Assembly: GCA_964016885.1 (NCBI GenBank)
Contig: OZ024740.1
Location: forward strand, 249,240,001 to 249,304,000
DNA length: 64,000 nt
Reading direction: 5' to 3'
Origin: Eledone cirrhosa
Taxonomy: Eukaryota
Part shown: positions 1-64,000 of the stretch, in pieces
Position numbering within the stretch: the stretch's first letter is position 1
How the letters are laid out: every line of letters starts with the position of its first letter
Made by a program: the position numbers and the translations under genes
Notes under the pieces: model-generated
Told to the model about the DNA's origin: nothing
What the model saw: the letters and a program-made list of their open reading frames with translations, nothing else
Databases searched by the model: none

Positions 1-260
1 CAGCCATATCTTTTATGTTAGGGACTTTTTATGTTGCACTTCCACACGTCTTGTCTATGGACTGTAGTGCATGATATGCAAGGCCAAACACACTGGTTAG
101 AGAGGCTGAACATCTACGAGACAACCATTTCCATACTGCCAGTCATTCCACAGATCAACTTACTGAACCCCAGACACAAGCCTCCAGTAGGAACAGGGTT
201 TATTTTATTTCTAAATACATCCTATAGCCTTAATAAACCACCCCTTTTCCTCTAATCTAC
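1..260 (+). mobile_element. Degenerate Penelope-like element, GIY-YIG endonuclease remnant
   Basis: Manual translation gives FYVRDFLCCTSTRLVYGL*CMICKAKHTG, then in another frame EHLRDNHFHTASHS. This resembles the PLE pattern CxSxNxVYxxxCxxCxxxYIG...EH...HF. Confidence 0.5.
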
Positions 261-811
261 TCTTCCCATTGCATCCAGTACCATTCCTCATCCACAAGCC
301 CACACAGACCTATTCACACACACTTAGATACTTTACACATACAACAACAACAAATTTAACACACCTATAAATAAACAAACATGTAGAAAGACACACATCA
401 GCACATATACACATGCGTTTCTTACTTAGGGTATAATAGTGTGTTTTTGTTTTTTATTTATTTCAACATATATATATAGGGAGCTCATAGATAGGACAAT
501 ACACGGTTTTTCGTGGGGGTAAGTTTTTACTAATTTTCGTATTCTGAAAGACCAAAATACAACAAAAATTTTTGCTCATTGGAAGCCGGGAATGTTCTGA
601 CAAAAGCTGTGGAAACTATAGAAATATCCATATATTCTTCCAGAGCAATCTCTCGATTTAAAAATATACATTTTACTCTTACTTGTCCGCCATTGCAAAA
701 GGCCATATTCAAATTTTGAAAAGAGAGGAAAAGGGACAAGTGAACTATGAACTTGAACATCTCACTTCCCCCCCCCCCCCCCCCGGCCACCAGAATGACA
801 ATAACAGCTAT

Positions 812-3290
812 ATTCGCTAGGTACTTCTCCTGTAGTTGTCGTACAATGAAAAGAGCGTCTGTGGTACTTTTGCCTGACACAAACCCGGACTGCATTTCAT
901 CTAGATCAATTCTCTCTCTGATTAGTTGCGCTATTACTTTTTCCGTGACATTCATGACCTGGTCGATTAATTTAATGCCTCTATAGTTATACCTATCTAG
1001 GGCGTCTCCTTTACCCTTGTAACAGTTAATGATGATGCTGCTACGCCAGTCCTTCGGAACAACCCCATTCTGTATGACTTGGTTTACTATCCGGGAGACC
1101 ATCGTGTGTCCCACCGTTCCAGAGGCTTTCAGCATCTCAGCAACTATTTCCGAAGGCCCAGCCGCCTTACCCGCCTTCATATCTTTGATTGCCTTACTTA
1201 TTATACTACCTTCGACTAACACTGCTGGTCCCTCTATTGGATCGATGTGGGGGAGATTGTCTTTCTCCCATTTATTCTCTTCATTTAGAAGCCTTTCGTA
1301 GTGACTCTTCCAAGCTACCTTCTTATCGGCGTCAGTGATGGCAAGTACGCCTTCATCATTAAGTACACACTTCTCCCCGACAATATCACGGTTTTCCTTG
1401 ACACATTGCCTAGCAATCCTGAACACCTCACGTTTTTGGTCCTCGCGTTGTAGAACATGCTTGAACTTTCTTTCCTCTGCTTCCCTTCTTGCGAAGTACA
1501 CTTGTCTCCTAGCCACTTGATAGTCTTCTCTACTTCCCCCATCCCGCCATACTTTCCAAGCCTGCTTTTGGGCCTTAATTGACTCCTCCACCTTACTGTT
1601 CCACCACCATGTTACTCTCCTCCTACCTACAGGCCTGCTCCAGCCACAGACTTCGTCTGCCGCCGTCAGCAGGTTTGCCTTCAGGAATGTTCACTGTTCC
1701 TCTATATTATACGACTCTAATTGCTCTTCCTTACTGTCGAAAGCATCAAGTAATATGCTTTGAAATTTATTTCTGGCTGTGGGGTCCTTTAGCTTCCATA
1801 TATGAGGTCGCTAATTATCAGTCTATGTTGGGAGGTGCATTCTTCATGGGGGAGGGATTTAGTGTTAACAACAGACACTCTGTCACGTCTTCTGGTAAGG
1901 ATATAATCTACCTGGCTTGTATGTTCCCCCGATCTATAGGTGATCAAGTGATTGTCTCGTTTTTTGAAGTTAGTGTTACAGATAGTTAGGTTATTTGCGT
2001 CACAGAATTCCAGGATTCTGGAGCCTTCCTCATTTCTAGTACCGAACCCATAGCCTCCATGGATTCCGTCATAGCCGTCACAATGTTGTCCAACGTGACC
2101 GTTTAGGTCGCCTGCAATAATTATATAGTCACTGTCGGTTATTTGGGAGGTAGCGAGCATCAGTGTCTCATAGAATCGGTCTTTTATAGCGCCTGGCAGT
2201 CCGGATCGGGGTGCGTACGCAGATATTACTGTCACCGTAGTTCTATTGAGGACAAGTCTTATTTTCATTATTCTGTCGTTCACTCTATTTACGTCTATTA
2301 TCTTATCTGCCCACTTTTCTGCTACCATGATTCCTACTCCACCCAGCCCATTGTCATTTCCCACCCAGAAAATCTTATAGCATCGTTCTTTACCCACGAT
2401 GAATCTAACAGACCCTCCCCTCCACCTGGTCTCTTGAATACAACAAACATCGACCTCCTTACGTTCGAGCATTTCTACAACCTCGTTGCCTACATTCATG
2501 GTACCAACTCTGAAGTTTTGGATTGCGTTTGGAGGGTGGGAGCGGTGGGGAGCGGGGGGGATAGCGGAGTTGGGGTTATGTTAGCCATCCGCGGCCGAAA
2601 CAAGGAGGAGTGCTTGCGTTCTCGTCCACGAGGTGAATTTGTCTTTATCTTTGGCATTGTCGCTGAGCGTCCAGATTTTTCTCTTCAACTCTCCAGAATT
2701 CCGTAGCCCATCCATCATATCGGAAGGCAACCAGGTAAGAGATAGTATAGGCCTCTGACTTATGATTGGTCCACGTAATAATGGTGGTGCATGGGGGCGG
2801 GAGGGATGTTGGGTAGTTAGCGAGAAGGTAAGGTTATAAATAAGATCCCCGTATTTTGGGCATAATTTAACAAGCACAAGAATTGTTTTGGAAAATACGA
2901 TAGGGAAAATATAGAGAATGGTGAATGAATGGAACTAACGGGTTAAAAATGGAGAGAGAATGGAGAAAATATTTGTCGACGTTATATTATACCAATGAAA
3001 CAGCCATACCGGAATAGGGATGTAGCGATTCTGATTTTTTCGTATTTGGTAGGGTTTATCTTATATGTATAGAGAGGGGGGGGGGGTGACCTCGAAACCA
3101 GCATGATGTATGGGTTAGGGAGAAGATAGGATGGGGCAGCGAAGAGTTTAAATAAAGCACTCGAGGTTTGGCGTAAAACTTAGCCAACATAAAATATATT
3201 TAAAAGAATATATAAGAAGGATTTGTTATGTTTTGAAAATACGACAGAATTAAGGTTTGGAAAATACGAGATGGTAAGGTTATAAATATG
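812..3290 (-). mobile_element. RTE-clade LINE family B, 5' half (5' region, APE, N-terminal RT), frameshifted
   Basis: ORF 1789-2499 has APE motifs (CIQETRW, SAYAP, AGDLNGH, SQVDY). ORF 530-1591 has RT motifs (KAAGP, NYRGIKL, QSGF, STTDALF). The upstream sequence is homologous to 23290-24050. Confidence 0.92.
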
Positions 3291-3304
3291 TATATATATA
3301 TTGT

Positions 3305-3680
3305 CTGCAGCAGCAGCATCAGTGAAATGAAGAGCAGCAGCAGCAGCAAAAGCAACAACAGCAACAACAACAACTGCTACCACCATCACTGACACCATCC
3401 ACTACCACCATCCACCATCTTCACCAATATCACTGGCACCATTCACCACCATCCACCACCTTCACCACCACCACTACTACCACCGCCACCATCACTGGCA
3501 CCATCCACCATCACCATCACTGGCATCATCCACCAGCACCATCACTGACACCATCCACCACCGTCACCACCACTAACATCACCACCATCACTGACACCAT
3601 CACCATCACTGACACCATCCACCACCATCACTGGCACCATCCACCACCATCACCACCACCACCACCACCACAATCACCAG
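3305..3680. repeat. (CAG)/(CAA)/(CAC/CAT) low-complexity repeat
   Basis: Directly visible imperfect trinucleotide repeats with recurring accatcactg(a/g)caccatcc units. Confidence 0.9.
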
Positions 3681-3780
3681 TGTAAAGCAAACAATTATTA
3701 TTATATAAAAACTGAACTGGACTGGGAAAAGGTCAACAGTTGATATGATTATGATTTTGATTTTGTATCAGTACTGACGG

Positions 3781-4005
<225 letters not shown>

Positions 4006-4009
4006 CATG

Positions 4010-6730
4010 TCGTATCAATAAGTGGATTTTTTTTATGACCATGCTGTAAAATGGAGTGGTAGAGAGGGCCCTTGAGTCTAGTAAGACATCCTCTATAGGG
4101 CTTGTGGCACAAATAAAAGCACCCAGTCCATGCTGTAAAGTGGCACTGGTGTTAGGAAGGGCATCCAACCAGTGTATCAATGCCAAAAAGCTTATCAGCA
4201 CAGCAACAAATAGATAGGAACAACAAAATATGAAGGCGTCGCATCTCAGAGTTGCAACACTTAATGTTGGCACTCTCAGAGGTAGATCTGCTGAAATAGT
4301 GGAGATGCTGGAGAGAAGGCATGTGGATGTGTGCTGCGTGCAAGAGGTCAGATGGAGAGGTGCCTCTGCGAAACTAGTCGTAGGCAAACATCTTAGCTAT
4401 AAGCTTTTCTGGGTAGGTAAGGATGATGGGTTAAGGGGAGTAGCCATTTTCCTGGCTGAGAGATGGATCAATAAGACAATAGAGGTAGTTCGAGTTAGTA
4501 ATCGAATAATTAAGCTTAGATTTGTTGTAGGCAGGAGACTACTGACAATCATCTCTGCCTATGCTCCCCAAGCAGGCCTAGGCAAAGAAGAGAAAGACTG
4601 CTTTTACGAGCAACTTTTACAAACAACTGCAATGACAGAAGACGGAGACATCATTATGCTAGCAGGGGACTTCAATGATCATGTTGGACAGCTCCAGGAT
4701 GGTTACACTGGGGTACATGGTGGGCACGGTTACGGCTCAAGAAATGAAGAAGGAGTGAGACTTCTTGAATTTTGTGATGCAAGTACACTATTTGCAATAC
4801 TAACTTCCAGACACATGCCAACCACCTAATAACCTACAAATCTGACGAGCACATAAGCCAGATTGACTTCTTACTAGTTAGGCAGCGAGACAGGCAGATA
4901 GTGTCTAATACCAGGGCATACCCTGGGGAAGAATGTACCCCACAGCATAGGTTAGTCGTTAGTGATATCTCAGTAAGCAAGAGATGGAATGAGACATACC
5001 GGAAGGTGAGGAGAAGAAAGGTCTGGAAGCTAAAAGACCTTTCACTAAAATACAAATTTAGGAAAGCCCTTCAAGATGTGTATGACGAAAAAGAAGACGA
5101 TTTAGAGACATATGACATAGATAATAACTGGAATTTCTTACGTGGCAACTTACTGCATGCTACTGATGAAACTTGTGGCTGGAGCCGAGCTCCAACCAGA
5201 CAGAGAGTGACCTGGTGGTGGAACAGCACAGTAGATAAGGCCATTAGAGACAAAAGACTAGCATGGAAGGCTTGGAAAAAGGGTGGGAGTAGGGAAGGAT
5301 ATAGAGCCGCTAAGAGAGAAGCTAGACGTCAGGTGTACTTAGTACGCAGGGAGGCTGAGAGTAGAAGGTTTGCCAATGTTCTGCGACGGGAAGAAGAGTA
5401 CAACAGATGCTCTCTTCTTGGTGAGACAATTACAAGAGAGGTTCTTACAGAAAAATAAGCCACTATACTTAGCCTTTGTTGACCTAGAGAAGGCCTTTGA
5501 TAGGGTACCCCGATCTGTCATCTGGTGGTTCCTAAGGAAACTAGGTGTTGAGAAATGGCTTGTGAGGACATTGCAAACTTTGTACAGAGGTACTGTCAGT
5601 AAAGTCAGGGTAGCAATGGAGTTTAGTGAGGAATTCCAGATACAAGTAGGAGTACATCAAGGTTCGGTCTTCAGCCCGCTCTTGTTCATTATAGTCCTCC
5701 AAGCCATAACAGAGGAGTTTAAGACTGGCTGTCCATGGGAACTTCTCTTTGCTGACCATTTGATAGCAGAATCAGTAGAGGAGCTAGAGAAATTCTGGCT
5801 ATGGAAACAGCAGTTGGAAGCAAGAGGACTGAGAGTGAACCTAGCTAAGACAAAAGTGTTCATGAGTAGAAAAGAGGACAAAACTCTGATTCCGTCAGGC
5901 CATGTTCGATATGCAGAAAATGAACTGACATAAATTCTATAAAATGCACACAGTGCAGATCCTGGGTACACAAGAGATGTAGCGGGATAGCAGGCAAACT
6001 AACAGGTCGGAAGAAATATGTATGCAGTAGATGTACAGGGAAATTAGACAGTAGAAGTCGCATTGATAGACATATTTTTCAAATGCAGGCGGGTGCTATA
6101 GAAGTGGTGGATAGCTCCCGGTACCTAGGAGATCAGATTAGCATGGGAGGGGGGGGGGTTCCGAGGCCATAGTATCTAGAAAAAGGACAGGTTGGAAGAA
6201 GTTTCGGGAGCTGCTTCCTCTGCTGACGAAGAAGGGTTTCTCCCTGCGTACGAAAGGCCAGTTATATGATGCCTGTGTGAGGAGCACAATGCTGCATGGT
6301 AGTGAGACATGGGCAGCAACTGCAGAGGATATGCGACGGCTGGAGAGAAATGAGGCAAGCATGCCCGTTGGATGTGCAGTGTCAATGTGCGTGAACGACC
6401 CAGCATGAATGTGTTGAGAGAGAAACTGTGTCTGAGAGGGATAGAATGTAGTGTGCGAGAGAGGAGACTGAGATGGTATGGACATGTGATGTGCATGGAG
6501 GATGACCGATGGGTGAAGAAGTGCCAGGAAATTCCAGTTGAAGGAAGACGTGGTAGAGGTAGACCACGAAAAACATGGGCAGAGGTGGTGAGAACAGACC
6601 TTAGATCACTCAAGCTCATGGTGGAGATGACAAAGGACCCTGACAAGTGGAGAGATGCTGTGCTGAATAAGACCCGTCACACCGTTGCAAGCAGGGAAGA
6701 GCGGACGTAAAATGATGATGATGATGATGA
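4010..6730 (+). mobile_element. RTE-clade LINE family C, near full span, internally deleted and frameshifted
   Basis: APE ORF 4230-4829 ([24 protein letters not shown]); RT pieces (FVDLEKAFD, GVHQGSVFSP, FAD); C-terminal RLRWYGHV and GRPRKTW; (TGA)n tail. The ORF jumps from RREE to STTDALF near 5395. Confidence 0.92.
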
Positions 6731-6952
6731 GCTTGAAGTTGAGTTTCTTTTTTTTTAAATAAACGGATCCATAAGGAACAGATACATGTTTGTCACTAAT
6801 AATTTCTTTTATATTTGATATATACACTGAGAAGCTACAATCATACACAATGTTAATACAAGACACTTAAAAAACAACCATAATAAATATATAGACCTTC
6901 CCATGAATATATATGGTGATACATACAAAAAATTTAAAGTAACACAAACACA

Positions 6953-7275
6953 TGGAGGCACATGGCTTAGTGGTTAGAGCATTAGCCTTGCAATCGAAAG
7001 GTTGTGAGTTCAATTCTCAGACCGGGTGATGTGTTGTTTCCTTGAGCAAGACACTTTATTTCACATTGCTCCATGAGATGATAGGAACTGGGGTCCCTAT
7101 CATTCCACTGCAAAGTGGTCGTAGAGGTGCCACGGCAAAAAAGCACCCAGCACTCACTGTAAATGAGGTTGGTGTTAGGAAGGGCATCCAGCTGTAGAAA
7201 TCAAGCCAGAATTAGTTCCGCCCCACCCTTGCAAGCAGGGAAAAGTGGACGTAAAATGAAATGATGAATGAAATG
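6953..7275 (+). mobile_element. tRNA-derived SINE with RTE-derived 3' part
   Basis: A box TGGCTTAGTGG and B box GAGTTCAATTC, central ccttgagcaagacacttt, and a 3' end shared with the LINEs. Three copies in the window. Confidence 0.88.
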
Positions 7276-7379
7276 AAACACACTCACATATCCCCCTTTT
7301 TCTATTATATATTTTCTTATCTATCTACATACTCTGTTATGAAATGATACGTTGAACTTCTATTCTCTCTTTCATCCAA

Positions 7380-7620
7380 AGTGTGAACCTAATAACATTG
7401 TTTTTGTATATCTATGTTTGTCGTTTTGTATATCTATGTAGTGCCATGCTAAGTTGCCTGATTTGATAGTACACAGGTACACTATACTTGATTCCAGGCA
7501 TCTATTTTGAAGTGGGCATTTATCCGGCAGGTGGCAGTTATACTTGGAGGCCTTCCTGTGTGCTGGTTCTCCATTGCGATCAATTTTCTGTAGGCACAAA
7601 GCAGCTACCAAGTTCTGCAA
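7380..7620 (-). mobile_element. Penelope-like element endonuclease fragment
   Basis: ORF 7372-7719 contains YNCHLPDKCPLQNRCLESSIVYLCTIKSGNLAWHYID, the Cys-rich linker plus a GIY-YIG-like VY...YI. Confidence 0.75.
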
Positions 7621-8299
7621 CCTCAAACCAGCATGATTCAACCCAGCAATCTCAGAATTCAAGCAGGACCGGGGGGGGGGGGGGGGGGGGGTTAATGTAC
7701 TAGCTCCACACCACCCCACTGTTATTAGCTGTCAACTGACCAACTGGTCATTAAATCAACATCATAAATCTCCCAACCTTTCTTTCACTCTCTCTCTATA
7801 TCCAGAGATTATATATATATCATCACTGCCCCTTTCACTTTTTATTCTCTATCTATCTACTCCTTCCCCATCCTTAACCCTACCCTTTGTCTCAGCCTCC
7901 AATCCTTACCCTCACTCTCTGTCTACTGTCCCTTATCTCTTCCTCTCTTACTTATTATTTATCTTTTATCTGTTATTTTTTAATCTTTTTTATTTTAATT
8001 CTCTGAGATTTGATTATACCTCTTGCATATATACTACATATCATATATTTCGTATTTCTTTTCATGTTATTGTCATCACTATTTTACACATCTACTTACT
8101 CACCACTATAACTTCAACTACCACCACCACCACTACTACTACCAGCAATCTTATTCTGTACTTATTTTTTTGCTTAATTTTTACATCTTTATCATTTTCA
8201 TTCTAATTTCTTTATTATTATCCTTTATTATCTTATTGTTTTCATTCACTTGATTCTCCCATGTATCTATAAATACCGATGCCATGTGTTACACCCTCC

Positions 8300-8407
8300 A
8301 ATATTCCAATGATTTGATCAGAGACACAGTGTATTTAGAGTCGAGTGACGCAACTTCGAGTGATTAGCGGCCTTTAGACTCACCTGATCAATGAAACAAT
8401 TAATACT
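8300..8407 (+). ncRNA. Decayed type I hammerhead-like motif with long stem II
   Basis: CCAATGA (two changes from CTGATGA)-t-TTGATCAG...CTGATCAA-t-GAAA. The core is damaged and stem III is incomplete. Confidence 0.35.
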
Positions 8408-8487
8408 GTAAATAAAACCCTTTTTGTACAGCCGACCATGTTATTCTTCACACTTTCACTACTATGAATATATATATAAATATATAT

Positions 8488-9180
8488 ATATGAATATCAC
8501 TCCTCACACAGGCATCATATAACCGGCTTTTCGTACGCAGGGAGAAACCCTTCTTCGTCAGCAGAGGAAGCAGCTCCCTAAACTTCTTCCAACCTGTCCT
8601 TATTCTAGATAGTATGGCCTCAGAACAGCCCCCTCCCATGCTAATCTGATCTCCTAGGTACCAGAAGCTATCAACCACTTCTATAGCACCCACCTGCATT
8701 TGAAAAATGTGCCTATCAATGCGACTTCTACTGTCTAATTTCCCTGTACATCTACTGTATACGTATTTCTCCCTACCTGTTAGTTTGCCTGCTATCCCAC
8801 TACATTTCTTGTATACCAAAGATCTGCATTGTGTGCATTTTATAGAATTTATGCCAGTTCCTTTTCTGCATATTGAACATGGCCATTTCCCTGACGGAAT
8901 CAGAGTTTTGTCCTCTTTTCTACTCAACACTTTTGTCTTAGCTAGGTTCACTCTCAGTCCTCTTGCTTCCAACTGCTGTTTCCAAAGCCAGAATTTATTC
9001 TCCAGCTCCTCTACTGATTCTGCTATAAGAACCAGATCGTCAGCATAGAGAAGTTCCCATGGACAGCCAGTCTTAAACGCCTCTGTTATGGCTTGGACTA
9101 TAATGAACAAGAGCGGGCTGAGGACCTGATGTACCCCTACTTGTATCTGGAATTCCTCACTAAACTCAATTCCTACCCTC
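8488..9180 (-). mobile_element. RTE LINE family C internal fragment (RT plus PHD-like finger)
   Basis: ORF 8448-9182 has YADD, GLRVNLAKTK, CSIC...CTQC and YLG. Confidence 0.9.
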
Positions 9181-9191
9181 ACATATATATA

Positions 9192-10026
9192 TCATCATCA
9201 TCATCATCATCATCACCGTTTTACGTCCGTTCTTCCACGCTAGCATGGGTTAGACGGGTTGTCCTGTTGTGGGCAGTGTCTGGTCGGCTGACCATGCCTT
9301 GCTCATACAGGAACTGATCTGGCTTGATTTCTACAGCTGGATGTCCTTCCTAACACCAACCTCATTTACAGTGAGTGCTGGGTGCTTTTTCGTGGCGCCT
9401 ACACGTCCACTTTACAGTGTGGGCTGGGTGCTTTTTTGCCGTGGCACCTCCACGACCACCTTGCGGTGGGGGGGGGGGGGGGCATATTGTTTATATGCTT
9501 CAGCATGTACCCATGGGAGGTCGGGTACCCTGTATTACTGCGTGACGCCAGAAGTCACGGTCGTGTGTCATTGACTTTGAGAGGTGTAGTTGGGTAAGGT
9601 CGGCTTTTATCACCTCATCCCAAGTCATCTTGGGTCTCCCCACTCCGCGGTTTCCATCAACTTCTAGTGCTCTGCACCTTTTTATGCAGCTGTCATCCTT
9701 CATACGCATCACATGTCCATACCAGCGTAACCGCCTCTCCTGCACGCAGCATTTGATTCCTCTTATGCTCAGTCTCTCTCTCAATTCATTTATGCTTTGT
9801 CGTTCACGTATATTACTGTTACACATCCATCGGAGCATGCAGGCTTCGTTTCTCTCTAATCTACGTAAGTCTTCCACCTTCAGCGCCCAGGTCTCACTAC
9901 CATGCAACATCGCTGTTCGGATACACGCATCATACAGTCTGCCTTTCATTCTGAGGGAGAAGCCTTTTGCAGCTAGCAGTGGTAGTAGTTCCCTAAACTT
10001 CTTCCATCCCGTTCTTACCCTAGTTA
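9192..10026 (-). mobile_element. RTE LINE family A, 5'-truncated young copy
   Basis: Translation from ITRVRTGWKK to the stop is identical to the C-terminus of ORF 55082-57577; same 3' UTR and (TGA)n tail. Confidence 0.95.
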
Positions 10027-10069
10027 TATGAATATGAATATATCTATATGAATATATATATATATATAT

Positions 10070-10706
10070 ATTTCGGTTCTGAATTTGTTTAGCAAGATTC
10101 TTTATCTGAAAACGTGTGTTGAAACCGATATTGTTATACTTTGGGAGGGTCATGTTGCCAATAAGAAACACACGCACCAGTTGCTTTCACTTCAATTTAT
10201 TATATATTTATAAATTTACAAATTTACAAATCTATAAATTTCTGGTTGGTTGGTTGGTTCCACAACCAGATAGTTGTTTATATATAGTCATAGTCCTTTC
10301 GTCACACATTCTGTGACCTCTTCAGTGACTGGGGATTCCTTTCTTTGTTTCTGTGCCTTTCCTTTCTTCTGTCCTACGCCATTTTGTTTCTGTGTGTGTG
10401 TTGTGTGCTCAGTTTGCGCATGCGCCACATCCGGGTGTCTGTGTGTGTTTATGTTCATTTATCTATTTGTTTATTTATTTATTTATTTACATGTTATTGG
10501 TTGGTTGTTTGTTCTATGTGTGTGTGTGTTTTCATTTTGTCCTTAATTGTAAGTTGTGATGTTGCTGTTCCACTCATATTTTCTATTTAATTTTGGTTGT
10601 AATTCTTTTATGTTTATTGCTTCTGTAATTTGTCTAAACATTGCATCTTTTCTGTGTGTAGATTCTATTTTTATTTCTATGTTCTCTAATTTACCCTTGT
10701 GTTCTA
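10070..10706 (-). mobile_element. Penelope-like element 3' end (EN C-terminus plus pseudo-LTR)
   Basis: Manual minus-strand translation HKGKLENIEIKIESTHRKDAMFRQITEAINIKELQPKLNRKYEW, followed by a hammerhead. Homologous to 53742-54275. Confidence 0.8.
10286..10330 (-). ncRNA. Minimal type I hammerhead ribozyme in PLE pseudo-LTR
   Basis: agtca CTGAAGA g GTCACA gaatg TGTGAC GAAA ggac TA tgact; stem I 5 bp, stem II 6 bp. Confidence 0.8.
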
Positions 10707-11286
10707 TAGAACACAAGGGTAAATTTCCTGTCTTTCCACATGTGCGTTTTATTTTTCATAATCACGCATGATGGTGAACTAGTCTGTTTTTAATTCCCTT
10801 TTTGGCATATTAATCAGTGAGAAATTTTGGTTATCGGGTTGAGCTCTGCTGAGGATCGAATTCCAACCGTGACCATCTCCACTGAAAGTTTTCGTGAAAT
10901 AGTCTTTAAGACTATACAGATCATTTGAAGTTTTTTTTCCAAATTGAAGGATGAGTATTTTAAACTTTATTTTATCATGAGTTAAGGCTCGATTGATTTT
11001 TTCCCTGGATTTCACTAAATTCTGTTGATGAATCTATATCCTGATTCTCTTTGAGTTGAGTTTGAATTATTTTTCCCACATCTTACGTTAACTATTTTTC
11101 CCATTTTGACACTATAGTCACATATATTATGGAATACTATTGGCTTTTTGCTACAATGTTTTCTGTACGTTTCATTTATATATATATATATATATATAGT
11201 AATAATAATAAATTTGAAGACTAAAATCCAAAGAGGGCTCGATAAGGATAAATATATATCAATATAAGAATCGTAGAGCAAATATA

Positions 11287-11495
11287 TCATCATCATCATC
11301 ATCACCGTTTTTCTTCTGTTCTTCCATGCTAGCAAGGGTTAGACGGGTTGTCCTGTTGTGGGCAGTGTCCAGTCAGCTGACCTTGTCTTGCTCATACTGG
11401 AACTGATTCTGGCTAGATTTCTACAGCGGGATGCCCTTCCTAACACCAACCTCATTTACAATGAGTACTGGGTGCCTTTTTTCCGTGGCGCCTGG
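11287..11495 (-). mobile_element. RTE LINE 3' UTR fragment with (TGA)n tail
   Basis: Similar to the family A 3' UTR at 57670-57880. Confidence 0.85.
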
Positions 11496-11499
11496 AACA

Positions 11500-13107
11500 C
11501 CCTGCCAGGCCATGTCTATAATTTTGAGGCAGGCTACGATAGTGTAATGTTCTTTCCAGAATACTAAGGGTGAGGTTTGTTTTTCGTAACCTCAAAGCAG
11601 CGCCGGAAGAGATACTTGGTGAAGAGCTTTTTAAAATTCGAAATCACCTGCTGGTCCATGGGCTGAAGGATAGGGTGGTGTTGGTTGGACGGTACAAGAC
11701 CTTAATAAACTTGAATTCTTCTAAGATGTCATCCTCGAGATTTGGTGGGTGTGCAGGAGCATTGTCAAGGACGAGTAAGGCTTTCAGGGGCAGGTTATTA
11801 TCTAAAAGATACTTCTTGACTGCAGGACCAAAAACCAGGTTATGACTCTTAAAGGCCCTGGGGTTTTCCGAGTGATATACGAGCAGCGGTTTAATCTTTA
11901 AATCACCACTCGCATTTGCACACAGTGCAAGGGTCAACCTATCCTTCATAGGTTTGTGGCCTGGTAAGCTCTTCTCCTCTGCTGTTATGTACGTTCTCCT
12001 TGGCATCTTTTTTCCAAAATAGCCCTGTCTCGTCACAGTTAAAGACTTGCTGGGGGATGTATCCTTCGGCTTCTACCAGTTCACCAAAAAATGAAGTAAA
12101 TTCTTCAGCTGCCTTAAAATCTGAGCTTGCAGCCTCACCATGCCTGATGACGGAGTGAATGCCAGTCCTCTTTTTAAAATTATCAAACCATCCCCGACTG
12201 GCTTTGAATGACTCTTCTGATGCCTCGTCTGAGGATGATCCCGCCGTCTGCCGCACCAAATCTCCATAAATAACTCGTGCCTTCTCACAGATGATGGTCT
12301 CAGTTACGGTATCTCCAGCGAGCTGCTTCTCGGTCAACCACCCCAACACCAACTTTTCCATCTCTTCATGGACAGAGGTCCGGAGCTTAGAAATTATCTT
12401 AACACCCTTGGCTGGTGTCATAGCCTTTATTGAATCCTTTTCAAAATAGTACATATTGTAGAAGTACTACGATCGTACTCCTTTGCCAAGTCAATAACAC
12501 GCACATCACGCTTATGTTTTTCTACGATTTCGTGCTTAATATCCATAGTCATCATCCTTTTCTTTTTCTCGCCAGTGTTCTTGGCACTCACTTTCTTAGG
12601 ACTCATGGTTGAAACTAAGATTTTTCTCGAAATAAACCAAAAGCAACTAAAATCACAACAGTAACACAACAGAGATGCTTCACGCCGAGGTTACCATGTG
12701 GACTGACCGCTCTCAGGGGGTTACTGAATTAATTTCGCCCGGTGAACACCAACGAAAGTTACTCCATTCGTTTATATCCGTAAAGTGACTAAAACAAATG
12801 TAATATATTTACGGTTAGGGTTAGGGTTATTTTTTAGGGTTATGGTTAGGGTTAGGGTTAAATTAACCTTAACCATAAATATATTACATTTGTTTTAAGC
12901 TTTAGTCACTTTACGGATATAAACGACGGGAGTAACTTTGGTTGGGGTTGACCGGGCGAAATTAATTCTGCACCCCTTCTCAGGCACCCGCTAGCTCGTA
13001 GCTCGTATCTCAAAACTCAGTTCGTATCACAAGGCAAAAAGTTAGCTGAGTGATGGCTCGTATCTCAAAAAGCTTGTATGTCGGTTCACTCGTATCTCAA
13101 GGTATCA

Positions 13108-13110
<3 letters not shown>
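11500..13110 (-). mobile_element. Tigger/pogo-family DNA transposon, degenerate
   Basis: N-terminal HTH (RSTSTICTILK), CENP-B-type HTH (FKASRGWFDNFKKR), FNCDETGLFWK, and DDE segment LLVLDNAPAHP. Terminus reads TA|CAGTGATACCTTGAGATACGAG at 13110. Confidence 0.92.
12717..12976. mobile_element. Fold-back MITE with internal TTAGGG repeats, nested in the Tigger
   Basis: Imperfect inverted repeats of about 100 bp (GGGGttactgaattaatttcgcccgg / ccgggcgaaattaattctgcaCCCC), with flanking ctctcag and ttctcag as a probable TSD. Confidence 0.85.
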
Positions 13111-13143
<33 letters not shown>

Positions 13144-13225
13144 GCATATATATACACAAACATACATATACAGACATACACATATACACACACATTTATA
13201 AATACATATACAAACATATACATAT

Positions 13226-13288
<63 letters not shown>

Positions 13289-13454
13289 CGTATATGTATG
13301 TTAAGACTGCGAACTCATAAATAAAAAAGTAAATAAATATAACAAATACGCGTGCACATACATATATACACAAGCATATAAACACACTAGTCTGCAAACA
13401 TATACATATGCAAATACATAGGTAAAAATAAAATAAAATATAAAAACATAGATA

Positions 13455-15770
13455 AGTGGTCGGACAGTATGATACAAAGGCGTCACACACATCTTCAGTA
13501 CTTTCATGGTTTAATATACCTGAAAAAAATAAATCTAGATTCACTCAATTCAATTTAGTAGACTTCTACCCTTCTATAACTCAATCCTTATTAGCCAAAG
13601 CATTAGAATTCACTAAAAATTACACTAATATATCCAATTTAGAAAAGGAAGTAATTTTACATTCCCGGAAAACTCTAGTTTTTGCCAAAATGAAACTTGG
13701 GTAAAAAAATCAAACCCAGAAAACCCTTTTGATGTCTCTATGGGTTTCTTTGACAGTGCCGATGTGTGTGATTTGGTCAACTTGTTCCTTCTACACGCAA
13801 TAAAAGAAAAATTCACAAATCATACTATTGAGTTATATCAAGACGACGGACTAGCAGTCTCTCATACCACCAATGGCCATGACCTCGACACTTTTCTTAA
13901 AGATTTAACTAAAAATTTTTCTGACCTAAATCTTAAAATTACTATAGATACTAATCTTACCAACGTAAATTTCCTTGATATAAATCTTGACTTACTGCTT
14001 CATTTAAACCTTACCATAAACCTAATGAGAATCTAAAATATATAAATAAGCAGTCATGCCACCCCGCCATAGTATTTAAAAACCTCATCCCTAATATTAG
14101 TTGTAGGATATCTACACTCTCTTCTTCTGAAGAAATATTTAATAAAGCAGCCCTTTACTATAATAAGGCCCTTTAAAATAGCGGATTCACTGAACAAATT
14201 AAATATATTTCTAACCCCTCTAAACATAATAATAGGAAAAGAAAAATAATCTGGTTCACACCACCCTTCTCTTTAGCACTCAAAACTAATGTAGGTAGAA
14301 AGTTCCTTGAATTAGTAGATAAACATTTCCCCCATCACCATAAATATAACAAAATTTTTAACAGAAACTGTGTCAAGATTAGCTATCCTTGTAGTGCTTC
14401 CATAAAATCTAAGATCACCACCGGAAAAACTGACAGAGGAATCCCAGGATGTTCATGCAGAAATGCAGGAGAATGTCCTTTTCAAAGCAAATGCAGCATC
14501 AAATCCATTGTATATGAGGCAATTATAAAGCCTATTAACACCAACCAACCTTCTGCTGGAGAAGGTTATGTGGGTATGACTCAAGATACCTTTAAAAAAA
14601 GATACTATGCACATGTCGCTTCCTTTCGACACCAGGATAAAAAGAAAACTACAGCGCCGGCAAATAGAGTGAGAGAGATGAAAGAGCATGGGATCTCATA
14701 TAAAATTGATTGGTCTATTTTAGACCAATCAAAATAATATGTTAAAGGCACAAGAAGGTGTACCTTGTAACAGAAAATTATAGAATTCTACAAAATCTGA
14801 AATCTCCCAACACCTGTCTTAACTCTAATTCTGAAATATTTAACATTTACATTACTCTATATTTATTATTGTATTTTCATGGTAAACATAATTATCTCAT
14901 ATAATATCGAATCTACGAGATTCTGATATTATTTATTTTGAGAACAATACCTTAACATAAGTATGAGTGGCCAGTTACAACTGGTTTCAACAGAAAGAGG
15001 TGAACAAATTCTGGCCGGTTATGGCCGGTTTAAATTTGCCCACAGATAAGAACACATCTCCTTTCTTGGTATCAAAATACCATTTTGGACACTTATCCAC
15101 CTTGAACACTCTTACTTTATATATCTTGGACCTTTATCACACATTCAACACTTATCTTATATTATGCCTTGAACACCCTCTCTTACTTTAAACACTCCGG
15201 ACCTTCATCACACATTCAACACTTATCTTATATTACACCCTTATTTTATATTACACCTATTTTATTCATTTCCTTTATTTTACCTTGAACACACTATCTT
15301 ATTTTATCACGAACACTTTCTCTTATTTTAAACACCATTTTTACACGTTCAACACTTATTTTATTTTATTCTATTTTACACTTATATTATTCACTTATTG
15401 ACTTCATCTTTTCCTGAACACTCTCTCTTATTTTAACCACCCTGGCCCTTTACCACATACTTTCAACACTTATTTTATTTTATATTACACCTATTTTATC
15501 CATTTCTTCATTTACTTTGACCTTGAACACTATCTCTTATTTAAAACACCCTGCACTTTTTTACATATTCAACACTTTATTTTATTTTATAATATTCAAC
15601 ACTTTATTTTACATATTCAACACTTTATTTTATTTTATTTTATTTTACACTTATATTATTCACTTATTGGCTTTATCATTTCCTCAACATTCTCCCTTTA
15701 TCACATACATTCAACACTTATTTTATACCAGTTATATTTTTATTTTTCACTCATTTACTGAGTCTTCTTA
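13455..15770 (+). mobile_element. Penelope-like element (RT plus GIY-YIG), degenerate, with AT-rich repetitive 3' region
   Basis: VDFYPSI, FDVSMGFFDSADVCDLV, LYQDDGL, VNFLDI, then CSCRNAGECPF...IVYEA...YVGMT...FKKRY. Confidence 0.88.
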
Positions 15771-16009
15771 ATCCTTAACCCACCCATATATGTATTTTTG
15801 TAGGTGACCATGTGTATGTATGCATACTATTGTATGGCCGTAAGTACGCGCTAATATATGTATGTATATGTATCTTTATGTGTGTAAATGTATGTATATG
15901 TATGTGTGCAGGTATATATGTAAAAAAATGTTTATTTATATACACATATGTATATGTATGTACGTATATGTGTATATATGCGTGTGTGTGTTTGTGTGTG
16001 TGTGGTGGC

Positions 16010-17575
16010 ATTCACCCTGGGTCGGTTGAGCCGGCTCCGTCCAACGAATTTACCATATCCTGAATGAAGGCTGACAAAGCACGACAGTTCGACGCTATCG
16101 AAGATATGAGTGTCAGCTATTCGCGGTTCCATCGCCGAACCCCACACAGGCGTGGGCCTAAGATCATCTCAGTGTCTTGCCTCACCGTCCTAAGCCATGT
16201 TTTCAGTTGGCCTCCACAACGTTTCCTCCAACCCAACAGAGGAGATGCATCAATGGCTTCGCGGATGAAGTCCCCCGGTTCTCGACGGAAAGCATGACCA
16301 AGCCAGCGAAGACGCCTCGTGAGAAGAGCTTGCTGGAGGGAGGAGATTTTACAGCATGCACGGATTGCAGAATTCGAGATGAATTGTTGCCAGCGAACAC
16401 GAAGGACAATGATGGTCGAGCACTTTCAGTTTGCGCATGTCCTCTGCTCTCAGTGGCCAGATTTCGAACCCGTATAGCAGGATTGTTCGGAGAAGCGCTT
16501 GGTAGATCCGAATTTTGGTGGTCAGTTTAATTTCATGTCTGCTCCACAGCCGAGCGTGTAGACGACAGAAGGCGAGGTGAGCGTTACCGATGCAACCATT
16601 TATATCCTCAACTCCTTGGCCTGTTGCAGTGACTATAGAACCTAGGTACTTAAAGCGATCAACCTCTTCAAGGGTTTCTCCGTCGAGGACAATCGGTTTT
16701 TTTTTCAGAGGGTAAGAAACCTGCAGTCAGCAGCTTGGTCTTCTGTGCATTCACTTTCATGCCGAATTTGGAGATGAAGAACTGCAGCTTATTGATTGCC
16801 AACTGGATGTCTGTAAAGCTTTCTCCCAGAATCACTATATTGGCAGCAAAGTCCAGGTCCAACAGCGGGAAATTATGGCCCACTGTGACACCAAGAAAGT
16901 TCATGAGCGCATGGGTGGTGATCCAATCAATAGTATAATTGAACAATGTAGGCGACAGAACACAGCCTTGTCGAACGCCAGAGCGGATGTCAAAGAACTG
17001 GGATTCTTGACCATAAGTACAGACCTTAGTGCGGGTAGAAAGATAGTAGGATTTTAGCAGAAGGTCAAGGAGTTTCAGTAGCATACCATCTGCATGCATA
17101 ACCTTCCAAAGGGCTCCACGATCGACTGAATCAAAAGCAGTGGCAAAATCTATGAAGCAGACGAGAGTCTTCTGCTGATAGCACCAGCGATGCTCAAGCA
17201 CCCGACGCAGTGTGAAAATCTGATCTGTACACCCTCGACCAGAACGAAAACCGCATTATGCGCGAATCTCGATTTTGAAATTGTTTTAGCAATATGGTAG
17301 CGAATATCTTAGCAGCAATGTCGATTAGGCTTATACCGCAGTAGTTGGTGCAACAGCGTTTATCGCCTTTCTTGAAAAACGGAAGCAGAACGGCGCCGCT
17401 CCTGTCTTGGGGAAGGCCTTCGGATTCCCAGACACGGACAATGATTTTGTGAAGGAGCAGGGCTAATATGTCGGTAGAGTGTTTAAAAATCTCAGCTGGA
17501 ATACCATCTTCTCCAGACGCCTTGTTGTTTTTTAGTTTTCAAATAGTGTCAGAGATTTCACTTATCGTCGGCGTT
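16010..17575 (-). mobile_element. RTE-clade LINE of a different family, no PHD insert seen, degenerate
   Basis: ORF 16668-17201 has FIDFATAFDSV, GVRQGCVLSPTLF, LDLDFAAN (decayed FADD) and GMKVNAQKTK. Confidence 0.85.
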
Positions 17576-19240
17576 CTCTCGGATTTTCAAGTAATATTTT
17601 ACATGTTTTTAATAATATGTCTCATTCTGTTGGACCCTTCCTAAAAACTAATCTTCTCCTAAAGTTACCCATGAAGTTGACCCAATAAGCAGTGTTTTAA
17701 ACTTCTATTTATGCCAGTCTAGAATTCAAATTCTCTGTTTTTCTCTCGGATTTTCAATTAATATTTTACACATTTTTAATAATATGTCTCATTCTGTTAG
17801 ACCCTTCTAGTATTATTATTATTAATTAATTATTCTAGAACCTTCCTTCATCTCGCTCGCTAACTTTGTAAACAGTTTGCTCCTTCTCTCATCCCCCCCC
17901 CCCCCCCCCCGTCTGATCGCAAGTATAAAATAAATCTTGCTGGGTTCCCAAGGACAGAATTTATCTATCTATCTAATCTATCTTACGGACGATCTGTCGA
18001 TTTTGAGAATGTAAGTAAAATACTTGTCTTTCCTTTTACCCGTCGTCCACTCAATAAGCAGAGTTTTAACCCTTTGACATTCGCTTTAATTTTCAAACGT
18101 CATGCTTATCTGTTCACATTATTTTGAGTTAATCATACTCAAGAGGGTTATCAATTTCATTTGTTTGTAATTTTCTTAATTTTCTATGTGCAGACTTGAA
18201 ATTTTGTCAGTAGATGTTTAAATATCAATAATTTACAATTATATAATTTTACCTAATTTTTTTGGTCAAATTTGACTTTTATGGGCAGGTGAAATTAATT
18301 AATAGGGGCATTTGAAGTATCAACCAGGTGCAAATACTGGTTTAATTTTAAATACGTTGTTTTCAGCATAATACTTGATATATAAGAATCACTAAACCTT
18401 ATATCAATGTTCCAGTAATTTCACAGTCTTGGAAATTGTTTTATACCGAACATAATATTTACAGTAAAAAATGCTTGCATTTCCGCAGCATCTGTCAGTC
18501 GCCAAACAGATCGGATTTTCCTCTTGTTGTTGGGCATATCTCTTCTGCCATAACTTTGAAGAAAGTCTGTGGTAAAAACAAAAGGAAATAATCCAGTGCT
18601 TTACTGTTGTGGAACAGTAATTTGAATAAAATCGGGAACATATGTGGTATTTTTCAACCAAGTTGCTGTAATATTTTCAATGATGCCCTGGAGTCTACTT
18701 CGTTTTCACTTTCAAAACAACAAACATCGTCGGACGAAATTTCAGAAATATAAACATCAGATTCATTTGAAGATAAATCACTAATATTATCGTTTGTTTC
18801 TTGTTTATTCTGAATCTCGTCGTGTGTAAAAACTTCAAAGTCGGTATCGCTACTTTCACAAATCATGTTAAAACAAAAAAAAAAATCTGTTGCACTTTCA
18901 AAGTTGAAAAAAAACACTTGTTTTAAGTTGTTCCACTATATTAAGTGTTGATTTTCGTGGTAAATGCCTAATCTCGCAGCAGTCTCGAATTCACGGGATT
19001 TTGATGATGGTTTGTTTATTTTTAGAACAATTTTTTAGTGTGGGCGATTTCGGGCGGTTTGAACAAATGAAGGGGAAATAATTTCAGGTGATTTGAACAT
19101 TAAACTTCTATTTATGCCACTCTAGAATTCAAATTCTCCGTTTTTCGCTCGGATTTTCAATTAATATTTTACATGTTTTTAATAATGTCTCATTCTGTTG
19201 GACCCTTCCTAAAACTAATCTTCTCCTAAAGTTACCCATT
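17575..19240 (+). repeat. Three imperfect direct copies of a unit of roughly 140-170 bp, interrupted by the piggyBac relic
   Basis: ctcggattttcaa...gtctcattctgtt(g/a)gacccttc occurs at about 17578, 17746 and 19148. Confidence 0.8.
18070..19100 (-). mobile_element. Non-autonomous piggyBac-like element
   Basis: Starts TTAA|CCCTTT and is homologous along its length to 30167-31241; the right TIR is eroded. Confidence 0.85.
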
Positions 19241-22200
19241 TCTCGCCCTCCTACCCCCACACACCACCATTGCTATATGGTCCAATCATAACTCAGTGGC
19301 TTATACTAAGTTCTCTAACAAATCAGTATAGCAAAGCAACCACCTCGGTTACTACTCCTTAAGTTTAGACCTGTTTGATGGGTGGACTGCGGAATTTGGA
19401 AAGTCTAAGCACTCAATGACAATGTCACAGATAAAGATAAATTCACCTCCCGCTGCAGGACGAGAATACAAGGACCCCTTTTTATTTTAGACATGGATGA
19501 CCAACATAATTCCGTCTCCCACACCCATCCCTGCCCCTCCAACCCATCCATCCCAACTTCAGAGTTGGTACCATGAACGTAGGCACATTGAAAGGTCGCT
19601 CAAATGAGGTTGTAGAGATGCTTGATCATAAAGAAGTTGATGTTTGTTCAAGAGACTAGGTGGAGAGGTGGGTCTGCCAGATTCATCGTGGGTAAAAAAC
19701 GATGCTATAAACTTTTCTGGGTGGGAAATGACAACAGACTGGGTGGTGTAGGAAGTATGTTAGCTGAAAAATGGGTAGATAAGGTAATTGACGTAAATAG
19801 AGTGAATGACAGAATAATTAAAATAAGACTAGTTCTAAATAGAACTACTGTGACAATAATATCCGCTTATGCACCCGAATCTGGTCTACCTAACGTTATA
19901 AAGAACAGGTTTTATGAGATGCTAATGCACACTACCTCCCAAATAACCGACAGCGACTACTTAATTATTGCTAGCAATCTAAACGGTCACGTTGGACAAC
20001 ATAGTGATGTCTATGATGGAATCCATGGAGGCTATGGGGTTGGAAATAGAAATGAGGAGAGCTTCAGAATCCTGGAATTCTGTGATGCTAATAACCTAAC
20101 TATCTGTAACACAAACTTCCTCCAGGTGGAGAAAAACTGGAACGAGGTGACGGCCAAGGTGTTTGCACTCACCCAGAAGTGGGCCGAGTGCAAACTATCC
20201 TTGAAAAGTCGAGCGAAGGTGGCGAACACTTTTATAGCGTCCGTCATCTACTCCCACTTGACAGTCGTGCCTTGTCCAGCCAAAACGCTCACCAAAATGG
20301 GGCGCGCATTCTACCAATTCCTTTGGAAGAAAGAGCTCCTTTGGTACGAAGATCCATCTGCTGCCAACACCCTTCCAAGGGAGGGCTGGGGATACCGTGG
20401 CTGACGATGTGCAAACACGCACTCAGGCTGCAGCATCTCTACGTATTCCTCACCGGACAACCGGTGTGGGCCCCGTTCGTGAGGCGAGTTTTCCCACAAC
20501 TCGTCTCGCTGACCGAGCTGCAGTCCTGGGTCAAGCAAAGACCGAGGAAAATGGGCGACTGGCACATCGAATATGCTCAGGCGCTCACAGCCCTCTGGCA
20601 GGCGGACCCGGCGATCAGTGGAGACTCCATTTCATCATTATATAGAGGGTTGATCCGCAGCAAGTGCGACGACGCGCTCGAAGAAACTCTAGGCGTTGAG
20701 GAAGACGAACTGGCCAGTCTGTTCGGTAGGACCTTCCGCCCGGGACCGATGGACAACTTCCAGAAGTCTCTGGCCTGGCAGTGCTACCGAGGAGCTCTAC
20801 CAGTTCGAGACAAGCTCTACAGACATGGGTGCCCGGGCAGGGACCCTTCGAAAAAGATGCGTGCGAGACGAAGAAACCGTCACGCACGCATTCATACACT
20901 GCCCGGGCGTTACCGACCTGTGGGGCTATGTAGAACAACTATTGTCGCGGGTTGGACCAATCCGGTTGACCACCGAGTCCATTGCCATGATCAAACCGCC
21001 ACCCTCCTTCAAAAACGAAGGAGAGGCGGTTTTCCTTTGTGTGATAGCTATGGCAAAAGAGGTTGTATGGTGGACAAGGTTAAAAGGGCTGAGGTCAGAC
21101 ACTTTTCTCTCCGGCCAACAACTGATTCTTTTTTTCAAATACCACTTTGGAAGAAGAATCAGGATGGAGAGAAAGGTGCTGTACTCCAGCAAGTTTTATG
21201 AAAGGTGGGTGAAAGTGGCGAAAATGGCCTCATTGAATGGGCCTTCTCTCTATATCAGCCTTGCCTGATGGAAGCATTGCCTAGAATCAAAAGGCCTTAA
21301 AGTTAACTGGTCTAAGACTAAAGTTCTAGTTTGTAGAAAGGAAAATAAGGCACAGGTGCCCTCAGGGAAATGGCCATGCTCAATATGTAGGAAAGGAGTA
21401 GGCAGAAATTCCATTTTATGTCCCAAATGCAAAGTATGGGTACATAAAAGATATAGTGGGATCACAGGTAAACTATCTAAGAACGTAGACTTTATATGTG
21501 GCCAATGCTCAGGTGCAATAAGTAGGAAGTGTCCACAGGATACTAGCTCCTTCTATTGCCCAGATGGTTCTATAGAAATAGTGGATACTTTCCGTTACCT
21601 GGGTGACGAAATCAGCAGTGGTGGAGGGTGTCCTGAAAGTACAGTAGCCAGAGTCAGAACGGGATGCAAAAAGTTCAGAGAGCTTATACCGCTCTTGGCC
21701 ACAAAAGGTTTCTCTCTAAAAATGAAAGGCAGATTGTATGATGCCTGTATACAAACAGCAATGCTACATGGCAGTGAGACATAGGCATTACGTGCAGAGG
21801 ACCTGCGCAGACTGGAAAGGAATGAAGCATGCATGCTCCGTTGGATGTGTAATAGTAATATACGTGAACGGCAAAGCATAGATGAACTAAGTGAGAAACT
21901 AGGAATAAGAGCGATCAGATGCTGTTTACTAGAGAGAAGACTACATTGGTATGGCCACATGATGCGCATGAAAGACGACAGCTGTATAAAAAAGTGCAGT
22001 GCGATCAAAATTGATGGCAGTTACGGAGTAGGTAGACCCAGAAAAACCTGGGACGATCTGATAAATTCCGACCTTACACACTTGCACCTTTCTAAGACAA
22101 TGTCACTGGACCGAGATCTTTGGCGCTACGCAGTAATACAGAAGACCCACCTTGCCTATGTACAAAGCAAAACCTAGTCAGTAGGCACCTCTTAACCAAA

Positions 22201-22457
22201 TATACACCCCAACCACTAGCCCTACCCTATCCTCCCACTCCCACCAACGCCACCCCCTCTCTCTGTAAAGTTGGTACCACAACATCCAGTCCAAATAAAT
22301 GAGATAATGAGATCGAGATCGTGTAGGTGTCACGACAAAAAAACAAACAGTCCACGCTGTAATGTAGCCGTGTAGGTAACATGGTAAAAAGTTCCCAGTT
22401 CCACACTGTAAATGTGGTTGGTGTTAGGAAGGGCATCCAGCTGTAGAAAACCTGCCA
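19240..22457 (+). mobile_element. RTE LINE (family B-like) whose central part is replaced by a Tx1/L1-like segment
   Basis: APE runs to ICNTNF (about 20119). RTE sequence resumes at 21269 (WKH.LESKGLKVN), then PHD-like finger, C-terminus and 3' UTR. Confidence 0.88.
20120..21268 (+). mobile_element. L1/Tx1-clade retrotransposon ORF2 C-terminal fragment
   Basis: W..KLSLKSRAKVANTFIASVIY, PSKGGLGIP, ALPVRDKL and C...EETVTHAFIHC (CCHC-type finger). GC-richer than the flanks. Confidence 0.82.
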
Positions 22458-22859
22458 GCGATAGTAGATAGACCGTTTTGGGGCCCCAGGGACCACATTT
22501 TTCAAGTTAGAGATTTGAAACCTCATCTATTTGCTTCCTTGGCACTTTTTACATAGGTGTGTAAATTTTCATGTCCGTCCGACCACGTCTACTACCATTT
22601 AACCGTGCACAACTGAATTTTGACCACCACCCATTTCAAAAATATATATTAGACTAGCTGGCCCGTCCGGCTGGCGCCCGGCTAGGTATACCTGCCCCCA
22701 CCACTCCACACCCCCTCCGGTGTCACATTGTCTTTCCAACTCTCTCTCTCTGAATAACTAACACTTTAATTGTATCTCTCTCTGTCTAACGGCCTATCTC
22801 TCTCTTTTCTCCTCCCTCTGTTTTTCTGTCTCTCTCTGTAGATGTGTGTGTGTAGGGTC

Positions 22860-23250
22860 TAATTCAGCACAGCATCTCTCCACTTGTCACGGTCCTTCGT
22901 AATCTCCACCGTGAGCTTCAGCGATCTGAGGTCTGTTCTCACCACCTCCGCCCATGTTTTTTGTGGTCTACCTCTACAACGTCTTCCTTCAACTGGCATT
23001 TTCTGGCACTTCTACATCCATCGGTCATCCTCCATGCGCATCACATGTCCATACCACCTCAGTCTCCTCTCTCGCACACTACAATCTATCCCTCTCAGAC
23101 AGTTTCTCACTCAACACATTCATGCTAGGTCGTTCACGCACATTGACATTGCACATCCAGCGGAGCATGCTTGCCTCGTTTCTCTCCAGTCGTGGCATAT
23201 CCTCTGCAGTTGCTGCCCATGTCTCACTACCATGCAGCATCGCACTCCTC
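22860..23250 (-). mobile_element. RTE LINE family C 3' coding fragment
   Basis: Reverse complement closely matches about 6280-6670. Confidence 0.88.
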
Positions 23251-23289
23251 ACGATATATGTGTGTGTGTGTGTGTATATATATATGTAT

Positions 23290-26200
23290 TTATGCCCAAA
23301 ATTCGAGGATTTTATTTAAACCTTAACCTTCTCTGCTCCCTCCTATTCTTCACCCCCCACTATATCATGCTGGTTCTCTCTCAATCCCTTCCTCTCTCTC
23401 CAAATATAAAATAAATCTTTTGCAAGTACGAAACTCAGAATTCGTCAACCCCTTTTCAGGCTAGGCTGCTCGCTCGGTGAAATGTAATGTACTAATGCTA
23501 TTTCTTCACTCTTCTCTCCATTTTTTATTCCCTGGTCCATTCATCTATCTGTATCATTTCGCCCAGAATCCAATCTTTGCTTCTTCAATGCTATTCGATA
23601 ACTTATTTTTTAAATTCCCATAATTCTTCTCTTATTACTGTTATGTATGCTTGTTAAATTATGCCCAAAATTCGAGGATTTTATTTAAACCTTCTCACTA
23701 ACTACTCCATATCCCTCCCACCCGCCCCCACTTACCACCATTATTACGTGGGCCAATCATAAGTCTGCGGCCTATGCTATCACTTAAGTTTAGACCTGGC
23801 TGCCTATCGATATGATGGATGGACTACGGAATTCTGGAGAGTTTGAAAAGAAAATATCTGGACACTCAGTGACAATGCCAAAGATAAAGACAAATTCACT
23901 TCATGCTGCCGGACAAGAATGCAAGGACTCCTCCTCTTTATTTCGGCCGCAGATGGCTAACATAACCCCATCTCCCTCACACACACACACCCCCCTGCAT
24001 CCTACTGTTCCCACCCTCGAAACGCAATCCAAAACTTCAGAGTTGGTACCATGAATGTAGGCACCTTAAAGGGTCGCTCTAACGAGGTTGTAGAAATGCT
24101 TGAACGTAAGGAGGTCGATGTTTGTTGTATTCAAGAGACCAGGTGGAAGGGAGGGTCTGTTAGATTCATCGTGGGTAAAGAACGATGCTATAAGCTTTTC
24201 TGGGTGGGAAATGACAATGGGCTGGGTGGAGTAGGAATCATGGTAGCAGAAAAGTGGGCAGATAAGATAATAGGCGTAAATAGAGTGAACGACAGAATAA
24301 TTAAAATAAGACTTGTCCTCAATAGAACTACTGTGACAATAATATCTGCATATGCACCACAAACCGGACTGCCTGGCGTTATAAAATACAGATTTTATAC
24401 CTCCCAAATAACCGACAGTGGCTACATGGGTTTGGTACTAGAAATGAGGAAGGCTCCAGAATCCTGGAATTCTGTGACGCAAATAACCTAACTATCTGTA
24501 ACACTAACTTCAAAAACCGAGACAATCACTTGATCACCTATAGTTCAGGGGAACACACCAGCCAGGTAGATTATATCCTTACCAGAAGACATGACAGAGT
24601 GTCTGTTGTAAACACTAAATCCCTCCCTCATGAAGAATGAACCTCCCAACATAGACTCATAATTAGCGACCTCATAGTCAGGACGAGACGTACTCGACAA
24701 TGGAAGAGGACTATCCTCAGGAGAAAAATATGGAAGCTAAAGGACCCCAAAGCCAGTAATAAATTTAAAAGCATATTACTTGATGCGTTTGATAGTAAGG
24801 AAGAGCAATTAGAGTCGTACAATATAGAGGAACAGTGGGTATTCCTGAAAGCTAACCTGCTGAAGGCGACAGATGAAATCTGTGGCTGGAGGAGACCTAT
24901 AGGCAGGAGGAGAGTAACATGGTGGTGGAACAGTAAGGTGGAGGAGTCAAGGCCAAAAAGCAGGCTTGGAAAGCATGGCAGGATGGGGGAAGTAGAGAAG
25001 ACTATTAAGTGGTCAGGAGGGAAGTTAGGAGTCAAGTGTACTTCGCAAGAAGGGAAGCAGAGGAAAGAAAGTTCAAGCATGTTCTACAACGCAAGGACCA
25101 AAAACGTGAGGTGTTCAGGATTGCTAGAATATGTCAAGGAAAACCATGATATTGTCGGGGAGAAGTGTATCCTTAATGAAGATGGTATACTTGCCATCAC
25201 AAACGCTGATAAGATGGTAGCTTGGAAGTGTTACTACGAAAGGCTACTAAATGAGGAGAATAAAGGAGAGAAAGACAGTCTCCCCCACATCGATCCAATA
25301 TAGGGACCAGCAGTGCAAGTTGAAGGTAGTATAAGTAAGGTGATCAAAGATATGAAGACAGGCAAGGCGGCTGGGCCTTCGGAAATGGTTGCTGAAATGC
25401 TGAAAGCATCTGGATCGGTGGGAGACACTATGGTCACCCGGATAGTAAACCAAGTAATACAGAATGGGGTCGTTCCAAACGACTGGCGTAGCAGCATCAT
25501 CATTAACTGCTATAAGGGTAAAGGAGATGCCCTAGATAAGGGAAACTATAGAGGCATTAAATTAATTGACCAGGTCATGAAGGTCACAGAAAAAGTAAAA
25601 GCGCAACTAATCAGAGAGTGAATTGATCTAGATAGAATGCAGTTCGGGTTTGTCTCAGGTAAAAGTACAACAGACGCTCTTTTCATTGTACGACAACTAC
25701 AGGAGAAGTACCTAGCTAAAAATAAACCCCTATACTTAACTTTTGTTGACTTGGAGAAAGCCTTCGACAGAGTCCCCCGTTCCATTATCTGGTGGGCTCT
25801 TAGAAAACTAGGTGTTGACGATTGGCTTGTGAGAGCTATACAAGCCATGTATAAAGAAACAGTCAGCAAGGTTAGAATTAACAACGAATATAGTGAAGAG
25901 TTTAGCGTAAAAGTTGGTGTCCATCAAGGCTCCATCCTTAGCCCCCTACTATTTAGTATTGCCCTTCAGGCTATAACAGAGGAGTTCAAGACCGGGTGCC
26001 CATGGGAACTCCTATATGCAGATGATCTAACGTTCATAGCTGAATCAATGGCTGACCTGAACTAGAGGAGAAATTCCAAACATGGAAGCATGGCCTAGAA
26101 TCACAAGGCCTTAAAATTAACCTGTCTAAGACTAAAGTTCTAGGTTGTAGCAAGGAAAATAGGGCACTGGTCCCATCTGGGAAGTGGCCATGCTCAGTGT

Positions 26201-27320
26201 GTAGGAAAGAAGTAGGCAGAAACTCCATTTTATGTCCCAAATGCAAAGTATGGGTGCATAAAAGATGTAGTGGGATCAAAGGTAAGCTAACTAAGAATAT
26301 AGATTTTATATGTGGCCGGTGCTCAGGTGCAATAAGTAGCAGCAAGTGCCCACAGAATACTAGCTCATTCCATTGCACAGATGGTTCTATAGAAATAGTG
26401 GACACCTTCCGTTACCTGGGTGACAAAATCAGCAGTGGTGGAGGGTGCTCTGAAAGTACAGTAGCTAGAGTCAGAACGGGATGGAAAAAGTTCAGAGAGC
26501 TTATACCACTATTGACCGCTAAAGGGTTCTCTCTAAAAATGAAAGGCAGGCTGTATGATGCCTGCATACGAACAGCGATGTTACATGGCAGTGAGACATG
26601 GGCATTGTGTGCAGAGGATATATGCAAACTGGAGAGGAACGAAGCTTGCATGCTCTGTAGTAAATGTAAGGGAGAAATTAGGAATAAGAGGAATCAGATG
26701 TTGTTTACTCGAGAGAAGACTACGTTGGTATGGTCACATGATGTGCATGAAAGACGACAGCTGTATAAAAATGTGCAGGGCGATAAAGATAGACGGTAGC
26801 CACGGAGTAGGCAGACACAGAAAAACCTGGGACGACTTGATAAATTCCGACCTCACACACTTACACCTCTCCAAGACAATGTCACTAGACCGAGATCTTT
26901 GGCGCTACACAGTAATACAGAAGGCCCGCCTTGCCTAAGTACAAAGCGAAACTTAGTCAGTAGGCACCTCTAACAAAAATACACCCCCATCCCACCACCC
27001 TCACCCCATCCACACCACCCCTTTCGATGTAAAGTTATGTTGGTACCACAACATCCAGTCCGAAACAAATGAGGTCGTGTAGGTGTCACGACAAAAAAAA
27101 ACACAGTCCACGCTGTAATGTGGCCGTGTAGGTAACACGGTAAAAACCTCCCAGTCCACACTGTAAACGTTGTTGGTGTTAGGAAGGGCATCCAGCCGAG
27201 AAAACCCGCCAGACAGTCCTATACGAGCAAGACAACCAATCTTGCCTCAAGTGGGAAAATTCCCATCCAAACCTATGCAAGCGTGGTAAACAATGATGAT
27301 GATGATGATGATGATGATAT
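23290..27320 (+). mobile_element. RTE LINE family B, full-length but with stops and frameshifts
   Basis: 5' region, APE (24051), RT (QFGF, DLEKAFD, YADD), PHD-like finger, C-terminus, 3' UTR and (TGA)n tail. Confidence 0.93.
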
Positions 27321-27527
27321 ACATATCTTCCACTTATATGTGAATGTGTGTATGTGTGTGTATATACACATATGCTTTTTTATATATTGCAATATATTTT
27401 TATATATTATTTTTCTTACTCCTTTTTTTATATATATTTTTTCCTATGTATATTTCCCGTTATTTTTCCAGCATCACTTTTTTCAAAATGGCAGAGACAT
27501 ACAATACAATAGGAGGAAACGTAATAG

Positions 27528-27571
27528 TACCACTGATGATATTGCAGATGTGCAACGAAAGAACTTTGATA
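27528..27571 (+). ncRNA. Type I hammerhead motif, partly decayed, in a solo PLE pseudo-LTR-like segment (about 27480-27760)
   Basis: tacca CTGATGA ta TTGCA gatg TGCAA c GAAA gaac TT tgata. Downstream atgaccctccccaagtataacaata resembles the pseudo-LTR end at about 10130-10160. Confidence 0.65.
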
Positions 27572-27764
27572 GACTATATATATTTATATCTGTATTTTTA
27601 ACCACTGCTCAATCAATGATAAACATTGATTGCCAAGTAAATTAATTAACTATGGAGATATAAAAGATACAGAAGCAAAAACCAACCAAACAGTGAGTGT
27701 GTTCTGTTATATTTCTGGCAATATTACAACAATATGACCCTCCCCAAGTATAACAATAAATATA

Positions 27765-27820
<56 letters not shown>

Positions 27821-27824
27821 TATA

Positions 27825-29220
27825 TCATCATCATCATCACCATTTTACGTCCATTCTTCCACGCTAGCATGGGTTAGACGGGTTGTCCTGTTGTGAGCAG
27901 TGGCCAGTCGGCTGACCTTGTCTTGCTCATACAGGAACTGATTCTGGCTTGATTTCTATGGTTGGATGCCCTTCCTAACACCAACCTCATTTACAGTGAG
28001 TGCTGGGTGCTTTTATCCGTGGCGCCTACACATCCACTTTACAGTGTGAGCTGGGTGCGTTTTTGCCGTTTCACCTCCACGACCGCTTTGCGGTGGGAGG
28101 GTGTGGGGGCATATTGTCTATATGCTTCAGCTTCGGCTTGTTCCTGTGGGCAGTCGGGTCTTCTGTATTACTGCTTGACACAAGAGGTCACCGTCGTGTG
28201 TCATTGCTCTTGAGAGGTGCAATTGGGTAAGGTCCACGCAGCTTTCTTCTTGGCACTTGAGAAGGCAAGCTCACCATTATCATTCCGGATACACTTCTCT
28301 CCAATGACATCACAATTCTCTCTGACATACTGCCTCGCAATCTTGAACACCTCCTGTTTCTGGTCCTCACGTTGCAAAGAATTTTCTATCCTCTGCTTCC
28401 CTTCTAGCTAAGTATACTTGTCGCCTAGCTTCCCTCCTGGTCTCTATGTAATGTACCCTGCTTCCCCCGTTCTTTCATTCTTTCCATGCCTGTCTCTTAG
28501 TCTTAACTGGCTCATCTACCTTATTGTTCCACCACCAAGTCACTCTCCTCCTCCCTGTGGAAGACTTTTGTGTTTACAACCGTCCATCTATCACGCCCTC
28601 AGATGAGGATAAAATCTATCTCACTAAAATGCTCCCTTGATCTATAGGTGATCAGATGGTCGTCGGGTTTTTTGAAGTTTATGTTACATATTGACATGTC
28701 ATTGGCGTCGCAGAATTCAAGAAGCCTTCTTCATTTCTTGTGCCAAACCCGTGGCCTCCATGGACTCTATAGAAGCCGTCACGGTGTTTACCAACGTGTC
28801 TGTTGAAATCTCCTGCAACTATTAAGAAGTCATTGTCGCTTGTTAGGGCAGTAGTGTGCATTAGGGACTTGTAAAATCTATCCTTAAGTTCGTCTGGCAA
28901 TCCCAATTAGGGTGCGTAAGCTGATATTATTGTGGTAATTCAGGACTAGTCTGAGTTTGATGATTCTTGCATTCACCCTATTCACTGAGATTACCTTATC
29001 AACCCATTTGTCATCTAATAGTATACCTACCCCTCCCATCCCGTTGTCATTTTCCACCTAGAAAAATTTGTAGCATTGACTTTTGCCTACAAGGACTCTA
29101 GCGGACTCTCCTTTCCATCTAGTCTCTTGCACACAGTATACATCAATTTCCTTTCGCTCTAGCATTTCTACAATTTCTCCTGCTCTTCCTTTCATTGTGC
29201 TTACATTGATGGTTCCAACT
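27825..29220 (-). mobile_element. RTE LINE family A-like, multiply internally deleted
   Basis: APE start (VGTINVSTMKGR, CVQETRW), AGDFN and short linker pieces, then directly the 3' end and tail; the RT is absent. Confidence 0.85.
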
Positions 29221-29391
29221 ATATATATATATGAATATATATATAAATGTAATCTGAGTTTTTCGAATATTAATAATATTCGATTCATTTGCAATTATGC
29301 AAACAGCCTCTTTTTTTAAAACCATGTCAATAGAATGAGCCCCTCATTCTTGCTATTGTGTTGGTATGTAAACAGAATTGCAGACACTAAT

Positions 29392-29580
29392 GTTTTACTC
29401 TCAACTCGTCTATGCTTGGTCGTTCACGCATATTGACATTGCACATCCAACAAAGCATGCTCGCTTTATTTCTCTCCAGCCATCGCATATCCTCCACATT
29501 TGCTGCCCATCCCTCACTACCATGCAGCATCACGCATCTCACACAGGCATCATATAACCGGCCTTTCGTTCATAGGGTGA
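29392..29580 (-). mobile_element. RTE LINE family C-like fragment
   Basis: Matches the RLYDACVR...ERN.ASML region. Confidence 0.75.
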
Positions 29581-29779
29581 AATACGTGGCGAGATGATAG
29601 TTACAAAGGTCTACAATAAGACTAAGGAGTTTAGCTTTAAGGTGATTTGGATACCCTTTGCATCTAGCTGTGCACCAACATATTATTATGTTTCCTAGCC
29701 AAGTTATACGCTATGGTAGAATAAGTAGCCAGATGAATGTTTTTACGGAGGTAGTGAATAAACTTTTAAAACATATGGT

Positions 29780-32459
29780 AAGACAGGGATAAAAAAAGAA
29801 ATTTCTGATATGGCGGTAGCTGTGGCCTCATCTGGGATTGCTGCAACTTTGTTGCTCGGTGGCAGGACAGCACACTCAAACTTTAAGCTCCTTCTGAATT
29901 TAGCAACATCTGACATGCCTACATGCAACATCAGTAAGAACTCAGACCAGGGGGAAGTCCTCAGAAAGTGTCATCTCATTGCATGGGATGAATGCACCAT
30001 GGTTTCACAAAGGAGTTCTGGAAGCAGTAGATAGAGCCCTAAAAGATATCAGAGACTGTCAGGATCCAATGGGAGGTGTAACGCTTCTGTTGTCTGGTGA
30101 TTTCAGGCAAACTCATCCCGTCATTCCCAAAGGCACCAGGGCAGATGAAGTCAAAGCATGCCTTAACCCTTTAGCATTCGCATTAATTTTCAAATGTTAT
30201 GCTTATCTGTTCGCATTGTTTTGAGCTAATCGTACTCAAGAGGGTTATCAATTTTATTTGTTTGTAATTTTCTTAATTTTCTATGTGCAGGCTTGAAATT
30301 TTGTCAGTAGATGTTTAAATATCAATAATTTACAATTATATAATTTTACCTGATTTTTTTTTGGTTAAATTTGACTTTCATGGGCAGGTGAAATTAATTA
30401 ATAGGGGCATTTGAAGTATCAACCAGGTGCAAATACTGGTTTAATTTTAAATACGTTGTTTTCAGCATAATACTTGATATATAAGGATCACTAAACCTTA
30501 TATCAGTGCTCCAGTAATTCCACAGTCTTGGAAATTGTTTTATACCGAACATAATATTTACAGTAAAAAAATGCTTGCATTTCCGCAGCATGTCGGTCAC
30601 CAAACAGTTCGGGTTTTCCTCGATTTGAAATCTGTTGTTGGGCATAGTGATTAATCTCTTCTGCCACAACTTCGAAGAAAGTTTGTGGTAAAAACAAAAA
30701 GAAATAATCCAGTGCTTTAGCATCAGGAGCTAATGTGTGTTGTGGACCAGTATTTTGAATAAAATCAGGAACATATATCGGTGTAGTATTTTTCAATGGC
30801 GTCTTGGAGATCTCCTTCGTTTTCACTTTCAAAACAGCAATCATCGTCGGATGAAATTTCAGAAATATACAAATCTGATTGATTTGAAGATAAATCACTA
30901 ATATTATCTTTTGTTTCTTGTTCATTCTGAATGTTGTCGTGTGTAAAACCTTTAAAGTCGGTATCGCTACTTTCACAAGCCATGTTGATAAACAAAAAAT
31001 CTGTTCTACTTTCAATGTTAAAAAAACATGATGTTTTAAGTTGTTTCACTATATTAAGTATTAATTTTCGTGGTAAGGGCTTAATCTCGCAGTAATTATC
31101 GAATTGACGAGATTTTGATGATGATTTGTTTAATTTTAGAACGATATTTTAATGTGGGTGTTATCGGCCGGTTTCGGGCAGTTTGAACAAATGAAGGGGA
31201 AATAATTTCAGCCGGTTTCGGGCGGTTTGAACACTAAAGGGTTAAGTCCTCTCCAGTGTGGCAACAAGTTACAACACTGACTCTTACCACTAACATGAGA
31301 GCTCAAATGCAAAGCAACTAACTGTCAACCAAATTTGCAAAGGACATTTTAACACTTGGCAATGGCAAGGTGCATGTAGATGTGGAGATATGAGTCGGTC
31401 CAGTTTGTACCATTGTTAATACTGTGAATGATCTCAAAGACCAAGTGTTTCCAAATTTGAAGGAAAATTAGGAAAACCACAATAGGCTGTGTGAAAGAGC
31501 AATACTGGCTCCAAAAAACAAATTGACAAACAGCTGATGCAGTCCCTTCCTGGTAGTCTTCACACTTACAAGTCAGTTGATACAATCCCAGATCAAAATG
31601 AATTAGTAAATTATCCTCCAGAATTTCTCAATTCATTGGAGCTTCCAGGACTACCGCTCCACATATTAGAACTGAAAGAGGGAATTCCGGAAATACTGCT
31701 TCGGAATCTGGACCCGCCAAGACTCTGCAATGGGACAGGCCTGGTGACAAAGAATGCAATGTCACATGTTATCGAGGCGACCATTCTTTCTGGATGTGGA
31801 AAAGGTGATGATGTATTCATTCCAAGAATTCCTATCATTCCATCAGGAGCAGAAATTCCATTTTCCTTTAGAAGACTGCAATTTTCGATTCGTGTCAGCT
31901 TCGCTATGTCCATTAACAAATCCCAGGATCAGACATTATCTGGAGTGGGAAGCAAAAGAAATCTATTTGCATATGCTTGACAAGGAAAAACAAGGAACAT
32001 TGTTTACAAATGAGGTCTTATAATCGCAACAAGGAGTAAGCTCCTTTTCTTGAACAAATTTGACGGAATTTTTTCATTTCTTAACCAATATCAGTTCATT
32101 TTGTCTTGAGTAAACGCCTCCAAAGAAGAGATCCTCCATTGATTGACAAACGGCGAGAGAGATAACCCCCTTTAACCGCTTCCTTGGAGTCGGCTGAAGC
32201 AACAAAACATCATAACTTCTGGAGTTCGCAACCAATTTTCACCAAACTTGGCACATGGGCTACGTATGTTCTACAGATGAATTTTAACACTCGGAATTGG
32301 CACATATTGAGTAGGGGACCCCTGGGGGCAGGAACCCATTTTTGGAAAAAGCCGATGATTTCGTATAAGTATAGTTTTCAAAGAAGCACTGAAGTTTTGA
32401 CATGAATGCTATACATGACTGCTATTTAATACCCGAACAATGCCGGGTACCTCTGCTAG
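29780..32459 (+). mobile_element. Helitron remnant (PIF1-type helicase pseudogene) with 3' hairpin and CTAG
   Basis: AVASSGIAATLL.GGRTAHS, DECTM, GDFRQ, LLRNLDPPRLCNGT and FAMSINKSQ. Ends cccgaacaatgccggg...CTAG|T. Confidence 0.9.
30167..31241 (-). mobile_element. Internally deleted piggyBac element with TTAA duplication
   Basis: TTAA|CCCTTTAGCATTC ... GAACACTAAAGGG|TTAA. Transposase N-terminal remnant GPQHTL...ALDYFFLFLPQTFFEVVAEEINHYAQQ. Confidence 0.92.
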
Positions 32460-32486
32460 TATATACGTGTGTGTGTGTGTGTGTGT

Positions 32487-32825
32487 GGAAGCACGTGGCT
32501 TAGTGGTTAGAGCATTAGCCTTGCAATCGAAAGGTTGTGAGTTCAATTCTCAGACCGGGTGATGTGTTGTTTCCTTGAGCAAGACACTTTATTTCACATT
32601 GCTCCAGTTTACTCAGCTGTAGAAATGAGATGATAGGGACTGGGGTCGATATCATTCCACTGCAAAGTGGTCATGGAGGTGCCACAGCAAAAAAGTACCC
32701 AGCACTCACTGTAAATGAGGTTGGTATTAGGAAGGGCATCCAGCTGTAGAAATCAAGCCAGAATCAGTTCCCATCCCACCCTAGCAAGCAGGGAAAAGCG
32801 GACGTAAAATGATGATGATGATGAT
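32487..32825 (+). mobile_element. tRNA-derived SINE, complete copy
   Basis: A and B boxes, central domain, RTE-like 3' part and (TGA)n tail. Confidence 0.9.
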
Positions 32826-32847
32826 ATATATGTATATATATATATAC

Positions 32848-33180
32848 AAGCAAGCATGCTCCAATGGATGTGCAATATCAATGTGCATGAACGACTAAGC
32901 ATAGACGAGTTGAGAGTGAAACTGTATATAAAAGGAATAAAATGTAGTGTGCAGGAGAGAAGACTGCGTTGGTATGGCCAAGTAATCCCAGTGGATAGAA
33001 GAAGCAGTAGAGGAACACTGCAAAAAACATGGGTGAAGGTGTTTAGAGTTGTCCTCAGATCGCTGAAGCGAACAGAGATAATGAAGAACCATAATAAATG
33101 TAGAGATGCTGTGCTGAAGAGGACCCGTCCCACCTTTGAAAGAAAGGAAAAGCGGACATAAAATGATGATGATGATGATT
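32848..33180 (+). mobile_element. RTE LINE family C-like 3' fragment
   Basis: MLQWMC...RRLRWYG and (TGA)n tail. Confidence 0.85.
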
Positions 33181-33213
33181 ATGTATATACATTATATATA
33201 TATATATACATAG

Positions 33214-33249
<36 letters not shown>

Positions 33250-33257
<8 letters not shown>

Positions 33258-33335
33258 AGATCAAAAGATGGTTAAAGGAGTTCCATATATTTTATTATGC
33301 GGAACTCCTTTAACCATCTTTTGATCTTATATTAT
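33250..33335. repeat. Perfect 35-bp inverted repeat with 16-nt spacer
   Basis: ataatataagatcaaaagatggttaaaggagttcc pairs with ggaactcctttaaccatcttttgatcttatattat. Confidence 0.95.
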
Positions 33336-33466
33336 GCATACTCCAGTCCCACAAACTGTAGAGTGCTTCTTATCCGATATCTGCATTGCTTTATTGTACT
33401 ACAATAAAACTCACCTCCTACACATATATATATATATATATACATATATATACACATTTACATACA

Positions 33467-33960
33467 TCTATATATATAAAGTTGTATTCCTGTCTGTTTG
33501 TTTGTTTGTTTGTTTGTTCACGAACTACTCTTATGATTTTGGAGATAGACCCCCATAACCATATATATTCTGAAACTACATTGCCCAGGGTACTTGGATA
33601 AGTATATTTCATTTTAATCAAAGGGTTCCCCGGGGGGCACAAACCGCCGCTGAAAGTTTTTTCCCTGTGATTTATATGAAATTTAAACAATAGGTAAATG
33701 ACAAGATATGATGCCTATTCACAAAAGTTTGGAATTGATATTTTGAAAAAAATTATTTACAAGAAACAAAATAATAAGATTTAATAATGTAATTTTGATT
33801 TGATATATTACAAAAAATGTTTTCCAATTTTTCATGCATTACATTTTACATTGAGTAATATTGACATGCACAGTTTTTCTCCATAAATTATATCATTGAT
33901 TTAAAATCAATCATCATTTTCTTACAAAACAAATGTGTGAAACGCAGGTAATTCAGCTAG
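33467..33960 (+). mobile_element. Non-autonomous Helitron
   Basis: A|TCTATATATATAAA 5' end, (TGTT)n, and CTAG|T 3' end after a decayed hairpin. Confidence 0.7.
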
Positions 33961-33999
33961 TACATATATATATATATATATATATAATTTTATGGCAGA

Positions 34000-35450
34000 T
34001 GTGGCATTGATTGTGTACTGACAAGTAGTTGCTATTGTCAATATGACACTGATTGCTGTGTCGGAAAGAGATAGGCATATTTTGCCACAAATTTCACAAG
34101 ACGAAACCTTAGCACCATGCTCATGCCTTGTAACCATTTGGTTTTTCCTGGTTTTATGTTTTAGATTTCCTTAAAACATTTCATACCACCCCATACTTTT
34201 GAGCACCAATTATTATGATCTGCTGCCAAAACTTCAAGCTGCCTTGCATCAACTCCAATGTTTTTCAAACTTTTCTTCAGTGCATCCTTAAACCTTTTCC
34301 TGGGTTTGCACTGTTTTCGTTTACCCTGAACAAGTTCACTATAAAATAACCATTTTGGAGTATGTTTATAATGCATGCACACAAGGTGTCCCGACCATCT
34401 GAGTTGGTTTCTCAAGATTAAAGATTGAATTGAAAAATACCAGCAGCTAGTATTTTTCAATTTAGTGTCTGCAATGAATGAGGTCCATAAGATTTTCAGG
34501 ATTCTGCACAAACATTTTTGGTGAAATTAGCTTTATTTGGCGTTTAAAGCATGTTTAGGTCTCAAAAAATTAAAGAAAAGAAGATAGCACAAAAGATTTG
34601 TATACAGAAACTTTTGTCTTGGTTTTAATATCTGACCTCATATGAGATTCTAAATTGCCAAAAGATTTTGCAGTCCTTCTGTGTCCAATGAACTGTTTTT
34701 ATTGGCAGAGCTACCAAGGTATATGAAAGATTCAACAACCTCAAGAAGTTTTCCTTTGATATATATTTTCGACTGCTGAACATTTTGACCAGGTGCTGGT
34801 TGACCAGTTTTCTTCAGGTTAATTGTAAGGCCAAAGACATCATATGCTGCATCAAATGAAGAGATAAGTGATTGCAAGCCATGCTCTGTATGACTAACAA
34901 GGTCACAAATATTGGCATACAGCAAGTCTCTAACCAATTAAGTGAAAACTTTGGATTTGAATTTCTATCTTGTCAGATTAAAAACATTTCTTGTATACGG
35001 GCCAGAACTTGGCCAACAACCGATGAGAGTGAGATTCCTCTGAAATTACCACATTGGTCTTTACCACCAGGCTTAAAACGTTACTAAAACAACATGTATC
35101 CAGTCTTGTGACATCTCTTTCTCACAACAATGATCTATTACTATTTGCAAAAGATCCACCATTTTCTCACACCATGCTTCAGAACTTCCGCACTTATACC
35201 ATCCATTCCAGGAGTCTTATTATTGTTCAACTTTTTTACAGCCAACTCAGTGTAATTCCTAGATGGTTCTAATGCCATATCATAAATCACGGGGAGATTT
35301 TCAAGAGACTCAATGACAGACAACTCTACATTAGAAGGTCAATTGAACAATTCAGAGAAGTGTTTCAGCTACTGATTTTGAATGGATACATTAGTTAAGA
35401 GAATTTGACCGTCAGCAGATCTGACAGATGTGATTGCAGAGATTTTAAAA
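34000..35450 (-). mobile_element. RTE-BovB-like LINE, old and degenerate
   Basis: KTPGMDGISAEVLKHG, RDLLYAN, FGLTINLKKT, YLGS, QLRWSGH and a terminal CEICGKIC. Confidence 0.82.
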
Positions 35451-35469
35451 CATTTTTCTCATTGTGATC

Positions 35470-35730
35470 CACAATCATCCACAAAAAAAATGTCCAGCCC
35501 ACACTGTAAAGTGGTTGTGTAGGTGTCACGACAAAAAGCACTCAATACTTGCTGTAAATGTGGTTGGCGTTAGGAAGGGCACCCAGCTGTAGAAACCAAG
35601 CCAAAATCAGTTCTGTATGAGCAAGACATGGTCACCTGACCTGGCCTCTTACAACAGGACAACTCGTCTAACCCATGGTAGTGTGGACAAATGGACGTTA
35701 AATGGTGGTTATGATGATGATGATGATGAT
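35470..35730 (+). mobile_element. RTE 3' UTR module with (TGA)n tail
   Basis: gttggcgttaggaagggca...ggacgttaaa, then (tga)n. Confidence 0.8.
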
Positions 35731-35742
35731 TATATATATATA

Positions 35743-36676
35743 TCATTATCTATAAAAGGCAGATTGTTGTTGTGTGTGTGTGTGTGTGCATGTTCCATGT
35801 TTTATACATTTGCACAATTTCAAACCGATTCGACCCAAAGTCTGTAAGAATGTTGTAAATGGTCCAACTTAGGTCAACGACTATTTATTTCATTTACACT
35901 CACCCACAATTACGGAAATAATCGATAAAACTAAATACATGACGCTTTACCCCTCTAATACAATCAGTTTACCTCTCTCTACTCCTCTTAAAATTTGATA
36001 AAACTACATACATGCTGCAACTTTCTCTGATATACGATTAAACTTACAAACTTTAAGAGAGAGAGAGAGAGAGGGAGAGAGAGAGAACGTTTGTTTTTGA
36101 GTGTGGAACGGTCAAACATTTATTTACTTCAATGACAAAGAGAACTTATTACATTTCATACGAAACAACAATTATTCAAAAACAACAGATAAATTTATTC
36201 AACAACAAAAAAAATAGCAATAAATCTTTTTTAAAACATCTATCAACGAATGTGGAAGAAAGAAGTATCAGTTCATTTACACAATAATATCCTCTATGAG
36301 GTCACTAAACCTGCTAGAAACAGCAGCTAACTCTCCCCCATATCACACCCCTCCCTACTGTCTTAAATTTAGAAAACACACATTAGATAACCATGCAGAA
36401 CAACTCCATTGCAGCTCTGTTGTTCGGCTGGCATCGTCTACGCGTGTGTTGCGCAAGTACTGTGAAACAATAAATTTCAACACTTCTTTGCACAGAGATA
36501 ATATCCATAGGCGAAACTACAATTGTCACTGCTGGCGCAGCTCCTGCTTCGGCAGTCCAGGTCTGCAATTCATTCACCCAGTGCCTGGCAGACAAAAAAG
36601 TGCTGCCATAAAATGGGTGGTGCAACCTAACTTTGGTAACTTACTGACCCCGAGCAACGCCGGGCTGTAATTATAG
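35743..36676 (+). mobile_element. Non-autonomous Helitron
   Basis: TC...TATAAAAG start followed by (TG)n; 3' hairpin cccgagcaacgccggg, then ATAG|T (one change from CTAG). Confidence 0.65.
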
Positions 36677-36705
36677 TATATATATATATATATTTGTATA
36701 TATAT

Positions 36706-37560
36706 CATCATTGTTTAACATCCATCTTCCACGCTAGCATGGGTTAAGACGGTTTTGTTCCATTTGATGCGGATAATGGTTGGGAGAACGTTTCTAGTTC
36801 GTACGGAAGTGTTTCGGGCAAATTTTTTTACAGCTGGATGCCCTTCCTAACACCAACCACATTTACAGTGTGGACTGGAAGCCTTTTTACCGTGTCTCCT
36901 ACACGGCCACTTTACAGTGTGGGCTGTTGTGTCATCGACACAGTGGACGGAACGGAAATGGGAGGATGGGGTATATTGGGTTAAGAGGTGCCTACTGACT
37001 GTAAGTTTGTATGCAAGGGCAGGCAGGTCTTCTGTACAACTGCATGGCGCCAAAGATCTCCATCCAGTGACATTGTCTTAGAGAGGTATAAGTGAGCAAG
37101 GTCAGTTTTTATCACCTCGTCCTAGGTTTTTCTTGGTCTACCCGCTCCATAGCTTCCATCAATTTTCATTGCCCTGCACTTTTTTATACAGCTGTCGTCC
37201 TTCATACGTACCACATAGCCATACCAACGCAATCTCTTCTCTAAAACACAACATTTGATGCTTTGCCGTTCGCACACATTACTATTACACATCCATCGGA
37301 GCTTCATATTCAAGCATCATACAATCTGCCTTTTGATGCTTCATATACAAGCATCATACAATCTGCTTTTCACTTTTAGAGAAAAAACCCTTGTGGCCAA
37401 CAGCAGTATTAGCTCTCTGAACTTTTTCCATCCTGTTATATCTCTGGCTACTATACTTTCAGAGCACCCTCCTCCACAGCTGATTTTGTCACCTAGGTAA
37501 CGAAAAGTGTCTACTATTTCTATAGAACCCATCTGAGTAGTTGAAGGATATAGCATCCAG
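36706..37560 (-). mobile_element. RTE LINE family B-like 3' fragment, degenerate
   Basis: GSIEIVDTFRYLGD, RLRWYG, GRPRKT and 3' UTR. Confidence 0.85.
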
Positions 37561-37664
37561 TGGGTCCTTGCTACTTACTGCACCTATGATCCCATAGTAT
37601 ATAGATCCTGTTAAGGGTGAAAGCAGCGATTCTTTGCTTAAACTTTAATCTGTTATTTTAATAA

Positions 37665-37757
37665 ATATTTGCTCTACGGTTCTTATATATTTGATATATA
37701 TTTATCCTTATCGAGCCCTCTTTGGATTTTCGTCTTCAAATTTATTATTATTACTAT
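37665..37757. repeat. Dispersed ~90-bp repeat, inverted copy at about 11195-11285
   Basis: tttgctctacg...ccttatcgagccctctttggatttt.gtcttcaaatttattattattac is shared between the two sites; family unknown. Confidence 0.75.
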
Positions 37758-38130
37758 ATATATATATTACTTTATAGCATATTGCTCTGATTATTTAATT
37801 TATTAATTCTTCATTGAGCCACATCGTGAATGGTTGCCAAAACACATATATATCTGTGACTGTGTTTAGTTTGTATGTGCAAATCTTTATATTTAATAAT
37901 CTCCCATAAGGTTGAGATGCAATTTGGGCAATATTGGGCTGCGCTTTCTAGCAACCAACCCACTCGCCGTAAGCAACCAATCACATTCTTTCTGACTTGA
38001 CCAATGCCACGTCACGATTCTTAGCCATTTTGAATTTGTGTTTGGTGGGGACTACTTAGGAAAATAATCTGTCCTAATGAGTTTGTCTCCTGACGAGTTC
38101 GAAGCTCAAGATTTTATCCTTTATAGGATA

Positions 38131-40366
38131 CTAGCAGATTTACCCGGCGTTGTTTGGGGGTTTGAAATTATGCTAAGAATATACAGCTAGGAAGTAAAAG
38201 AAGAACATTATTTGTCCCCAACCTGTCAAAATCAGCAGAAGTCTTCAATAATTAATGCAAACGAATATTTAGTGCAATCTTTGTACACACAAAACTATGC
38301 TGATAATGAAGGAAAACACTGAACAGGATGTAGTTATACAAATGATTAAAGACAATACACGTTGCAAATCTGTAAAATAAACAGGCAGTTTTGCTAAAGT
38401 ACAAAAAGTTGTAATGAAAGCAGAGCTGTATACAAACCAAAAAACAATGAGAGTAGAATAAGAGAAAATCTATTCTTGGAGAGCATCCTTTGCTGTGTAT
38501 GGTTAAATTTTTAACTTATAATCCAAAATATCCTGCATGACATATTCATTGGTATGTTTTGTAATGAGTAAAGTGAAGTCAAGGCAGAGCTGTAATAAAT
38601 TTTTTTGTTAACACTAAAGCACTTCAGGATAGATGATATTCTTTGTTTTTCTTTTCGGAACAAACGCAAAGAGATTTTCTCGACTACCAACTCGTGAGCA
38701 GGCAACATAGAATTGTCCGTGCGAAAAGCAAGGTTCATCCAAGTGAATTCCAGCGATGGATAGAGTTTGACCTTGCGACTTGTGTATGGACATCGCAAAG
38801 GCAACACGAAGGGGAAATTGGGTTCGGTGAAAGGAGAAGGAAGTATCCACGCCTGATGTAGTCAGGCTAATTTTTTTTATTATCACATCCTCGCCTTTTC
38901 CATATCCGGATAGAATGGTAGCGTCAATACTAAGTGGAGACAGTTTTTTAACCTCAAGGCGTGTACCATTGCATAGTTTTGGAGGAGTGATATTTCTCAG
39001 CAAAATAACTGGTGTTCCCTCTTTCAGAACCAATGTATTAGGGGGTAAACCAGGAGGATTTAAAGAATTTAGAAATTCAACTGGATAATTGACCGCATCC
39101 TGTGGATCACATACAGTATCAATAGTGCTATATATCCGTGGACATCCAGGAAGCAGCTGAAGAAGCTGATCGTTAATACAGCTAACCGTGATATTTTGGG
39201 GTGCAAGAATGGCTCTTTCGCATAGCCAATCAAGATTTGTATAGTTATCACGCAAGTTCGGGAATACACTTGCCTTGAGATCATCGACAGTTTCAACTAC
39301 ATTGCAGATGTGATCAATTGCTATGTGTCCATCTGTATCCGGAGGTAGGTTACCATCTCCTATTGTAAGAATGTCTCCAGAAAATGTTGATGACAGAGGG
39401 TCCCCATGCAACCTTGCACGCATGTTGGTAGTTAGTCTTAATGATGTCACTTGTCGCCACAATGGTGAAGACTTAAGACATGCATTTACCGCATCTGCTC
39501 TTGTTCCTTTCGGTATTATCGGAAGAGTCTGTCTGAAGTCTCCTGAAAGCAGAAGGGTGACACCCTCCATAACATCACTGCAATTCCGTATGTCTTGCAA
39601 AGACCTGTCTAGTGTCTCAAGAGCACTTTTGTGCGCCATTGTGCACTCATCCGAAACAATAAGGTGACACCTTCGCAGCAGATGAGCCCTTTCGGAGTCT
39701 TTGGTGATATGACAAGTAGGAGTTTCCAATTCTGCCAAATCAAGGGGCAATTTAAAAACTGAATGTGCCGTCCTTCCACCAGGGAGCAAAGTTGCTGCCT
39801 TTCATATTTTTGTACTGTCTCTGCAGATCTTGCTGCAGCAGTATCTGTAGCATCCACAGCAAGGCGTGTTTCCCGTTGCTCTGTAGTCTCTGCAGCTCGT
39901 GCTGCAGCAGTTGCTTTAGCATTATTGGTTCGCCGCACTAACCGACGCTCAGCGGCGGACAAAGATGTTGCAATAACTGTACTCACCGCATTTAGTGATT
40001 GTCTATTTTCGGTTATCGGCGGAGCGTCATTTACACGCATTGTTTTCTTCGACCGATAGCCAATATGTGCATACTTTCTTTTACGGGGCATATTTAGTGA
40101 AAAGGTTATCTCCCTTTTTTATAAGGATTGTCAATAAAGTTTGTTATCTCCCTTACATCAATTTTTCTACCGATAATTTTGATATCGAATTTTTATTGCT
40201 CAACGTGGGTCGATTTGAAAAATGTTTGTGATGTGACAATCTTAGCGACCTGTGCAACGTGCACAGAAAATTGTCAAATTCAGTTGGTAATTGTGAAAGC
40301 TTTATGCATGCCAAGTTGTACACAGACACACACACACACACATCCTCGCTTTTATATATATAAAGA
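38131..40366 (-). mobile_element. Internally deleted Helitron with both termini
   Basis: Minus strand starts A|TCTTTATATATATAAAAG and ends ccccaaacaacgccgggtaaatctgCTAG|T. The N-terminal ORF (MPRKRK, RAAETTEQRETRL) abuts the helicase; no Rep domain. Confidence 0.9.
38614..39789 (-). CDS. Helitron PIF1-family helicase C-terminal portion (open frame, lacks Walker A)
   Basis: GGRTAHS, DECTM, GDFRQTLP, LTTNMR, LCNGTRL, FAMSIHKSQGQTL and HGQFYVACSRV. Confidence 0.85.
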   Translation of the reverse strand: MLPGGRTAHSVFKLPLDLAELETPTCHITKDSERAHLLRRCHLIVSDECTMAHKSALETLDRSLQDIRNCSDVMEGVTLLLSGDFRQTLPIIPKGTRADAVNACLKSSPLWRQVTSLRLTTNMRARLHGDPLSSTFSGDILTIGDGNLPPDTDGHIAIDHICNVVETVDDLKASVFPNLRDNYTNLDWLCERAILAPQNITVSCINDQLLQLLPGCPRIYSTIDTVCDPQDAVNYPVEFLNSLNPPGLPPNTLVLKEGTPVILLRNITPPKLCNGTRLEVKKLSPLSIDATILSGYGKGEDVIIKKISLTTSGVDTSFSFHRTQFPLRVAFAMSIHKSQGQTLSIAGIHLDEPCFSHGQFYVACSRVGSRENLFAFVPKRKTKNIIYPEVL

Positions 40367-40717
40367 TATCAAAATGCGAACGAAACCCAAGGGTAGGGAA
40401 TTGATCCTGGTATGTATATAAGCATTTCTAACTTTAATTTTATACCTAATTGTGTATGGTTGACCGTATATTTAATCAATTTCCACGTGCTGTTGAAATG
40501 TTAGATAAATACTCTATGGCGGTTGACCGCGAAGAGGCTGCTATCGTTTATTTATTTACTGATTCTTCATAGGTGCCTTTTATTCTTATAGCCTGGTCTA
40601 ATTGATTTTTTGTGTGGTTAATTATGCTAATTGGGGGAAGAAATGGCGTATATATATTATCAAATGATTCTATGGACATACTTTATAGTATATATATATA
40701 TATATATATCTACACAT

Positions 40718-40765
<48 letters not shown>

Positions 40766-41062
40766 TGAAACAAAATGAAAACGAAATTTCATTTCTCACT
40801 CTTAGTATGGCACTTACTTAAATGTAAGTATGCATGTATACGTACATACATATATGTATACAGACGTACAGTAGCATGCACATATATATATATATATACA
40901 TATATACATACATATGCATAGAGGTACACATACATATATGCACGTATCAGTTTAGCGGCGCTAACGTCGCTTTGTTCGTTTGTAAACAAACTGAACAGCC
41001 TGAATTTATGCCATACGGTGTTAAGGCAACCACGTCACCTTTTTGTTCAACACTGACACAGG

Positions 41063-41107
41063 AACGATGTACTAGTTTCAAGCTTGTTAGCTATCATCAG
41101 CACCGTT
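41063..41107 (-). ncRNA. Type I hammerhead ribozyme (array unit)
   Basis: aacggtg CTGATGA t AGCT aaca AGCT t GAAA ctag TA catcgtt. Confidence 0.88.
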
Positions 41108-41528
41108 TACCCATCTGCCAGATAGTTGAACGTTCGAAAGTATATACTTTCCTTATGAAAATTAACGGCTGAGCAGCCTAATTTGCATATTGAGTGAGTA
41201 AAATCGGTCAGGCATACCGAAAACGATAAATTGAAACAAAATGAAAACGAAATTTCATTTCTCACTCTTAGTATGGCACTTACTTAAATGTAAGTATGCA
41301 TGTATACGTACATACATATATGTATACAGACGTACAGTAGCATGCACATATATATATATATATACATATATACATACATATGCATAGAGGTACACATACA
41401 TATATGCACGTATCAGTTTAGCGGCGCTAACGTCGCTTTGTTCGTTTGTAAACAAACTGAACAGCCTGAATTTATGCCATACGGTGTTAAGGCAACCACG
41501 TCACCTTTTTGTTCAACACTGACACAGG

Positions 41529-41573
41529 AACGATGTACTAGTTTCAAGCTTGTTAGCTATCATCAGCACCGTT
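41529..41573 (-). ncRNA. Type I hammerhead ribozyme (array unit)
   Basis: Same motif, 466 bp further. Confidence 0.88.
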
Positions 41574-41994
41574 TACCCATCTGCCAGATAGTTGAACGTT
41601 CGAAAGTATATACTTTCCTTATGAAAATTAACGGCTGAGCAGCCTAATTTGCATATTGAGTGAGTAAAATCGGTCAGGCATACCGAAAACGATAAATTGA
41701 AACAAAATGAAAACGAAATTTCATTTCTCACTCTTAGTATGGCACTTACTTAAATGTAAGTATGCATGTATACGTACATACATATATGTATACAGACGTA
41801 CAGTAGCATGCACATATATATATATATATACATATATACATACATATGCATAGAGGTACACATACATATATGCACGTATCAGTTTAGCGGCGCTAACGTC
41901 GCTTTGTTCGTTTGTAAACAAACTGAACAGCCTGAATTTATGCCATACGGTGTTAAGGCAACCACGTCACCTTTTTGTTCAACACTGACACAGG

Positions 41995-42039
41995 AACGAT
42001 GTACTAGTTTCAAGCTTGTTAGCTATCATCAGCACCGTT
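41995..42039 (-). ncRNA. Type I hammerhead ribozyme (array unit)
   Basis: Same motif. Confidence 0.88.
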
Positions 42040-42728
42040 TACCCATCTGCCAGATAGTTGAACGTTCGAAAGTATATACTTTCCTTATGAAAATTAACGG
42101 CTGAGCAGCCTAATTTGCATATTGAGTGAGTAAAATCGGTCAGGCATACCGAAAACGATAAATTGAAACAAAATGAAAACGAAATTTCATTTCTCACTCT
42201 TAGTATGGCACTTACTTAAATGTAAGTATGCATGTATACGTACATACATATATGTATACAGACGTACAGTAGCATGCACATATATATATATATATACATA
42301 TATACATACATATGCATAGAGGTACACATACATATATGCACGTATCAGTTTAGCGGCGCTAACGTCGCTTTGTTCGTTTGTAAACAAACTGAACAGCCTG
42401 AATTTATGCCATACGGTGTTAAGGCAACCACGTCACCTTTTTGTTCAACACTGACACAGGAACGATGTACTAGTTTCAAAGCGACGTTAGCGCCGCTAAA
42501 CTGATACGTGCATATATGTATGTGTACCTCTATGCATATGTATGTATATATGTATATATATATATATATGTGCATGCTACTGTACGTCTGTATACATATA
42601 TGTATGTACGTATACATGCATACTTACATTTAAGTAAGTGCCATACTAAGAGTGAGAAATGAAATTTCGTTTTCATTTTGTTTCAATTTATCGTTTTCGG
42701 TATGCCTGACCGATTTTACTCACTCAAT

Positions 42729-42736
42729 ATGCAAAT
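42729..42736 (+). promoter_or_regulatory. Octamer motif ATGCAAAT, one per full unit, about 75 nt upstream of the hammerhead
   Basis: Exact octamer in each full unit, also kept in the diverged copy (63891-63898, minus strand). Function is inferred. Confidence 0.5.
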
Positions 42737-42809
42737 TAGGCTGCTCAGCCGTTAATTTTCATAAGGAAAGTATATACTTTCGAACGTTCAACTATCTGGC
42801 AGATGGGTA

Positions 42810-42854
42810 AACGGTGCTGATGATAGCTAACAAGCTTGAAACTAGTACATCGTT
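42810..42854 (+). ncRNA. Type I hammerhead ribozyme (array unit), predicted cleavage after 42847
   Basis: Stem I aacggtg/catcgtt, core CTGATGA and GAAA, stem II AGCT/AGCT, palindromic stem III ACTAGT, GUA triplet. Confidence 0.88.
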
Positions 42855-43275
42855 CCTGTGTCAGTGTTGAACAAAAAGGTGACGTGGTTGCCTTAACACC
42901 GTATGGCATAAATTCAGGCTGTTCAGTTTGTTTACAAACGAACAAAGCGACGTTAGCGCCGCTAAACTGATACGTGCATATATGTATGTGTACCTCTATG
43001 CATATGTATGTATATATGTATATATATATATATATGTGCATGCTACTGTACGTCTGTATACATATATGTATGTACGTATACATGCATACTTACATTTAAG
43101 TAAGTGCCATACTAAGAGTGAGAAATGAAATTTCGTTTTCATTTTGTTTCAATTTATCGTTTTCGGTATGCCTGACCGATTTTACTCACTCAATATGCAA
43201 ATTAGGCTGCTCAGCCGTTAATTTTCATAAGGAAAGTATATACTTTCGAACGTTCAACTATCTGGCAGATGGGTA

Positions 43276-43320
43276 AACGGTGCTGATGATAGCTAACAAG
43301 CTTGAAACTAGTACATCGTT
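43276..43320 (+). ncRNA. Type I hammerhead ribozyme (array unit)
   Basis: Same motif. Confidence 0.88.
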
Positions 43321-43741
43321 CCTGTGTCAGTGTTGAACAAAAAGGTGACGTGGTTGCCTTAACACCGTATGGCATAAATTCAGGCTGTTCAGTTTGTTTA
43401 CAAACGAACAAAGCGACGTTAGCGCCGCTAAACTGATACGTGCATATATGTATGTGTACCTCTATGCATATGTATGTATATATGTATATATATATATATA
43501 TGTGCATGCTACTGTACGTCTGTATACATATATGTATGTACGTATACATGCATACTTACATTTAAGTAAGTGCCATACTAAGAGTGAGAAATGAAATTTC
43601 GTTTTCATTTTGTTTCAATTTATCGTTTTCGGTATGCCTGACCGATTTTACTCACTCAATATGCAAATTAGGCTGCTCAGCCGTTAATTTTCATAAGGAA
43701 AGTATATACTTTCGAACGTTCAACTATCTGGCAGATGGGTA

Positions 43742-43786
43742 AACGGTGCTGATGATAGCTAACAAGCTTGAAACTAGTACATCGTT
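43742..43786 (+). ncRNA. Type I hammerhead ribozyme (array unit)
   Basis: Same motif. Confidence 0.88.
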
Positions 43787-45019
43787 CCTGTGTCAGTGTT
43801 GAACAAAAAGGTGACGTGGTTGCCTTAACACCGTATGGCATAAATTCAGGCTGTTCAGTTTGTTTACAAACGAACAAAGCGACGTTAGCGCCGCTAAACT
43901 GATACGTGCATATATGTATGTGTACCTCTATGCATATGTATGTATATATGTATATATATATATATATGTGCATGCTACTGTACGTCTGTATACATATATG
44001 TATGTACGTATACATGCATACTTATATATATATATATATACACATAAGATACACACACACACAAAAAACATCAAGGATATGAAATTATTTTTTCTTTCAT
44101 TTCTATGCAAGTTTCAATACGGCTAAAATATCACATCCATTTGCAGAACTGGAAATTATCAGTTAAAACTAAGGACGATAATGTGCTTCTTTCATCTTAG
44201 CAAAGAAAATAATCACATATCTTATATATACATCGGGAGTGTCATGGTTCTTTCAGTTTTATGCAGAAAGGTGGCTCAAATGTGTATGTTTAAAGTATAA
44301 TTTAATAGGCTGAGGATGATCAAGTGATTAGGCAACAAACATGCCCTCTAAATTCAAGGTTTTCCTACTATACCATTGTCCAGTTAATGCCACAGATCAA
44401 ACACAAATAAATAAAATAAATATATTTATTCAAAAATACAAACCAGTCTGAATAAACTCTAACTACCCACCGACACACCACACATAACATTCTTCACCTT
44501 GTTAATAGAATTATCATCATTATTATTATTATTGCCATTATTATTTTATCACATGACCCTCTGTACCCAGGTGGAGAAGGGAATAAATTGACATTGCTAC
44601 ACACTTACAAACACAATCACCACATAGGAATAAATAAAAGAAAATATATTTATTCAAAATAAAGACAATATATTTGTGCACCCAGCTACTTACTGAATCA
44701 TCACAACCCAACAAACATATGCACTCACATACACACACACATACAATTCTTATTCATTTTGCTGATTGGATCATTACTATTATAGTTGTCATTATGATGG
44801 TGACTGTAATGGTAATAATTATTATTATTTTTTTTGTTGTTATTCAGATGTAGCAGGAAACAAATAAACTAACTACACACAAACACAAAATTCCTGCTTT
44901 TGAATTTTGGAGATTGCCGCAAAGACAATACCAGCTTCCCTTGACTATTGAACATACGAAAAACAGACATGAATTGCCACTATCTAAACTAAGGCATATA
45001 TAATATATACATGTATTAT

Positions 45020-46055
45020 ACATCCCACTATCAAGGTATTCAAAGGAGGTCACCGTCCTTAGCATTGTGCCCTTAACAAAGATTTGTGGTGCAGTTGTCT
45101 GCACCCCAGCAGCAGGTTGATGCATTACAACAGTCTTTTACAAATTAATTATAAGACATCACAAGCAGCATCAAAACCACTGATCGGGCTTCACAAGCCC
45201 TCTTCAGTGTAACTTATGTTGCTGTCATCTTGGCAGTAGGATTGAAGCTGATGGCAAATTGGATACTGAAATCACATCTCGTTTCCAAAAGGCAGCAAAA
45301 GCTAGTCACAACCTCACATTAAATTGGAGACTAAGATTGCTGTATACGTTTCATTTGTACTCTGTATTATTGTATACATCAAGACATGGACATTGTACAG
45401 ACAGCATGTTAAAATGATGGAACAGTTTCACCAAAAATGCCTCCAGCATATACTCAAAATAAGCTGGAACACATTCATTCCAAACACTGAGATTTTTGCT
45501 AGGGCAAAAGTTACACCTACACAAGCTATGCTTATTAGGAATCAGTTAAGATGAACAGGTCACATGATTTGCATGGGTGACGAATGCATCCCCAAGAAAA
45601 TGTTTTATGGTGAACTCAAGCTGAGCAAAAGGTTAAATAGTAAGACAAAGGAGATACAGAGACTCGCTAAAAGCGAACTTAAAATGCCTTAACATCTTTA
45701 ATCTTTAATCATCTGCACTAGATAGAGTGGCCTGGAGAAATGCCATTTCGAATGGAGTTACAGCAATTCAAATGGAGAAGGTAAAATATGCAGAACTAAA
45801 AAGAAAAGTGCAGAAGAATAAGACCAACAGTAAAAATGATGAATCTTATACAGCGTTGGTTTTCAAATGCCCTGTTTGCCTTAAGGTGTGCTGTTCGAAC
45901 GTTGGCTTGAAGTCACACCAACAAACACATGATACTAAATTTGCAAATCAGGTGGTGGATTGAAGCGACATCTGAACATTCACAATAAGAAAACCCAAAG
46001 CGGAAACAAGAATATGAGACACCATTGTATTATTTGTGGACAGGTGTTTCAAAGG
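45020..46055 (+). mobile_element. RTE-BovB-like LINE 3' part with inverted 5' segment and C-terminal C2H2-like finger(s)
   Basis: 45020-45230 reads on minus (DD...INL*KTVVMHQP...FEYLDS). From 45230 it reads on plus (LGSRIEADGKLDTEI...TWTLYRQH...QLR...CPVCLKVC..NVGLKSHQQTH). Confidence 0.8.
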
Positions 46056-46318
46056 CTTTTATTTATTTATATATATACAGTATATATATATATATACATA
46101 TGCATCATCATCATGGGTCAGCCGGATTTGTCCCATTTAGAGGCAAGCTGGGTTAGGTGACCGTGTCTCGTTCATATAGGACTATTTCTGGCTGGTTTTC
46201 TACACCAACCACATTTACAGTGTGTGCTGGATGCTTTTTACCGAGTCTTTTACACGACCATTTTACAGTGTGGGCTGGATGTTTTGTGGTACCAACATAA
46301 CATACGCACATATATATA

Positions 46319-46365
<47 letters not shown>

Positions 46366-46371
<6 letters not shown>

Positions 46372-46515
46372 TCTGAAGACGGCGTATATATGTGTTGGTA
46401 TGTATATTTAATCTTGATAGTTTGTATAATTTTGTATAATTTTGTACATAGATCTGTTGAATATGCATGCCAACTCTAACACACATATATATCCTAGAAA
46501 CGATCGTTAAATAAT
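46366..46515 (+). ncRNA. Type I hammerhead with ~115-nt stem II
   Basis: attattt CTGAAGA [long hairpin] GAAA cgatcg TT aaataat; perfect 7-bp stem I and palindromic stem III AACGATCGTT. Confidence 0.75.
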
Positions 46516-46705
46516 GAACTTTTTTTGTTTAATATAAGGAATTGTTTATTCATTATTTGTTTAATATTTTATCTTGACTCTGTATACCGTTTATCTTTCA
46601 CCGAAAGTGATTTTTCATTACATCTCTTCTTTCCATGATATCCGGAATACATTGAGTTCTTCATACGGATTGGACACTACCGTAAACTCTTGGTAGATTT
46701 ATCTA

Positions 46706-46746
<41 letters not shown>

Positions 46747-46751
<5 letters not shown>

Positions 46752-47065
46752 GCATTGGGCTTGCAATCGAAAGGTTGTGAGTTCAATTCTCAGACCGGGT
46801 GATGTGGTTTCCTTGAGCAAGAGACTTTATTTTACATTGCAGCAGTTTACTCAGCTGTAGAAATGAGATGATTGGACTAGGGTTCCTATCATTCCACTGC
46901 AAAGTGGCCGTGGAGGTGCCATGCTAAAAAAGCACCCAGCACTCACTGTAAATGAGGTTGGTGTTAGGAAGGGCATCCAGCTGTAGAAATCAAGCCAGAA
47001 TCAGTTCCCGTCCCACCCTTGCAAGCAGGGAAAAGCGGACATAAAATGATGATGATGATGATGAC
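46747..47065 (+). mobile_element. tRNA-derived SINE, lacking the first ~20 nt
   Basis: B box and body match 32487-32825. Confidence 0.88.
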
Positions 47066-47134
47066 AATATGTATATATATATATATATAATATATATATA
47101 TAGAAGTGGTTACACAACAGTTAGTTCACCATAC

Positions 47135-47172
47135 CAAGAACAATTGTTTCACCTTAGCGGATCCTCAGCTCG
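47135..47172 (-). ncRNA. Minimal type I hammerhead (PLE, inverted copy)
   Basis: cgag CTGAGGA t CC gctaa GG t GAAA caattg TT cttg. Confidence 0.75.
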
Positions 47173-48159
47173 TAATGGGCATGGTTATACGGAACAGGAA
47201 GGACAACCGCACGAACGCGCAGAAACCCGTCACTTCACACAGGCAATACTAAAATGCGTGCGAGAGGTGTAAGGGAGATAACTGCGAAAGTCCGAAAAGT
47301 TTTTAGTTGATAAGAAAAAATATTGATGTTGTTACAATAATTCATTCAATCTGGAGCTTTGTAGTTATGCAATAGGTGTTTCGAGACGTGTGGACAACGT
47401 GTGAAAAATTCATTTCTTGTGTTTAGGCAATCACTATTGCATAATCTCTTTAGAATATTTATTCGTTCGACAATACAGTCCGCACGATGGATTTCCCCCT
47501 GCGAATGGCTTGGACTTAGTGATGGCTTTCCATTGAATGGAGTAGTCTATACCTGATTCCTTGCGGAAACGTTCCTTAAATCGGCCCTCCGCCATGGCTG
47601 TAATTTATGAAGCTGTGGTCACTTCCAACCGACCAAACCAACCACAGGAGGTCAAATCGTATGTGGGCATGGTGGAGGGCCAGGAACGTTTCCTGAACCA
47701 CCAGTCGACCTTTAGGTACCCGGACAGACGTTCATCCACGAAACTCGCAAGCCACATATAGTCCCTCAAGGACTCAGGTATAGACTACTCCATTCAATGG
47801 AAAGCCATCACTTAGTCCAAGCCATACGCAAGGGGAAATCCGTCGTGTGGACTATGTATTGATGAACGAATAAATATTCTAAAGAGATTATGCAATAGTG
47901 ATTGCCTAAACACGAGAAATGAATTCTTCACACATTGTCCACACGTCTCGAAACACCTCTTGCATAACTACAAAGCTCTGGATTGAATCATTACAACAAC
48001 ATCATAATTTTCTTATCAACTAAAAACTTTTTGGACTTTCGCAGTTATCTCCCTTACACCTCTCGCATGTATTTTAGTATTGCATGTGTGAAGTGACCGG
48101 TTTCTGCGCATGCGCGTTCGTACGGTTGTCCTTCCTGTTCCATATAACCATGTCCATTA

Positions 48160-48197
48160 CGAGCTGAAGATCCGCTAAGGTGAAACAATTGTTCTCG
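48160..48197 (+). ncRNA. Minimal type I hammerhead (PLE)
   Basis: cgag CTGAAGA t CC gctaa GG t GAAA caattg TT ctcg; palindromic stem III ACAATTGT. Confidence 0.8.
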
Positions 48198-48292
48198 GTA
48201 TGGTGAACTAACTGTTGTGTAACCACTTCTACCTAACTCGTCCCATGGACTGAGTGCTCTACCACTACGGATATTACCTTCCAGTGTTCTAC

Positions 48293-48330
<38 letters not shown>

Positions 48331-48450
48331 AGTACACAGATTGGAGCACTCGACGAAGTACGCAGGTTGGTTTGTTTACTCCGGAGTAATGTAAAATAAA
48401 ATAAGTCAAATATGTAAAATTTGGCTTCATTTATTATAAACTATAGATTT

Positions 48451-48505
48451 ACTACTATATATATTTCGGTGACAGCCATTATTGGCTGTGACCTCTTCAG
48501 GCAGT
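48451..48505 (-). ncRNA. Type I hammerhead (PLE)
   Basis: actgc CTGAAGA ggtcacagcca ataa tggctgtcacc GAAA tatata TA gtagt. Confidence 0.8.
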
Positions 48506-49770
48506 CCAAATTGGTGTGGAAAAGACAGGTACACATGTTGTTAAAGTGTGTTTCACTCTGTCAATACATCAATATGTCCAGCTCCTGGGTGTGTTGTTAG
48601 TCCTCCAAGGAACTGGAATCATATGGGCTAGAACATAGGACACGCTCGTATTCCATTGGTCAGTTGTGAGACCACTCCTCAGTTAAAAGAAATTCCTCTG
48701 AGGCGGGTCAGCCTGTTATAATTGTTTTTGTCAGAATGTTTAAGTACAGCTGACCTCCTTCACTGTGTTGGCAGTGGTAGTGGTGTTAAGAGATTAGTTA
48801 GCAGGTCAACTTTAGTATGCTGTTGTTATGGTCTGAAGAATTTGTGTGTAGGCTGGCATCTATCCTGCTACCATTTCACTTGGTGGGGGATGCCAAAAAA
48901 TTTTGAATAATATAAACTGAAATAAAAAACCTGTGTGTCAGAATCGAGAAGTGTAAAGAATTACAATTCTTATTCTAGGATATAGTATGGAGTATGTACA
49001 TGTGATTGTCCGTCAGCATGCACCGTTGCGTGTGTACACGTATAAACACAGGCTCGATGCATTCACCCATTTATGTCCACACAGTCTAACAAAAAATGGG
49101 CGCATTTTAAAAACAAATGAGGTAAAAGTGGAGTGAAAAATACCATAAAAGCCTGTGTGTCAAAATCCAGAAGTGTAAAGGACTATAATCTTATTTCAGC
49201 ATAAAGTACATATGCGTGTATGTTTGTCAATGCACACCGTTGCAAACACACATGCACAAACACAGGCTCAGGTGCATTCCCATATTATGTCTACACATTA
49301 ACACACACGCATACACACAATTCCATATACGTCCACATGTGGATACACCCACATGGACACAGGGTCAAAGTCACCTATGGAGGTGAGGAGAGGGGTAGTG
49401 GTTGTAATAGGCGCGTCCTATTTACTTGTGGTATTTATCCCTGACTCATGCGTGCAAAGGGGGTCGTGTTCGAGGCAGGATATACTCCGGGTATTCGGGT
49501 CACAAGCCGGGGTTAGGTGTTGGGGGCCGCTGGTCGGAAACTTGGGGTGCCTGTTTGCACAGATATTTATATCATCTAGTGTCAACTAACTTGAGTTTTG
49601 GTTAAGCGGTGTGAGGCATGGTTTTAGCTGCTAGGTAGGTGTGTTGCTATAGGAGTCGATCGAGGCAGGGATTGTGTAGGGGGTGGTTTACTTGGGCTCG
49701 GTGTGACGGGGCTGCTGTCTCTATAGCTTGAGGAAGGTTCCGGCCCTGAGGTGTCTACATGTACCAAAGA

Positions 49771-50374
49771 AATCGGTCGCCAACATGGGTTCCGCGAAAC
49801 CTTGGGGTTCCGTAAAACAAACTCTGGGTTCCTTAAAAAAATAAATATTTACATTACCATTAATATTTTGGGTTTTCTGAAAAAGGTGCAAAGAAAATGC
49901 CAAAGGTGCAATGTATAAATGAACGAGTACTATTGTAGTGTACACAGGTTCTCCACTCCAATTCGTGGAAAACACTACTTTCAGTTTCTCACTTGAATTA
50001 GCAGAAAAACACTGTTCTGAGATTCGTGGAAATTGAATACTTTCAATTTCACATCAATTCTTGGAAAGACATAGTTTTCTGAATTCAGAGAATTTGACTA
50101 CTACTGATAATACACTAATTGAACTTAGAAATTGACCAATTACGAATAAGTAAATGTTGGTCGGTGACAGCATAACTTTAAACTGAAAACTTCAGTTCAG
50201 CGAGGTCTCTCAGCCAAGAGATAGGGTCAGTTCGCTGTTCTCACAACGTAAGTTCACTAAAATAAATAAATACTTTTTTTTTTTTTTTTGGAAAAGTTTT
50301 GTATTGTATAGGTTCCGTGAAGAATTCAAAATATTTAGAGGGTTCCTCGGTTTTAGAAAGGTTGGCGACCACTG
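49771..50374. mobile_element. Non-autonomous hAT-like element nested in the PLE
   Basis: Terminal ggtcgccaac and gttggcgaccactg (CAGTGGTCGCCAAC type) with repeated gggttcc subterminal motifs; no clear TSD. Confidence 0.7.
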
Positions 50375-52303
50375 GATTAGGCTGCTCTCACCATTGAGTA
50401 TCTCGAGGGTCTCACTCAGACATAGGTTGCAGATGCCAGATCCCCCTCTATCAGGTGGCACTTTCCTGATTTTGGACCAGGCCAGAGAGTACGGGTCCTG
50501 TCCAGCTTGAGCTTCCAGATCAGTTTGGAAAGAGCCGTACTTTTCCTTTTGCTCTCCCTTTTGCCCGTTGATGTGGGTCCTATGTAAAGTTGCTCAGAGT
50601 TGGGGGTTTTTACTCTACATCTGTATACTAGGTTCTTCAGGAGGCATTCATTACTAAGGGGGCATAATGTGGGGGTTCTGCAGTCGCAGGTGGTCGACCC
50701 CTGAGTGCCTAAGTGGGGTTCCCTTTGCGTAGTATAGGGTGATCTGCCCCTGGGTCTGTTTGGGTTCCCAGGGTGGGTACCGGGTCCACCATTCCTTCTC
50801 TCCACATGGCTCTGATGGGGGCTTATATTGCCAGCTGCTTGTTGTGTGTAGTTTCTAAGTCTACTCCTATTGATGCTAGCTATGTGCTGGGCTATGTTGC
50901 GCATGGTAGAGTACAAGAGCTTCACCGTGTCTGTTGAAGAGCTTGTCTTATCTGTGGTCCCTCGGGAAGTATTTATCTAGTGCCCTAAAGAATGACTGGG
51001 CCAGGCGCGTCTTTAGGCCCGCTGAGTAGGGTGAGTTGTACCACGTAATTTTTCTTGGTCTATTCCTATGTGGGTGGGTTGAGCATGTTGTGGGCTGTTG
51101 GGGAGTTGTTGGGTTGCTACCGGTTCCCGCATTGTTGTTTCCCCTTTGGGCGCTATATGTTTTGCTAGCTTCTCAGCCCGTACCTGTGGGGTGGTGTGTG
51201 CCCACGCTGAGAGTTCTACAATGGGATGATTCTCCATCAGTCCTGCTTCGTGTCTTGCGGTTGGGGGCGTCGGGCCCGGGGTGGTTAGTATAACACCTGA
51301 GACTGCCTTGCGTACTGGATTTCCTCTCATGGCTAGGCGTATGCGTCCTTTTCTCTAATGTGGTGGTGCCGGGTTCATGGGGTTTAGTGGGTTCCACTCT
51401 GCCTGTACTGTTAGGGTTAACCTCCCTCCCAGATACAGTGGGTCAGGGAGTCTGATGGTCTATCCCTATCATGGCGCCTCGGGTTGTAAGATATAGTTTG
51501 GCCATGGGCCGCCTTATTTAGAGCTGCGTTATAATGCTCTGCATTGCTATCGAAGATCTCCTTATTGGCGGAAAGGTTGGAGATCCTGTCCGAGACACTC
51601 TTGACTACGGCCTTAATTATGGATCTAGGGTGGTTTGACTTAGCGTTAACATATGCCAGTTTCGCGTTGGGTTTATGATAGGGGTAGTATTGCTGTGTTC
51701 AGGTTTAGGGTGGTGTCTAGGAAGTTAACTACCTTTCTATTGGGGTCTAATTCAATACTGAGCCCATGGTTCCTAAAGAAATGCCTAATTCGCTTCTTCA
51801 TTCTCTCCACCATAGTGGTGCTGTGGTCATAGATGGTGAAGAGAGCATCATCACAATACAATCTGCCGCGTAGGCAGGGGATTTCATCTTTTATCTGCTT
51901 TAGCAGGAAGAGCCTGACCCAGTCCATTACCTGCGCAGAGTCGCTGGAGCCCATCGTGATGTGAAAGTTATGTGGCCAATCACTCCTGGTCCAAGGTCTT
52001 TCGGGCAGCGTGGATGATGCCTACCTCCTCACGGGTTAGGTCTGTATTGGACATCGCCTTATTAACTACTATGGGCGAGACAGAGGAGTAGTAGCCAGCA
52101 ATATCCAGTTGGATATCAAAATTTTTGATATTGGTTGTAACACACACGCATTCTCTTTATTTGTTTGGCATCCCCCACCATGTGAAATGGAGGCAGGATA
52201 GATGCCAACCTACACGCATAAATTCTTCAGACCATAACGATGTATTGACAGAGTGAAACACACTTCAACAACATGTGTACTTGTCTTTTCCACACCAATT
52301 CGG

Positions 52304-52357
52304 ACTGCCTGAAGAGGTCACAGCCATAATGGCTGTCACCGGAATATGTATAGCAGT
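52304..52357 (+). ncRNA. Type I hammerhead (inverted pseudo-LTR copy), core mutated GAAA to GGAA
   Basis: actgc CTGAAGA ggtcacagcca taa tggctgtcacc GGAA tatgta TA gcagt. Confidence 0.7.
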
Positions 52358-52447
52358 AAATCTATAGTTTATAATAAACAAAGCCAAATTTTACATATTT
52401 CACTTATTTATTTTATCTTATCTGTATATATAATATATATATACATA

Positions 52448-53741
52448 TAAAGTTGGTGTTCATCAGGGATCTGTTCTTAGCCCCCTACTATTTATTATTG
52501 CCCTTCAGGCTATAACAGTGGAGTTCAAGACCGGCTGCCCATGGGAACTCCTATACGCAGACGATCTAACGCTCATGGCTGAATCAATGGCCGAGCTAGA
52601 GGAGAAATTCCAAACATGGAAGCACGGCCTAGAATCAAAAGGCCTTAAAATTAACCTGGCTAAGACTAAAGTTCTAGTTTGTAGGAAAGAAAATAAGGCG
52701 CCGGTCCCTTCCAGGAAATGGCCATGCTCAGTGTGTAGGAAAGGCGTAGGTAGAAACTCCATTTTATGTCCCAAATGCAAAGTATGGGTGCATAAAAGAT
52801 GTAGTGGGATCACAGGTAAGCTAACTAAGAACATAGATTTTACATGTGGCCGGTGCTCTGGTGCAATAAGTAGCAGCAAGTGCCCACAAAATACTAGCTC
52901 TTTCAATTGCGCAGAGGGTTCTATAGAAATAGTGGACAGCTTCCGTTACCTGGGTGACAAAATCAGCAGTGGGGGAGGGTGCTCTGAAAGTACAGTAGCT
53001 AGAGTCAGAACTGGATGGAAAAAGTTCAGAGAGCTTATACCACTATTAGCCACTAAAGGGTTCTCCCTAAAAATGAAAAGCAGGTTGTATGATGCCTGCA
53101 TACGAACAGCAATGTTGCATGGCAGTGAGACCTGGGCATTGTGTGCAGAGGATATACGCAGACTAGAGAGGAACGAAGCATGCATGCTCCGCTGGATGTG
53201 TAATAGTAATATACGTGAACGGCAAAACATAAACGAACTAAGGGAAAAATTAGAAATAAGAGGGATCAGATGTTGTTTACTCGAGAGAAGGCTACGTTGG
53301 TATGGTCACGTGATGCGCATGAAAGACGACAGCTGTATAAAAAAGTGCAGGGCAATAAAGATAGACGGTAGCCACGGAGTAGGCAGACCCAGAAAAACCT
53401 GGGACGACCTGATAAATTCCGACCTCACACACTTACACCTCTCCAAGACAATGTCACTGGACCGAGATCTTTGGCGGTACTCAGTAATAGAGAAGACCCG
53501 CCTTACAAAGTAAAACCTACTACAGTCAGTAGGCATCTCTAACAAAATACACCCCCGTCCCAGCACCCCCACCCCCACCCCATCCACGCCGCCCCTTTCA
53601 ATGTAAAGTTATGTTGGTGCCACAACATCCAGGCCAAAACAAATGAGATCGTGTAGGTGTCACGACAAAAAACACACAGTCCACGCTGTAATGTGGGCGT
53701 GTAGGCAACACGGTAAAAACCTCCCAGCCCCACACTGTAAA
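52448..53741 (+). mobile_element. RTE LINE family B, 5'-truncated, open frame
   Basis: ORF 52518-53513 has YADD, PHD-like finger, YLG and C-terminus; partial 3' UTR. Confidence 0.93.
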
Positions 53742-54274
53742 AGTGACTGGGGATTCTTTTTTTTGTTTTTGTGCCTCTCCTTTGTTCTGTCGTACGCCAT
53801 TTTGTTTCTGTGTGTGTGTTGTGTGCTCAGTCTGCGCATGCGCCACATCCGGGTGTCTGTGTGTGTTTATATTTGTTTATTCATTTGTTTATTTACATGT
53901 TACCGGTTGGTTGTTTGTTCTATGTGTGTGTGTTTTCATTTTGTCCTTAATTGTAAGTTGTGATGTTGCTGTTCCACTCATATTTTCTATTTAATTTTGG
54001 TTGTAATTCTTTTATGTTTATTGCCTCTGCGATTTGTCTAAACATTGCGTCTTTTCTGTGTGTAGATTCTATTTTTATTTCTATGTTCTCTAATTTACCC
54101 TTATGTTCTATTTTAGCATGTTGGTAGAGTACAGATGATTCTTTACTATCTTGAAGGTCTCGCCAGTGTTCATTTATCCGTTCCCCTTATTGGCAACATG
54201 ACCCTCTCAAAGTATAACAGTTTCAAGACACGATTTCAGATAAAGAATCTTGCTAAACAAATTCAGAAACGAAA

Positions 54275-54275
<1 letters not shown>
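53742..54275 (-). mobile_element. Penelope-like 3' fragment with short inverted pseudo-LTR end
   Basis: Minus strand [30 protein letters not shown]...RQIAEAINIK...EW. 54187-54275 is the pseudo-LTR end in the opposite orientation; same family as 10070-10706. Confidence 0.82.
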
Positions 54276-54862
<587 letters not shown>

Positions 54863-57800
54863 TAATCGGGGCTGCCAGACGAACTTAAGGATAGGTTTTA
54901 CGAGTCCCTAATACACACTACTGCTCTAACAGACGACAAGGACTTCCTAATCATTGCAGGAGATTTTAACGGACACGTAGGTAAACACTGCGACGGCTTC
55001 AATAGAGTACATGGAGGCCATGGAGTTGGCACAAGGAATGAGGAAGGATTCAGACTTCTAGAATTCTGCGACACCAATGACATGTCGATATGTAACACAA
55101 ACTTTAAAAAACCCGACAACCACCTGATCACCTATAGATCAGGGGAGCACTCTAGTCAGTTAGATTTTATCCTCATCAGAGGACGTGACAGATGGACGGT
55201 CGTAAACACAAAAGCCTTCCCTAGTGAGGAATGTACATCCCAACATAGCTTAGTTGTCAGCGACCTCACGGTCAGAACTAGACGAGCCCTGAAACAGAGG
55301 CCAACCTGGAGAAGAAAGATCTGGAAGCTGAAAGTCCCCTCAACCAGTAACAGATTTAAAGATATTTTACTCAACGCCTACGACAGTAAAGAAGAACAGA
55401 TAGAGACATTTAACGTAGAAGAGAACTGGGAGTTCCTAAAAAATAACTTACTAGAGGCGACGGATGAGGTTTGTGGCTGGAGTAAGACCTCAAGCAGGAG
55501 GAGAGTGACTTGGTGGTGGAACAATAAGGTAGATGAAGCAGTCAAGGCCAAGAGACAGGCATGGAAAGAATGGAAGAACGGGGGGAGCAGGGTACATTAC
55601 ATAGAGACCAAGAGGGAAGCTAGGCGACAAGTATACTTAGCTAGGAGGGAAGCAGAGGATAGGAAATTCAAGCATGTTTTACAACGTGAGGACCAGAAAC
55701 AGGAGGTATTCAAGATTGCGAGGCAGTGTGTCAGAGATAGTTGTGATGTCATTGGAGAGAAGTGTATCCGGAATGATAAAGGTGAGCTTGCCCTCACAAG
55801 TGCTGAGAAGAAAGATGCATGGAAGAGTCATTATGATAGATTACTAAATGAGGAGAATGCATGGGAAGAAGAGACCCTACCCCACGTAGACCCTATAGAG
55901 GGACCAGCAGTACAAGTCAGCGGCAGCGTAGTAAGTAAGGCAATCAGAGATATGAAGATAGGGAAGGCAACCGGTCCATCGGGTATAGCTGCCGAGATGC
56001 TGAAGGCATCTGGGTCTGTAGGTCACACTATAACCACACGTATTGTTAACCAGGTAATACTAGAGGGGGCCATACCAAAAGATTGGTGCAGTAGCATCAT
56101 TGTCAACTGCTACAAAGGTAAAGGCGATGCACTAGATAGAGGAAACTATAGAGGTATAAAGTTGATGGACCAGGTCATGAAAGTAACAGAAAGAGTTATA
56201 GCACAGCTGATTAGGGACCGGGTGAATATAGACGAGATGCAATTTGGGTTTGTTCCAGGGAAAGGCACCACTGATGCGCTCTTCCTTGTGAGGCAATTAC
56301 AGGAAAAGTACCTAGCTAAAAGTAAGCCACTCTACTTGGCATTTGTCGACCTTGAGAAAGCCTTTGACAGAGTTCCACGTGCAGTAATCTGGTGGGCTCT
56401 TAGAAAACTAGGAGTAGATGAATGGCTTGTGAAAGCGGTACAAGCCATGTATAGGGGAGCAGTCAGCAAAGTTAGGATTGGCAATGAGTATAGCGAGGAA
56501 TTTAGCGTACAGGTTGGGGTCCACCAGGGCTCTGTTCTTAGCCCTCTCCTGTTCATCATAGTCCTGCAGGCAATAACGGAGGAGTTTAAGACCGGATGCC
56601 CATGGGAACTCCTGTATGCTGATGACCTCGCACTCATAGCTGAATCTATGGTAGAACTAGAGAATAAATTCCAAACCTGGAAGCAGGGACTAGAGAGAAA
56701 GGGCCTCAAAGTCAACATTACAAAGACTAAGGTCCTTATAAGTAGACGAGAAAACAGTACCCAGATCCCCTCAGGGAAATGGCCTTGCTCAGTATGTAGG
56801 AAAGGTGTAGGTAGGAACTCCATTCTTTGCCCCAAATGCAAACAATGGGTACACAAGAGATGTAGCGGGATCTCAGGAAGCTTAATTAAGAATGTAGGAT
56901 TCACATGCAGCAGCTGTGCTGAAACAGCAAGCAAACAGCCACAGGAAACAAGTACCACCAATCTCTGGGAGGGCCCTGTAGAAACAGTAGACAGCTTCTG
57001 CTACCTAGGTGACCGAATTAGCAACGGAGGTGGGTGCTCAGAAAGTACAATAACTAGGGTAAGAACGGGATGGAAGAAGTTTAGGGAACTACTACCACTG
57101 CTAGCTGCAAAAGGCTTCTCCCTCAGAATGAAAGGCAGACTGTATGATGCGTGTATCCGAACAGCGATGTTGCATGGTAGTGAGACCTGGGCGCTGAAGG
57201 TGGAAGACTTACGTAGATTAGAGAGAAACGAAGCCTGCATGCTCCGATGGATGTGTAACAGTAATATACGTGAACGACAAAGCATAAATGAATTGAGAGA
57301 GAGACTGAGCATAAGAGGAATCAAATGCTGCGTGCAGGAGAGGCGGTTACGCTGGTATGGACATGTGATGCGTATGAAGGATGACAGCTGCATAAAAAGG
57401 TGCAGAGCACTAGAAGTTGATGGAAACCGCGGAGTGGGGAGACCCAAGATGACTTGGGATGAGGTGATAAAAGCCGACCTTACCCAACTACACCTCTCAA
57501 AGTCAATGACACACGACCGTGACTTCTGGCGTCACGCAGTAATACAGGGTACCCGACCTCCCATGGGTACATGCTGAAGCATATAAACAATATGCCCCCC
57601 CCCCCCACCGCAAGGTGGTCGTGGAGGTGCCACGGCAAAAAAGCACCCAGCCCACACTGTAAAGTGGACGTGTAGGCGCCACGAAAAAGCACCCAGCACT
57701 CACTGTAAATGAGGTTGGTGTTAGGAAGGGCATCCAGCTGTAGAAATCAAGCCAGATCAGTTCCTGTATGAGCAAGGCATGGTCAGCCGACCAGACACTG

Positions 57801-57879
57801 CCCACAACAGGACAACCCGTCTAACCCATGCTAGCGTGGAAGAACGGACGTAAAACGGTGATGATGATGATGATGATGA

Positions 57880-57880
<1 letters not shown>
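54863..57880 (+). mobile_element. RTE LINE family A, young, truncated within the APE domain
   Basis: Frame is open from about 54866 ([12 protein letters not shown]) to 57577; 3' UTR and (TGA)n tail. Confidence 0.95.
55082..57577 (+). CDS. LINE APE-RT polyprotein (partial) with C4HC3 finger inside the RT
   Basis: SQLDF, NYRGIKL, QFGF, FVDLEKAFD, GVHQGSVLSP, YADD, CSVC-x10-CPKC-x4-H-x2-C-x14-CSSC, YLG and RLRWYGHV. Confidence 0.93.
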   Translation: MSICNTNFKKPDNHLITYRSGEHSSQLDFILIRGRDRWTVVNTKAFPSEECTSQHSLVVSDLTVRTRRALKQRPTWRRKIWKLKVPSTSNRFKDILLNAYDSKEEQIETFNVEENWEFLKNNLLEATDEVCGWSKTSSRRRVTWWWNNKVDEAVKAKRQAWKEWKNGGSRVHYIETKREARRQVYLARREAEDRKFKHVLQREDQKQEVFKIARQCVRDSCDVIGEKCIRNDKGELALTSAEKKDAWKSHYDRLLNEENAWEEETLPHVDPIEGPAVQVSGSVVSKAIRDMKIGKATGPSGIAAEMLKASGSVGHTITTRIVNQVILEGAIPKDWCSSIIVNCYKGKGDALDRGNYRGIKLMDQVMKVTERVIAQLIRDRVNIDEMQFGFVPGKGTTDALFLVRQLQEKYLAKSKPLYLAFVDLEKAFDRVPRAVIWWALRKLGVDEWLVKAVQAMYRGAVSKVRIGNEYSEEFSVQVGVHQGSVLSPLLFIIVLQAITEEFKTGCPWELLYADDLALIAESMVELENKFQTWKQGLERKGLKVNITKTKVLISRRENSTQIPSGKWPCSVCRKGVGRNSILCPKCKQWVHKRCSGISGSLIKNVGFTCSSCAETASKQPQETSTTNLWEGPVETVDSFCYLGDRISNGGGCSESTITRVRTGWKKFRELLPLLAAKGFSLRMKGRLYDACIRTAMLHGSETWALKVEDLRRLERNEACMLRWMCNSNIRERQSINELRERLSIRGIKCCVQERRLRWYGHVMRMKDDSCIKRCRALEVDGNRGVGRPKMTWDEVIKADLTQLHLSKSMTHDRDFWRHAVIQGTRPPMGTC

Positions 57881-62222
<4,342 letters not shown>

Positions 62223-62223
62223 A

Positions 62224-63560
62224 ACTCCTATACGCAGATGATCTAACGCTCATAGCTGAATCAATGGCCGACCTAGAGAAGAAATTCCAAACATGGAAGC
62301 ATGGCCTAGAATCAAAAAGGCTTAAAATTAACCTGGCTAAGACTAAAGTTCTAATTTGTAGGAAAGAAAATAAGGCGACGGTCCCTTCCGGGAAATGGCC
62401 ATGCTCAGTGTGTAGGAAAGGAGTAGGTAGAAACTCCATTTTATGTCCCAAATGCAAAGTATGGGTGCATAAAAGATGTAGTGCGATCACAGGTAAGCTA
62501 ACTAAGAACATAAATTTTACATGTGGCCGGTGCTCTGGTGCAATAAGTAGCAGCAAGTGCCCACAAAATACTAGCTCTTTCAATTGCGCAGAGGGTTCTA
62601 TAGAAATAGTGGACAGCTTCCGCTACCTGGGTGACAAAATCAGCAGTGGGGGAGGGTGCTTTGAAAGTACAGTAGCTAGAGTCAGAACTGGATGGAAAAA
62701 GTTCAGAGAGCTTATACCACTATTAGTCGCTAAAGGGTTTTCCCTAAAAATGAAAGGCAGGTTCTATGATGCCTGCATACGAACAGCAATGTTGCATGGC
62801 AGTGAGACCTGGGCATTGTGTGCAGAGGATATACACAGACTAGAGAGGAACGAAGCTTGCATGCTCCGCTGGATGTGTAATAGTAACATACGTGAACGGC
62901 AAAGCATAAGCGAACTAAGGAAAAAATTAGAAATAAGAGGGATCAGATGTTGTTTACTCGAGAGAAGGCTACGTTGGTATGGTCACGTGATGCGCATGAA
63001 AGACGACAGCTGTATAACAAAGTGCAGGGCAATAAAGATAGACGGTAGCTACGGAGTAGGCAGACCCAGAAAAACCTGGGACGAGCTGATAAATTCCGAC
63101 CTCACACACTTACACCTCTCCAAGACAATGTCACTGGACCGAGACCTTTGGCAGTAATAGAGAAGACCCGCCTTACCTAAATACAAAGTAAAACCTACTA
63201 CAGTCAGTAGGCATCTCTAAAATACACCCCCGTACCACCACCCCCACCCCATCCACACCGCCCCTTTCAATGTAAAGTTTTGTTGGTGCCACAACATCCA
63301 GGCCAAAACAAATGAGATCGTGTAGGTGTCACGACAAAAAAACACACAGTCCACGCTGTAATGTGGCCGTGTAGGCAACACGGTAAAAACCTCCCAGCCC
63401 CACACTGTAAATGTGGTTGGTGTTAGGAAGGGCATCCAGCTGTAGAAAACACGCCAGACAGTCCTATGCGAGCAAGACAATCACCCTTGCCTCAAGTGGG
63501 AAAACCCCCGTCCAAACCCATGCAATAGTGGAACACGGACGTTAAACGTTGATGATGATA
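62224..63560 (+). mobile_element. RTE LINE family B, 5'-truncated
   Basis: Starts at LLYADD; ORF 62264-63157; full 3' UTR and tail. Confidence 0.93.
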
Positions 63561-63569
63561 CATATATAT

Positions 63570-63900
63570 AAGTATGTATACGTACATACATATATATATA
63601 CAGACGTACAGTAGTATGTATATATATATACATACATGCACACATATATATATGCACGTATGGATTCACCGAACATTTATTATAATGCTCGGTGTGTCTG
63701 TAAACAAACATCCCGTATTAAGCCGTAGTGTCTAGCAACCATCGTTGCTCGTTTGTTCAACACTGACAAAGGAACGCTGTACTAGTTTCAAGCTTATTAG
63801 CTATCGTCAGCAACGTATACCTTCCTGCCAGATGATTGAACGTCTGAAAGTATATACTTTCTTTATGCATATTAATGGCTGAGCAGCCTAATTTGCATAT
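63570..63900 (-). repeat. Diverged solo copy of the 466-bp array unit
   Basis: Shares cagacgtacagtag, tttgttcaacactgaca, tgtactagtttcaagctt, gaaagtatatactttc and gctgagcagcctaatttgcatat. Confidence 0.9.
63774..63816 (-). ncRNA. Type I hammerhead ribozyme, variant of the array motif
   Basis: acgttg CTGACGA t AGCT aata AGCT t GAAA ctag TA cagcgt. Confidence 0.85.
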
Positions 63901-64000
63901 ACATGGACATGTAGTCTATAAATTGCGTTTCCTGGATTGTGAGAGTGTACGAGGACAGTGGTGCTCTTTTGCTTCTCATTTGTAATATTTTTGATATTTT

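Follow-up and report, generated by a model that had tools for sequence, protein, structure and literature searches.

Retrozymes and Penelope-like elements in animals

Non-LTR retrozymes of metazoans, among them axolotl Rtz_353/HHR_Amex2 and those of Mytilus and Acropora, consist of short non-coding tandem units of ~170–400 nt with one type I hammerhead ribozyme each. They are of low GC content, have a structured monomer and are present in thousands of copies (Cervera and de la Pena, 2020; PMC7229834). In the part of a 2020 review drawn on here, metazoan retrozymes seem to be without a promoter and without a motif that points to a mobiliser (PMC7761336). Newt satellite 2 and schistosome Sm-alpha are hammerhead repeats with an internal promoter, which, in the portion of PMC2220036 used here, is of the snRNA type and polymerase II-dependent in newt satellite 2, and polymerase III-dependent in Sm-alpha.

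Animal retrozymes have been argued to be non-autonomous derivatives of Penelope-like elements (PLEs) from the example of Xenopus retrozymes, which are traced to PLE pseudo-LTRs (pLTRs) by co-occurrence and pLTR similarity; for arrays, local amplification is favoured (bioRxiv 10.64898/2026.07.22.740005). Tails, inverted arms and promoters do not figure in the main text of that preprint. PLE insertions themselves are described as carrying an inverted 5′-truncated copy and a one-sided tail, with a bias for (TA)n (PMC8557442, in part). The PLE protein of the anole introduces nicks into both strands of AT-rich DNA, and its reverse transcription begins at two internal sites downstream of the hammerhead, which are the two boundaries of the tail (PMC11167929). 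Chlamys non-autonomous PLEs, such as MRC1, are non-coding PLE derivatives with multicopy head-to-tail insertions (PMC8557442, in part), and in this they resemble the element described below.

Organisation of the repeat

The window is a 64,000-nt stretch of the Eledone cirrhosa genome (contig OZ024740.1, positions 249,240,001 to 249,304,000). It contains an array with a period of 466 bp whose units are 100% identical. The initial annotation had described some seven identical, non-coding units at 40760..44024. Identity and period are as claimed, and no open reading frame of more than 114 codons is found in any frame of the looped 466-nt unit. The array was, however, taken for a single tandem run, and it consists instead of two arrays of opposite orientation placed head to head:

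40760..42479, minus strand: left arm, 3.69 units; its 3′ end at 40760 is the 'tail' end, 310 nt past the cut site
42477..44024, plus strand: right arm, 3.32 units; its 3′ end at 44024 is the 'short' end, 245 nt past the cut site
42477..42479, no strand: head-to-head junction, a 3-nt microhomology (CAA) common to both arms
40684..40759, no strand: (TA)n tract adjoining the 3′ end of the left arm, presumed target
44025..44039, no strand: (TA)n tract adjoining the 3′ end of the right arm, presumed target
42848..43313, plus strand: predicted monomer RNA, cut to cut, 466 nt, which folds far better than shuffles
63559..63900, minus strand: second, older, single-arm copy of the family, ~76% identical, with one hammerhead and a short-type 3′ end near 63569

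A seventh, truncated hammerhead is present at the arm junction, and the 5′ end of the left arm falls within its stem II. Later inversion of one array is ruled out as the origin of this arrangement, the breakpoints not joining in unit coordinates. The inversion, which had been missed, is the most informative feature of the locus.

The window family has the short non-coding tandem units of metazoan non-LTR retrozymes, with one type I hammerhead each, their thousands of copies, low GC content and structured monomer, and it is a variant of these elements. Unlike them, it has a longer unit and a promoter-like block, and is mostly found as inverted two-arm insertions with two fixed ends in (TA)n. 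Such insertions are not mentioned in the main text of Cervera and de la Pena (2020; PMC7229834). No description of a two-arm footprint in retrozymes was found in the literature, Arkhipova (2006), Evgen'ev and Arkhipova (2005), Repbase and the supplement of PMC7229834 being outside the scope of the search.

The hammerhead motif

Six complete 45-nt hammerhead motifs are found, as the initial annotation had stated, three on the plus strand (42810, 43276 and 43742) and three on the minus strand (41063, 41529 and 41995):

42786..42872, plus strand: type I hammerhead whose stem I is extended and bulged; core 42817–42847; predicted cut after 42847
43276..43320, plus strand: second plus-strand hammerhead; predicted cut after 43313
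43742..43786, plus strand: third plus-strand hammerhead; predicted cut after 43779
41063..41107, 41529..41573 and 41995..42039, minus strand: hammerhead motifs

The core CUGANGA ... GAAA ... UH is present with stems I, II and III in the type I pattern. The cleavage triplet is GUA in the window family, and GUU and GUC in relatives. Folding of 42786–42872 (−27.4 kcal/mol) reproduces the pairing previously proposed for the extended, bulged stem I, and the palindromic stem III, ACTAGT, is likewise confirmed. The genome-wide check of copies that had been suggested, here a search by core pattern, yields 12,259 exact matches and none for a reversed control pattern; the core motif is therefore not due to chance.

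An Rfam scan, also suggested earlier, does find a hammerhead model, Hammerhead_HH9 (HH9), at all six places, but at 18.5 bits (E 0.86), far below the gathering score of 52. No hammerhead match in the window exceeds the gathering score, and the remaining matches are AU-repeat microRNA noise. Since the Rfam library fails to recognise the element, the evidence for a hammerhead consists of the motif and its covariation. Among 34 aligned sequences, 86% of the cells of stems I and II are paired, compared with 22–44% in slid controls, and two-sided changes number 38 versus 13 in shuffles. These sequences are related and were picked by the core pattern, so invariance of the core is partly built in. 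Four public runs were also compared as contigs, a form in which ends, strand and level are lost. In contigs of an independent run, two of 20 listed variant places lie inside the core, at the free positions N7 and loop II.

The initial annotation cautioned that stem II is closed by U.U. This holds for the window family, in which the G10.1–C11.1 closing pair is absent; G–C is found in seven of the 34 aligned sequences, which form a sister family. Axolotl HHR_Amex2 shares this U.U at the foot of stem II and is nevertheless active: the monomer cleaves to 22%, the dimer to a greater extent, and circles are formed (PMC7229834, in part). The caveat is thus weaker than feared. Judged by motif and covariation, the hammerheads in the window are real, and they are predicted to cleave.

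The predicted monomer and its promoter-like block

The fold of the 466-nt monomer has a z-score of −7.76, with none of 100 shuffles equally stable. Part of this stability is due to an AU-repeat hairpin. The elements of the unit are:

42968..43085, plus strand: long AU-rich hairpin with an internal TA tract, predicted fold
43087..43105, plus strand: small predicted hairpin; its loop, 43092–43095, is the 'short' end point and putative reverse transcription start site 1
43096..43157, plus strand: 62-nt 'tail' between the end points; its last base is putative reverse transcription start site 2
43195..43244, plus strand: octamer (43195–43205) and TATA-like box (43237–43244), U6-promoter-like, one per unit

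The internal TA tract of the AU-rich hairpin is expanded in older copies, and other insertions land there.

The promoter-like block predicts a transcript start near 43267, ~46 nt before the cut. Octamer and TATA-like box are in the same order as at three U6 loci of the genome, with a spacing of 42 nt in the unit and 46–48 nt in U6; in the region of the PSE there is at most a loose AATTTT resemblance. The block is conserved between the window family and the sister family and intact in 113 of 120 copies, and its arrangement arises in 15 of 20,000 shuffles. U5 promoters of the genome are without it, and of six U6atac loci a single one (L227) has a promoter-like upstream region, with a degenerate octamer. 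In combining a hammerhead with a putative internal promoter, the repeat resembles newt satellite 2 and Sm-alpha. The unit also holds five T4 runs, possible polymerase III stops, which count against the reading preferred below.

Insertion ends and their pairing

The family is dispersed in thousands of genomic copies, and its arms end at two fixed points, 245–248 nt ('short') and 310 nt ('tail') past the cut site. In the young subfamily, 838 tail ends and 909 short ends are found genome-wide. On one contig (C1, up to 345 Mb; 90 and 100 ends listed), neighbouring ends within 10 kb form outward-facing short-plus-tail pairs in 56 of 56 cases, and like pairs are not seen. Among 66 loci examined, 43 are inverted and 23 are single arms, and all 31 resolved inverted loci have one short and one tail end. 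Three of the 31 (the window, L094 and L099) are also among the 56 pairs, and 12 inverted loci (L041, L070, L072, L077, L078, L081, L085, L086, L089, L100, L103 and L106) are left out of this count because their outer end is interrupted by a further insertion, lies outside the stretch covered or is ambiguous. In the sister family, nine of nine end pairs are short-plus-tail. Single-arm copies occur with either end type alone, and either arm can be the longer one. The opposite-strand joint of the unit is also found in one contig of another public run. Insertions sit in (TA)n, and both 3′ ends of the two-arm array abut such tracts; a target-site duplication is unreadable because both ends lie in (TA)n.

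The 5′ ends behave differently from these fixed 3′ ends. Those of 30 multi-hammerhead arms show no departure from uniform (KS p 0.37) and no pile-up at the cut or at the predicted transcript start, and the two 5′ ends of one locus are unrelated in unit position. A few arms stop just past the cut site (position 4 twice, 8 and 10), and five of the 30 end inside the hammerhead, with 2.1 expected (p 0.065); these two observations hint at linear, cleaved templates. Twin priming of the classical L1 type, which needs a linear RNA that has a true 3′ end, was considered and rejected: 5′ ends of tail arms would be expected beside 249, but are scattered (455, 212, 405–425, 382, 10, 4 and 68).

Haplotypes of arms and units

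Divergence between the arms of one locus is 1.0%, as against a median of 3.5% to other loci, and locus-private variants are common to both arms in 12 of 28 loci. One locus (L089) is an exception, its arms being no nearer to each other than to other loci. In insertions of 11–18 units, one haplotype is present in nearly all units of both arms (four of four long loci), and in a sister-family locus (L218) in 13 of 13 units. Arrays can be long (31+1 units). They also grow by recombination, since in two long sister-family arrays variants are common to non-adjacent units. One haplotype over up to 18 units fits the rolling copying of a circle; an uncleaved multimer is also compatible with it.

Relation to Penelope-like elements of the genome

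Neptune-type PLEs with a reverse transcriptase (RT), CX4CxxC and GIY-YIG are present in the genome, one with an open frame of 938 codons. Their tails are of ~62 and ~53 nt, and at two loci (L146 and L153) short and tail ends are paired as in the retrozyme. An autonomous PLE homologous to the unit was not found in 46 GIY-YIG loci (the 30 best and 16 with long frames; 150 of 10,596 candidates were scored), which represent at least six PLE families. The longest words shared by unit and PLEs in these loci are of 12–17 nt, i.e. at chance level. Matches to the unit at three loci (L135, L151 and L152) are separate retrozyme insertions beside PLEs and not PLE homology.

The window family resembles Neptune-clade PLEs and the anole PAc Poseidon in having a hammerhead upstream of two internal end points, a one-sided tail, an inverted 5′-truncated arm, an AT-rich or (TA)n target and a palindromic stem III (PMC8557442, in part; PMC11167929, in part). 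Unlike PLEs it has no open reading frame, the whole element is the repeat unit, stems I and II of its hammerhead are full and not reduced to the minimal form seen in PLEs, and in sequence the unit matches none of the PLE termini sampled in this genome. Whereas the Xenopus case rests on co-occurrence and pLTR similarity, and pLTR homology is not found here in the 46 GIY-YIG loci, the evidence from the window family is the insertion footprint. By analogy with described PLEs, an inverted copy with a one-sided tail and two putative internal RT starts is a PLE insertion signature. The tail of the window family (62–74 nt) is longer than the 30–40 bp published for PLEs, a point against the reading preferred here.

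Mode of insertion

The facts at the level of sequence are the motif and its covariation, two arms, two ends with strict one-of-each pairing, the (TA)n location and one haplotype per insertion. We consider it probable that the element is a non-LTR retrozyme in (TA)n and that a PLE RT/endonuclease primes both target strands on one RNA, probably a circle. The initial annotation had proposed both a retrozyme and copying by a PLE reverse transcriptase. The hammerhead units support the former, for a predicted RNA, and the fixed twin 3′ ends, inverted arms and (TA)n target the latter. A fuller version, in which a self-promoting circular ribozyme RNA serves a PLE RT dimer as template, with priming on both nicked strands from two fixed sites of the one circle and rolling both ways, is offered tentatively, at a little under an even chance.

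An internal snRNA-type promoter would start the transcript ~46 nt before a hammerhead. Two hammerheads of one transcript would pair via the ACUAGU palindrome and cut out the 466-nt monomer, and a host ligase would join its ends into a circle. With two pairs and a 2-nt loop in its stem III, the lone circle would escape recutting. The tail segment would be bound by a PLE protein of the Neptune type, probably as a dimer, which would also nick both (TA)n strands; one cDNA would start at 310 and the other at 245–248, and each RT would continue over a variable number of units. Short microhomology would then bring the two cDNA ends together, each serving as template for the other, and the product would be an inverted two-arm insertion, or a single-arm copy where one arm is very short or absent.

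An alternative that we regard as unlikely, yet worth serious weight, keeps the element and the PLE twin priming but has as template a long uncleaved linear multimer, transcribed by read-through of an array already in place, with the weak U.U hammerhead rarely cutting and circles a side product or absent. The U.U and the two-pair stem III predict slow cleavage, although arms of the sister family, with G–C, still hold 7 and at least 9 intact hammerheads at one locus (L218). Cleavage is dispensable for insertion of the anole PLE in vitro, where hammerhead mutants insert unaffected and unprocessed RNA is the main substrate (PMC11167929); in the present family, core and stems are maintained under covariation. 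Arms that stop at 4, 4, 8 and 10 resemble run-off at a cleaved 5′ end, but no pile-up is seen at the cut or the predicted start. Long donor arrays exist, and a homogeneous young donor would also yield one haplotype per insertion; there are, however, many distinct haplotypes, each fixed over all units of a locus, and a one-unit bottleneck per lineage is therefore needed.

Improbable is a single priming event, with second arm and tail produced by fold-back or template switching, followed by an endonuclease cut at the other site. It too predicts one haplotype in both arms and one end of each type, and the tail of PLEs has been ascribed to endonuclease-mediated resolution (PMC8557442, in part), whereas in vitro, as found later, the tail is bounded on both sides by RT start sites (PMC11167929). 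Single-arm copies are seen with a short end and with a tail end, either arm can be long, and the 5′ ends of the arms are unrelated in unit position, all of which argues against it.

TA flanks with inverted ends superficially resemble TA-targeting DNA transposons, and palindromic artefacts occur in long-read assemblies. A DNA-level satellite or MITE-like fold-back with a dead hammerhead relic, or a fold-back-read assembly artefact, is nevertheless highly improbable in spite of the low Rfam score, and is already mostly refuted by the end statistics: the termini are offset by 62–65 nt and are not mirror images, 5′ ends are random, 23 of the 66 loci have one arm only, the ribozyme has compensatory changes, the opposite-strand joint recurs in another public run, and an artefact would not yield short-plus-tail in 56 of 56 pairs.

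Implications for animal retrozymes

The family provides direct genomic evidence on the enzyme that moves animal retrozymes. Where the 2026 preprint argued from co-occurrence and homology, the PLE footprint is found here in numbers sufficient for statistics. It also adds a rule to the in vitro work on PLEs: every inverted insertion draws on both putative start sites, one for either target strand. The family offers a 466-nt template on which two putative start sites are mapped, copies that are young and identical, and, in the same genome, Neptune open reading frames that may be intact; it is a small defined system suited to the study of PLE twin priming and rolling-circle reverse transcription. 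If the reading of a circle copied by a PLE dimer is true, PLEs would move animal retrozymes with the circle as template, the one-sided tail of PLEs would be explained, and the genome would hold a record of thousands of single-molecule products.

The repeat array in the window

The initial annotation described a single tandem run of about seven units. The 466 bp period, the sequence identity among units and all six hammerhead motifs hold up, but the run is in fact two arrays of opposite orientation, joined head to head with a 3 nt overlap:

40760–42479, hammerheads on minus strand: left arm, 3.69 units
42477–44024, hammerheads on plus strand: right arm, 3.32 units

With unit position 1 set at window 42848, the first base past the predicted cut, the 3′ end of the left arm is at position 310 and that of the right arm at position 245, and (TA)n adjoins both. 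There are no reading frames above 114 codons in the looped 466 bp unit. A transcript reading through the inverted insertion (40760–44024) would form a perfectly paired duplex of ∼1.5 kb, likely a substrate for RNA silencing or editing. An older single-arm copy with a short-type end lies at 63559–63900.

Insertion ends and arm pairing

In the first 11 loci of the family, all 3′ ends are at positions 245–248 (short end) or 309–310 (tail end), adjoining (TA)n, and the inverted loci have one end of each type (7/7). A sample of 66 loci, consisting of 11 near-identical loci and the first 55 on contig C1 from the pattern list, has 43 inverted and 23 single-armed loci. Twelve inverted loci were left out of the count as broken or ambiguous; the 31 with both outer ends resolved all pair a short with a tail end. 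An independent sample was picked by end sequences alone, which number 838 tail and 909 short genome-wide. On C1, the ends listed up to 345 Mb comprise 90 tail and 100 short ends; they contain 56 neighbour pairs within 10 kb (median span 1.3 kb, maximum 8.5 kb), and all 56 are outward-facing and short plus tail; the window's own array and two other loci (L094, L099) are common to both sets. Arm–arm junctions mostly overlap by 0–4 nt, with 10–18 nt overlaps or filler in a few. A small hairpin is predicted whose loop contains the short end.

The internal TA tract (unit positions ∼150–190) is longer in older copies and hosts further insertions (loci L072, L078, L081, L086, L103 and L106); the element thus seeds targets for its own kind. 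Further hammerhead-bearing non-coding repeats are found in the same (TA)n tracts (L078:2560–3800, with a tandem unit of ∼300 nt; L072:2700; flanks of L146, L150, L154, L120, L143 and L153), which suggests additional retrozyme families in this genome.

A related sister family has units of 466–470 nt, and shares loop II and the ACTAGT stem III with the 466 bp family. It has a canonical G10.1–C11.1 pair. Ends are short plus tail in 9/9 resolved loci, with a tail of 71–74 nt. Sites include G000:C1:5738326-5752444 and L158–L226, with compensatory variants in stem II; the largest inverted array has 31+1 units.

The hammerhead

The Rfam model Hammerhead_HH9 matches at all six predicted places, albeit weakly (18.5 bits) and under threshold, and the 466 bp family has a U.U mismatch in place of G10.1–C11.1. 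Across the 3.0 Gb genome, the core pattern matches exactly at 12,259 places (control, 0). Relaxing the pattern while excluding U at 10.1 adds 11,343 matches (control, 12), mainly from the diverged sister family. In 34 core variants from both families, 86% of stem cells are paired, compared with 22–44% for slid partners, and two-sided changes number 38 cells versus 13 in shuffles; as the variants are related and pattern-selected, this covariation is stronger evidence for the stems than for the core. In contigs of another public run, chosen without use of the core pattern, core variation is found at N7 and loop II only (2/20 listed places).

A U.U precedent is axolotl HHR_Amex2, which shows 22% cleavage as a monomer and more as a dimer, and whose repeat gives rise to circles (PMC7229834). 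A two-pair stem III with a 2 nt palindromic loop is described as letting multimers cleave while sparing monomeric circles (PMC4209133). Computed self-pairing of ACUAGU is −6.8 kcal/mol.

One haplotype per insertion

In 28 inverted loci the arms overlap sufficiently to be compared; arms of one locus differ by 1.0%, versus a median of 3.5% to arms of other loci, L089 being the exception. In 12 of the 28, variants absent from all other sampled arms are present in both arms. Four of the longest young insertions (∼11, 12, 18 and 18 units) carry one haplotype throughout both arms, the remaining changes being single-unit changes and TA-tract length. Older arrays have 15–26 differences from the window unit that are common to all units of the array. 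In the sister family, all 13 units of one array (L218) are identical.

A single haplotype per insertion fits the rolling copying of one monomeric circle, although it is not proof, since a homogeneous linear multimer as template yields the same result. Two further observations tell against taking it as proof: recombination between units is visible in two long sister-family arrays, and a few arms end at positions 4–10. For 30 multi-hammerhead arms, the 5′ end positions are consistent with a uniform distribution (p 0.37); the hammerhead holds slightly more of them than expected, though not significantly so (5 versus 2.1). Given mobilization by Penelope-like elements (PLEs), a circular template is moderately favoured.

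In another sister-family array (L220, G000:C1:14042500-14052400), alternate units share substitutions; this higher-order pattern points to local duplication or a multi-unit template.

A promoter-like block

Upstream of the hammerhead, both families have a ATGCAAATTAG octamer, a AATTTTCATA stretch and a TATA-like box. At three distinct U6 loci, TATA at −30 is preceded by the octamer or by a variant differing in one base; the block is absent from eight U5 loci of this genome. The arrangement arises by chance in 15 of 20,000 unit shuffles. Of 120 copies, 113 retain an intact octamer and 113 an intact TATA; the spacing between the two is 42 nt versus 46–48 in U6, and each unit has five T4 runs. 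By analogy, transcription would start ∼46 nt ahead of the predicted cut. Newt satellite 2 is cited in PMC2220036 as carrying an snRNA-type promoter, whereas metazoan retrozymes seemingly lack promoters, according to a 2020 review (PMC7761336). Tandem U6 and U5 gene clusters lie at G000:C19:31780605-31840331 and C9:32792224-32828232, and their upstream motifs are visibly different.

Penelope-like elements as the probable mobilizer

Dependence of retrozymes on PLEs was proposed in 2020; a 2026 case consists of co-occurrence and pseudo-LTR similarity (bioRxiv 10.64898/2026.07.22.740005). PMC8557442 describes PLE insertions as partial tandems with an inverted 5′-truncated copy, a tail of 30–40 bp that is frequently confined to one end, and a preference for (TA)n, ascribed in Neptune elements to a CX2-5CxxC linker. 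The PLE protein of the anole is a predicted dimer; in purified form it nicks AT-rich DNA on both strands and extends each of them. Two internal reverse transcriptase starts are the tail boundaries, no difference in start site between the strands was seen, and hammerhead cleavage was not needed (PMC11167929).

This genome has 10,596 candidate GIY-YIG elements, of which 150 were scored. In two Neptune-type elements, the two ends lie in (TA)n at distances of ∼62 and ∼53 nt from each other, and in both inverted copies seen (L146, L153) one arm has a short end and the other bears the tail. Homology between the retrozyme and termini of the sampled PLEs was not found. Copying by a PLE reverse transcriptase, as initially proposed, is supported by the insertion marks and not by sequence homology, and mobilization by PLEs is quite likely.

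In the autonomous Neptune-type families F1 (L141, L142, L146, L150, L152) and F2 (L147, L154), the region near the 3′ end has, in place of a full core, a degenerate motif resembling a hammerhead, with an ACCGGT palindrome; in family F3 the hammerhead is minimal and its stems are palindromic.

Other features of the window

A PIF1 helicase frame (38614–39801; Pfam PF05970, PF21530), 1 kb left of the array, is probably a Helitron remnant; no link with the array was seen. Open frames at 14177–14737, which has no Pfam match, and 50416–50976 resemble PLE endonuclease-end fragments by eye. A 903-codon frame (54866–57577) belongs to a LINE-like reverse transcriptase element, many fragments of whose family occur throughout the window, some next to TA tracts.

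Classification

The initial reading as a retrozyme holds: judged by sequence, the family classifies as a non-LTR retrozyme, apart from the 10.1–11.1 pair and the Rfam score, and it is very probably of functional type. The element class is already known. In the literature searched, no report of retrozymes with inverted arms or paired ends was found. Three features are new as far as checked: the strict pairing of one short with one tail end, the presence of a single haplotype in each insertion, and the promoter-like block. With them, two open questions become testable.
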